Below are positions 1 through 55,746 of a stretch of 55,746 bases of DNA, one piece after another. The DNA is taken from positions 1 to 55,746 of the IMG/VR virus record IMGVR_UViG_3300033407_000020; one strand, 5' to 3'. A program made the translations under genes and the position numbers. The DNA comes from a virus (lineage: Duplodnaviria; Caudoviricetes). The notes under the pieces are model-generated. The model did no database searches, was not told the origin of the DNA, and saw only the letters and a list, made by a program, of their open reading frames with translations. Each line of letters opens with the position of its first letter. Position 1 is the stretch's first letter.

Positions 1-127
1 TCGAGGACGGCGGCGATGGCACCCAGGGCGGGGGACATCAGCACCAGCAGGTCGAGTGACGTGCCGAGCAGGGGTGCTAGGTCGCTAAAGATCGAGGCCA
101 GCGCGGGCAGCACGTTCTCAGCGAGCT
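1..127. repeat. 127-bp terminal direct repeat (assembly overlap), left copy
   Basis: Identical to 55620-55746. The tape measure ORF reads in frame across the join. Confidence 0.97.
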
Positions 128-1406
128 CCCCGAACCCTGGAATCAGATCTTCGCGGGCGAGGGTCACGAGGTCGAGCAGCGTCGGCAGCAGCTCCTGGCC
201 CGCTGCGGCGACGGCGTTCTGGAACTCGGCGGTCAGCTTGCGCTGCTGGTTCGCCAGGCCCTCGCTCGTGCGGGCGAAGTCGCCCGCCGCGATGGAGGAC
301 TGCTCGGTGATGAGCTGGTAGCGGGCCTGAAGCTTGTCGCCCTCGGTGAGCTCTTCGCCCACGGCGGCCAGGCCCAACTCGAAAGCCTTGGCCTCGACCT
401 GCGCCGCGTTGAACGAGATGCCCAGCCCACGCAACGGTTCGACCTCACCGATCAGACCCGACCGCAGCTTCTCCAGTGTCTCCTCGATACCGAGGTTGCC
501 GAACGAGGCCAAGTCCGCCGCTAGCGTGATGATCTTGGGGGATAGGTCGGTCGCGACCTGTTGCGTGACGCCGAGCGCTTGGAACAGGTTGCCGAACGTG
601 CCCGCCGCTTCGAGGGCCGCCTGCTCGGACAGGCCGATGCTGTCTGCCGCTTCGCGGGCGAACGTCTGGACGATGGGTATGCCATCCCCGAACACGGCGG
701 TCGCCTTCGACGTGGACTCAGCCAGGTTCGATGCTGCCTGCGCCGCGTCGAACAGGCCCTTAGCAATCGCGGCGGCACCGATCCCTGCGAGCGCCTGCCG
801 TAGCCGGGACGTGGCGCCAGCAGACGTGTCGGCTTCGCGGCCGAGGTCGCGCACAGCGCGTTGGGCCTGAGTGGTATCGGCCTCGACCGACACGTCCTCT
901 ATCCCGTCGAGCTGCTGCTTCAGAGTGTTGATTCGGCGGGTCGCTTCGCCGCTCTGATCGACAAGTACCCGGACCTCTTCGTTGGTCAGGCTCTCGTCGC
1001 CAAGCTGCCTTTCCAGTTGCCGAAGGGACTGCTCAGCCTGCTTGATATTCGCGGTGAGGACGATGGCTCGCTGCTCGCCCGTGAGTCCCGCGAGCCGATC
1101 TGAGATGCGCCCGAGGTCTGCTGTCGCGTTGTCATCGACATCAACGTCAACATCGACCGTGACGGAGGTATCCGCCGCGTCGAGCGCGGCATTTACCTCG
1201 CCGGTCAGCTCGGTCGCGTCCCCAGTGACGACGATGGCGGTGTCAGCGGCCTCGACTGCGCGGGTTATCTCCGGGGAGACAGTCGATACGTCGGCGCTGA
1301 TCGTGACGCTGGTGATCTGGTCGAGCGCCCGGCCCAGTTGCTCAACACGGTTGAGGGCTTGGGTGATGCTCAGCTCTAGGGTTGCGCCAAGCCCAACATC
1401 GCTCAC
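1..1406 (-). CDS. Tape measure protein, 5' part (continues at 55619-53279; about 1248 aa in total)
   Basis: GTG at 1406 overlaps the upstream TGA. Hand translation gives MSDVGLGATLELSITQ...LAADLASFGN...LRSGLIGEVEPLRGLG...GDFARTSEGLANQQR, which joins in frame to VLPALASIFSD. Not in the ORF track because it runs off the edge. Confidence 0.92.
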   Translation of the reverse strand, partial: MSDVGLGATLELSITQALNRVEQLGRALDQITSVTISADVSTVSPEITRAVEAADTAIVVTGDATELTGEVNAALDAADTSVTVDVDVDVDDNATADLGRISDRLAGLTGEQRAIVLTANIKQAEQSLRQLERQLGDESLTNEEVRVLVDQSGEATRRINTLKQQLDGIEDVSVEADTTQAQRAVRDLGREADTSAGATSRLRQALAGIGAAAIAKGLFDAAQAASNLAESTSKATAVFGDGIPIVQTFAREAADSIGLSEQAALEAAGTFGNLFQALGVTQQVATDLSPKIITLAADLASFGNLGIEETLEKLRSGLIGEVEPLRGLGISFNAAQVEAKAFELGLAAVGEELTEGDKLQARYQLITEQSSIAAGDFARTSEGLANQQRKLTAEFQNAVAAAGQELLPTLLDLVTLAREDLIPGFGELAENVLPALASIFSDLAPLLGTSLDLLVLMSPALGAIAAVL

Positions 1407-1714
1407 GCCCCGGAGGGTACCTGCCCGTCCTGGTCCGTAGCGGCAGCCTGGCTCTTCGGGACCATCGGCACATCAGGGATCACGGCGTACGCGTCCCACG
1501 CTGCGCGCTGCTGCACCAACTGCTCACCGACACCCATCAGCGCCGCGATGAGCGACAGGTCCATGCCGTCCGCCTCTGTCGGGCTGATAGGCCCGTGGTT
1601 CTGCGTGGTGCGGGCGAGCGACAGGTAGATCGGAGTGAACTCGTCAAGCGCCCCACCGGTCCGCCACGGCTCATCCATGAGCGTGCGTGGCGCGGTGGGG
1701 CTCAGCCAGGGCCC
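1403..1714 (-). CDS. Tail assembly chaperone, -1 frameshifted extension (GT-like)
   Basis: Open -1 frame (GPWLSPTAPRTLMDEPW...) between the chaperone and tape measure genes, entered at G_GGC_CCT. Confidence 0.7.
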   Translation of the reverse strand, partial: GPWLSPTAPRTLMDEPWRTGGALDEFTPIYLSLARTTQNHGPISPTEADGMDLSLIAALMGVGEQLVQQRAAWDAYAVIPDVPMVPKSQAAATDQDGQVPSGA

Positions 1715-2202
1715 GAGGGCACCGACCGCCAATGGTTGAGGCAGCGGTTCGGTAGACCAGGGTCGAGGATCCACGCCGGGTAGTGCATGGCGTCGGGCAC
1801 GTCGTCCAGCGCCAGGGTGGAGAACACGAGCGCCCACCAGCCAAGCGTCTGCTCCTCGCGGGCCGCGTCCATCTTCTGCGCGCTCGACCTGTCGCGCGCC
1901 CGTATCTCAGCCAGCTCCTGCGCGTGGTCCTCGTTGCTGACCTCCTTGGCCTGCAGTCGGTCGGACAGCGCGGTGGCCTCTGCCTGGAGGTCGCGCCCCT
2001 CCGCGGTGACGCTGGCAGCGAGCCCGGCGAGCTCGTCCTGCGCGTCCTGTAGGGCGAGGCGTATCTCTTTCAGCTCCCCGAGGAACGGGCGGCGGACGCG
2101 CACGGTCTTGCCCTCAGAGAAGTGGAATCTGATGATGCCGTTGGTAACGAACTCCAGGCCGTCAGTGACGGGCTCTGGCGCGGTGGGTGCGGTGTCGGTC
2201 AT
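1702..2202 (-). CDS. Tail assembly chaperone (G-like)
   Basis: Lies before the tape measure gene. Slippery heptamer near the stop. TAAGGT 6 nt before the ATG. Confidence 0.75.
   Translation of the reverse strand: MTDTAPTAPEPVTDGLEFVTNGIIRFHFSEGKTVRVRRPFLGELKEIRLALQDAQDELAGLAASVTAEGRDLQAEATALSDRLQAKEVSNEDHAQELAEIRARDRSSAQKMDAAREEQTLGWWALVFSTLALDDVPDAMHYPAWILDPGLPNRCLNHWRSVPSGPG
1708..1714 (-). other. -1 ribosomal frameshift slippery site GGGCCCT
   Basis: X_XXY_YYZ in the correct phase (TCG GGC CCT GGC TGA). The -1 frame stays open to the tape measure start. Confidence 0.7.
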
Positions 2203-2230
2203 GCCGCAACCTTAGTCACCTACCCTCACG

Positions 2231-2656
2231 TCACGGGCGGAACCGCGTTTTCAGAGCCGCGTACTTCAGTGATGGGCCCCAGGTGGCTCGCACCGCCCGC
2301 TCCCACCAAGGCTTCGCCTTGTTGCCGGGGTGGTTGACGTGGCGGAAGTGCACGGTCCGGCCGTGCCACACGAACACGAGCACACCGCCAGCCCGCTTGG
2401 GGCGGATCACATGCGGCGGCGAACCCTGATCCGTGGTGCGGGCCTGCACAACCGGGGCGACAACACGGCCTTTCACACGGTCCGCGGCGAACGACGTGAT
2501 GCGATGGTCGCGACGGATCGAGCGGCGCAGCTCACCCGTGTCGATGGGTGCGTAGGGCCGGATCCGGTCCGGCATGTCGTCCAGTGCGGCGCTGTGCACG
2601 TCGCGCGCCCAGCGCCCCACCGCCGTGCGTAGCCGGACGGTGTTGACGGCAGCCAT
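2231..2656 (-). CDS. Neck/tail completion protein (HK97 gp10-like)
   Basis: APIDTGELRRSI, PHVIRPK...LVF and VNHPG motifs. Position in the tail operon. Confidence 0.75.
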   Translation of the reverse strand: MAAVNTVRLRTAVGRWARDVHSAALDDMPDRIRPYAPIDTGELRRSIRRDHRITSFAADRVKGRVVAPVVQARTTDQGSPPHVIRPKRAGGVLVFVWHGRTVHFRHVNHPGNKAKPWWERAVRATWGPSLKYAALKTRFRP

Positions 2657-3189
2657 CAGAAGGCGTCGCTCAGCGACACCGCGACCCGGAGCGTGCCGCC
2701 GCCGACGCCGCCCTGAGCGTTCTCGTTGACCCAGCGCAGGAACGCCACCGACCCGCAGCCCGGCAGCGTCCCGGCCCGTTCCCCTGAGAGCAGCGCGTTG
2801 AACATGAGCACGGCGTCCTCGTATATCTCGCGGGCGCTAGCTGTCTCCTCCGCTGCGCTAGGGATCTGCGGGCTGTGCCCCTCGCCGCCCACCGTGGGCA
2901 CGCACCGGATGATCGTCACCGCGAGCACCGCCGCGCGCATGGCGTGCCCGGCGTCCCCGAGCAGGGCGTTGGGGTTCTCCTGTAGCGGGTTGCCTTCGAT
3001 CCCGTACGTCGACTCCACGAACACGGTGACCTGCCCGTCGCAGTGACCCTCGTCGGTGGCATCGAACGCGGGGAGCCCGTTGGCGACGTAGCGGCGCTCG
3101 GGCAAGTCCTGACCCTCAGCGGTGTAGTAGTCCACTACGGCGTCGAGGCACGCCTGCGCTACGTCGAAGAGGCGCGTTGTCGGGATCAC
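2656..3189 (-). CDS. Tail terminator-like protein
   Basis: GTG at 3189 overlaps the upstream stop. TIIRC and QGGVGG motifs. Position before the neck and chaperone genes. Confidence 0.6.
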   Translation of the reverse strand: MIPTTRLFDVAQACLDAVVDYYTAEGQDLPERRYVANGLPAFDATDEGHCDGQVTVFVESTYGIEGNPLQENPNALLGDAGHAMRAAVLAVTIIRCVPTVGGEGHSPQIPSAAEETASAREIYEDAVLMFNALLSGERAGTLPGCGSVAFLRWVNENAQGGVGGGTLRVAVSLSDAF

Positions 3190-4184
3190 GACGGCAACGG
3201 TACTTGCATGATGGCGGCGGCTGCGCGCTCCGCTGCCCGCCCATCGGTGTGCGCGTACACGGAGGCGACCATGCGGGCCTGCGCGGCGGCGTGCCGTTCC
3301 GGGTGGTCGAGCACCGTGAGCACAGTCGGTACCAGCTGCTCGGGCTCTTCGACGTGAGGCATCCCCTGCACCCAAGACCAGAAGCGACCGCCATGATCCA
3401 CGTCGCGCCGCCACCACGGCGCCGACACCCAGATGATCGGCTTGCGCGTCGAGGCGAACTCGGGGCCCGTGCTGCTGTTGTCCACGACGAGCACATCGGC
3501 CTCGTCCATGACCGCAGCGAAGTCCTCGACGGCGCGCACACCCATGCGCGCCCAGTCGGTGCGGTACTGCCGCCACCAGCGCGGGTGCCCGTGACCGACG
3601 AGCTCAGCGCCACGAGCAGCGAGCGCGTCGCGCAGGTCAGGCATGACCGGGCGGTAGTGCGACCAGGCCGTCCCCGCCTCGGGGCACAGGCTGTTCGGCC
3701 AGTGCATAGCGACCGCTACGCGCAGCGGGCCGGACTGTCGATTCGCGAAATCGCGATTCGCGATTCGCGATTCGCGATTCCAGCGGTCCAACTTCGCGCA
3801 CCCCGCCACGACCGTCCGCGCCTCCGGGTAGCGGGCCAGCCAGCGCTGCGCTGATGACTCGCTCGGGCACACGAACAGGCGCACCTGCTCCATGCCGTTG
3901 CCCCCGGCGTAGGACGGGTGCCGGGCCGCAGTCTCGTCGCCGTGGTAGCTCTGATCGGCGCCGTGGCTCACGAGCACGCACGGCACGCCGGGCCCGAGGC
4001 GCTGCACGTCCGACGCCCCAGCGACGAGCCACAGATGCCCGGAGCGGTCCTCGCGCCCGAGCGGGCGACCCCAGGGGCGGCGCATCGGCGCCCACCACTC
4101 CCCGAACACTCCGGGTGGCAGCGCCTCCACGATGGGCGCCAGGTGCTCCCGGTAGTGCGGCAAGCTGGCGTACGCCTGGATCAC
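3186..4184 (-). CDS. TagB/TagF-like CDP-glycerol glycerophosphotransferase / GT-B fold transferase
   Basis: SHG, GCAKLD, GHP and ADVLVVDNSSTGPEFASTRKPII motifs match the Glyphos_transf pattern. Confidence 0.7.
   Translation of the reverse strand: MIQAYASLPHYREHLAPIVEALPPGVFGEWWAPMRRPWGRPLGREDRSGHLWLVAGASDVQRLGPGVPCVLVSHGADQSYHGDETAARHPSYAGGNGMEQVRLFVCPSESSAQRWLARYPEARTVVAGCAKLDRWNRESRIANRDFANRQSGPLRVAVAMHWPNSLCPEAGTAWSHYRPVMPDLRDALAARGAELVGHGHPRWWRQYRTDWARMGVRAVEDFAAVMDEADVLVVDNSSTGPEFASTRKPIIWVSAPWWRRDVDHGGRFWSWVQGMPHVEEPEQLVPTVLTVLDHPERHAAAQARMVASVYAHTDGRAAERAAAAIMQVPLPS
3739..3780. repeat. Heptamer tandem repeat (CGATTCG)n inside the TagF-like gene
   Basis: Reads cgattcg cgaaatcg cgattcg cgattcg cgattcg cgattc. 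Confidence 0.9.
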
Positions 4185-4272
4185 GAACCCTCCCTAGCGT
4201 CCCACGAGGCGCCCCCAGGTTGCCCCAGGCGCTCCCGAGCGGGCCGCGTGGGCGCGGATAGCCACCGATCCG

Positions 4273-4755
4273 CTACGGGGCTTGTAGCGCTGCCAGCAGC
4301 GTCTTGCGCTGGGCGCCCTCCGGGGCTGACTCCAGCTCGACCATCGCCCGAGCACGCACCGGGTCGCCGCCCACCCAATCCAGCACGCTCGCCACGTTCC
4401 CACCGATCCGGCCCGCAGCCTCTTCCAGCGCCGCCAGGTACGCCGCCTCCCTGGCCTGCGCGTCCGCGTCCTCCTGGGTCGTCGTGCCGTGCTCGTACTC
4501 TGCGCGCCCGTCGAGGATCAGCGCGCGCAGCCGGTCGTCCGGGGCGTGCGCCAACTCGTCGCGGTGGCGGCGCGTGAAGCAGTCCGGGTCCGTGCAGTCA
4601 TCCGGGTCGAGGTCATCCCAGGTGCGGGCCACTGCTGCGAGCTCGTCCGGGGTGGCGCCGAGGTCGCGCAGGCGGGACAGGAACTGGTCGAGCTCGCCAC
4701 GGATCTCGCTGGCCGCATAGCGGGGCGGGCCAGCTGGCTGGTATGGGTCTGGCAT
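4273..4755 (-). CDS. Hypothetical phage protein
   Basis: TAGGCT 7 nt before the ATG. C-terminal VLDWVGGDPVRA...RKTLL motif recalled from actinophage structural-region proteins. Confidence 0.7.
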   Translation of the reverse strand: MPDPYQPAGPPRYAASEIRGELDQFLSRLRDLGATPDELAAVARTWDDLDPDDCTDPDCFTRRHRDELAHAPDDRLRALILDGRAEYEHGTTTQEDADAQAREAAYLAALEEAAGRIGGNVASVLDWVGGDPVRARAMVELESAPEGAQRKTLLAALQAP

Positions 4756-4773
4756 GGCGCGGAGCCTACGCGG

Positions 4774-5898
4774 TCACACCAGGGACCGCAGGATCGCCTC
4801 GGCCAGCAGCGGCGGCACGGCGTTGCCGACCTGCTGAAACTGCTTCGTGCGGCTCCCAACCCAGGGATACCCGTCAGGGAAGGACTGCAAGCGTGCCGCT
4901 TCCTCCAGTGTGACGCGCACGCTGCCGGGGGTGTCCTGCCGGGGCGGGTCGCCTGGCTTGCGGTAGCCGGGTGCCGCGACGATCTCGGGGTGGAACGAGC
5001 CGACGATGGTGGTCGAAGGCCGCTCCCACACCCATGACGCTGCATCATGGCCGAACGCGATCACCGGAGCCGCTTCGGTCACAGGATCATGCAGTCGCCG
5101 GTTGACTGACTTACCCTGCCGCAGCCATCGGCCTTCGGCTATCTCCCGCTGGAGCACGAGACTCGACCCATGAGTGTCTGAGCCCCACATGCGACCATCG
5201 CCTGACTTCCCAGCGTGCAATGTCGGTGCCGGGCGGGCGTCCGCTCCCCATTCCAGCGCCTCGGCCATCGTGACGTACATCGGCAGGCCGAACAGGTCAT
5301 CCGGCACTGGCCCTTTGCGGCGAGGGTCGTAGCCACGGTGCGTCGGGGGCGGCGCTGTGACCCGGCGCGAGGCGTGGGCCATGAGCACAGCGCGCTTGCG
5401 GACCTGCGGCACTCCGTACCGCTCCGAGCTCAGCACACCGGCCCATGCGCTGTAGCCCCCGCCGCGCAGCCAGTGCGCGTACGCCTTCCACAACGGCAGC
5501 ACCGCGGGCGCCTGCTCCATCGCCACCCACTCGGGGTGCAGCACGTCGATCCAGCGGCCTGGTTCCAGCGACAACCAGACCAGCGGGTCCGGGCTGGGGC
5601 GTGCCAGCCAGTCCCCGTCGTGCGCCGCCTGCACCAGTGCTGCGATGTGCTCGCGCCCCTCACCCTTCCCGGCCTGGCTGAACGCTGGGCACGGCGGGCT
5701 GGCGATGACACCAGCGACGCGCCCAGCGAACGCTTCGGGCGGGTAGTCAGCGACGCTCGCACGGATCGTGAGATGCCCCGCCGCGGCCCTTGTCTGGCAC
5801 GCGGCCTTGTCCCATTCGATGCCGACCGTGGTGCGTCCCAGCCGTCGTGCTGCCACGTCCCAGCCGCCCGGCCCACCGAAGAGGTCTACGTCGATCAC
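4774..5898 (-). CDS. DNA (cytosine-5)-methyltransferase
   Basis: DLFGGPGG, SPPC, YGVPQVRKR, EAARLQSFP and QVGNAVPP motifs. Confidence 0.95.
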   Translation of the reverse strand: MIDVDLFGGPGGWDVAARRLGRTTVGIEWDKAACQTRAAAGHLTIRASVADYPPEAFAGRVAGVIASPPCPAFSQAGKGEGREHIAALVQAAHDGDWLARPSPDPLVWLSLEPGRWIDVLHPEWVAMEQAPAVLPLWKAYAHWLRGGGYSAWAGVLSSERYGVPQVRKRAVLMAHASRRVTAPPPTHRGYDPRRKGPVPDDLFGLPMYVTMAEALEWGADARPAPTLHAGKSGDGRMWGSDTHGSSLVLQREIAEGRWLRQGKSVNRRLHDPVTEAAPVIAFGHDAASWVWERPSTTIVGSFHPEIVAAPGYRKPGDPPRQDTPGSVRVTLEEAARLQSFPDGYPWVGSRTKQFQQVGNAVPPLLAEAILRSLV

Positions 5899-5907
5899 GC
5901 CGCTACC

Positions 5908-6945
5908 TTAGCGCGCTTTAGCGACTCCCGCCGCGTCGCCCAGCCCTGCCCGGTAGATGCCCTCCAGCGCCGACCAGCGGTGAGCCTCGGCCCACGCCAG
6001 CGACGCCTCCTGCTGGGTCCGCAGCGCCTCCCCGTCCACAGCCAGCCGGTCGAGGCTGAGAGCGAGCTCTCGTGGCATGGCTGAGTGGAGGCGCAGCTCG
6101 CCAGCCGCGGTTCTGAGCGACCCAGAGGATCGCACCGGGACACGCAGCGTGGGCCACCAGTCGTTGGGCGCGCAGTCCGACATGACCACGGCCAGGCCCG
6201 AGGCCATCGCCTCCTGCGCTGGGAGGCAGAGCCCGCCGTAGCGGCGTGGCAGCACGAGCACGTCGGCGTCCTCGTAGAGCGTCCAGTAGTCGGCCCGCCC
6301 TCCCGGTTCGCAGTCGAGGTCGACGTGGCGCGGCACACTGGCGCGCGGCAGCAGGCGATCCTGTGTGAGCATCCGTACGCGCATCGGCTGGCGCACGGAG
6401 CGCAGCGCCTGGAGCAGCAGCGTCGTGCCGTTGCGGTCAGCAGCAGCGCGGTGCCCGGCGACGTGCAGCACCCTGAGCGGGCCGTCGCGCTCGGGCACCG
6501 TGAACGGGAAGCGGTCGTCGGCCACGGGCACCGGGACGAGCTGCGTATGGGCGGGCAGGTGCTCCATGCGCCACGGCGTCGGCACCCACAGAGCGTCAGC
6601 GGGCGGCGGCTCAGCCTGGTTGTAGAACTCGGGCATGACCGCCAGGACCGTCGCGCACCCGGCCTCGCTCGCCCACCCGTAGAAGCGCGGGTCGTAGGCA
6701 GTCTCAGCCAGGTACACGACATCGAGCCCTGCCAGGAACTCGCGGCAGGCGGCCTCGGCCAACCCGCCCTCGTAGGTCACGACCGCTGCGCCGGGGTAGC
6801 GGTCCAGCTGCGCGGGGAAGCCCTTGGCCTCGGCGCCTGGTTCGCGCACGACGAGCGTGCGGTCGGGGTGCAGCGCCCGGTAGAGCTCGTGCGTCATGCG
6901 GCCCAGGCCGCGCTCGTCCGCGCGGGCAACGAGGCCCCAGATCAC
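5908..6945 (-). CDS. Glycosyltransferase, GT-B (GT4-like)
   Basis: ADVLVLPRRYGGLCLPAQEAMASGLAVV. GTG start overlaps the upstream stop. Confidence 0.9.
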   Translation of the reverse strand: MIWGLVARADERGLGRMTHELYRALHPDRTLVVREPGAEAKGFPAQLDRYPGAAVVTYEGGLAEAACREFLAGLDVVYLAETAYDPRFYGWASEAGCATVLAVMPEFYNQAEPPPADALWVPTPWRMEHLPAHTQLVPVPVADDRFPFTVPERDGPLRVLHVAGHRAAADRNGTTLLLQALRSVRQPMRVRMLTQDRLLPRASVPRHVDLDCEPGGRADYWTLYEDADVLVLPRRYGGLCLPAQEAMASGLAVVMSDCAPNDWWPTLRVPVRSSGSLRTAAGELRLHSAMPRELALSLDRLAVDGEALRTQQEASLAWAEAHRWSALEGIYRAGLGDAAGVAKAR

Positions 6946-7388
6946 GACGCCCACTTGGCGTCGGCGTCCTCGACGGGTTCGCTCAACGGCAGCGGCGGGC
7001 GCCCCAGCCACCGCCACAGGCTCTCCATGACAGTCTCGGGGTCGGCTACCAGCGCCTCGTAGACCAGCCAGCGCCAGCGACGCGCTCTGCGCTGGAGCCA
7101 CGCGAAGATCCGTTCGTACGCCTCCATGACCTCCTCCTCGGCGCGTGCCGGGTCCGGTTCGTGCCGCACGACCTTGCTCGCCATCATCGGGCCCCAGGCC
7201 CGGATGGTCACGACCACGGCGTCCGGTGTCGCGCCGCGCAGCTCACGGTCGGTCGGCCAGTGCCGTTCATCCAACCCGCCGTGGGGCATCGAGTAGTGGA
7301 CGACTTTCAGCTTGCTGTCCGCGCTGAGCAGCCGGGCCGTGAGATGCCCGCCCGTCGATTCGCCGCCCAGGACGAGCACCTGCATCAC
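6942..7388 (-). CDS. Sulfotransferase-like protein
   Basis: N-terminal VLGGESTGGHLTARLL (PAPS-binding loop-like), R...S motif and YEALVADPE. Confidence 0.7.
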   Translation of the reverse strand: MMQVLVLGGESTGGHLTARLLSADSKLKVVHYSMPHGGLDERHWPTDRELRGATPDAVVVTIRAWGPMMASKVVRHEPDPARAEEEVMEAYERIFAWLQRRARRWRWLVYEALVADPETVMESLWRWLGRPPLPLSEPVEDADAKWAS

Positions 7389-8116
7389 AGGCCCAACCCG
7401 TAGCGCTCGATCAGATCCTCTCTAGAGGCAGGCGCCCACCAGTCGAGCGGCAGGCTGGGGTCATCGAAGGGGTGCGTGAACCGCTCGCTGTCGGGCGGGC
7501 AGCCGCCCCACTTGGATGCGTAGTAGCCCTGGTGGGCGTCGAAGTTGACGACGGTACGCCCAGGGTTGACTGCGAGCAGCCGGTCGTAGCCGCGCCCGTC
7601 GCGCGCCTCGCCGCCGACCTCCACAGTCGGGAGAGCGGGGCGCCCCGATGCGAGAGCGAGCCGGTAGCGCCACTCGGTGTCCTCGTAGTAGGCGGGGAAG
7701 AACCCCTCGTCCCACAGTCCGGCGAGGTCGAACGCGGCGGCGTGCAGCGCGACGGCGTGCCACTGGCATGGCATCCCGACCACGCCGAGCTCGTCGCTGG
7801 CGGCGGCTTCGACTAGGCGCATCCCGCCGTCCGGGCCGAACAGCATCGACGTGGACACCCACAGCAGCAGATCGTCGCCGCGCTCCCGCATCCGGGTGAC
7901 GCCCAGGTTCATGGAGCGGGCCACCCCGATGTTGCGGCGCGGCAGGTAGTCGCGCTCATGGGTGTGCGGCGGGGGGCGGTGCAGCTCGCCCGGCATGTTG
8001 CGGAGGCCACGGTCTGTCTGGTCGATGACGAACAGAGCGCGCTGTAGCTCGGGGTGCATCGACGCGACGCACGACCTGGCGCGGGCAGCGTCCAGCACTG
8101 GCAGGACGACGATCAT
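7385..8116 (-). CDS. Glycosyltransferase, GT-A (GT2-like)
   Basis: NIGVARSMNLG and GLWDEGFFPAYYEDTEWRYR. Confidence 0.85.
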   Translation of the reverse strand: MIVVLPVLDAARARSCVASMHPELQRALFVIDQTDRGLRNMPGELHRPPPHTHERDYLPRRNIGVARSMNLGVTRMRERGDDLLLWVSTSMLFGPDGGMRLVEAAASDELGVVGMPCQWHAVALHAAAFDLAGLWDEGFFPAYYEDTEWRYRLALASGRPALPTVEVGGEARDGRGYDRLLAVNPGRTVVNFDAHQGYYASKWGGCPPDSERFTHPFDDPSLPLDWWAPASREDLIERYGLGL

Positions 8117-8604
8117 TTGGCAGACCTCTTTCGCCCCCGAATGCACCTAGCGCACTCCGACTGATGCCCGTCCTTCGTCAAGCGGTTGCGGCTGAACTGA
8201 TCGAGCGGGAGCATCCGCTTGCATCTGCTGCACCACTTCATCCCCGTGGGAGCACCCCGGTTCCTCCCCCGACGTTCTGCTCTGGGCATATCCATCCGCG
8301 GCTTGCGACGGGCGAGGGCCGCACGGATGTCGTCAGCGGTGATTCCCAGCACCTCCATCGAGCGTTCAGATCTAGTAAGGATCTTGGAACCCCAGAGCAC
8401 GACGAGTGCATCTGCCTTCGCTGCGGTAGCCACCTCGGCGTGAGTGAGTCGGCGTTGACGAACGGGGCTACCGGTCCGGTGCCACCGTTGATAGTGCTTG
8501 GCGCACATGCCACGGCACGAGGCCGCTGTGTCACACCCATCGACCAGGCACGGACCTTCCCAGCCGATGTGCAGTCCCATCTGGCTCTCGACTTCGCGGT
8601 ACAC
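8113..8604 (-). CDS. Zn-finger DNA-binding protein (HNH-associated domains, no nuclease motif seen)
   Basis: CLVDGC...RGMCAKHYQRW and KWCSRCK...F...KDG...CARC. Has its own CTAA-GCTAAGGT promoter motif. Confidence 0.65.
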   Translation of the reverse strand: MYREVESQMGLHIGWEGPCLVDGCDTAASCRGMCAKHYQRWHRTGSPVRQRRLTHAEVATAAKADALVVLWGSKILTRSERSMEVLGITADDIRAALARRKPRMDMPRAERRGRNRGAPTGMKWCSRCKRMLPLDQFSRNRLTKDGHQSECARCIRGRKRSAK

Positions 8605-8625
8605 GTCGACCGACCTTAGCGCAGT

Positions 8626-9321
8626 TTAGCCTCGCCGTAGGAACCCGTTGGGCGCGCAGGTCAGCAGCAGGCGTTCCATCGCCCGGTCGGCGTACCAGTC
8701 CGGGTTGCGGGCCAGCCACTCATCGACCGCCTCACGCGGGCCAGGCCCCCACTCAGGGATCACCTCGTGCCCCAGGTCTGTGTCCTCGACCACGATGACC
8801 GTCGCAAGCGGGCCGTACGCCTGAAGCTCTGCGAGGACGTGGGGGGCGGTGTGATCAGAGTCGAGGATCACGAGCACCGGGCCAGGGTCAGCCTGGCACG
8901 CCAAGTCCACCATCCCAACCACGTGCGTGTCGACGCTGGAGCCCTTGATGTAGCGCAAGCGCGGATGGGTTGGGCGCATCTGGCCTCGCGGGTCGGGGCC
9001 GATGTCGTCGGTGTCGTGGATGTCGATGGCGATGACCTGCCCCTGGCCGAGCAACTCCAGCATGTGCGCCAGGAACAGCGACGAACCGCCCCGGTAGACG
9101 CCGCACTCGATGATGACCGTGGGCCGCAGCGCGTGGATCAGCTCGGCGTAGATCACCATGTCAGTCGGTGCCTTCCAGCACTCGTGGCCCCACCAGGTGA
9201 CCGAGGCGTAGCGGTCGGTGTCGTACCAGAACCGATGAAAGTCGGCCACGATGCTGACGGCCCGGCCTCGTGCCCACTCTGCGGTCGGGTACCTCTGGGC
9301 CAAGGCTTCAGGGTCTATCAC
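8626..9321 (-). CDS. CmcI-family (rhamnosyl-type) O-methyltransferase
   Basis: KAPTD, IIECGVYRGGS, GSS, VILDSDH, VVEDT and GPREAV motifs. Confidence 0.88.
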   Translation of the reverse strand: MIDPEALAQRYPTAEWARGRAVSIVADFHRFWYDTDRYASVTWWGHECWKAPTDMVIYAELIHALRPTVIIECGVYRGGSSLFLAHMLELLGQGQVIAIDIHDTDDIGPDPRGQMRPTHPRLRYIKGSSVDTHVVGMVDLACQADPGPVLVILDSDHTAPHVLAELQAYGPLATVIVVEDTDLGHEVIPEWGPGPREAVDEWLARNPDWYADRAMERLLLTCAPNGFLRRG

Positions 9322-17447: not shown

Positions 17448-18980
17448 CTAGCGGCGCAACCCGTCGAGGGCGTGCTCCGCGGCCAGGGGTGTCAGGTGAC
17501 GGGTGCGAAGCTCGACCTTGCGGATCAGCGCCAGCATCTCGACCTGCTCCGGGCTCGGCTGCGACTCCATCAGTGCCGCCCCGAACGCGCGGATCAGACC
17601 GCGGCCTGCCATCGCTCGGCGCTGGCACTCGGGGCAGCGCTGCACAATCCCCGCTGCGACCAGCGACTGCTGCACGCCGTCGAGCGAGAACGCGGACGCG
17701 GCGAGCGACGCCATCGCCAGATGCACGCCCGACGAAGCGACGAGTTCGCGCGCTATCGGGAACCCAGGGATGTTCACGGCTAGCGCGCCGATGAACTCCA
17801 GGCCCGCGCCGATGCGCCGCCAGTCCCCAGACAGGCTCGACGCCCGGATGACCTGGAGCTGGAGGTCCGTGACGCCGGGGCGGATCACGCCCGCGGTCCA
17901 CACGCCGAGCGCCCCGTTGCTGGCGCGCACGTCAGCGAACCCGAGGCCGGTGTGGGCGTAGTGGTCGCGCGCCTCGGCAGCGAGCAGGTCGGCGTCAGCA
18001 TGGTCGGTCGCCATCGTGAGCGGCCCAGTCGCCAGGGTCGAACCGTCGTCGCACTCCACTGAGCCGTGATGGAAGTGCGCGTACCCGCTGACCGACTCGG
18101 GGGCGGTCACGCACTGGCCGGGGTAGCCGACGTGGCACTGGCCCCAACGGGCCGCGTGACCGAAGCACCAGCGCACCCCGTCGCGCTCAACGACCGTGAA
18201 CGGCACGGCCAGCCCGCCGTCAGGCTGCTCGACCAGCAGCTCCTGCACGGGCATCCCGTAGACGGAGCCGTCGTCCTCCGCGCCAGGTTCGGGCTCGGGC
18301 AGGTGGAACGCTGCAGCGGGAGGGCGGGTCAGCGTGGTCGTGCGCGCAGGCGCCGCGGCAGCGGTCCTCGCCTCCGGTGCGGGCGCTTCCTCCTCCTCTG
18401 CGGGCTCGTCGTCCACGAGCTCGATCCATGCGGACGTGAATGCCGATACGGCGCAGGCCGTCGCCCCGCGAATCCTCATCCGGGTGTAGCGCTCGATGAG
18501 CATGTCGCTGGCGTCGCTGAACATGAGCTCGCCGCCCTCCGGGGACGGGTCGCCCGCCGCCGCGGTGACACGCTGCGGCACCTGGCCGCGGCCGGCGTGC
18601 GCCAGCAGCAACTCCTCCTCGCTGTCCTCGCCCATCCACAGGAGATCCACAGCCCAGTCGTCCGGGTCGATGCTCACCAGTTGGCGTGAACCGTGCGACG
18701 CAAGGCCCGCGTCCATGCGGCGCACCAGCTCCACACCGTCAGGCTGCCCATCATCGATCTGGCCCTCACCGATGAGGTCGCCGTTCTCGGCGCGGCTGAT
18801 CGACTCGATGATCCCGACCTGCGGGGCCTGCATGACGGCGTTCACATGCTGGTCACCGCCGACGATGAAGCCGAACGGCAGCGGCAGCTCCGGCCACGTC
18901 ACGGCGCCCGGCTCGATCACGCGACCGTCCCCGGTCTGCACGCCTTCTGTCACGAGCGGGCCACGGAATCGGCGGGGCAT
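17448..18980 (-). CDS. Capsid maturation protease
   Basis: TGDGR, GHAARWGQCHVG, CVTAP and LSGDWR motifs. Lies between portal and capsid. Confidence 0.85.
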   Translation of the reverse strand: MPRRFRGPLVTEGVQTGDGRVIEPGAVTWPELPLPFGFIVGGDQHVNAVMQAPQVGIIESISRAENGDLIGEGQIDDGQPDGVELVRRMDAGLASHGSRQLVSIDPDDWAVDLLWMGEDSEEELLLAHAGRGQVPQRVTAAAGDPSPEGGELMFSDASDMLIERYTRMRIRGATACAVSAFTSAWIELVDDEPAEEEEAPAPEARTAAAAPARTTTLTRPPAAAFHLPEPEPGAEDDGSVYGMPVQELLVEQPDGGLAVPFTVVERDGVRWCFGHAARWGQCHVGYPGQCVTAPESVSGYAHFHHGSVECDDGSTLATGPLTMATDHADADLLAAEARDHYAHTGLGFADVRASNGALGVWTAGVIRPGVTDLQLQVIRASSLSGDWRRIGAGLEFIGALAVNIPGFPIARELVASSGVHLAMASLAASAFSLDGVQQSLVAAGIVQRCPECQRRAMAGRGLIRAFGAALMESQPSPEQVEMLALIRKVELRTRHLTPLAAEHALDGLRR

Positions 18981-19006
18981 GACTACCTCCAGGGGATGAG
19001 CCGAGG

Positions 19007-21505
19007 CTACGGCATCTCACTGACCGGGAGAACGACCGGGGTGTCGGCGGGGATGAGGAAGGGCACGCTGTCGCACTGGCAGCCGAAGTGGTCGCCGGGG
19101 AAGTAGAACCCGAACGGGGGCCAGCCCGACCCGTTGACCATCTCTGGGGAGTCGTAGCTGGCGAACTCCTGCCCGTCGAGCGACAGGTGCGGCTGGAAGT
19201 TCTGGCGGCGTAGGCCCGGCCCGTAGACCCAGCGGTAGCCCTTGAACTGGACCCCGGCGTCGCGCATCTCGGTGTGCAGGAGCTCGCCGGTCCCGATGCC
19301 TCCAGCGGGGCGCGTCCCAGCATCCGCGAGGGTCACGAAGTCGCCGCCGACCTCGGTGGCGCTCAGGCCGGTTGCGCCCCCGGCGCGGGCGATGGCCTGG
19401 CGGACCATGCCGGTCGGGACCCTGAGCATCGGGTCGTGCTCGCCCACCTCCGGTGCCGCGGGGTCAGGGTCGTAGAGGCGGGCCAGGGCCAGCACGCCGA
19501 GCGCACCAGCGAACCACGTCCACGCGTTCGACAGATCCTCGGCCTGGCGCTCCTCGATCACGCTGCGCTCCGTCGCGCTGAACCCGCCTGACGCTTCGCT
19601 CGCCAGGTCGAGGGCACGCTCCTGGGTCACGCCACCCCACGCTGCGAACAGCAGCCCGAGCGCATCCCAGGCGCCCTCCAGCGGGTCGTCGTCCTCCATC
19701 ACCTGCGCTACCAGGGTGGCGCCCAGATGCGCGAACGACTGGCGAGCGGGCACGTTGCGGAGCGTGGCCCGCAGGTCGGTGCGAAGAGCACGGGAGCGCA
19801 GCACGTTCCCGGCGCGTTCCAGCGCCCGGCTCATCGCGTCGTTCGCGGCGACGACCAGCGCTGTGCGGAGCTCGCGGTCGAGGTCCATGAGGGCACGCCC
19901 GTAGTCGCGCTGCCCTGCCGCGCTGACGGTGCGGACCGCGCTGGCTGGCAGGTCCAGAGTGTGACCGTTCGTACAAGCAGGTTGCGAACCCGTCAGCAAC
20001 TGGAGCAGCGCCGAGCGTGCGTCGGTATCCGGCGCGGGGGCTTCCCCGTCGCCCTCCGGTGCCGCATCGACCTCGATCGGCACGCCGAGCAGGTCAAGCA
20101 GCGCCTCAGTGATATCGGAGCCGATCAGACCGCGCCGCAACCCGGCACGTATCAGCATCTCTACCTCGTCGGGAGCGTCGTCATCGCCGTAGCCCTTCGC
20201 TGCACGGTAGGACGCCAGGCTGATCGCGTAGCGGTCGAAGGCCAGTTCGGCGTTCTTCTCCTTGTCGGGCTGCGAGATCAGTTCGGACGGGTCGTACCAG
20301 ACGAACATGCGCTCAGCCCACTCGGGGCCGACCGCGGGGTTGGCGACGAGCTGCGGGGTCAGGAACGCGAAGGTCAGGTTGTCCATCGTCACGTCAGCGG
20401 AGGGCCGCAGGTAGTTGTCGAACTCCTTGCGGTCGATCGTGGCGGCGTTGGCGAACGTCGTCTGCTGTAAGCCCATCACGACCTCGACCGGGAGGTTGAT
20501 GCCACGGGCGATGCGCTGCACGCGCGCCTCGATCTTCGCTTCGAGCACGGTGTCCATGTCGGAGTCGTAGAAGCTGATGCGGCGCAGCATGTCGGGCCCG
20601 ATGAACTCGGCAGGGCCGCGCAGCACGCCGGGTTGCACGGTCGAAGGGTCGGACGGGTTGTCGATGGGCCGCACGAGAATGTCGTTGAGGGCCTGGTTGA
20701 GCGGGTCGCCCTCAGCGGCGCCGTCCTCGTCGGGGGCGGTCGGGTTCTCGGGACCGAATGAAAGCTCGTTAGCGACGACGAACAGCCCGGCGCTGACCGA
20801 GCGCATCGCCTGGGCGAGCACCTGCTGGGTCAGCACCTGGAGCGTGCGGCACTCTCCGAGCAGGCCGCGCGTTGGTGAGTGCGGCCGGTTGCTCCACTGC
20901 GGGTCGCGCAACCAGAGGCGCATGATGTCGTCGCGCCCGGCGACTAGCGGGATGGGGTCCATGTCGTCCGGCCCACGCTTGATCTTGTAGACGCCGCCCT
21001 GCTCTACGACCTCGCTGATCGACTTGATCGTCCACGACTCGGGGACTTCGACCTCTGTCTCGACGCCGCTGATCGACTGAATCTCAGCGTGGGCGCCGAT
21101 GCCCACGAGGTACGCCTCGCCCGCCACGTCAATGTTGACCGAGAGCTGCCTTATGACCTCGGCCTGCCCACCGAACTCGCCACGCAGGCGGGCCAACTCG
21201 TCGCTCGCCGCTGCGGCAACGGGGGCGGGCACACCGCTGGCCTCGTCCGTGACGGGCACCGGGTCGCCCTTCGGGTCGGTCGGGTTCTCGACAGCGACGA
21301 ACAGGCGCAGCTTCGCCAACTGGTCGCCCCGGTACGTCAGCGACTCACCCAACTCAGGAACCTCGTAGAAGTAGGCCCAGGCTTCCTTCTGCCATTTCTC
21401 GGGCGGGGTGGCCTGCTTCTGCGCGAGGCGGCGGTTTGATAGGTCGATGACCTTGGCCGCTGCGACCAGCGCGTTCGGCTGGGAAGGGGTCGCGCGCCGA
21501 GCCAT
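19007..21505 (-). CDS. Portal protein fused to a MuF-like C-terminal domain
   Basis: WQKEAW...VPEL N-terminus, portal core and C-terminal HLSLDG...PGDHFGCQC. Confidence 0.85.
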   Translation of the reverse strand: MARRATPSQPNALVAAAKVIDLSNRRLAQKQATPPEKWQKEAWAYFYEVPELGESLTYRGDQLAKLRLFVAVENPTDPKGDPVPVTDEASGVPAPVAAAASDELARLRGEFGGQAEVIRQLSVNIDVAGEAYLVGIGAHAEIQSISGVETEVEVPESWTIKSISEVVEQGGVYKIKRGPDDMDPIPLVAGRDDIMRLWLRDPQWSNRPHSPTRGLLGECRTLQVLTQQVLAQAMRSVSAGLFVVANELSFGPENPTAPDEDGAAEGDPLNQALNDILVRPIDNPSDPSTVQPGVLRGPAEFIGPDMLRRISFYDSDMDTVLEAKIEARVQRIARGINLPVEVVMGLQQTTFANAATIDRKEFDNYLRPSADVTMDNLTFAFLTPQLVANPAVGPEWAERMFVWYDPSELISQPDKEKNAELAFDRYAISLASYRAAKGYGDDDAPDEVEMLIRAGLRRGLIGSDITEALLDLLGVPIEVDAAPEGDGEAPAPDTDARSALLQLLTGSQPACTNGHTLDLPASAVRTVSAAGQRDYGRALMDLDRELRTALVVAANDAMSRALERAGNVLRSRALRTDLRATLRNVPARQSFAHLGATLVAQVMEDDDPLEGAWDALGLLFAAWGGVTQERALDLASEASGGFSATERSVIEERQAEDLSNAWTWFAGALGVLALARLYDPDPAAPEVGEHDPMLRVPTGMVRQAIARAGGATGLSATEVGGDFVTLADAGTRPAGGIGTGELLHTEMRDAGVQFKGYRWVYGPGLRRQNFQPHLSLDGQEFASYDSPEMVNGSGWPPFGFYFPGDHFGCQCDSVPFLIPADTPVVLPVSEMP

Positions 21506-21568
21506 CGGCGCTGACTCTACGACACGCGCCCTGTCATGCGGGGCACAGTGGGGCGCGGTGGGGCAGCG

Positions 21569-21934
21569 TCAGCCGCGCTCGGCGTTGTTGAGCAGCCCGG
21601 CGATAGCGGCAAGCGCCAGGGTGTCAGCGAGCGGCCCCCAGTGGCGGGGAGCTAGGCGGCGGGCAGCGACGACGCCTGCGGCCAGCCACACCGACGCGCA
21701 GACGGGGCAGGTGGCGAGCGTGGCGAGCATGGGCGGGTCGTCGTCCTCGCGGGCGTGCTCGGCCCACGCTCCGGGCACTTCAGGGATGGGGCGTTCGATG
21801 GCCTCGCGCCCTGCGTGGCGGTAGCGGGAGCGCACCAGGGCGTCGCGTGGCCGGTCGAGCAGACGGTCCTGCGTGGCGAGGCGGGCGAGCCTGAAGGTGG
21901 CGAGCCCGTCTACGAGCAGGCTCGGCGGGCGCAC
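21569..21934 (-). CDS. DUF1360-like membrane protein
   Basis: LATFRLARL..D and L.TCPVCASVW. SD GGAGG before GTG 21934. Confidence 0.75.
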   Translation of the reverse strand: MRPPSLLVDGLATFRLARLATQDRLLDRPRDALVRSRYRHAGREAIERPIPEVPGAWAEHAREDDDPPMLATLATCPVCASVWLAAGVVAARRLAPRHWGPLADTLALAAIAGLLNNAERG

Positions 21935-22479
21935 GCCTCCCCGATCTCGTAGCCATGACCCCACGAATCCCAACCCAGGCGTGGTGCACGGGCGAACAGC
22001 TCCACGTACGGGCCAGGACTCACCCGCTCCACGAGGTCGCCGAACGCGTCCGGCTTCACCGAGTGGGCACGGCGGTCCCACTCAAACCACGTCGTGTCGA
22101 TCCGGTCCAGAGGCCGCTGTGATCCTCGACGACAGAACAACACGAACTCGGTCGTGTTGGAGAACGCCCCACCCGGCCCGATCCCTCGCGGCGTCTTACA
22201 CCACGTCAACGTCTGCGAGTGCCGGAACCCCCAGGCCGTCGCCACGTCGAACGACGCACGGAGGTAGCGGTTCGTGGTCCACAGCCAAAGGTGTGCGTCA
22301 TCGTCTGCGAGGTCCCGGACGGGGAGCGCCATGATCTCGTCAAGCGGCATCATCGAGTACGGCGGGGGTCGCAGCGGTCCCCAGCCCGTCGTCGGCCCCC
22401 CCTGCTCGTAGTGCCAGGGTGGGTCGGCGACGATCGTTGAGTACGGCGGGCTCAACTCAGCGAAGATGTCGCCGCTCAT
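21910..22479 (-). CDS. MT-A70-family adenine methyltransferase
   Basis: IVADPPW, LWLWTTN, WGF, TWCK, HSVKP, ELFAR and GWDSWG motifs. Confidence 0.93.
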   Translation of the reverse strand: MSGDIFAELSPPYSTIVADPPWHYEQGGPTTGWGPLRPPPYSMMPLDEIMALPVRDLADDDAHLWLWTTNRYLRASFDVATAWGFRHSQTLTWCKTPRGIGPGGAFSNTTEFVLFCRRGSQRPLDRIDTTWFEWDRRAHSVKPDAFGDLVERVSPGPYVELFARAPRLGWDSWGHGYEIGEACARRACS

Positions 22480-22733
22480 CGCCCGCCGCTGCAATTGCAC
22501 CGCTTCGTGACGTGCCAGGTCGTCGCGTCCGGGCCGACGATCATCCAGTCACGGCTCGACGCCCGCTCCAGGGTCGCTACCGGCATCTGGTCGATCACGC
22601 GCCCGCCCTGCTTCACGACCGCCATGCCGTCGCGCACCGAGGCGGTCACAGCCTTGTGCGTGATGGGCTCGCCTCCTGCTGGGGTGACGGTGACCTCGGC
22701 GCGGGACAGCGCCATGCGGTAGGCGCCCGCCAT
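22476..22733 (-). CDS. Hypothetical protein
   Basis: GC-biased codons. Stop overlaps the MT-A70 start. Ends in CNC. Confidence 0.6.
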   Translation of the reverse strand: MAGAYRMALSRAEVTVTPAGGEPITHKAVTASVRDGMAVVKQGGRVIDQMPVATLERASSRDWMIVGPDATTWHVTKRCNCSGGR

Positions 22734-22895
22734 GACTAGCGGCGCGTCCTCGGCCAGCGAAACCAAAAGGCGACAGGGAGCAGCGGGCGACCCAAGACGC
22801 GGGGCGGGCGATGCTTCCGCTTGGGCACGTCGCGGTCGCGTCTGGCGCGATCTTCACGCTCCACCCGCTGCCCACCTGTCACACACCGCACCCTA

Positions 22896-23294
22896 CTAGG
22901 CCGCTACGACAAGCGCCGCGGCGCGCGCCTCGACCTCACGGGCGATAGCCGCCAGGTTCACCGCGATCGCAACCGGGGGCGCGTCACCATCATCGGGCGT
23001 CCAGATGCCGCTCTCACCGACGAGGAGCGTCGTCGCGTCCCACTCGTCCGCGGACCAGTCGCCCAGCACCGTTGCGAGCTCGTCTAGCAGGCTGATGCGC
23101 GCGTGACCGCCGACGCGAGCGAGGACAGCGAGCACCATGACCTGCTGCCACGTCCAGCGTCGCCACGACCCGGAGCCGCGCGCCTCGACAGCGGGCCGCA
23201 CAGTCCCGATCCGGCACCAGTAGTCGAGCTGTCGAAAGGTGATGCCCGCGAGGCGGGCGGCCTCGTGGCTGGAGAACTGTCGGGTCGTGTCCAC
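22896..23294 (-). CDS. MerR-family HTH regulator
   Basis: AARLAGITFRQLDYW.R...P....GSGS.RRW. Confidence 0.85.
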   Translation of the reverse strand: MDTTRQFSSHEAARLAGITFRQLDYWCRIGTVRPAVEARGSGSWRRWTWQQVMVLAVLARVGGHARISLLDELATVLGDWSADEWDATTLLVGESGIWTPDDGDAPPVAIAVNLAAIAREVEARAAALVVAA

Positions 23295-23381
23295 AGCGGC
23301 CTTCCTCGGTGGTGGGTGGTTTGTGGGGGAGCCTGCTACCTATCGTAGCGCGCTAAGTCACACCGTCGTAGGCTCTTCCGC

Positions 23382-23900
23382 ATGTTTCGATCTGGTTACC
23401 TAATCCTCCTTCTGGCGGTCGTGCTCATCCTCGTGGCGTGCGGCGAGCGGCCCGTCGAAGTCGACGCAGCCGCGGACCCTGCGCCCGTCGCCATCGTCTA
23501 CGACGAGGCCCGCTGGCGGCGACCGCCACTCACCACGACGAGCACGACCGCTGTGCCGACCACGACCACGACCGCTCCACGGCCGCGCCCCAAGCCGTCG
23601 AGTCCGACGACCACCGCCAGCGGCGACGGGTGCGGGGGCTGGGCATCGACGCTCGCCGCGCACTTTCCGCCCGAGCAGATCGGGCAGGGCTGCCGCGTGA
23701 TGATGTGCGAGAGCCGCGGGAACCCGCTGGCTGACAACCCGCGGTCGAGCGCGTCAGGGTTGTTCCAGGCGCTCGACTCCACATGGGCCGGGTGGGGCGG
23801 CTACCAGCGGGCTCTGCACGCCCCCCCAGGAGTGCAGGTCGAGCACGCTGCGGCGCTCTGGCGGTCGCGTGGCTGGCAACCGTGGGCGGCGTGCGCGTGA
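23382..23900 (+). CDS. Secreted/lipoprotein lytic transglycosylase (SLT/Rpf-like)
   Basis: Signal peptide with LVAC lipobox, Thr/Pro linker, CESRGNP.A.N..S.ASGLFQ...TW and GWQPW. Confidence 0.85.
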   Translation: MFRSGYLILLLAVVLILVACGERPVEVDAAADPAPVAIVYDEARWRRPPLTTTSTTAVPTTTTTAPRPRPKPSSPTTTASGDGCGGWASTLAAHFPPEQIGQGCRVMMCESRGNPLADNPRSSASGLFQALDSTWAGWGGYQRALHAPPGVQVEHAAALWRSRGWQPWAACA

Positions 23901-24034
23901 GCGAACCGTGCCCCTACGGCTGCACGCTGGACCGCGGCCAGCACCGCCCCCAGTGCCAGCTCTACTGCGAGCGGCCCGACACGCTACTCGGCGTGCCCCC
24001 ACCCCCTGAGCCCGAGCCGCCCGTCGATCAGTAG
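23897..24034 (+). CDS. Small Cys/Pro-rich hypothetical protein
   Basis: GTGA overlap with the upstream gene. Confidence 0.45.
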   Translation: MSEPCPYGCTLDRGQHRPQCQLYCERPDTLLGVPPPPEPEPPVDQ

Positions 24035-24327
24035 TCGGGGGGAGCGATGTCAGGACCGGCAGCCGAGCGGCTGATCGTCGCGACACCCTCGGGCAACTCC
24101 GCTGCTGCGTTGCCAAGGCGGACAGAGCCCGCTGCGATGACCTCGATGCGGTCCGCGTCGAACCAGTGGCCGTCGCGCAACTTGCCATCCTCCCCGACAG
24201 GTGGGCTGATGAGCACCTGCTCGCAGCCGGTCAGGTAGCGGCACTCGCCGGTGATGATGCCCTGGTACCCGGTTATCACGTCCCGAGCGAGGTCGCCTAG
24301 ATGGACTGGTGCGGTGATGGTTTCCAT
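24028..24327 (-). CDS. Hypothetical phage protein
   Basis: LGD..RD.ITG..G......YLTGC....P...W.D pattern, a common small phage family. TAGGGT upstream. Confidence 0.7.
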   Translation of the reverse strand: METITAPVHLGDLARDVITGYQGIITGECRYLTGCEQVLISPPVGEDGKLRDGHWFDADRIEVIAAGSVRLGNAAAELPEGVATISRSAAGPDIAPPDY

Positions 24328-24340
24328 GAGCCCGACCCTA

Positions 24341-26071
24341 CTAGCGGCGCCCTCGGCCCGGTAGGCGCCGAGCAGACGGGGCGCTCACGCTCGCCCGCTG
24401 CCCGCCCCCAGTCACGGTCGGCGCCGCGGTGCGGTGCGCTCCCGGTGTCGGCGCCGGGGTCACACCCGTAGCGACCTTCACCGACGCGACACCCGTCCCG
24501 AGTCGCTGCAATGCCTGGCTCATCGCGTCCACTTGGTCATCGTGCGTGCCGTTCGGGAACGCGGCGAGCTCGTCTAGCAGGTGCGGCAGCCACTCCGTGT
24601 AGGCGGGCAGGTGGACGTTCCCGGCCTCCGCGGCTGGGGCGATGTGCGTGCGTGCCCGGACCTGCTTGTCGCCCTGCGGTGGGTGACCGATGATGCCGCT
24701 CATGCCGCGGCGGCGCAGCTGCTCGACGGCTCGGGCCTCCTCGGCGTTCATGCCGAGCCTGCCTGCCATCTCGACCGTGACCTCGTAGTCGGGCTGGGGC
24801 TGGCGCAGCTTCGGGGCCACGTCATCCCAGGAGCCCGCTGTCTCCACGACGTGAGCCTTGACCTCGGGGTGCCGGACCGCCATGAGCGCGATCGCGTTAG
24901 CGGTCGAGGCGTGATCCCACTGGCCGCGCAGCTGGTCGCGCATCCAGTAGTCGCCCCCGGTGCGCCACCAGCACTGGCCGACCACGTAGTCGCCCTGCTC
25001 CTTGTCCTTCAGCTTCAGGTCCCAGGAGGTCAGCGACTGGTCGGGCGCGGCGGGCGGCTGCTCGTAGAGCTGGAACCAGGAGCGCAGCAGGTCGGTGCCT
25101 TCCTCCGGGGTCGGGTCCTGCTGCTGGAGTGCGCTGAACAGGTAGGAGCCCATGCCGAGGCGCTGCTGTTCGATGAACGCCACGCTGAACCGCTCGGGCA
25201 CTATCGGCTCGCCAGGCTCGCGGCCCAACACGTCACCCGCCACGGCCAGCGCTGGGATGACCGTCTGGTCCCACTGTTCCCCGGTGCCGGTGTCCGCCGC
25301 GGTGAGCAGCCTGCCGGTCATGTCGTCCTCGTGGACGCGGTGGTGGACGTGGATGATCCAGGCGCCCTCGTCGTCCAGCCGGTCGAGGAGTGTGCCCCGG
25401 TACTGGTTCCAGACGAGCTCGCGCCGGTTCTCGCTGTGGGCCTCCTGCCAGTCTTTGAACGGGTCGTCCGCGACGATCCCGCCGCCGTGGCCCGCACCGA
25501 AGCCGCGCACGGCGCCGCTCACGCCCGCGGCGAGGACACCGCCCCCGGCTCTGGTGACGAAGCGGTCCATGCGCCTGCGGCCTGGTGCCAGATGGGCGCC
25601 GGGGTGCAGCTCGTCGGCGTGGAGGGCGATGCGGTCACGGATACCCACAGCGTTCTCCACAGCCAAGCTCTTGCCGTACGACCAGAGGATGATGCGGGCC
25701 CGGCCCTCGGTGTGGTCGAGCGCCCACACCGGACCCCACTGGGAGGCGAGCAGGCTCTTGGAGTGGCGGGCAGGGATGTTCCATATCTGGCGCTTGCTCA
25801 CCCCGTCTACGGCCTCACGGAACTTGCCTGCCAGCAGGTCGACGTAGCGCCAGCGCCGGAACGCCCGGTCTAGGTGAGCGGCCATCGCTGCGGGGTCCGC
25901 GCGCCAGCCGGTGCCGTGCACCCCGGCCATGACGGCCTCCAGCATTCGGCGGTCGCTGGGCGGCAGGTGCAGCGCGAATGCTTCGAGCTCGGCGGGGGCC
26001 ATCGCTGCGAGCAGGTCGCCTAGTTCGGCTAGCGCGTCGTCCTGGGGGGGTGGGACGACACGGGCTGGCAT
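24341..26071 (-). CDS. terL: Terminase large subunit
   Basis: Walker A-like PARHSKS, IVADDP, QQDPTP, SWD and FPNGTHDDQVDA. Confidence 0.95.
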   Translation of the reverse strand: MPARVVPPPQDDALAELGDLLAAMAPAELEAFALHLPPSDRRMLEAVMAGVHGTGWRADPAAMAAHLDRAFRRWRYVDLLAGKFREAVDGVSKRQIWNIPARHSKSLLASQWGPVWALDHTEGRARIILWSYGKSLAVENAVGIRDRIALHADELHPGAHLAPGRRRMDRFVTRAGGGVLAAGVSGAVRGFGAGHGGGIVADDPFKDWQEAHSENRRELVWNQYRGTLLDRLDDEGAWIIHVHHRVHEDDMTGRLLTAADTGTGEQWDQTVIPALAVAGDVLGREPGEPIVPERFSVAFIEQQRLGMGSYLFSALQQQDPTPEEGTDLLRSWFQLYEQPPAAPDQSLTSWDLKLKDKEQGDYVVGQCWWRTGGDYWMRDQLRGQWDHASTANAIALMAVRHPEVKAHVVETAGSWDDVAPKLRQPQPDYEVTVEMAGRLGMNAEEARAVEQLRRRGMSGIIGHPPQGDKQVRARTHIAPAAEAGNVHLPAYTEWLPHLLDELAAFPNGTHDDQVDAMSQALQRLGTGVASVKVATGVTPAPTPGAHRTAAPTVTGGGQRASVSAPSARRLPGRGRR

Positions 26072-26102
26072 GGGGGGAGCCTACGACCGGGCGGCAGCGT
26101 GG

Positions 26103-26327
26103 TCAGCGTGCAACAACCATCCATGCCGTTCCGCCGAGTTCCGTACTGGCGCTCATCAGCGCCCCGCTCGCGCAGAGAGCGTCGAGTACGAGTCTCGGGT
26201 CATCCCGAAGTACGGCCATGATGTTGTCGGCGGCTTCATCAGCGTCAACGGTTGACCCGTAGCCGCCAATGTCGGCAGATCGAATGGCGGCGACTAGTTG
26301 GGCGTGCAGGTCAGACACGTCAGTCAT
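26103..26327 (-). CDS. Hypothetical protein
   Basis: SD AGGAAG. Overlaps the upstream stop. Confidence 0.55.
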   Translation of the reverse strand: MTDVSDLHAQLVAAIRSADIGGYGSTVDADEAADNIMAVLRDDPRLVLDALCASGALMSASTELGGTAWMVVAR

Positions 26328-26541
26328 GGGGTCCACCAACTTCCTTCCTCCGAGCCGTTCGGCGTCCAATGGTCTGGCCTCCATCGCGCCAGCACTCCGT
26401 CGCCGCGTCCGTAGCGTGCGCCGCTGCTCTTGCGGCATCCTCGGTGGCGTAGATCCCCACAGGCACGCTCGACACGCCGCACTCATGGCAGCCCACGTCG
26501 ATCACGACCCACACCCGTCGCTTCCCGCTGTCTGCCATCAC
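26320..26541 (-). CDS. Hypothetical protein with MADSG junction module
   Basis: 30-bp junction repeat shared with 40084-40113. Confidence 0.6.
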   Translation of the reverse strand: MMADSGKRRVWVVIDVGCHECGVSSVPVGIYATEDAARAAAHATDAATECWRDGGQTIGRRTARRKEVGGPHD

Positions 26542-26834
26542 GCCTCCCCCTCGCCAGAACTGCCGGAGAGGACCGTGAGTCGCTCGACCTCGGAGCGCAG
26601 GGCGTAGACCTCGGCCAGATGCTCGGAGGCATAGCGGCGCTCACGGTTCATGGCCTCAAACGCCATCTCCTTGCCCTGTTCGAGCACGACCTTCCAGGTC
26701 AGCAGGTCCTTCATCAGACGAATGGCGCAGTCGATGGCCCCTTCGCTCTTGCTCGGCTCGCCAGGAAAGTTGCCGGTGATGAAGGCTGCCAAGCGGTCAA
26801 ACTGGTCCTGCTCTTTCTCGCCAGTGTCAGACAT
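26538..26834 (-). CDS. Hypothetical protein
   Basis: PGEP..SEGAIDCAIRL motif. SD GAGGAGG. Confidence 0.65.
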   Translation of the reverse strand: MSDTGEKEQDQFDRLAAFITGNFPGEPSKSEGAIDCAIRLMKDLLTWKVVLEQGKEMAFEAMNRERRYASEHLAEVYALRSEVERLTVLSGSSGEGEA

Positions 26835-26880
26835 CTACGTCGCCTCCTCGGGGGGTGTGATGGTGCCAACCTTAGCACGC

Positions 26881-27039
26881 TTAGGGTTCCTCGGGCGGCG
26901 GTTCACCTGCGAGCACTCGGGCGATGGCACGGCGCAGGAACTCGCCGCGCGAGATCGCCCGGCGCTCAGCAGCGGCGTCGATGCTCGGGACCATCTCGGC
27001 GGGGACTCGAAGCGACAACAACACGAGCTTGTCAGCCAT
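26881..27039 (-). CDS. CopG/ribbon-helix-helix repressor (52 aa, not in ORF track)
   Basis: MADKLVLLSLRVPAEMVPSIDAAAERRAISRGEFLRRAI. TATCGT 6 nt before the ATG. Confidence 0.8.
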   Translation of the reverse strand: MADKLVLLSLRVPAEMVPSIDAAAERRAISRGEFLRRAIARVLAGEPPPEEP

Positions 27040-27046
27040 GCTCAGA

Positions 27047-27062
27047 CGATATCGCGATATCG
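27047..27062. promoter_or_regulatory. 16-bp perfect palindrome CGATATCGCGATATCG, probable operator
   Basis: Overlaps the -10 element of the RHH gene. Confidence 0.65.
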
Positions 27063-27299
27063 CTAGGGGACGAGCCCGCGGCGTGGCAGGCGGGCCTGCG
27101 CTCCGGGCAGCGGCGATGCCCCGATGCGTGCGCTCATCAGATGCGCCCTCGCTGCCGCGGTCTGGATGCCGGGTTCCAGGCTCAGGGCCCGGCGCAGCCA
27201 GGCGTTCGCTTCGGCGGCGACGGAGCGCCCGGACTCCTTGGCGCGCAGCTGGAGCTCGGCCATGACCTCGCTGTCGAGCCGCACCTGCCCTGGCGCCAT
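27063..27299 (-). CDS. Arc-like ribbon-helix-helix protein
   Basis: VRLDSEVMAELQLRAKESGRSVAAEANAWLRRAL. Confidence 0.7.
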   Translation of the reverse strand: MAPGQVRLDSEVMAELQLRAKESGRSVAAEANAWLRRALSLEPGIQTAAARAHLMSARIGASPLPGAQARLPRRGLVP

Positions 27300-27306
27300 C
27301 CGGGGG

Positions 27307-27492
27307 TTACCTCGTCTGGTCGATGAGCTTGGCGCCCACACCAGCGGCGAGGCGTTGCGCCTGCTTGCGGCAGGCCCGCTCGTTCTTGTAGCCCTCGCCG
27401 CTGTCCCCGAGGATACGCCCGTTGGCGCTGCTCCACGTCCAGCGTGCCTGCCCTGCGTCGTCACGCCAGACGGTCACAGTGTCTCGCCTCAT
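27307..27492 (-). CDS. YegP/DUF1508-like protein
   Basis: D.AG..RW....NGRIL.DSGEGYKN...C. Confidence 0.75.
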   Translation of the reverse strand: MRRDTVTVWRDDAGQARWTWSSANGRILGDSGEGYKNERACRKQAQRLAAGVGAKLIDQTR

Positions 27493-27680
27493 GCTGCCCC
27501 TCTCGTTGGGCGTCGCTCGCACTCGGGCCCGCAGAAGCCGATAGGTGGCCTGCCGAGGGCGTCGAGCCTGGCCTGGCAGCAGGCTGCCTGCTCCTTGCGG
27601 GGCGGCAGGTCTGCCGGGATGGTGCGGCGCTGCCGGTGCTTGCCTCTGCCTGTCGTACGAGCTCGCAGGGTGCGTGTCAT
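27489..27680 (-). CDS. Hypothetical basic protein
   Basis: 4-bp overlaps at both ends. Confidence 0.5.
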   Translation of the reverse strand: MTRTLRARTTGRGKHRQRRTIPADLPPRKEQAACCQARLDALGRPPIGFCGPECERRPTRGAA

Positions 27681-28300
27681 GTCGCGGTGACCTCTATGGC
27701 TTGGGGATGGGACGCTGACTCGACCTCGGCCTGAGCGTCCTGGCGTCCCACGAGGTAGGCGCGCAGGGCGTCAGCGAGCCCTCGGGCAGCATCGTCGGGC
27801 GCTACCAGGGGCGAGCCGTCCGCCCCGGTGACCTCGTAGCGCTTAACGTAGCCGCGCCGGCGCTCCAGTAGCCATGCGTTGGCGGTCCAGAGCGGTTCGG
27901 CTTCCTTCGTGACGGTGACCTTCTCGACCAGCTTGCCCTCGGCGTCGTGCCTCTCGGTGACTGTCGTCGTGGTGTAGCCACCGCGGGCTGCCCTCTGGAT
28001 GCCTGCCAGCCAACCGAACTCGGCGTTGCTCTCGGCGCTTTCGAGACTGTCCGTAAATTCGGCCATCGCTAGATCTGTCGGGCTGACCTCGTGGCCTTGT
28101 GCGATGAGTGCGCGGGCGCGTGCCCCGTTGAGTCGCCATTCGTAGAACGTGGACCGGGCGACGCCTGCGCTGGCGGCGGCTGACCCGAAGTCCATGCCGA
28201 TCTGCACGCGGTCGATGATCTGCTGGGCGGCCGTGACGGGCGAGCCGTCCGCCCGGTAGCGGACTACCTGGTCGATCTTGCTGGGCCGTCCTGCGGGCAT
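27677..28300 (-). CDS. Terminase small subunit (HTH)
   Basis: GRPSKI, AAASAGVARSTFYEW and W.A.AWLLERR. TAACCT 7 nt before ATG 28300. Confidence 0.75.
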   Translation of the reverse strand: MPAGRPSKIDQVVRYRADGSPVTAAQQIIDRVQIGMDFGSAAASAGVARSTFYEWRLNGARARALIAQGHEVSPTDLAMAEFTDSLESAESNAEFGWLAGIQRAARGGYTTTTVTERHDAEGKLVEKVTVTKEAEPLWTANAWLLERRRGYVKRYEVTGADGSPLVAPDDAARGLADALRAYLVGRQDAQAEVESASHPQAIEVTAT

Positions 28301-28310
28301 GGGTGGGAGG

Positions 28311-28772
28311 TTAGCGCGCTTCGTGGCGGGAGGGTTGGCTCGACGCTGGGGTGGCGGCACCGTGGCGCACCTGGGCCTGGTGGGAGGTCAGGCCGCGCAC
28401 CGTCCAGAACGAGCGTGCGCAGACCTCGCAACGGTAGGGGCGGGTCGGGGTGGCTGCTTGTTCGGCTTCGTCCCACCAGGCGGCCATCTGCTCATCCATG
28501 TCGGCGTGGAGGCGGCGGCGGCGGGCCTCTCCCTCGCTCATGATGCGCCGGGTACAGGGCTTGCAGACCTGGCGGGGTGTGCCGGGCTGGCGGGGGTCGT
28601 GCTCCCATTCGGTGCCGCAGACCGGGCAGGCTTGCCAGTCGGGTGCGTGGTACTGCTCACGGAACTCGATGAGCCACTGGATGAACGGTCGGACGGCCAG
28701 GTAGCCGCCCTGGCGGTAGAGACTGCTGAGCGCGGCGATGAGCTCCGAGCGCGACGGCTGGCGCTGATCCAC
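28311..28772 (-). CDS. Zn-finger protein
   Basis: CPVC, CKPC and C2H2-like YRCEVCARSF...LTSHQAQVRH. Confidence 0.6.
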   Translation of the reverse strand: MDQRQPSRSELIAALSSLYRQGGYLAVRPFIQWLIEFREQYHAPDWQACPVCGTEWEHDPRQPGTPRQVCKPCTRRIMSEGEARRRRLHADMDEQMAAWWDEAEQAATPTRPYRCEVCARSFWTVRGLTSHQAQVRHGAATPASSQPSRHEAR

Positions 28773-29051
28773 CCGGCTCAGTGTGGTCGGCGGGGCTCCG
28801 TACGCGCGGCACCCCTCGGCCGCTTCCAACCGAGGGGTGCGTTGCCGTTGAGCGGCGGGGCTTGCAATGCAGACGGCGAGATCCGCCGCTCGCGGTCTAG
28901 TGGGTGGCTGCCTCCATGCGGCGCCGGGCGTCGGGCTGGTTGGTCGCTGAGATGACGAGGCTGGCGGTGTCGGCACGGAGCACCTGCTCGACCCAGCGGT
29001 CGCTGTAGTGGCGGGTGCCGTACCGGGGAACCGTGCGCTGACAAACCAGGG

Positions 29052-29750
29052 TCATTCGTCGGACTCCAACGGGAGCACGACCATCCACCCACAACCAGAG
29101 TGACCGTTGTGTCCGGTCTGTCTCCGGCATTCCTCGGACCGATCGCCATTGCGGCAGACCCAGGCCACATGAGCGGGGTCACCCTTAGCGGCCATCGCAG
29201 GGTCACGGTCACCGCACAAAGGGCAGGTCGATTCGGTCCCCTCGGCGACGTACTGGTCCTCATAGGTACGGCGGGACTGGTCCGTCTTGGTGAGGTGCAC
29301 GGGCCGCGCCCACGTCAGATGGCCGCTTCCATCGCAAACCGGGCACCTCGCAATCTCACGAAGGAACGTCCTGATGACCAACTGAGCGTCCTCGACCCTT
29401 AGCTCCTCAACCTGAATCGTCGCGAGCCGTTCGGCGACCTCACGCTTCATCGCACACTCCTCTGCGTCGGGCGGATATGACTTCGGATGCCCCAACCACT
29501 CTCGCTTGCGCTTCGGCTTTGTCCCAGGCGGGTTCACCGTGCCACGGAAGGGCCGTAGATGAAGAAGGGGTGCCAACATTCCGTAGAAGCCGACAAGTGC
29601 CCCGACCACGAATAGAGCAAAGGCTGGCTGCGGGATGTCGTTGCCCGTCTCCTGGCCGGATTGCCACGCCATTGTGGCAAGGGCCAAAAAGGCCACCATC
29701 ACCACGCCCCCGACCGCTGACCATGCGCCTCGGTCCTCGTCCAAATGCAC
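29052..29750 (-). CDS. Passenger membrane protein with Zn-ribbon C-terminus
   Basis: Two hydrophobic segments, CPVCDGSG and CPLC. TAGGGT 7 nt before the GTG. Confidence 0.7.
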   Translation of the reverse strand: MHLDEDRGAWSAVGGVVMVAFLALATMAWQSGQETGNDIPQPAFALFVVGALVGFYGMLAPLLHLRPFRGTVNPPGTKPKRKREWLGHPKSYPPDAEECAMKREVAERLATIQVEELRVEDAQLVIRTFLREIARCPVCDGSGHLTWARPVHLTKTDQSRRTYEDQYVAEGTESTCPLCGDRDPAMAAKGDPAHVAWVCRNGDRSEECRRQTGHNGHSGCGWMVVLPLESDE

Positions 29751-29760
29751 GCCGGGAACC

Positions 29761-29898
29761 CTAGATGTCGTCGTCCTCCGGGGCGTCTGGCGTCGGGTCC
29801 GGGTCGTCCTCGTCCACGCCCAGCAGCTTCCGCAGCGCTTCCTCGCCCGTGAGCGGGTGGAGGCTGAACTTCTCGTTCAGATCCGGCTTGTCGGGCAT
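29761..29898 (-). CDS. Small acidic passenger protein
   Basis: MPDKPDLNEKFSLHPLTGEEALRKLLGVD. TACCCT 6 nt before the ATG. Confidence 0.6.
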   Translation of the reverse strand: MPDKPDLNEKFSLHPLTGEEALRKLLGVDEDDPDPTPDAPEDDDI

Positions 29899-30036
29899 GG
29901 TCTGAGGGTACCTCCGCGGGTCGATGTGGCCCCTGTTTGTCAGCGCGCGGTTCCCCGCCGTACCCGGTGCGGGACTCGGGCCGGTAGTGGATCGGCTCGT
30001 ACACATCACCCCACGCCCACTGGCGCGGCGGCGCGC

Positions 30037-30222
30037 TCATCGTCCGGCCCCTGCGTCACGGCGGGAGCGCTGCCGGAGCCGCTCACGGATGATGATGCGC
30101 TCGACGCCTGCGGGTGAGCGCCAGGCGCCGTTGCGCCAGATCCGCTCTCCCCGTTCCGTGGCTGGTCGCGCTCCTCGTGGGAGGGGCGGGAGCGGCGTCG
30201 TTGGCTTTGCGTCCGCTCTCAT
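30037..30222 (-). CDS. Hypothetical protein
   Basis: ATGA overlaps at both ends. Confidence 0.45.
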   Translation of the reverse strand: MRADAKPTTPLPPLPRGARPATERGERIWRNGAWRSPAGVERIIIRERLRQRSRRDAGAGR

Positions 30223-30413
30223 CGGGCTCCGATCAGGCTCAGCACCCGGTCGATGAGCGCTATGGGTAGCAGCACCCAGCAGCCCCCGTAGATCACGCGA
30301 AGGATCTGACGCTCCCACTTCGCGGGGGTCCAGACAGCCGCCACGATTGCAGCGATGCCGAGCACGCCGGAGACGACGGCGACCATCAGCCAGAACACAT
30401 CGCTGGCGTTCAT
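30219..30413 (-). CDS. Small 2-TM membrane protein
   Basis: Two hydrophobic helices. Coupled overlaps. Confidence 0.6.
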   Translation of the reverse strand: MNASDVFWLMVAVVSGVLGIAAIVAAVWTPAKWERQILRVIYGGCWVLLPIALIDRVLSLIGAR

Positions 30414-30619
30414 GACTCGACCGTTCGCACGCCGAGCTGCTCAACCGACATCTCGACGGTCACCAGCAGGGCATCGCCGTCGTCGTTGCCCACGGCTTCG
30501 ACCACGGTCCCGATCCTGCGGCCGTCCATCATGAAAGGACAATCATCAGGTAGCGACGCGACGACGCCAGGGGCGAAGCACATACCTGGGTGTGCAGGGA
30601 CCGTGAACGTAGCTCTCAT
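30410..30619 (-). CDS. Hypothetical protein
   Basis: Coupled overlaps. Confidence 0.5.
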   Translation of the reverse strand: MRATFTVPAHPGMCFAPGVVASLPDDCPFMMDGRRIGTVVEAVGNDDGDALLVTVEMSVEQLGVRTVES

Positions 30620-30969
30620 AACGTGGCCTCGTTGAGTAGGTCGCGCAGCGTGTCGTAGGCCAGGTCGCCCTCCGCGGGCACGTTCATCGTGCCAGCGCGG
30701 GCGGTGACCTGCGCCCAGGCGTCGAGCAGGGCGCGCAGACTGGCGGCGGGGACGATGACGATGGCGAACTCGCTTGCCTCGGGTTCGTCGTCCTCAGCGG
30801 GCAGGAAGTCGTCGGCATCCACGAGGTCGCGGCTCACACCGTGACCGCCGCACTCGCAGACCCAGCGGTCCTCGTAACGGCTGCCCTCGGGCCCCCAGTT
30901 GAGGTCGCTGGAGTCGGCGCCGCACTCGGGGCACACCTTGGGGCGGATCGGGAACGGGATGGTGGTCAT
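30616..30969 (-). CDS. Hypothetical Zn-ribbon protein
   Basis: CPECG...CECG. CCAAGGAG RBS and CTAA-GCTAAGGT promoter motif upstream. Confidence 0.65.
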   Translation of the reverse strand: MTTIPFPIRPKVCPECGADSSDLNWGPEGSRYEDRWVCECGGHGVSRDLVDADDFLPAEDDEPEASEFAIVIVPAASLRALLDAWAQVTARAGTMNVPAEGDLAYDTLRDLLNEATL

Positions 30970-31146
30970 GGCGGGGGTGCTCCTTGGGGTCGCACTGGTT
31001 GATGGCGCTACCTTAGCGCGGTTTAGGGTCGGGTGTCTAGCGCCTGACCGCTCGGGCTCGGGCATAGCGCCCAGCCACCGCCCACGCTGCACGCCGAGGG
31101 TGGCCCATGTTGCACCGTAGGTAGCGGTAGTACCGCCAGCGCCTCC

Positions 31147-31320
31147 TCATGGCGCGCATCTTGGGGCGGTCGTGTCGGTCGAGCGGTCCCACACGCAGCC
31201 CAGCACACGGGCCGGGTTGTCAGCGCCAGCCTGTATCCACAGCAGCGCCCCGAGCGCCAGTAGGACGGCGACGGCGGCGAGCCCGGCACGGGTCTGCCAC
31301 TGGATCACGGTTGCGGTCAT
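31147..31320 (-). CDS. Small membrane protein
   Basis: Single TM helix. ATGA overlap. Confidence 0.5.
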   Translation of the reverse strand: MTATVIQWQTRAGLAAVAVLLALGALLWIQAGADNPARVLGCVWDRSTDTTAPRCAP

Positions 31321-31493
31321 CGGGCGCGTACCGTGCGGGTGCAGCCGTCGCGCTTCTGGACGAGCACGACACCGATGCCACGAGGCATCCTGATCCGCTG
31401 GAACGTGACCCACCCGTCCGTCGTGACCGGGTAGTCGCGGCGATGCTGGCGCTCGACCAGGCTCTCCGGCTCGTCGTCAGTGGCGTCAGCCAT
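31317..31493 (-). CDS. Hypothetical protein
   Basis: Overlapping start and stop. Confidence 0.45.
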   Translation of the reverse strand: MADATDDEPESLVERQHRRDYPVTTDGWVTFQRIRMPRGIGVVLVQKRDGCTRTVRAR

Positions 31494-31926
31494 CGGAGCC
31501 TGCTGGGAGGGCGAGCTGCTCCTGCAGATACAGGTCATAGACGGTCGTGCCGTTGGGTCCTGCCGCCATGTAGGGCAGCATCACTTGATCGAAGGACACC
31601 ATCTGCGTTTCCACGATGGCGAGCTGCGCCTCCAGCCAGTCCTTGATGATCCGCCAGGCGACGCGCTCTGCCTGCTCGGGCGACCGAAGCCGGTTCGGCA
31701 CGTCTGAGTCGGCGCGCATGACCTGCGCCACCGCTGCCACGTCGGCGGGCAGGTGATAGCGGCGCTCACCGTGCGGGGTTTCAATGGCGAACGCGATGCC
31801 TACCGCAGCGCCGCCTGGCCCGTACTCCGTCATCACCTGGCGCGCGCCCGCTCGGGCGAGCTTCTGCTGGACCTGCATGATCGTGCGGTCAGAAGCCACG
31901 GAGGTTGTGTAGTTGAGGAGCGGCAT
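31486..31926 (-). CDS. Conserved hypothetical phage protein
   Basis: NYTT.V, QAERVAWRIIKDW.EAQ.A and MLPY, a widespread phage family pattern. Confidence 0.8.
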   Translation of the reverse strand: MPLLNYTTSVASDRTIMQVQQKLARAGARQVMTEYGPGGAAVGIAFAIETPHGERRYHLPADVAAVAQVMRADSDVPNRLRSPEQAERVAWRIIKDWLEAQLAIVETQMVSFDQVMLPYMAAGPNGTTVYDLYLQEQLALPAGSDG

Positions 31927-32138
31927 TACCAGGGCGCCTCCTGCTCGATGACGGCCAGGGTCGCTATCTCGATGTTGACGTGCCGCCCCGACACTTCGAC
32001 TCGGGCAGTCGAGCGCGGCGGGCGAGGACGGCCGCTCCGGGTCGTCGGGAACGGGACGTAGAGCAGACGGCCCACGCGCCCGTCCTCCAGGCGCACTAGG
32101 CGCCGGTCCTTCGCATCGGCTGGGGTCGGTGTGGTCAT
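31926..32138 (-). CDS. Hypothetical protein
   Basis: CCAAGGAGG RBS. Confidence 0.6.
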   Translation of the reverse strand: MTTPTPADAKDRRLVRLEDGRVGRLLYVPFPTTRSGRPRPPRSTARVEVSGRHVNIEIATLAVIEQEAPW

Positions 32139-32172
32139 GGTTGCCTCCTTGGGGTCGGCGGGGGTGGCTGGG

Positions 32173-32478
32173 CTAGGTCGTGCCGTTGGCCTTGCAGCGC
32201 GGGCACTTCGCGACAGGCTCCGAATGCTCACCCGCCCCATGCGCGTCGATGAATGCCTGCTTCCGCAGCACCTGCACAATCGCCTCCTCGCTCACGCCCG
32301 CGGTCTTGGCGAGCTCGCGCTGCGTGACCGGTGGGACCAGGGCACGGCCCTCCTGCAGCAGCGCGGTGCGTTGCGCGTACAGGCCCGCCTCGTCCTGCTG
32401 TGTGGCTGTCAGCGCGGCGGCTACTTGCGCGAGGTCGGCCAGCACGTCGGCTCGCTCGCGGGTCGTCGTGTCACTCAT
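32173..32478 (-). CDS. HTH DNA-binding protein
   Basis: VTQRELAKTAGVSEEAIVQVLRK. Confidence 0.65.
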   Translation of the reverse strand: MSDTTTRERADVLADLAQVAAALTATQQDEAGLYAQRTALLQEGRALVPPVTQRELAKTAGVSEEAIVQVLRKQAFIDAHGAGEHSEPVAKCPRCKANGTT

Positions 32479-32539
32479 GCCAGCGGTTCTCCTGTCGACG
32501 GGTTTGGCAGGACTGTAGCAGCCTAGTGGTTAGCGGGGT

Positions 32540-33541
32540 TTAGGGCCAGGCTGCCGGTGGTTCATCGAACAGGCTGACGAGTAACGGCCCGCTGCTCTCT
32601 TCCTCGATCTCTGCTTCCTCCATGACCTCGGCCGGGGTGAGGAGATCGATGTCGACGTACGCACCGACGCCAGCCACGTCGCCGTTGGCCCCGTTGCGGC
32701 GCAGAAGGACCAGTTGGATGAGCGACTCCCAGCCCTCAGCATGGTCAAGGAATGGTCGACTACCTAGGAACGTGACGAGCCGGTGGCAGCCGGGGCACAA
32801 CGCGATCAGGTAGTCGTTCTCGGGGTCGTTCTCCTTGCCGATCACGTGATGCGATGACAACCCCTTGACATCTACGCGGGCGCAGAGCTGGCACTGCCCC
32901 GCCGCTAGGCCAATGGTGTTGCGTCGCTTCCCCCCGAAGTAGGACTCATCGACGCGTCGGGCAGCACCACATTGGCGCGTGCAAGAGAGCTGTTTGCCGT
33001 TGGCGGGGATGAACGTGGCACCGCAGTAGTTGCACTCGCGTTCGGGAATGTCGCTGTGCGCCGCCCGGTACGCGACCCACCAGTCAGGGAAGTACCGCTG
33101 CAACGCTTGGACGAGGCTCTCGATGCTGAGCCCCTGCCTTCGGGCGAACACGGTAATGCGGTCCCCGCTGGCATCTAGCTGCCTGGTGTAGCGCTTGCAG
33201 CTGGCTTTGTCGTAGCCCGCCCCCCGCGGGATCTTGCGCTTGCGTTTGTTGCCAGTGCGCGAGCCGATGCCCAGTTCGTTGATCTTGCAAGCGACGGCGG
33301 CGTAGGTGCGGCCGAGGCGGTGTGCGGCCTCACCGATTGTCAGGTGGTCTGCCAGCGCCCGCAGCTCATCGATCTCGGCTTGGTCCCAATGGCGGTTGCT
33401 CATCGGGTAGCCGATGGCGCGCAGGCGTTCATGAACGGACTGCCCAGCGAGCCCGAGTTCCTTACCAGCACGCCAGACAGACCCTGTGCGCTGGTAGGCG
33501 GCGATGACCTGATCGGCGGTGTATCTGGACTGGCCTGCCAT
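32540..33541 (-). CDS. Multi-HTH protein with C-terminal HNH-like domain
   Basis: HTH repeats, CNYC...CTRQC and CQLC...HHV...N...LCPGCH. Confidence 0.65.
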   Translation of the reverse strand: MAGQSRYTADQVIAAYQRTGSVWRAGKELGLAGQSVHERLRAIGYPMSNRHWDQAEIDELRALADHLTIGEAAHRLGRTYAAVACKINELGIGSRTGNKRKRKIPRGAGYDKASCKRYTRQLDASGDRITVFARRQGLSIESLVQALQRYFPDWWVAYRAAHSDIPERECNYCGATFIPANGKQLSCTRQCGAARRVDESYFGGKRRNTIGLAAGQCQLCARVDVKGLSSHHVIGKENDPENDYLIALCPGCHRLVTFLGSRPFLDHAEGWESLIQLVLLRRNGANGDVAGVGAYVDIDLLTPAEVMEEAEIEEESSGPLLVSLFDEPPAAWP

Positions 33542-33831
33542 CAGCGCTCGATCAGTCCCAGCGCTTCGGCCTCACGGATCTCGGAATGGACCCACTGGTG
33601 TGCGTCCCAGCACAACCAGCGGAGGTTGGCAACCTCGTGCCCGCCTCCCCTGCTCCGTAATTTCACATGATGGGCGTGGTGGCCGCGGTGCGCTCCGGGT
33701 AGGCAGGCGGGCGTGTCGCCCTCGCACCAGTCGTGAGCCAGGCGGCGGCGCTCGGCGCGGGCCTGGTCGAGCTCGGCGTCACGGGCCTTGGCCTTGGCGG
33801 ACTGGCGGGCCATCGGGCGACCGCGCCTCAC
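33541..33831 (-). CDS. Small HNH endonuclease
   Basis: HHVKLRSRGGGHEVANLRWLCWDAHQWVH. Confidence 0.8.
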   Translation of the reverse strand: MRRGRPMARQSAKAKARDAELDQARAERRRLAHDWCEGDTPACLPGAHRGHHAHHVKLRSRGGGHEVANLRWLCWDAHQWVHSEIREAEALGLIER

Positions 33832-34334
33832 ACTGCCTGCTTGCGTTTGCGTGCCTGTGCCGACTTCAGCGCCATCGACAGGTAGAACGCCTTGCGAGCG
33901 TGCTCAGCGCGCCGTGCCCGCTCAGCGGGAGGCAGCGCGCCGTCTGGGTCCACCTCACGCTCGAACTTCGCTATGAACGCCCGCCGCGCTGGAGCGGTGC
34001 GGGCGGTCGGGTCAATCGTGTTAGCCCAACTCCGATGAGCCGCGATCTGGGCCAAGAGATGACGCTGGCTGCGTTCTTCTACGAGGTCTTGAAGCTCGGC
34101 CCTAGGGTCATCGGCTTCAGCCACGTCCTCGATGTCTGCCTCGTCCAGCGACCTGGCTGCCTCCAGGTCGGCTGCGGTGGTGCGGGCTTGGAAGGCGGCG
34201 ACTTTCGCATCCCATTCGGCGTTGTAAGGCAGCCGCTTCAGGTAGGCCGCGGCGTAAGTTTCGGTTACTCCCAGCGCCCTGGCATACGCCTCGATCGCCG
34301 TCCTCGGCACCGCTCGCTCAGCGGGGCCTCTCAC
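33828..34334 (-). CDS. Conserved actinobacterial mobile-element protein
   Basis: AAH.SWANT.D..ARTAPAR...FEREVDPDG.L...ER.RRAE.ARKA. Confidence 0.7.
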   Translation of the reverse strand: MRGPAERAVPRTAIEAYARALGVTETYAAAYLKRLPYNAEWDAKVAAFQARTTAADLEAARSLDEADIEDVAEADDPRAELQDLVEERSQRHLLAQIAAHRSWANTIDPTARTAPARRAFIAKFEREVDPDGALPPAERARRAEHARKAFYLSMALKSAQARKRKQAV

Positions 34335-34699
34335 CGTTCACCGCCGATCGCCATGGCGCCGCTCGACCGGGCCCGCATCTCGCCTTCGGCTAGGGCATCC
34401 AGGGATGCTCGCAGCTCGCGGTTGTGGCGCTCTAGCTCTGCGATCCGACCGGATGAGGTTTGCTCGCTGTCGGGCGGCTCTCCTGCTTTCGTGCGAGCGA
34501 TGTTGACAAGAGCAACGGCCATGATGGCTTCGTACTCTGCTCGGGCCGCGGCCTCGACCTTGCGGTAGGCGGACGTTCGCACGCCGACCCCTTCGTGCTG
34601 TCGTGCGACGTACGACTTGATGAGGTCCGGCGTTCGGTCTGAGCGCAGCGCCCTGATCTCGTCGTCTGTTAGTGCTTCCGGGTTCTTGGTCTGTCTCAT
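34331..34699 (-). CDS. Hypothetical protein
   Basis: ACCCAAGGAG RBS. Confidence 0.6.
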   Translation of the reverse strand: MRQTKNPEALTDDEIRALRSDRTPDLIKSYVARQHEGVGVRTSAYRKVEAAARAEYEAIMAVALVNIARTKAGEPPDSEQTSSGRIAELERHNRELRASLDALAEGEMRARSSGAMAIGGER

Positions 34700-34721
34700 C
34701 TGGGTTCTCCTTGGGTTGAGT

Positions 34722-34922
34722 TCACCATGCCCTCCTAACTGCGTACCGCAACTCCAGCCAGAGGCGCCTACACCGTGACGGCACTCGCTTGCGGTAACTC
34801 GCTCGGACGCGTTCTTGGTCCAGCCACCACGCCGCCGCGGTCCACTGGGGCTCGGTCCCATCTCCCCGGCAGTACGCCCGCAGGGCATCAGCCAGACCCT
34901 GTTCCGGATCGTCGCGCCTCAC
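34722..34922 (-). CDS. Hypothetical protein
   Basis: GTGA overlap. Confidence 0.45.
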   Translation of the reverse strand: MRRDDPEQGLADALRAYCRGDGTEPQWTAAAWWLDQERVRASYRKRVPSRCRRLWLELRYAVRRAW

Positions 34923-35182
34923 TGGTCGTCCTCTGCGACGGGTAGCAACCCCGGCATCACACGACGCAGCGCGTTCTCCTGAATGGCGCGGAACCGGTGG
35001 GCGAACCGATCAGCGATGAGCGCCCCTTGCGGCCCAGCCTCACGAAGCTCCGCGTCGAGGACAGCGGCCTTGTACGCGAACGATCCTCGGATGTCTGCCT
35101 GCACCTTCGGATCGTTGCGACGCTCGGGCGAGCAGTAGTCGGCCAGAAGCCGGTCCAGGATGGGGTCGGTCGTGTCGGTCAC
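34919..35182 (-). CDS. Hypothetical protein
   Basis: SD GGAGG before GTG 35182. Confidence 0.55.
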   Translation of the reverse strand: MTDTTDPILDRLLADYCSPERRNDPKVQADIRGSFAYKAAVLDAELREAGPQGALIADRFAHRFRAIQENALRRVMPGLLPVAEDDQ

Positions 35183-35438
35183 TGGTCGTCCTCCGTGGGG
35201 GCGGGTGGCATCGGGACGAGCGGGACGGCTGCCTGACGCAAAGCAGCGCACGCCGCAGGATCGGGTGCGCGCTCGTCGCTCACAGCAGCTCGCCCTGCGT
35301 CGGGACCGGGCGGCGCACCCCTACGGTCGGGCGGCACTCACCGTGACCAGCGAGCTCGACCAGCAGGCACACGAGCCGCACGTACGCGGTCGCTACAGCA
35401 GGCGTCGAGGACTCCACGATCACATGCACCCGGTGCCC

Positions 35439-35711
35439 TCAGTCACGGCGCGCTCCTGTGTCTCCGAAGTCGTCGGGAGTGCCGGGGGCGTACGGGGCCT
35501 CCGCGTACGTTGCATCGTGGCTGTACGAGGCGCTGTCGCGAACCCACATGCGCCCGTGCCCAAGCCCTCCGACACCGCCCAGCAGCACCATGCCGTCGCC
35601 GCGCGCGATGACCCATGTGCGCGTGCTGCGACGGAGGCCCGGACCCTGCTCCATGAACTCAGCGAAGTTGGCCCGCTCACGCGTGATGATCTCTTCATCC
35701 CTAGTCGCCAT
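35439..35711 (-). CDS. Hypothetical protein
   Basis: GAGGAGG SD and promoter motif at 35735-35752. Confidence 0.6.
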   Translation of the reverse strand: MATRDEEIITRERANFAEFMEQGPGLRRSTRTWVIARGDGMVLLGGVGGLGHGRMWVRDSASYSHDATYAEAPYAPGTPDDFGDTGARRD

Positions 35712-36414
35712 CGAGGTCCCTCCTCGTCGCCCCGACCTTAGCACGCTTAGGGGTGCAGCCGGGGCGGCAGCGATGGCCTGCCCGGAAGTGCCCGCCCTCC
35801 CAGCGCTCCCGCAGCTCCACCCGGCACCGCGCGCACGGCGCCACCCGGCCGTCCCCATCGATCACCCAGCCCCGCCCACCCACACACGAGCAGTCGAACA
35901 GCTGCTCCGCGCCAGGCCAGCGCGACGGCCTGTGCGCGTCGAACACTGCCTCGACCTGCGCCGCTAAGGTCCCCTGCTCGTCCTCGGGGCGTTGATCGCC
36001 GTTCGCGCCGCGCACACCCCCACACGCCGGGCACGGACCCGGGCCACGATGGTTGTGCGCCACCGCGGCCTGCACCCTCAGCGCGTCACGCATCGCCGCG
36101 AAGAACGCACCGCGCACCTCGCTCGCCGCGCTGCGCTCCTCGACGGACTCCTCTATCGACTGCTGCAGTGGCACCGCCTCCGCACCAGCAGCCCACTCGC
36201 CCTGCTCGATCACCCGGCACTCGTTGCGGAGCTCCGCGATCGTCGGCGCCCACTTCTCGCGATCCACCCAGGCGTGCACCGCCTCCCGCACAGTCTCGAC
36301 GGGTGTCTCGTTGAAGTGCTGCAGCCAGAGCATCGGCGTGTCGTCGGCTAGCACGAGGTTCGGGTACGCCAGCGACAGGTAGTCGAGCAGGCGCGTGATG
36401 TCGTGCGGGGTCAT
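35701..36414 (-). CDS. Helicase loader/inhibitor-like replication protein
   Basis: L..AYP...W...V.EAV.......W.PTIAELR pattern. Coupled to the initiator. Confidence 0.6.
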   Translation of the reverse strand: MTPHDITRLLDYLSLAYPNLVLADDTPMLWLQHFNETPVETVREAVHAWVDREKWAPTIAELRNECRVIEQGEWAAGAEAVPLQQSIEESVEERSAASEVRGAFFAAMRDALRVQAAVAHNHRGPGPCPACGGVRGANGDQRPEDEQGTLAAQVEAVFDAHRPSRWPGAEQLFDCSCVGGRGWVIDGDGRVAPCARCRVELRERWEGGHFRAGHRCRPGCTPKRAKVGATRRDLDGD

Positions 36415-37235
36415 GATTCTCCTTGGGCTAGGGACAGCTGGGGTGGCTGGCTAGTGAGGTCGAGGAAGCGGTTGAGGACGGCCTTGTTCGCCGCGCCCTT
36501 GCCGTTCGTGCGGGGCTCTGCGCGCTCCTTGGCCCGTGCAAGGCGCATCTCCAGCGCGTGGATCGTGATGGGCCCGTCGTCCATCATCGCGGCGGTCAGC
36601 GCGTCCTCGGCGTGGCCAGCTACTAGCAGCGCGCGGGTGGCGGCGAGCATCCCGAGGTAGTTGCCCGCTGGCTTCGGGTCCCTGCGTTCGTACACGTCAG
36701 CGAGGATGGCTCTGGCTCGTTCGCGCATCTCGTCGGGGGCCTTCTTGGGTGGGGCATCTCCGAATAGCGGCACGACCCCATCTGCTGCGGAAGCAGCAGG
36801 GGTTACCCCTGACGGTTCCCCTGACGGTTCCCCTGACGGTTTGGTAGGACTTTCGCGCGTACCCGTTGCCGCGCCGTTCGCGTACCCGTTGCCGCGCCGT
36901 TCGCGTACCCGTCCAGCAGCGGGTAGGACTTTCGCGCGTACCCGCTGCCGAGGCTCGATTCGGACTATCCGGTAGAGGTTCGGGCGCCGGTCAGCCGGGA
37001 TGCGCTCGTCCGGCGCAGCGTTGATCTCCCGCGTGATCCAACCTCGCTCCGTGAGCGCATGGATGCAGCGGCGCGCATGGTCGACGCTGATGTTCGCCTC
37101 CCATGCGATGAGTTCCGCGCTGGGCCAGCACTCGAAGTCGTCGCCAGCATGGTTGGCTAGCGAGAGCATCACGAGCCGTTCGGCGCCCTTGGAAGGGTGG
37201 CCCTCCAACACGTAGGTCAGCGCCTGGACGCTCAC
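36411..37235 (-). CDS. Replication initiator (N-terminal winged HTH)
   Basis: MSVQA..V...RLVMLSLANHA...CWPS...IA...L...GWI...N.Y. Internal iterons. Confidence 0.8.
   Translation of the reverse strand: MSVQALTYVLEGHPSKGAERLVMLSLANHAGDDFECWPSAELIAWEANISVDHARRCIHALTERGWITREINAAPDERIPADRRPNLYRIVRIEPRQRVRAKVLPAAGRVRERRGNGYANGAATGTRESPTKPSGEPSGEPSGVTPAASAADGVVPLFGDAPPKKAPDEMRERARAILADVYERRDPKPAGNYLGMLAATRALLVAGHAEDALTAAMMDDGPITIHALEMRLARAKERAEPRTNGKGAANKAVLNRFLDLTSQPPQLSLAQGES
36806..36944. repeat. Iterons / probable replication origin inside rep
   Basis: 3 x CCCCTGACGGTT (36806-36841). 4 x CGCGTACCCG at 36856, 36879, 36902 and 36935. 2 x GGTAGGACTTTCGCGCGTACCCG. Confidence 0.8.
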
Positions 37236-37279
37236 CGGGGTGCTCGGAGGGTCGCTGGACTGCTAGCGTGGTGATCCAC
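37232..37279 (-). CDS. 15-aa leader peptide coupled to rep (GTGA overlap)
   Basis: AAGGAG 9 nt before GTG 37279. The TGA overlaps the rep GTG. Confidence 0.55.
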   Translation of the reverse strand: MDHHASSPATLRAPR

Positions 37280-37303
37280 GAAGGGCTGCTCCTTCGATCT
37301 GGC

Positions 37304-37331
37304 GGCACCCCCGTTCGTAGGCGGGGGTGCC
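37304..37331. terminator. GC hairpin upstream of the rep leader
   Basis: 10-bp stem ggcacccccg/cgggggtgcc. Confidence 0.65.
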
Positions 37332-37367
37332 CGCATGTACGGGCTCAGGTCAGACCCGCAGACTACC

Positions 37368-37538
37368 TCACCGCGTGTCGCCGTGAAGGGCCTCGCGCAT
37401 GACCAGCAGATCCGCCTCCGCTGCGCTCAACCGGTCGAAGTGGTACAGCTCGCCCAGAGCGCCGCACTGCACGAGCCGTTCCCGCACCCGCTGAAGGACC
37501 GCCGCGTGGTCGACCGCGCAGACCATGACCGGCCTCAC
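37368..37538 (-). CDS. Hypothetical protein
   Basis: GTGA overlap with the ERF gene. Confidence 0.45.
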   Translation of the reverse strand: MRPVMVCAVDHAAVLQRVRERLVQCGALGELYHFDRLSAAEADLLVMREALHGDTR

Positions 37539-38509
37539 ACCAGCGCCTGCTGCGGAGGCTCCCACGACTCATCCGCCAGGAGCGCGGCACCGAGGCGCTG
37601 ACGCAACGCGGGGACGTTGCCCACCTTGTCGAGCCCACGTGCTACCAACTCCACAGCCAGGCGCTCCCTGCCCAGCTGTCCTACCCAGTCGATGACAGCC
37701 TCCACGCGGTCGCTGTGTGGCTCGCTGTGCGCCTCAGACGGCTCTGTGGGTGTCTCGCTAGCGGGGGTATCCTCGGGGCCAGCAGGCGCCTCCTGAGCAG
37801 CCTCAGCGTCCTTGTGAGCGACCCACGCGGCGTGGATGCCCTCGGCTGCCTCCTGCGACCACTCAGTCAGGGCATCCCCGGAGGCGAACTCCCATGCCTT
37901 GCGGGCCTCTTCCCTGTTCCCGTCGAGCAGGTTCACCAGCGCGAACTGGACGGCCTTCGCATCCCACACGAACCCCGGCTCAGCGCGCGCGTCGGCCTCG
38001 TGAGTGATCCCATCGGCGTCGTCCTTGGAGTCGCTGATGCTCAACGTCTGGAGCATGGCGTACTTCAGTGCCTGCGTCATGGCCTTGTTGGCGCCCTTGT
38101 CGCTGTTGTCGCGCCCGATCGCGAGCAGCGGACCCACAGTGATCCAGTCGCCAGAATCACCAGGGCCGTGCACGGTGTACTCGACGCTCAGGATCGTGTC
38201 GGTCCACGGCTTGCCGTTCACGACGAGCTCGCGAATCTCCCACGAGCGGACGTGCGGAACGAACACGACGCCATGCCGGGCGAAGAGCCGCTGGGTGTGG
38301 ACGGTAATCTGCTCGATCCCGCGGTAGCTGTAGCCGCCCTGCTGCGGGCTGGCCGTCTGGTCCTTGCCGATGGCAGGCAGGTCGCGCATGACGCGCCGCA
38401 GAGCTTCGATCACGTCCTTAGCGGGCGGCTCGACGGGCGGTGCTGCTTCTGCGAGCGCAGCTGCCTGCTCGGTCAGCTCGTGCGCGGTGGCGGGCTTCGG
38501 TGAGGTCAT
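37535..38509 (-). CDS. ERF-family single-strand annealing protein
   Basis: IGK......YSYRGIE, HGV, DKGANKAMTQALKYA and DAD motifs. Confidence 0.85.
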   Translation of the reverse strand: MTSPKPATAHELTEQAAALAEAAPPVEPPAKDVIEALRRVMRDLPAIGKDQTASPQQGGYSYRGIEQITVHTQRLFARHGVVFVPHVRSWEIRELVVNGKPWTDTILSVEYTVHGPGDSGDWITVGPLLAIGRDNSDKGANKAMTQALKYAMLQTLSISDSKDDADGITHEADARAEPGFVWDAKAVQFALVNLLDGNREEARKAWEFASGDALTEWSQEAAEGIHAAWVAHKDAEAAQEAPAGPEDTPASETPTEPSEAHSEPHSDRVEAVIDWVGQLGRERLAVELVARGLDKVGNVPALRQRLGAALLADESWEPPQQALV

Positions 38510-38566
38510 CGGTGATCTCCTTGGGTCGGAACTAGTAGCGCACTAAACCTTAGCGCGTATCGGCGC

Positions 38567-38761
38567 TCACGAAGGCTCGCCCCCTTCGGTGACAGGCGCG
38601 GGGTGGTCGAAGATCCCTTGCGCTTCATGGAGCGCAAGATCGCCTTCCATCACTCGGTCCATCAGCCCCGTCCAGCGTCCCCCCTGCCGCTTGCCTGGCG
38701 CAGTCGTTGCAGGAGCACGGGAAGGGGTAGTTGCGGTCGTCTTTGCGACACGGCCGTTCAA
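38567..38761 (-). CDS. Hypothetical protein (PVTEGGE C-terminal module)
   Basis: 21-bp repeat shared with 38768-38788. Confidence 0.5.
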   Translation of the reverse strand: MNGRVAKTTATTPSRAPATTAPGKRQGGRWTGLMDRVMEGDLALHEAQGIFDHPAPVTEGGEPS

Positions 38762-38764
38762 CCA

Positions 38765-39232
38765 TCACTCGCCCCCTTCGGTGACAGGAGATGTGATGCA
38801 CCACTCCTGCAAGTGGTCTGACAGGGCAGACGATGTGCCCCAGTCCTTGCCGCAGCCAGGGCAGATGGTGCCAACGGCCGGTCCGGCTTGCATCTCGGGC
38901 CGACCGTTGGCGATCTTGTCATCCTCTTGGGGGCCAGTGACGCCAGCAAAGAGGGGGCGGTGAGGGAAGTGGCGCAAGTCCTCGTAATCGAGGTCTACAG
39001 CCGTCCATTCGCCCGCCTCGGGGTTCTCCCACACCATCCACCCCACCTGTTCCATGCCGATGGCGGCGGGTACGAGGTCACGATGATCCCGCAACGCCTC
39101 GATGACGGCGAGGGCCAGGTCGAGGTAGGTGTCGGTCAGCAGTTCCGGCACGTCGGGCAGCGGTTGCCCTGTCGTGTCGAGGTCATGGTGGTAGATGGCC
39201 TCGGCTAGTACGGCTTGCAGGTCGTCGCTCAT
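38765..39232 (-). CDS. Hypothetical protein (SDDLQAVL N-module, PVTEGGE C-module)
   Basis: ATG 39232. CPGC...H motif. Confidence 0.65.
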   Translation of the reverse strand: MSDDLQAVLAEAIYHHDLDTTGQPLPDVPELLTDTYLDLALAVIEALRDHRDLVPAAIGMEQVGWMVWENPEAGEWTAVDLDYEDLRHFPHRPLFAGVTGPQEDDKIANGRPEMQAGPAVGTICPGCGKDWGTSSALSDHLQEWCITSPVTEGGE

Positions 39233-39363
39233 CAGGTGGAGTCCTTTCGGTGGAGCCTGTAGACCCAGCACTTGCGCAGGTGCTTGGCGGCGTCGGGGTT
39301 CGGCATGAGAGCTGAGCGTCGGAGCACCATCCGTTCGCCGCAGAAGTAGCAGACCCCCGTCAC
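39232..39363 (-). CDS. 43-aa Cys-containing protein (not in ORF track)
   Basis: MTGVCYFCGERMVLRR...KDST. Overlaps at both ends. Confidence 0.45.
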   Translation of the reverse strand: MTGVCYFCGERMVLRRSALMPNPDAAKHLRKCWVYRLHRKDST

Positions 39364-39707
39364 GTCGTGACCTCCGGGTCGAGCAGGGCGCAGCAGCCAT
39401 CCGGCAGGCGGCGCTCACCGTGGACTTCCGACATCGGCCACTCGTCCAGTGGTACGACACGAGTGACCTTCGGGAATTCACCGCTGACCGACACGACTTC
39501 ACCCACCGGCCAACAACCGGGCGGGCCAGGGTCCGAGCCGTCAGCGTTCAGGCCCCACGCCATGCGAGAGAAGTCGTCCTCTTGGATGAGGGCACCGCAC
39601 CACGAGCACCGCTGACGACGGATAGGCCCAACCTGCACATCCAGACCGACGATATGCAGTACGGCTTGCAGGTCGTCGCTGTCGCTGGTCACTGGCTCAA
39701 CGGTCAT
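39360..39707 (-). CDS. Hypothetical protein (SDDLQAVL module)
   Basis: QRCSWCG motif. Confidence 0.6.
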   Translation of the reverse strand: MTVEPVTSDSDDLQAVLHIVGLDVQVGPIRRQRCSWCGALIQEDDFSRMAWGLNADGSDPGPPGCWPVGEVVSVSGEFPKVTRVVPLDEWPMSEVHGERRLPDGCCALLDPEVTT

Positions 39708-40098
39708 CAGAAAGCTCCTGGTTCGCTACTTCGAGCAGGACATCCGCATGGCACGGGGCATAGAGAGGACACCAGCAAGCCAGGTCGTGGCCCGCTAGCC
39801 AGAACCGGATGGCGTGGGTCGGGTGGTTGTTGAGCCGAGCAATCCACCGCCTGCGAGCCTCATAGGCGTGGGCAAACTGTGCGTCGGTGAACGCAGCGAG
39901 CAGCGATGGGTTCCAGATCCCGTGTACGAGGTCGCCATAGAGGTCGAGTGCGAGGTCTAGGCCGTACGTCGACACCGGAAAGGGGTTGCCCCACCGCGAG
40001 GGCCGTGCGACAACGACAACACCTTCGGGCCTGCGCCATCCCTTCTTGCGGCTCAGTTGGATGCGGTGCGGTGCGGGCCGCTCCCCGCTGTCTGCCAT
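39697..40098 (-). CDS. DUF4326-like protein
   Basis: RIQLSRKKGWR.P, RPSRWGNPF and LAGHDLACWCP...CHADVLLE.AN. Confidence 0.85.
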   Translation of the reverse strand: MADSGERPAPHRIQLSRKKGWRRPEGVVVVARPSRWGNPFPVSTYGLDLALDLYGDLVHGIWNPSLLAAFTDAQFAHAYEARRRWIARLNNHPTHAIRFWLAGHDLACWCPLYAPCHADVLLEVANQELSDDR

Positions 40099-40502
40099 CA
40101 CGCCTCCCCCTCGAAGGTGACAGTGATGCGAGCAGCCTTCAGACGGGCGAGGTATTCGTGCCCCCACCGGACGACGTGAGGGAGTTCCTCTGTCGGAGAG
40201 CCAAAGAGCGCCCGCCAGAACGCTGCGGCCAGCTCGTCGGTGAACTCCTGCACCAGCCTGCGCGGACGCACGGTTACTTCGTCGCCGTGGTTCGGGTAGG
40301 TCTGCGTGTCGCGGTCCACTAGGACGAGCACGTTCCCGCCGCCAGCATCCACAACGACGCCGGTGAAGGGTTCCCACGGTGGTTCGGGCGCAGGATTGTC
40401 AGCGAGGATCGCGTCGATGGCGACCACCCGCGGCCGCACGGCAGTCTCAGCCTCGTACCACTCCCGTAGTGCGGCGAGCTGCTCATCAGTCAGAGTCGGC
40501 AT
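40098..40502 (-). CDS. Hypothetical protein (MPTLTDEQLAALR module)
   Basis: Paralogous blocks shared with 41240-41551 and 16846-17190. Confidence 0.7.
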   Translation of the reverse strand: MPTLTDEQLAALREWYEAETAVRPRVVAIDAILADNPAPEPPWEPFTGVVVDAGGGNVLVLVDRDTQTYPNHGDEVTVRPRRLVQEFTDELAAAFWRALFGSPTEELPHVVRWGHEYLARLKAARITVTFEGEA

Positions 40503-40866
40503 CGGTGTTCCCCTTCGCGTTGTCGAGCCAGAAGGCGGTGACCTCGGCGCTGATCGCAGCACGAGTCTCAGCGTGCGGATCGCCCTGACACTGGCCGCGG
40601 TGGCATGGCTGGAACTGGCCGCAGATCATCCGTGACGGCAACGAGAACGACCCTGCGGGCTCAGGCAGCCACGCCTCGGGCCAGCGCCACTCGTCGCCAC
40701 CGAGCATCGCCAGAAGGATGATCTGGCAGCCCTCACCGACCTCCGCGTCGGCGTGGGAGATCCCGTGGTCGTGGGTGCAGTGCTCGCACCACACGCCCAT
40801 CCATGCGTCACCTTCGGTGCCGTTGCTGAACGGCCTGCCCTTCGTCGCATCGGTCAGAGTCGGCAT
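40486..40866 (-). CDS. Hypothetical Cys-rich protein (MPTLTD start)
   Basis: FSNGTEG..W...WC..C..D pattern. Confidence 0.7.
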   Translation of the reverse strand: MPTLTDATKGRPFSNGTEGDAWMGVWCEHCTHDHGISHADAEVGEGCQIILLAMLGGDEWRWPEAWLPEPAGSFSLPSRMICGQFQPCHRGQCQGDPHAETRAAISAEVTAFWLDNAKGNTDADSD

Positions 40867-41243
40867 CACGCCGCCCCCCCGCCAGAACTGCCGAAAAGGG
40901 CCGGCCGGCGCGTCAGGAGTTGAGGTCGATCGCCTCTCGGAACCGTCGCACCGTTTCGGCACACGACCAGCCCGACACGTCCATGACCTTCGCCACGCTC
41001 TCTGCCAGCCCGACAGGCATCTCCTGCTCGACGAGGTACGCCTCGATGTCGTCCAGCCAGCCCATAGCGGACCGCTTGAGGATCACCCGGCATCCGGGGA
41101 CCGGAAACGGCGACTCGTGCGCATCGGGCTTGCGCTCCGGCAACCAGCCAGGCATCGCTCCGTAGGGCACCGTCATCGGCTCCATCCTTCCATGTCTCCC
41201 GCACGCCATCGGGACAGAACCGCTCCCCGCTGTCGTCGCTCAC
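40866..41243 (-). CDS. Hypothetical protein; two nested open frames (alternative 40913-41209)
   Basis: The outer frame carries the junction modules. The inner frame has more typical GC3 codons. Confidence 0.45.
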   Translation of the reverse strand: MSDDSGERFCPDGVRETWKDGADDGALRSDAWLVAGAQARCARVAVSGPRMPGDPQAVRYGLAGRHRGVPRRAGDACRAGRERGEGHGRVGLVVCRNGATVPRGDRPQLLTRRPALFGSSGGGAA

Positions 41244-41551
41244 GTCGTCGCCTCCTCGGGGGGTGTGATGGTGTAGCCAGCAGCCGTCAGCGCCTTGTGA
41301 GCGAAGCTGAGGTCCACTGCGGCGCAGCCACGAAAAAAAAGGTCACTCCTAGCCCACGCCCGTGCGGTGCAGAACTCGTCGATCTCATGCCCGCTGGGTT
41401 CCCACGGTGGTTCGGGGGCAGGATTGGCAGCGAGGATCGCGTCGATGACTTGCAGAGCGGCCTGAATCTCGGCGTCAGACCTCGGAGGCAGTGTGTCCTC
41501 CCGCCATGCTCGTAGTGCGGCGAGCTGCTCATCAGTCAGAGTCGGCATCAC
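41240..41551 (-). CDS. Hypothetical protein (MPTLTDEQLAALR ... AAGYTITPPEEA)
   Basis: Both ends repeated elsewhere in the genome. Confidence 0.65.
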   Translation of the reverse strand: MMPTLTDEQLAALRAWREDTLPPRSDAEIQAALQVIDAILAANPAPEPPWEPSGHEIDEFCTARAWARSDLFFRGCAAVDLSFAHKALTAAGYTITPPEEATT

Positions 41552-41709
41552 TCATCTCCCTCGTAGGTGCTGGCGCGGCGCAGCGCCTCGACCGTGCGGT
41601 GGTAGCGGCGCGCAGCGAGCTCGCGCTGGTTCTCCCGCCAGCCCCACCAGATCGTCCACACGAACGCCGTCCAGAACGCGGCGGCGACCAGGGCTGCGAG
41701 GGCGCTCAC
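41548..41709 (-). CDS. Small membrane protein (not in ORF track)
   Basis: MSALAALVAAAFWTAFVWTIWWGWRE...GDE. Coupled at both ends. Confidence 0.55.
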   Translation of the reverse strand: MSALAALVAAAFWTAFVWTIWWGWRENQRELAARRYHRTVEALRRASTYEGDE

Positions 41710-42677
41710 AGGTCGCCGCCGTAGCCCGCGCGCTGCGCCTCATCCAGCTGGCGCCCGGCCTGGTGCTCCTGCGCTGCCTGGCGGTACTCGGCGTGCTGGT
41801 CAGTGAAGTCGCCGGGCACGACCTTGGCGGTGACGCGCTCCGCTTCGATGGCGACACCGGGGACGGGCTGGCCGTTGGGGCCGCGGACCTCGCGGTGGCT
41901 GGCGATGACCTCGACACGGGCCACAAGGTCCGTTGCGTCATCCGGGCTGGGCCAGCCGTCACCCACAGCGGGGCAGGTCGAGCCCACGGCCACGTCGCTG
42001 GGCACGACCTCGCCGTCTGGCACCGAGCCGTCACGCAGCCACGCCACAAGCTCACCGCTGGCGAGGACCAGCCGGGCGTGGTCGATGACCTCGACCATCT
42101 CGACGTGCTCGCGCAGCGGGTTGACGTACACCTTGCGGACGACGGGCGCCACGTCCTGCGCGTCGAGCCCGAGCGTGGCGTCGGCCCATTCGACCACGGC
42201 CTGCTCGTCGGCCACGACTACCTTGGCCTTGTGCGCTGTCGTCGCGACACGACCGGAGGGCAGCGTCACGCTCTTGGTGCGCCCACCCGTCCGCTCGCGC
42301 TCGTCCAGCGCCCACGCCTCCAGGTGCCCACGGAAGAACGCCAGCCTCGCCTGCTCACGCGCCGCGGCCTGCTGGAACCAGCGGTCGATCCGTGCGGCCC
42401 ACTCTGCCCGCTGCGCCTGGAGCTCGCCCAGCGCCCGCTCCGCACCGGCAGCGTGGCGCATCGCCCACTCAGCAGTCCCGAGCCCTGTGATGTGCCACGA
42501 CGGCGCATCCTCGGACTCCACAACCGCCTCGGCGGCAGCCTCAGCGTTGAGTCCTGCGTCGGCGGCGAGGGCCGCGGCCTCATCGAACAGCTGCGCTAGC
42601 TCGGCGTCGGGGATCGGTGGCGCCTCTGTCGCCAGCTCGGGCGGCATCGGCAGATCATCGTGCATCGGTAGAGCCAT
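41706..42677 (-). CDS. Mu Gam-like host-nuclease inhibitor
   Basis: AEWAMR coiled coil and KSVTLPSG.V...DE.AVVEWA. Confidence 0.75.
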   Translation of the reverse strand: MALPMHDDLPMPPELATEAPPIPDAELAQLFDEAAALAADAGLNAEAAAEAVVESEDAPSWHITGLGTAEWAMRHAAGAERALGELQAQRAEWAARIDRWFQQAAAREQARLAFFRGHLEAWALDERERTGGRTKSVTLPSGRVATTAHKAKVVVADEQAVVEWADATLGLDAQDVAPVVRKVYVNPLREHVEMVEVIDHARLVLASGELVAWLRDGSVPDGEVVPSDVAVGSTCPAVGDGWPSPDDATDLVARVEVIASHREVRGPNGQPVPGVAIEAERVTAKVVPGDFTDQHAEYRQAAQEHQAGRQLDEAQRAGYGGDL

Positions 42678-42744
42678 CGTGGCTTCCTCCTTGGGTCAGG
42701 TAGCCACAACCTTAGCGCACTTTAGAACGGTGCGGGAGGGATCT

Positions 42745-42852
42745 CAGAAACCGGAGGGGCGGCACCCCCGCTCTCGTCAAGAGGGATGCCGCCCACCGAT
42801 GATGCCAGGGCCCAAGGACGGGCCAACCGATGAACCCGGACCACCCCTGGCG
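42745..42852 (-). ncRNA. Candidate small structured RNA / terminator region after the lysis module
   Basis: TAAGGT at 42864-42859, then hairpins gccaggg/ccctggc and gggcggca/tgccgccc, then GGTTTCT. Confidence 0.4.
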
Positions 42853-42892
42853 CCGCTCACCTTAGCGCGCCGCGCCCGGAGCGGGATAGCCC

Positions 42893-43732
42893 CTACCCGC
42901 CTGACTCGCAGCGCTGCAGTTGGTTGAGGCAGGTGTCGATCCGCTCGATGAGCCGTACCCGCACCCAGCCGTTGAAGAAGTCGCCGTGAACGCCGTGCTC
43001 CACGTCACCGGACGAGAGCGTGATCGTCGCGCCAGCGGGCACCTCTCCGTAGTGGGTGTACGTCGTGAGCTGCGGCACCTGTACCCGATGCGAGCGCGGG
43101 CACACGTTGGCGTCCTTCCTGTCGCTGTACGTGCTGTACGCCATGTGCGAGCGGTGATCTGCCGAGTCGGTGCTCTTGCCGTCCCAGCAGTCGGGGAACT
43201 GGACGCGCATCGTGAGGTCGGTTGTGCAGTCACCGGGGGTGGGGGTTGGTGGTGCCGCCTCGTTGCACTGCCAGCCTGTTCGGCCAGCAGGAGCGGACAG
43301 GTCGGTCAGTGAGTGCCCGGCGATGATCTTCAGGCCGTCCGGGTAGGCGCGGATCGTGCCGTCCTTGCTGCCACGCCGGTAGTACGCGGTCGTGCGGACC
43401 GGGTCACGTTTGACCCCGTTGATGAACACGGCAGGCGTCCAGTACGCAGCAAGGTCTTGGCTGTCGTTGCATGTGGTGCGGCCGAGCAGGAGCTCGTCAT
43501 AGGTGGTGGTCGATGCGGTGACACCGATACGGCCAGTGAAGTCATGCAAGTGCGCTGCGCCCGGCTGGTTCGGGAACACGATCGGATCATCGCTTGCGGC
43601 GTGGTCGAAGTTGCAGGTGGTCTTGAACCTGACATCGCCCTCCGAGATGTGCGAAGCCCGCTTGACGGGGCCGGGCACGAGTGCCGCGGTCCCCGCCAGC
43701 AGGATCGCCAGGGCGCCAAGGAACCGGCGCAC
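42893..43732 (-). CDS. Secreted DUF1996-domain protein
   Basis: Signal peptide, DDPIVFP.QPG.AHLHDF.G, D.AAYWTP, FPDCWDG, CP.SH and HGDFFNGW. Confidence 0.88.
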   Translation of the reverse strand: MRRFLGALAILLAGTAALVPGPVKRASHISEGDVRFKTTCNFDHAASDDPIVFPNQPGAAHLHDFTGRIGVTASTTTYDELLLGRTTCNDSQDLAAYWTPAVFINGVKRDPVRTTAYYRRGSKDGTIRAYPDGLKIIAGHSLTDLSAPAGRTGWQCNEAAPPTPTPGDCTTDLTMRVQFPDCWDGKSTDSADHRSHMAYSTYSDRKDANVCPRSHRVQVPQLTTYTHYGEVPAGATITLSSGDVEHGVHGDFFNGWVRVRLIERIDTCLNQLQRCESGG

Positions 43733-44073
43733 TACTCGCCGGGCGCGTCCCGCAGTAGCGAAGCCTCGACGGCGCTGTCACTGTTATCGAGGCTCTTGCG
43801 TACGTCGTAACTAAAGGCCGCGGTGGAGCCGAGCACGAGCCCGGCCAGCACCACGCTGGCTGCGTCCATCGACCCGAGAGGAGTGCCCTCGAAGCCGGGC
43901 AACTCCAGGTTGGCGGTGACCGACGCCGCGCCCGCGAGGAACAGCACCGCCACGCCGACCGCCCAGGTCGCTGCCTGTGTCGCCACGTAGTTCGTGTCCT
44001 TGCCGATCGCCTTGACAACGCTGACGATCTTGATGACCGTGGCCGCTAGGGCCAGGAACCCGACTGTCTCCAT
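43732..44073 (-). CDS. Holin
   Basis: About 3 TM helices and a charged C-terminus. Lies in the lysis module. Confidence 0.7.
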   Translation of the reverse strand: METVGFLALAATVIKIVSVVKAIGKDTNYVATQAATWAVGVAVLFLAGAASVTANLELPGFEGTPLGSMDAASVVLAGLVLGSTAAFSYDVRKSLDNSDSAVEASLLRDAPGE

Positions 44074-44107
44074 GATGGTGTCTCGCTTTCTCCAGCTTGG
44101 CTGGCTT

Positions 44108-44545
44108 CTAACGTAGGCCGACGATCAGACCACCGACCGAGATGGCGACAGCGACCACTGCCACGAGGTAGCCCCATGAGGCGTCCATGCCGCGCGACTT
44201 CCCGGCGCTCAGATCGAGCCGCGAGTTGACGAGCGCCAGCGACTCACCGAACCGGGACTCCATCGCGGCGACCCGCTCTTCGATCTGGCTCTGGCGCTGC
44301 TCCGACTCCAGGCGAGGCATGAAGGTCGACGCCTGATCCGCCAGTTGAGCCCGGAACTCGTTGACCGCGTCGAACCGCTTCTCTGCCGCTACCTCGGCCT
44401 TGGCGACGGCCTCCTTGGCGGCGGTCAGTGCCGCGTTGACTGCCTTCTCCTGGTCGGCGAAGCGCTGCTGGTAGCGCAAGTCAGCCGCTTCTGCCAAGAG
44501 CTGCAGGTGCTCATGCAGTGTCTGGACGGTCCACTCACTGCTCAT
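44108..44545 (-). CDS. Coiled-coil protein with C-terminal TM (lysis-associated)
   Basis: EKAV.AAL.AAKEAV.KAE.A.EKRFD.VNEFR..L.DQ and a C-terminal anchor. Confidence 0.7.
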   Translation of the reverse strand: MSSEWTVQTLHEHLQLLAEAADLRYQQRFADQEKAVNAALTAAKEAVAKAEVAAEKRFDAVNEFRAQLADQASTFMPRLESEQRQSQIEERVAAMESRFGESLALVNSRLDLSAGKSRGMDASWGYLVAVVAVAISVGGLIVGLR

Positions 44546-44837
44546 CGCCGCGTCTCCACTCGTGACGTTCCGCCTCGTTGAACTTCCCCAGGTCGCGCTT
44601 CACCTTCACCGCCAGGACGCGGGCCTCTGCGACCTCGACACGCACCTCGGCCATCCCTGCCAGCACATCCTCGACAGCTGTAGCCAGGTCATCGACCTTG
44701 CTTACTAGGTTCGGTTCGTTCTTGCCGACGTGGTTCACGGCACGGTTAGCGGCCCGTGCCTGCACGTAGGCCGCGACTCCTGCGAGCGTTGGCCCGAGGG
44801 ATGCGATGGTGGCGACGATAACGATGTCTGCATCCAA
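44535..44837 (-). CDS. N-terminal TM coiled-coil protein (lysis-associated)
   Basis: Hydrophobic N-terminus. Follows the endolysin. Confidence 0.65.
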   Translation of the reverse strand: MDADIVIVATIASLGPTLAGVAAYVQARAANRAVNHVGKNEPNLVSKVDDLATAVEDVLAGMAEVRVEVAEARVLAVKVKRDLGKFNEAERHEWRRGDEQ

Positions 44838-44855
44838 TGTGGTCCTTTGGTCAGG

Positions 44856-45670
44856 TCACTTCAGCTGGGTCCGGCCACGTATCAGCGGCGCCCACGTCGC
44901 GAACGACAGCACGGCCTCCAGGCGCGGCACCCCGAGCGCATCGGCCAGCCGGTTCACGTCGGTGCGGCTCTTCATGTGCGTCATCTTGCCCGGCTCAAAT
45001 AGCCAGACCTCGGGGGTGCCGTCACAGCGGGCTAGGAACACGTCGGCCTCCAGATCGTCGGTGGATGGTGCAGGTGGGGTCTGCCCGGCCTCGTAGGCCA
45101 GGACGGCGGCGGGGATCGAGTCGCCCGCGAAGTAGTGCAGATGCCAGGGTTCTTTGGGGGCGACTAGATCTCCCATGACCACCCGAACCTCACGGCATTG
45201 ACGCGCAGCCACTCCAGCGTCGCAGCGTCGAACGGCTCGGCCCCAGCGTCGCCGTCGCGCTCTTCGCCGCCGTCCACGGCCTGCGCCCATCCGTGGTTCG
45301 ATGTGCCCGGCACTGCCGCCGTGGCGCCGTACCAGCGGTACCATCTGACGCCGTTCCAGACCTTCACGTCGGTGTTGGCCTTGTAGGCGGTGCGGTAGCG
45401 AGCACGGAAGATGCGTTCCTGCTCGGCGTAGGTCCGGTAGCTGTTCGACGCTGCCCCGGCCTTCAGGACGTGCCCGGCCTTGGCTGCCTCCGCGGCCATC
45501 GCCCCCCACGCTCGCGCTGCCGGGTGGATGAGCGTGATCGGCGCCCCGCCCGCCACCCCAGGGAGCGTCGTGAGGATGCCCGGTGAAAGCTGCCCGTTGC
45601 TCTGCCCGTTCAGCAGAGCGCTGCGCGTGATCGGAACGACGGGGAACGCCACGCCCGCAGGGTACGGCAC
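44856..45670 (-). CDS. Endolysin, M15 (VanY-like) peptidase, interrupted by TAG and a frame change at 45166-45162
   Basis: SYRTY..Q and PGTSNHGWAQAVD in frame 1. The catalytic EPWH motif is only in the second frame. Confidence 0.85.
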
Positions 45671-45691
45671 CGACCCCCGCTGGCAGCGGAA

Positions 45692-46405
45692 CTAGGCGGG
45701 GACCATGAGCCGCAGATGCGCGAAGAACGTTACGTTCAGTGTGATGTCGCTGTCCTGGCGGGCCTGCGTGTCGAGCGTGTCACCCTCAGCGGCGGGGATG
45801 CGCGCCCACGATGACCCGGCCAGCCCGTAGCCCGCGGTCGGGTGGACGCCCGCGGCCTGCGGTGTGAACTGCGAGCTGATCGTGCCGAACAGCGTGGCAG
45901 CCTGGTTGCGGAGCGCCCCCGCCCGGTGCGTGCCGGTGCCGCGGCTCTGCCAGCCCACCTGCAGGTCGCACGACCAGTCGCCAGGCACGTCGCACACGAG
46001 CTTGCCGAACGCATCAGCGGTCCAGCCCTGCCCGGCGCCCTGCTCCACCCACGCTGTTGCCGCGCTGACGCTGACCGTCGCGGAGGGTGCCACGTCGAAC
46101 TGGATGCGGAACGTCTGCTCCGTGGGGGCGTCCTGCGCGACGACACCGAGGATGCCCGACACGAGCGCCCCGTGCGGCGGGTAGAAGTCCACGACCACCC
46201 TGGCCCCGGCGAGCAGCAGCGCCCCCGTCCCGTTCAGCACGGAGATGGCTGCCTCGTCGCCGTCGATGAGGACCGTCACATAGTCCTCGGCGTCGTCGGT
46301 GACGGTACCGAACCGCTTGGTTGGTACCTGCACGGCCCGGCGCGCGATGGGCGGCACCTGCGCCATGAGTAGCCGCATGATCGCCTCGGGACTGAGCTCG
46401 CTCAC
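45692..46405 (-). CDS. Minor tail protein
   Basis: OB-fold-like N-terminus and beta-rich C-terminus. Follows the hub gene. Confidence 0.65.
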   Translation of the reverse strand: MSELSPEAIMRLLMAQVPPIARRAVQVPTKRFGTVTDDAEDYVTVLIDGDEAAISVLNGTGALLLAGARVVVDFYPPHGALVSGILGVVAQDAPTEQTFRIQFDVAPSATVSVSAATAWVEQGAGQGWTADAFGKLVCDVPGDWSCDLQVGWQSRGTGTHRAGALRNQAATLFGTISSQFTPQAAGVHPTAGYGLAGSSWARIPAAEGDTLDTQARQDSDITLNVTFFAHLRLMVPA

Positions 46406-47475
46406 GCTCCCACCCCATAGATACGTCTGAGATCGTGGACCATCTCGGAGCCTTCGGTGAGCCTGAGCCGCCAGCCCTGCTCGCGGTAGACGGTCCCGAG
46501 GTACATCACGGCGTCGTGGGTGTCATGCCGCGGATCTGGGGGGCTGGAGAACTGCACCCACTGGAACGTCGATGAGTGCTGCTCGTAGGCGACGCGCGCA
46601 CGCTCGACGGCCTCAGCCTCGCTTGCCAGGCCCTGCTCGCTGATGACCGTGGCGACAACGAACCCACGATTCGCGGCGCTGTGCGGCGCCTCTGGGGGCA
46701 CGTCGTAGAAGCCGCTGATCGGCTGATCCGGGTTGCCTGAGTCCACGACGATGTAGCGGTTCGGTGCGTCGAGCAGGTCGTCGGACTCGACCATCGACCC
46801 GGCCAGGATGCGCCCACCCGAGTCGTAGATCAGCGACGGCAGAGCCGACGCCAGATCAGGGATGCGGCTCACCCTGCCCACCCCGTCGTTGTCGAAGTAC
46901 GCGGAGAACGCGCTACCGAGCGCGGCGAGGTCGTTCACCACGTCGAGCCGGAACGTGTTGCCTGCGGGCCAGCTGATCGGGTTGGCGAGCTGGCTGGTGA
47001 TCGTCACGTCCACATCGAAGGACGGGACCCCAGCGATGGTGAACTGGTCGATGATGGCGTCACGTATCGGGGTGCCCGCCGCGTAGGCGACGGTCTGCTC
47101 TAGTGGCTGGTCGAGGATGAGGGTCTGGTCGACGGCGGGCACGTCGGCCTCCAGCCCCCACTCGTGGCGGGCCCGGTCCATGCTCCCGAGGATGAAAACG
47201 CCCAGGTTGAACTCGGCGCCGTTCTCCAGCACCCACACTGGGCGCAGCCGGTTCCCGAACGGGTCGAGGCTGGCCTGGTCGGTGGGGGCCAGCGTCACGC
47301 CCTGGAGGGTGCGGTTGATACGCCGGTTCGTGTTCTGCTCCACCGACGCGTTGCCGATGAGCGGTGTGACCTCACCGACCTTCGTGAGTGCCAGGTCGAG
47401 CACGTCCCAGCGGATCGTGCTCGACCGCTGCCCGATGCCCGCCGTGAGGTCTAGAAGCTCGGCGGTCGTGGGCAC
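46402..47475 (-). CDS. Minor tail / baseplate hub protein
   Basis: LGVF, YFDNDG, PNRYIV and PDPRH motifs. Confidence 0.75.
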   Translation of the reverse strand: MPTTAELLDLTAGIGQRSSTIRWDVLDLALTKVGEVTPLIGNASVEQNTNRRINRTLQGVTLAPTDQASLDPFGNRLRPVWVLENGAEFNLGVFILGSMDRARHEWGLEADVPAVDQTLILDQPLEQTVAYAAGTPIRDAIIDQFTIAGVPSFDVDVTITSQLANPISWPAGNTFRLDVVNDLAALGSAFSAYFDNDGVGRVSRIPDLASALPSLIYDSGGRILAGSMVESDDLLDAPNRYIVVDSGNPDQPISGFYDVPPEAPHSAANRGFVVATVISEQGLASEAEAVERARVAYEQHSSTFQWVQFSSPPDPRHDTHDAVMYLGTVYREQGWRLRLTEGSEMVHDLRRIYGVGA

Positions 47476-47484
47476 GGCTAGAGG

Positions 47485-47811
47485 CTACGTCGCTGCGCTC
47501 TTGTCCTTCGCGACCTCCGCACCGTTGCGCTCGGGGCCAGGCTCGGGCTTGCTTGCTGTCGGCTGGAGCGTCACCGGGTCGACGCCCGCGGCGAGCAGCG
47601 CCGACGACAGCGACAGGATGTGCTGGCGCAGCCGGTTCACTTCGGCTTGGAGGCGAGCTCCACGCATCTGCTGGCAGGCGACCTCGACGTGGAGGCGGCT
47701 CTCGGGCAGGAAGTAGGGGATCAGGTCGCTCACCTTGGCATCGAGCAGGTCGTCGGACTCCAGCTCTGGCTCAGCGACGGGCTCTGGCGCGGTGGGTGCG
47801 GTGTCGGTCAT
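47485..47811 (-). CDS. Small tail-associated protein
   Basis: SD AGGAG. First 12 aa identical to the tail assembly chaperone. Confidence 0.65.
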   Translation of the reverse strand: MTDTAPTAPEPVAEPELESDDLLDAKVSDLIPYFLPESRLHVEVACQQMRGARLQAEVNRLRQHILSLSSALLAAGVDPVTLQPTASKPEPGPERNGAEVAKDKSAAT

Positions 47812-47823
47812 GCGCGGTGTCTC

Positions 47824-49317
47824 CTATGGGTTTTCGGCGTGAGCCTGGAAGTTAGCCCCGAAGGAGTAGACCCGCGGGTCGTCACCATCGGGGATCAGCA
47901 GATCGAGGCGGCCATGCGTGGACAGGGCCACCGGGTCGAACCAGCCCTTCATCGTGTCGGCAGCGATAGCGGTCGAGGAGCCCACGGTGATCGTCTCGTT
48001 CTGGATGATGTCGCCGCCCTTCTGCCAGCGGGGGCTGACCGGCAGCCCACCGTTGGGGCTGACCGACACGTTGCCGCCGTAGGGCACGAGGTAGATCGCG
48101 GTCGCCGCGGTCTGCACGGCGTAGATGGCCCGGTCGGGGCCCGCGGCTACAACGTGTGTAGCCCCGCCGCTCCCGATGTTGACCCACGTCCAGGCGCCCC
48201 CGGTCCAGTCCGCCCGGATACGGCCCCCGTAGTTCGGGTTGACTCCCTTGGGCAGCCCGTCGATCTCCGATGTGATGCCGTTGGCCATCACGACATGTGG
48301 GAACCCGTCGAGCCCTACGGCCACGGTGTCCGGGCCGGTTGTGCGCGAGCACGGCAGCCCGGCCATCTCCGTTTCGGCACGGTTGTCCCAGCTCATCGGC
48401 ATCGTCACGACCTCGCCCGCAGGGTTGCGCCACGAGCCGAGCGTGTTGAGCCCGATCTCATCGGTGTAGACGACGTACGGGTGCTGAGCGCCGTCAGCGC
48501 GCCGGTCGGTGCGCCAGTGCCCGAGCACCCAGAGGCGGTCGCCCGCGGGCTTCCGTTCGATGTAGATGCCGTTGACGTAGCAGCGCACAGCGTCGTCGCC
48601 CGGCAGCGGCGGATCGTTGATCGTGTCCACAGTCCCTGTGGAGAACCCGATCTCGCCGCGCAGGCTGCCCGCCACTCCCGTCCATGTGCCGGTCCCGCTG
48701 GCCGTGTCGCAGATCGGCCGCCAGCCAGCGGTGCCACCCGCCTGAATGTTGGCGACGGTGCGCCCGAGCGGCAGGTAGTAGCCGAGCTGGTCGCGGCCTC
48801 TGGCGTCGGACTGGTCCTCCTGGCTGAACACCCACACGAGCCTGCCGTCGCTCATGCGGTCGAAGTGGTTGTACGTGTAGAGGTTGAGGCCCGACGCGGC
48901 CCACGGCATCGCGCTCTCGGTCAGCGTGTTCCAGGTCGTGAAGTCGGGAACACCCGCGGCAGCGTCGCTGAAGCAGACGGCTTGCGGGTCGTTGTGGATG
49001 TTGCCTGCGAGCCAGACACGGCCTAGGTCATCGATGCCGATGCCGAGCATGAAGTGACCGTCCTCGACGGTGATCCCGTCGACACCGTTGCCGGGGTCGG
49101 TGAGCAGGAGTGCAGCGACGACGGTGGCGTTGGCGCTGAGGTCGGCCGTGACGTAGTTGGCGGGGTCGAGCGGGTCGGTGCCCATCGTGTACCGGAAGAT
49201 CGTCAGGCCCATGTTGAGGCGCACCACGATCCCGACCTGGAACGTGTCGGTCACATCCGACATGAGGTGCGGCAGGCAGGCGTCGGACCCGTTGCGGCAC
49301 CGAGGCGCCGTCGTCAT
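47824..49317 (-). CDS. BNR-4-like beta-propeller, candidate polysaccharide lyase/depolymerase (start uncertain)
   Basis: DGH..LGIGID..G..W...N.HN and TY..F....DG.L pattern. Confidence 0.55.
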   Translation of the reverse strand: MTTAPRCRNGSDACLPHLMSDVTDTFQVGIVVRLNMGLTIFRYTMGTDPLDPANYVTADLSANATVVAALLLTDPGNGVDGITVEDGHFMLGIGIDDLGRVWLAGNIHNDPQAVCFSDAAAGVPDFTTWNTLTESAMPWAASGLNLYTYNHFDRMSDGRLVWVFSQEDQSDARGRDQLGYYLPLGRTVANIQAGGTAGWRPICDTASGTGTWTGVAGSLRGEIGFSTGTVDTINDPPLPGDDAVRCYVNGIYIERKPAGDRLWVLGHWRTDRRADGAQHPYVVYTDEIGLNTLGSWRNPAGEVVTMPMSWDNRAETEMAGLPCSRTTGPDTVAVGLDGFPHVVMANGITSEIDGLPKGVNPNYGGRIRADWTGGAWTWVNIGSGGATHVVAAGPDRAIYAVQTAATAIYLVPYGGNVSVSPNGGLPVSPRWQKGGDIIQNETITVGSSTAIAADTMKGWFDPVALSTHGRLDLLIPDGDDPRVYSFGANFQAHAENP

Positions 49318-50723
49318 GTGGCGATGCCCTCCTTGACCCAGCGGGGCGTAGCGCTCACACCGTCGTAGACGAAGATGAACAGCCCGTCCGTCGTGGTGGT
49401 CTGGCTGGCGCCGGTCAGGGTCAGCAGACGGTAGGCGGCGGTCGACCCGGCATCCTCGTTGAGAGCGGTCATCGCCAGGCCGAGGCGGCTGAGGATGACG
49501 ATGCGCTGCCCGTTCTGCGGTGCGACGCCACCGGGGTTCACGAACCCGCTGAACCCGAACGCGGCGGTCGGGCCCTGCACGACCATGATGGGCGCGGTGA
49601 TCTCCACATCATGGTTGTTGTTGCCGTCGACCATCGTCACAGCGGCGGCGACGAGCTGCACGCCCCCGGTGACCTTCAGGCCGATGCCCGCTGCTGCCGC
49701 GACGAACGACCCGCCCGCCCCGGCGACGAGAGCGCCGCGTGCCATCACCTGAGCCGGGTTGTTCGCCGACACTCGTAGCCCCTCGGCATTGCTGCCTGTC
49801 CCGGTTGGGGTCACGAACAGGCTGAACAAGACGCCCCGCGAAGCGTCGGTGACAGCCTCCGTGGTCGTCCACCGCAGCAACCCCTGGTTCGCTGAGGTGT
49901 AGGCCCCGGCGTTGTTGTAGCCACGCGCTGCGACGGTCCCGATGTTCGATGAGGTAGGGGTCTGCGTTTCGGTACCAACCCCGCCGCCCGCGTGCATGAA
50001 CCCGAGGATCGCCTGGATCGGGGCCGCGTAACCGTAGAGCTCGACCATCGCGTTGCGCGACCGGTCGTTGATGTTGCCGAGCCCGATCCCCCGCGGCGAA
50101 GGGGACGTGTATGCCGTCAGACCCTCGAACGTCTTTAGTCCCGTCACCGTCTGCGAGAGCGTGGTAGCCAGCAGCGTGCCGTCCGTATCAGGCAGCACCA
50201 GCACCCGGCTCGCCGCCTGCGAAGCCCGCAACGTCATCGTCGTCCCGGTCGTCGCCAACCCCAGATCCAGCGCGAACTGCTTGGTGGCGTCACCGTTGTC
50301 CTGCACCCGGAACACCGAGTCTTGGAACACCGAGCTGCTCGCCGCGCCGATGAAGTCGACGTACGTGATGTTCGCCGCGGTGTAGACGTTGAGCGACGCC
50401 GGGGTCGCCGTGTCCAACGTCGGCAGCCCGCTCACGGCGTCGTAGACGGCGTTCTTCGTGGGCGGCTCCAGCACCCCGTTCCAGCCGACGCCGTACGCCT
50501 CGTCAGGGATGATCGGATCACTGGTGAACGTCTTGACGCCACCCACGGTCTGCGCGTTCACGAGGTCGACGTAGGCTCCGCCGCTCATCCCGGCCAGCGC
50601 CGTCGCCAAGTTCTGCAAGGTGACCTTGCGGTCCCCTGGCGTGCCGAGAGGGTCGTTGACGACGTAGACCAGATCGTCCGCGGTGGGTGCCGCATCGTTC
50701 AGCAGGTCGATGACATCAGTCAT
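49314..50723 (-). CDS. Tail fibre / receptor-binding-like protein
   Basis: PTADDL.YVV...RKVTL N-terminus and QTVGGVKTF-type repeats. Gly/Thr-rich. Confidence 0.65.
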   Translation of the reverse strand: MTDVIDLLNDAAPTADDLVYVVNDPLGTPGDRKVTLQNLATALAGMSGGAYVDLVNAQTVGGVKTFTSDPIIPDEAYGVGWNGVLEPPTKNAVYDAVSGLPTLDTATPASLNVYTAANITYVDFIGAASSSVFQDSVFRVQDNGDATKQFALDLGLATTGTTMTLRASQAASRVLVLPDTDGTLLATTLSQTVTGLKTFEGLTAYTSPSPRGIGLGNINDRSRNAMVELYGYAAPIQAILGFMHAGGGVGTETQTPTSSNIGTVAARGYNNAGAYTSANQGLLRWTTTEAVTDASRGVLFSLFVTPTGTGSNAEGLRVSANNPAQVMARGALVAGAGGSFVAAAAGIGLKVTGGVQLVAAAVTMVDGNNNHDVEITAPIMVVQGPTAAFGFSGFVNPGGVAPQNGQRIVILSRLGLAMTALNEDAGSTAAYRLLTLTGASQTTTTDGLFIFVYDGVSATPRWVKEGIAT

Positions 50724-50754
50724 GGGGCGACTCCTTCGGAGCAGATGCTACGGG

Positions 50755-53268
50755 TCACGACACCAGCGACAGCGCACCGCCGCCCACGAGCTCGATCACG
50801 TCGCCGCTCACGAACAGGAAGTCACCGGCCGCGGCCACGTCCTCGGTGACCTCGACCACCGCGGGTGTCTGTACTGTCTCCACGAACTCGACCTCGGCCC
50901 ACGCACCCGCGGGGGACTGCCACAGGTCACCCTCGGGCACGGTGAGCGAACCGAACCAGCGGTTACCGGCCTCGTCGCGGACGCACAGGTAGGGCAGCGT
51001 CGCCCACGCCAGGTCGCGCAGCGCGTCCAGGGCGTCGATGCCGAACACCGGGTCAGCTGCGCCTAGGAACTCGACCAGCAGGCGCCGCTGGAACGTGACG
51101 CCGCGGCGTGACAGGGGCCGGAACGCCACCTGAAGGTCGCGCCCGTACATGATCTGGTAGGTGACCTCATCGGCCTCGGGGAACTCGAAGCCACGCAGCG
51201 GTGGCGAACGTCGGTAGACATCGGTGTAGGCCACGCCGTCCGGCTGGGCGTCGTTGTTCGTGAACCAGAGCCCGCAGCCCTCGCTCGGCAGCGTTGCGGT
51301 CACGGCAGACGACCAGTACGAGGCCGACCCGTCTGTCAGCTCGACGCGCATCCGGTACGACTCCTGCACACCGATGCGGGCCTCATGGTCGCCCCACGAG
51401 TCGACCGACTCCACGATGATCGTCGCCACGTCCTGCCAGGTCGAGGCGTCCGCACCTAGACGCTGGATGCGGTAGCGGGCGAACAGCGAGCCGTGCGCCG
51501 TGGCACCCCAGGTGAGCGACGCGTACGGCAGCGCCGGGGGCGCACAGTCCGACGCGGGCAGCGCGGGCAGCGCCTGCTCAGCAGCTACCGCCGCAACCGA
51601 GGTCGGCCCATCGACGGCCAGCACGAGCAGCCCCACGAAGTCGCCCGGCGTCGTTGTCAGAGTCGTGGACGCTGCCCCGTCTATCGGGCTGGCCTCGTCC
51701 GTGCCGCCGCTGTAGGTGGCCTCCTGGTAGAGCACGCCGCCGCCGCCGGCCTCGACAGCCAGCCAGGCAACCACCCACGGCGCTGTCGCCGCGGTCGAGC
51801 TCAGGAAGTTCAGGTAGTACTGCGTGCCCGCCACGAGCGCTACAGGGGAGGGCGACTCGACTTCGATCTGCTGCAAGGACCCGGACACGTCACCCATCAG
51901 CGCAGCCGGGAACGTGAAGGTGCCCATCGTCACGTTGTCGCTGCGCCGCACGACCTCGACCACGAGCGCTGCGGTCGGTGCCACGCCACCTACCGCGCCG
52001 ACCACGAGGTTGAGGCGCCCGTAGTCGTCGCTCGCCGTGGTCCGCAGCTCACCCTGGTTAGCGAGCGAGCTGGTGTGAACCGCGGCGGTGCGGACACCCG
52101 CGTAGGGCTGCCCGTCGACGCTCGTCGCCCCGGCGTTGGTTCGCAGCACGAACGCCAGCACCCGACCCGAGTCGAGCACTTCGGATGAGGCGACCTGGCT
52201 GGCGAGCGTGGCGTTGTTGTCGACCAGATGGCTGATGGTCGTGGCCTCGGTCGTGTAGGACGGCAGGTCGATCGGGGGCTCCTCACCGGCCACGGCGTAG
52301 AGCGCGGTCCATGCGATCGAGTCGCTGCCCCCGATCAGGCCCCGGTCGGCGCGGCGGACGGTCAGCGCGTAGTTCGTGTCGCTGACCTTGGCCCAGTTCG
52401 CCGCTCCGGCAGGGCTCGCTAGCGCGATGTTGTCCGACCAGGCGGGCCCCAGCACCCCGTCGCCGGTCGCGAATGCGCCACGCGCGAGCCGCCGCTCCGA
52501 GGTTTCGTAGACGACGACAAGGCGCACCGCTGCGGTGTAGTTGGCGCTGCCCGGCTGCCCGCTCGCCAGCCGCACACGCGTCGTGGACGTGTCGAACGCG
52601 GCCACATCGGCCTGCGTCCACGGCAGCCCCGTGATCGGGTTGATCTCACCCCAGTTGAAGAACATGCGGCCAGCTGTGCCCGCCGTGTTGTTCAGTGGCA
52701 CGGTGCGGGTGATCGACCCGTAGGTGCTGCCACCGTTGCGGAGCGCGACCGTGGTCGAGGTCGTCCACCCTTTCGTTTCGCTGCTCGCTGTGCCGAGCCA
52801 GGTGACGACCTCGACCGCGACGGCGGCGATGCGCCCGGTGGCGTTGAGCGCGGCCGATGCGAACTCCAGGTCGAGCGTGCCAGGATCAGTCTTGGGGAAG
52901 ATGATGTAGTCGCTGTAGCTCGGCGGCCACTCGTCTATGCCGGTGTGGTCGGCGGGGAACAGCGTGTGGTTGTAGACCGCCCCGGTGAGCAGGCTGGCGT
53001 TAGGCGCGAACGTGGCGACGGTGAACGCCAGGTCCGGGTCTACCTCGTCGCCGGCAGGGAACACCTCGGCCACATAGAACCGCTGGCCCGATCCCATCGA
53101 AAGCCGGGTGATCAACCGGTGCAGGCGCAGGTTGCTAATCGTCTCCGTCGCGGTCGACCGGAACCGCTGCACCGCCGCCGAGCCCGCGCCCGGTTCGACC
53201 GTGCTCGCTACGGCACCCAGGAACTCGGGTCCGACCAGCGCCGGGTCAGAGGGATTCCAGCGGGTCAC
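50755..53268 (-). CDS. Minor tail protein (beta-rich, FN3-like segment, distal-tail-like C-terminus)
   Basis: First gene after the tape measure gene. LTW...YRIQR...W...Y.MRV segment. Confidence 0.7.
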   Translation of the reverse strand: MTRWNPSDPALVGPEFLGAVASTVEPGAGSAAVQRFRSTATETISNLRLHRLITRLSMGSGQRFYVAEVFPAGDEVDPDLAFTVATFAPNASLLTGAVYNHTLFPADHTGIDEWPPSYSDYIIFPKTDPGTLDLEFASAALNATGRIAAVAVEVVTWLGTASSETKGWTTSTTVALRNGGSTYGSITRTVPLNNTAGTAGRMFFNWGEINPITGLPWTQADVAAFDTSTTRVRLASGQPGSANYTAAVRLVVVYETSERRLARGAFATGDGVLGPAWSDNIALASPAGAANWAKVSDTNYALTVRRADRGLIGGSDSIAWTALYAVAGEEPPIDLPSYTTEATTISHLVDNNATLASQVASSEVLDSGRVLAFVLRTNAGATSVDGQPYAGVRTAAVHTSSLANQGELRTTASDDYGRLNLVVGAVGGVAPTAALVVEVVRRSDNVTMGTFTFPAALMGDVSGSLQQIEVESPSPVALVAGTQYYLNFLSSTAATAPWVVAWLAVEAGGGGVLYQEATYSGGTDEASPIDGAASTTLTTTPGDFVGLLVLAVDGPTSVAAVAAEQALPALPASDCAPPALPYASLTWGATAHGSLFARYRIQRLGADASTWQDVATIIVESVDSWGDHEARIGVQESYRMRVELTDGSASYWSSAVTATLPSEGCGLWFTNNDAQPDGVAYTDVYRRSPPLRGFEFPEADEVTYQIMYGRDLQVAFRPLSRRGVTFQRRLLVEFLGAADPVFGIDALDALRDLAWATLPYLCVRDEAGNRWFGSLTVPEGDLWQSPAGAWAEVEFVETVQTPAVVEVTEDVAAAGDFLFVSGDVIELVGGGALSLVS

Positions 53269-53278
53269 GGCGCTGACT

Positions 53279-55746: not shown

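What the first reader, a model, noticed from the sequence alone, without database searches (positions are those of the whole stretch)
45141..45185. Candidate stop-hopping site 2: endolysin active site split by ATC-TAG-TC in a similar hairpin
Seen: the M15 peptidase frame ends FGWSWEI-TAG (45166-45164). The EPWH motif is in another frame (GTC GCC CCC AAA GAA CCC TGG CAT). GGG-A-GA-TCTAG-TC-G-CCC again places TCTAG at a hairpin tip. Known: M15B enzymes need both SxHxxxxAxD and ExxH, so neither ORF alone should be active. Inference: a 5-nt hop from AUC to near-cognate GUC gives WEIAPKEPWH and a 269-aa enzyme, and could throttle lysis timing. Alternatives are a two-chain enzyme starting at ATG 45176 (MGDLVAPKEPWH), readthrough followed by -1 slip at C_CCA_AAG, or a simple mutation.
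Basis: partly seen in the sequence, partly recalled or inferred. Interest (0 to 1): 0.82.

Follow-up and report, generated by a model that had tools for sequence, protein, structure and literature searches.

The report
Phage lysis enzyme split into two genes
A soil phage's cell-wall-cutting enzyme has its active site divided between two overlapping genes, and the same split recurs in many distant relatives, so it is most likely a working two-piece enzyme and not a ribosome hop or a sequencing error.

Summary
On the minus strand a VanY/LAS (M15) peptidase frame ends ...FGWSWEI-TAG (45166-45164). The EPWH motif continues in the -1 frame. An independent Logan assembly reproduces the stretch with 0 differences.

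The TCTAG hairpin is not special: TCTAG occurs at chance frequency, and the fold is no more stable than shuffled sequence.

The break is not private to this phage. Seven of 120 listed homologues, the window's own included, end at exactly WE[ILV]. Seventeen short partner proteins begin 4-9 residues before E[PL]WH, and 16 of them start with Met. The catalytic segment is invariant across them while their tails diverge.

In the window the downstream piece has its own ATG (45176) and GTG (45182). An anti-SD pairing of -12.1 kcal/mol lies upstream. None of 103 intact homologue junctions reaches that value. The pairing and the ATG are built from rare codons: AGG, TCA and GGG. A complex model places the two chains together (0.79 against best control 0.02).

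Best reading: a two-cistron, translationally coupled split endolysin (about 0.6). A 5-nt hop, readthrough plus a -1 slip, and a dead gene are minor rivals. DNA of the split relatives could not be fetched.

The parts
45164..45670 (-). ORF-A, the N-terminal fragment of the VanY/LAS peptidase (168 aa from GTG 45670; relatives suggest the GTG at 45652, MAFPV..., may be the real start). Ends WEI-TAG.
   Evidence: Pfam PF02557 at 40.2 bits, profile 5-108/132; 100% match to P0001.
45272..45301 (-). SNHGWAQAVD: the H-x6-D motif (His126, Asp133 of ORF-A). These are two of the three zinc ligands of LAS enzymes.
   Evidence: Sequence. H and D are invariant in alignments A1 and A4. They align to the SEHQ.GLA.D stretch of the LdcB and VanY structures. 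The ligand role is recalled from the LdcB/VanY literature.
44856..45176 (-). ORF-B, the C-terminal fragment (106 aa, MGDLVAPKEPWHLHYFAGDSIPAAVLAYE... plus a variable tail) in the -1 frame relative to ORF-A. TGA stop at 44858-44856.
   Evidence: P0121. 17 ORF-B-type proteins were aligned.
45141..45152 (-). GAA CCC TGG CAT = EPWH: catalytic Glu and third zinc-ligand His, carried by ORF-B.
   Evidence: E9, W11 and H12 are invariant in 17 of 17 ORF-B-type proteins. It aligns to EPWH of 4ox3 and 6a6a.
45164..45176 (-). 13-nt start/stop overlap ATGGGAGATCTAG: ORF-B ATG 45176-45174 and ORF-A TAG 45166-45164.
   Evidence: Start/stop overlaps are common in this genome: -4 nine times, -1 twice, -11 once.
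45177..45193 (-). Shine-Dalgarno-like stretch GTGAGGTTCGGGTGGTC. It includes an alternative in-frame GTG start (45182-45180) 5 nt after GAGG.
   Evidence: Duplex with a generic anti-SD tail is -12.1 kcal/mol. Only 2.1% of 2,020 minus-strand NTG triplets are as strong or stronger. None of 103 intact-homologue junctions reaches it. It is built from AGG (4.7% of Arg), GGG (28.8% of Gly) and TCA (7.6% of Ser).
45152..45158 (-). C_CCA_AAG heptamer in the ORF-A frame, 3' of the TAG. It matters only for the readthrough-plus-slip rival.
   Evidence: It lies downstream of the stop codon, so it cannot act without prior readthrough.
43732..44837 (-). Three small membrane-protein genes directly downstream (44535-44837, 44108-44545, 43732-44073), making this a lysis cassette.
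   Evidence: hydrophobic segments read by eye. The last one hits PHROG 1299, holin, weakly at E = 5.7e-4.

Best explanation
The locus encodes a naturally split LAS/VanY-type endolysin made as two polypeptides from two overlapping cistrons.

ORF-A (about 18 kDa) carries the substrate-binding part and two zinc ligands (His126, Asp133). ORF-B (about 11.6 kDa) starts at ATG 45176 or GTG 45182 behind its own Shine-Dalgarno-like sequence. It overlaps the ORF-A stop by 13 nt, so translation is probably coupled. ORF-B supplies the strand with the catalytic Glu and the third zinc ligand (EPWH), the conserved YFAGD.IPAAVL.YE segment, and a variable C-terminal tail.

The cut lies in the turn between the ...FGWSWE strand and the EPWH strand. 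The two chains can therefore pair edge to edge and rebuild one catalytic domain.

Shown here:
- the sequence anatomy;
- recurrence of the same split in many diverged relatives, with the catalytic motifs conserved;
- the start codon and the SD-like signal.

Inferred:
- that both chains are made;
- that they assemble and are active only together;
- that the split serves lysis control or module exchange, or else is a tolerated accident.
For: 1. Seven of the 120 listed homologues of ORF-A, the window's own included, lack EPWH and end at exactly ...F G [WF] S W E [ILV]. They are 162-168 aa and 52-65% identical to the window's. The other 113 run through WE.QSEPWH.

2. A profile of C-terminal tails found short Pfam-less partners. 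Two report the same longest-contig length as a short N-fragment: P0123 with P0019 (36,663) and P0125 with P0027 (39,740).

3. A search of 1.84 billion representatives listed 16 short proteins that begin at the junction. With P0125 that makes 17. Of these, 16 start with Met, 4-9 residues before E[PL]WH.

4. E9, W11, H12, Y15, G18, D19, P22, A24, V25, L26 and E29 are invariant across the 17, while overall identity to the window's ORF-B is only 22-49%. That is purifying selection on the downstream piece, and several different N-terminal peptides.

5. In the window, anti-SD pairing upstream of ATG 45176 is -12.1 kcal/mol, in the top 2.1% of 2,020 NTG triplets. None of 103 distinct intact-homologue junctions reaches it (minimum -9.6, mean -4.7). 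The SD and the ATG rest on rare codons: AGG 36/769 Arg, TCA 43/569 Ser, GGG 282/980 Gly.

6. Start/stop overlaps are the rule in this genome.

7. Complex model: score 0.79, best of 3 controls 0.02. That mark was reached by 58 of 80 solved complexes and 2 of 110 mismatched pairs. The runs agree in at least 78% of contacts and the partner's pLDDT is at least 74. The interface is chain 1 residues 161-167 and 125/130-135 against chain 2 residues 9-25. Because these are halves of one known fold, the pass may reflect likeness to solved single-chain LdcB/VanY structures, not evidence of binding.

8. No other lysin domain was found in the 40 further ORFs scanned: 35 against one library each and 5 against both Pfam and PHROGs.
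Against: - No DNA of any split relative could be fetched. Their frames, overlaps and gene adjacency are inferred from protein termini and equal contig lengths only.
- All 164 relatives' loci for which DNA was read (87, 77) are uninterrupted. The split is a minority form.
- Gene callers must pick some start codon. Partners without a nearby start would have escaped my search, so the figure of 16 of 17 with Met is partly ascertainment.
- The anti-SD string was a generic one recalled from memory, and the host is unknown.
- No expression or protein data exist.
- A second gene in the same genome (a glycosyltransferase, TAG at 12057-12055) is also broken at TC-TAG with a frame change. A two-chain reading is implausible there, which keeps a shared recoding mechanism from being excluded.
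- The complex model cannot tell a split domain that assembles from one that is merely homologous to a single chain.
Confidence: 0.6

Rival explanations
1. Programmed short bypass (stop-hop). Peptidyl-tRNA-Ile leaves AUC before UAG and re-pairs 5 nt on at GUC. This gives one 269-aa enzyme (...WEI-APK-EPWH...), possibly at low yield as a lysis throttle. It may share a mechanism with the glycosyltransferase break at 12057-12055.
For: - A stop codon directly follows the take-off codon, and the frame offset fits +5.
- The loop between WE. and E.WH tolerates 2-6 residues in intact relatives.
- The same genome holds a second TC-TAG break where matched TTC codons flank TAGG, and where skipping 7 nt restores the family spacing GNF-5 residues-TE seen in 6 of 6 relatives.
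- In two pairs the last residue of the N-fragment recurs early in the partner: WEV/VSIS and WEL/MVLL.
Against: - Take-off AUC and landing GUC differ at the first position.
- The hairpin is no more stable than shuffles, and so is the one at the other site.
- TCTAG is at chance frequency.
- Relatives' partner N-termini are too varied for one shared signal, and 16 of 17 carry an ATG start.
- The SD-like signal and the rare codons are explained by initiation, not by hopping.
- Short stop-hops are known to me only as low-efficiency events (recalled). An essential enzyme kept this way in lineages now in at least 16 separate 50%-identity clusters is unlikely.
Confidence: 0.08
2. UAG readthrough followed by a -1 slip at C_CCA_AAG. 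This gives ...WEI-x-SPPK-EPWH..., one fused chain.
For: - TAG sits exactly where intact relatives have the nearly invariant Gln (WE.QSEPWH).
- A canonical X_XXY_YYZ heptamer lies in the right frame 5 nt after the stop and uses the rare AAA codon of frame B (13 of 142 Lys).
- Pro-Lys precedes EPWH in 7 of 17 partners.
Against: - It needs two rare events in series.
- No tRNA gene, hence no suppressor, is present.
- TAG is a working stop for many genes here, with the next gene overlapping or abutting it.
- No stable downstream structure is seen.
- Ten of 17 partners lack Pro-Lys.
Confidence: 0.04
3. A decayed or repurposed gene. The two ORFs do not form an enzyme. Lysis relies on something else, or ORF-A or ORF-B has another role.
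For: - All 164 DNA loci of relatives are intact.
- This genome carries another broken gene.
- A DUF1996 protein with a signal-like N-terminus lies just after the holin-like genes.
Against: - Both halves stay open.
- The catalytic residues are invariant in 7 N-fragments and 17 C-fragments that have diverged to 22-65% identity.
- No other lysin domain was found in the ORFs scanned.
- The record is a complete genome with terminal repeats.
Confidence: 0.1
4. Assembly or sequencing indel in an ordinary one-piece gene.
For: A C5 run follows the stop. One extra C would put EPWH in the ORF-A frame, though the in-frame TAG would remain.
Against: - A second assembler gives the identical sequence at depth 16 with no indel listed at the site.
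- The TAG would still interrupt the frame.
- The same split occurs in other assemblies from other sources.
Confidence: 0.03

Closest known systems
LAS-family zinc peptidases: LdcB/YodJ, VanY, VanXY (PDB 4ox3, 5zhf, 5hnm, 4mur, 4ox5); Pfam PF02557 VanY
   Same: Same fold family by sequence. A profile of 38 intact relatives hits 4ox3 at E = 2.2e-11 and VanY chains at about 2e-9. The H-x6-D and EPWH stretches align.
   Different: Those are single chains. Here the third metal ligand and the catalytic Glu lie on a second polypeptide.
Two-polypeptide endolysins from in-frame internal starts (Lys170, CTP1L, LysIME-EF1, LysP7951) and PlyC
   Same: The endolysin is made of more than one chain, and in some cases it is active only after assembly. 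I read the abstract of PMC9430671 and saw search listings for PMC4777826, PMC7098653 and PMC12203907. PlyC is recalled.
   Different: There the extra chain is a copy of the wall-binding domain, read in the same frame, and the catalytic domain is whole. Here the frames differ, no sequence is shared, and the catalytic site itself is divided.
Split lysA genes of Gordonia phages (clusters CT, DR)
   Same: An endolysin is encoded as two adjacent genes in actinobacteriophages (passages of PMC9671378).
   Different: Those splits fall between domains, so each gene keeps one complete enzymatic domain. Here the split falls inside one domain.
T4 gene 60 translational bypass and short stop-hops
   Same: A sense codon followed at once by UAG, with resumption downstream in another frame. 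I saw abstracts in search listings for PMC5462505 and 10.1101/2022.08.31.505936.
   Different: Codons are unmatched, the gap is 5 nt and not 50, and the take-off hairpin is not significant. Relatives show start codons and not a conserved bypass signal.

Membership tests
LAS / VanY peptidase (PF02557, MEROPS M15B) | Significant match to the family profile | tested here: met
   ORF-A scores 40.2 bits against a cut-off of 25, profile 5-108/132. A profile of relatives hits LdcB and VanY structures.
LAS / VanY peptidase (PF02557, MEROPS M15B) | H-x6-D metal-ligand motif | tested here: met
   SNHGWAQAVD in ORF-A. H and D are invariant.
LAS / VanY peptidase (PF02557, MEROPS M15B) | E-x-x-H motif on the same chain | tested here: not met
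   EPWH is present but lies on ORF-B in the -1 frame. It is a family member in sequence, not in single-chain architecture.
Gene 60-type bypass / stop-hop | Matched take-off and landing codons | tested here: not met
   AUC against GUC.
Gene 60-type bypass / stop-hop | Stop codon directly 3' of the take-off codon | tested here: met
   ATC TAG.
Gene 60-type bypass / stop-hop | Stable take-off stem-loop | tested here: not met
   z-scores +0.36, -0.20 and -0.14 against shuffles.
Gene 60-type bypass / stop-hop | Nascent-peptide signal; a single fused product | not testable with these tools
   Needs expression and mass spectrometry.
-1 programmed frameshift | Slippery heptamer in the zero frame before the stop | tested here: not met
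   No X_XXY_YYZ lies upstream of the TAG. C_CCA_AAG lies after it.
TAG-to-Gln recoded phage | TAG not used as a terminator; suppressor tRNA present | tested here: not met
   Many genes end in TAG with the next gene overlapping or abutting. There are 0 tRNA genes. The frame also changes after the TAG.
Heteromeric endolysin by in-frame internal start | Second chain read in the same frame and sharing the stop codon | tested here: not met
   ORF-B is in the -1 frame and shares no residues with ORF-A.
Translationally coupled gene pair | Start codon overlapping or abutting the upstream stop, with a ribosome-binding signal | tested here: met
   13-nt overlap; anti-SD duplex of -12.1 kcal/mol, top 2.1%. 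Actual coupling was not tested.

The most novel reading that the evidence does not exclude
This phage uses short UAG-triggered ribosome hops at two genes. In the glycosyltransferase the hop would be TTC-TAG-G-TTC, 7 nt with matched codons. In the endolysin it would be ATC-TAG-TC, 5 nt. The endolysin would then be made mostly as two chains and, by occasional hopping, as a fused chain. That would give a natural, tunable mixture that sets lysis timing.
Probability: 0.07. Interest if true: 0.9.

Novelty: new variant of a known kind. Interest (0 to 1): 0.58.

Why it matters
Endolysins are usually treated as single chains. The known multi-chain ones add copies of a binding domain to a complete catalytic domain.

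Here the catalytic centre of a zinc peptidase appears to be divided between two cistrons, with two ligands on one chain and the third ligand plus the catalytic Glu on the other. This arrangement has persisted in many diverged soil-phage lineages.

If both chains are needed, it would be a natural split enzyme whose activity depends on assembly. That offers:
- a possible safety or timing device for lysis;
- a ready-made pair for conditional lysins;
- a route by which the variable C-terminal module can be exchanged as a separate gene.

There is also a practical point. Annotation pipelines will call such loci truncated or pseudogenes.

Tried and rejected
- **Global TAG recoding: rejected.** TAG ends many genes whose successors overlap or abut it, and there are no tRNA genes. 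A crude ORF-length comparison under altered codes was uninformative at 68% GC.
- **Special TCTAG/CTAG motif: rejected**.
- **Special hairpin: rejected**.
- **DNA of split relatives: not obtained.**
  - IMG/VR scans with P0001, P0027, A1 and P0122 gave only intact or no relatives.
L069 looked broken and proved intact.
  - The junction pattern gave 0 hits in IMG/VR and one chance hit in a MAG (L096).
  - A second junction pattern gave 6 chance hits in low-GC phages.
- **Named phages:** only Microbacterium phage lysins at up to 50% identity over part of ORF-A.
- **phmmer of one relative against the PDB:** nothing. The profile search worked.
- **ORF-B alone against the word-indexed database:** only itself.
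- **Sequencing runs:** no RNA holder listed. Run X2 holds a relative about 93% identical, but its pieces stop at 45137 and resume at 45209, so the junction is not covered. Only contigs could be laid, not raw reads.
- **Tree:**
  - The quick tree was used because the careful search did not finish.
  - It has 115 rows. My motif filter dropped 5 of the 120.
  - The 7 split rows need 4 changes, at least 3 of them forced by starred branches, and 0 of 500 shuffles were as low.
  - I do not read this as independent origins, because recombination is equally possible.
- **Atlas search:** only leads. The ORF-B tail resembles the non-catalytic ends of other lysins at TM about 0.5, on a poor model.
- **Literature:** no paper on an intradomain split VanY endolysin. 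Supplements were not consulted.

Full report
**What the record is.** The window is a complete 55,746-bp IMG/VR virus record with direct terminal repeats at about 68% G+C. Nearly all genes lie on the minus strand. PHROG and Pfam scans give tape measure and tail proteins, then the locus in question, then small membrane proteins, then Gam, Erf, replication genes, terminase, portal, capsid, and a block of sugar and methyl transferases. The finding therefore sits at the head of a lysis cassette, directly after the tail genes. This is the usual place in actinobacteriophages (passage of PMC7302621).

**The observation.**
- On the minus strand the VanY/LAS peptidase frame reads ...AVRFGWSWEI and stops at TAG 45166-45164.
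- Pfam VanY matches this 168-aa ORF at 40.2 bits but only over profile positions 5-108 of 132.
- The missing end, with EPWH, lies in the -1 frame (GAA CCC TGG CAT, 45152-45141) and runs on for 106 codons from ATG 45176.
- A Logan contig of run X1 (3,911 nt, depth 16, probably the source sample) reproduces 44000-46500 without a difference or gap.
TCTAG and CTAG occur at chance frequency. The small hairpin is no more stable than dinucleotide shuffles, with z between -0.20 and +0.36.

**Relatives: mostly intact.**
- All relatives for which I could read DNA are uninterrupted: 87 loci of metagenome and IMG/VR contigs (L069 was a false alarm) and 77 of 80 IMG/VR loci. The other 3 are cut by contig ends.
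- These loci give 103 distinct junction sequences.
- They read WE[LIV]-QS-EPWH as a rule. The loop ranges from 2 to 6 residues.

**Relatives: a minority split at the same spot.**
- Seven of the 120 best protein hits, the window's own included, have no EPWH. They are 162-168 aa long and end at exactly ...FG[WF]SWE[ILV]. They are 52-65% identical to the window's ORF-A.
- A profile built from C-terminal tails then found short, Pfam-less proteins that begin just before EPWH. Two report the same longest-contig length as a short N-fragment: P0123 with P0019 (36,663) and P0125 with P0027 (39,740).
- An exhaustive HMMER search of 1.84 billion cluster representatives listed 16 such proteins among its best 150. 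With P0125 there are 17.

**What the 17 partner proteins show.**
- Sixteen start with Met and one with a GTG-encoded Val.
- The catalytic motif follows after 7-9 residues, or 4 in P0123.
- E9, W11, H12, Y15, G18, D19, P22, A24, V25, L26 and E29 are invariant, while overall identity to the window's ORF-B is only 22-49% and the tails are unrelated.
- A decaying downstream fragment would not keep its frame, its catalytic residues and a start codon across that much divergence.
- The N-terminal peptides fall into several classes: MGD/MGS/MGT/MGE..., MAGS..., MVLL/MDL..., M[TS]TSIN/MATQ...IS and VSIS.
- For 7 of the 9 MG-class members, back-translation fits the window's layout. The ATG is formed by TCA-TGG of Ser-Trp, and the upstream stop falls in codons 4-5 of the partner. 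For two members (P0148, P0154) it does not fit. These are inferences from residues, not read from DNA.

**Signals in the window itself.**
- ORF-B has two in-frame starts. ATG 45176 overlaps the ORF-A stop by 13 nt. GTG 45182 lies 5 nt after GAGG.
- The 19 nt upstream of the ATG pair with a generic anti-SD tail at -12.1 kcal/mol. Only 2.1% of the 2,020 NTG triplets on this strand do as well.
- At the equivalent place in the 103 intact junctions the mean is -4.7, the best is -9.6, and none reaches -12.1.
- The signal is made by synonymous choices that are unusual for this phage: AGG (36 of 769 Arg codons), TCA (43 of 569 Ser) and GGG (282 of 980 Gly). I noticed this after the fact, so it is supportive and not a test.
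- Start/stop overlaps are the normal way genes follow each other here: nine of -4, two of -1 and one of -11.

**Can two chains make one enzyme?**
- A profile of 38 intact relatives hits LdcB/YodJ (4ox3, E = 2.2e-11), VanY (5zhf, 5hnm, 6a6a), VanXY (4mur) and LdcB (4ox5). The H-x6-D and EPWH stretches align.
- From the LdcB/VanY literature as I recall it, the His and Asp of the first motif and the His of E-x-x-H bind zinc, and the Glu is catalytic. ORF-A therefore holds two ligands, and ORF-B holds the third plus the base.
- The cut falls in the turn between the FGWSWE strand and the EPWH strand.
- The complex prediction scored 0.79 against 0.02 for the best of three controls. That mark was reached by 58 of 80 solved complexes and 2 of 110 mismatched pairs. 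The runs agree in at least 78% of contacts, and the partner's pLDDT is at least 74.
- Chain-1 residues 161-167 and 125/130-135 lie against chain-2 residues 9-25.
- Since these are two halves of a fold solved many times as one chain, the pass shows that the halves fit the family fold. It does not show that they bind in a cell.

**Rivals.**
- *5-nt hop.* It needs re-pairing of tRNA-Ile at GUC. It has no significant structure and does not explain the start codons, the SD-like signal or the variety of junctions.
- *Readthrough plus -1 slip at C_CCA_AAG.* Its appeal is that TAG stands where relatives have the near-invariant Gln, and that Pro-Lys precedes EPWH in 7 of 17 partners. It needs two rare events and a suppressor that is not encoded, and TAG is a working terminator in this genome.
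- *Dead gene.* This is hard to square with the conservation above and with the absence of any other lysin domain in the ORFs scanned. Small ORFs were not all scanned.
- *Sequencing error.* This is unlikely and would not remove the TAG.

**A complication worth stating.**
- The same genome has a second break of similar look. A glycosyltransferase starts with a very strong SD and ATG, runs 12 codons (MVPHTLFYVGNF), meets TAG at 12057-12055, and continues in the +1 frame.
- Six of 6 IMG/VR relatives read GNF-5 residues-TE without interruption. The window carries 7 extra bases, so that TTC-TAGG-TTC flanks the stop with matched codons.
- The only downstream-frame start there (TTG 12068) has no SD (-1.0 kcal/mol), and a 12-residue first chain makes a two-chain reading implausible.
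- That site is either a plain inactivating insertion in an accessory gene or the better hop candidate. Its hairpin is not significant either.
- It is the main reason I leave about 0.07-0.08 on hopping at the endolysin.

**Comparison and novelty.**
- Multi-chain endolysins are known. PlyC has two genes (recalled). A growing set is made from in-frame internal starts (abstract of PMC9430671; listings).
- Gordonia phages carry lysA split between domains (passages of PMC9671378).
- In all of these the catalytic domain is whole. I found no paper describing a LAS/VanY endolysin split inside the catalytic domain. This is a negative from a partial library, and supplements were not read.
- I therefore rate it a new variant of a known kind, of moderate to good interest. 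Confidence in the two-cistron reading is about 0.6.

Noticed in passing
window 12040-12095 (minus strand): A glycosyltransferase gene (PHROG 28745) is broken after 12 codons. The junction reads GGG AAC TTC TAG G TTC CGT, and the rest of the gene is in the +1 frame. Relative to 6 of 6 intact IMG/VR relatives (GNF-5 residues-TE) the window has 7 extra bases. Matched TTC codons flank TAGG. The downstream-frame TTG has no SD. This is either an inactivating insertion or a better stop-hop candidate than the endolysin site.
   Followed up: partly
window 42893-43732 (minus strand): A DUF1996 protein (Pfam E = 1.6e-44) with a hydrophobic, signal-like N-terminus lies directly after the holin-like genes. 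This is an odd member of a lysis cassette, and its role is unknown.
   Followed up: no
P0019/P0123 and P0027/P0125 (proteins of relatives): The N-fragments P0019 and P0027 are sisters in the quick tree (support 97). Their presumed partners begin quite differently (VSIS-EPWH against MVLLTYPK-EPWH). This suggests fast change or exchange at the junction.
   Followed up: partly
window 44460-45248, run X2: A second soil run from another study holds low-depth pieces about 90-97% identical to the lysis cassette. None of them covers the junction (the pieces stop at 45137 and resume at 45209).
   Followed up: partly
window 3186-12098 (minus strand): A block of sugar- and methyl-modifying genes: several glycosyltransferases, a CDP-glycerol glycerophosphotransferase-like protein, C-methyltransferase and CmcI-like methyltransferases, and a C-5 cytosine DNA methylase. 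The block is large for a 56-kb phage.
   Followed up: no
window 13049-13705 (minus strand): An ORF matching a major tail protein family (PHROG 792) covers only profile positions 4-186 of 350 and ends in TAG. Whether it is truncated was not examined.
   Followed up: no
window 44856-45050 (C-terminal part of ORF-B): The Atlas structure search places residues ~43-106 near the non-catalytic C-terminal parts of CHAP, GH25, amidase and M23 lysins. TM is about 0.5 on a model with pLDDT 0.47, so this is only a lead that the tail is a wall-binding module.
   Followed up: no
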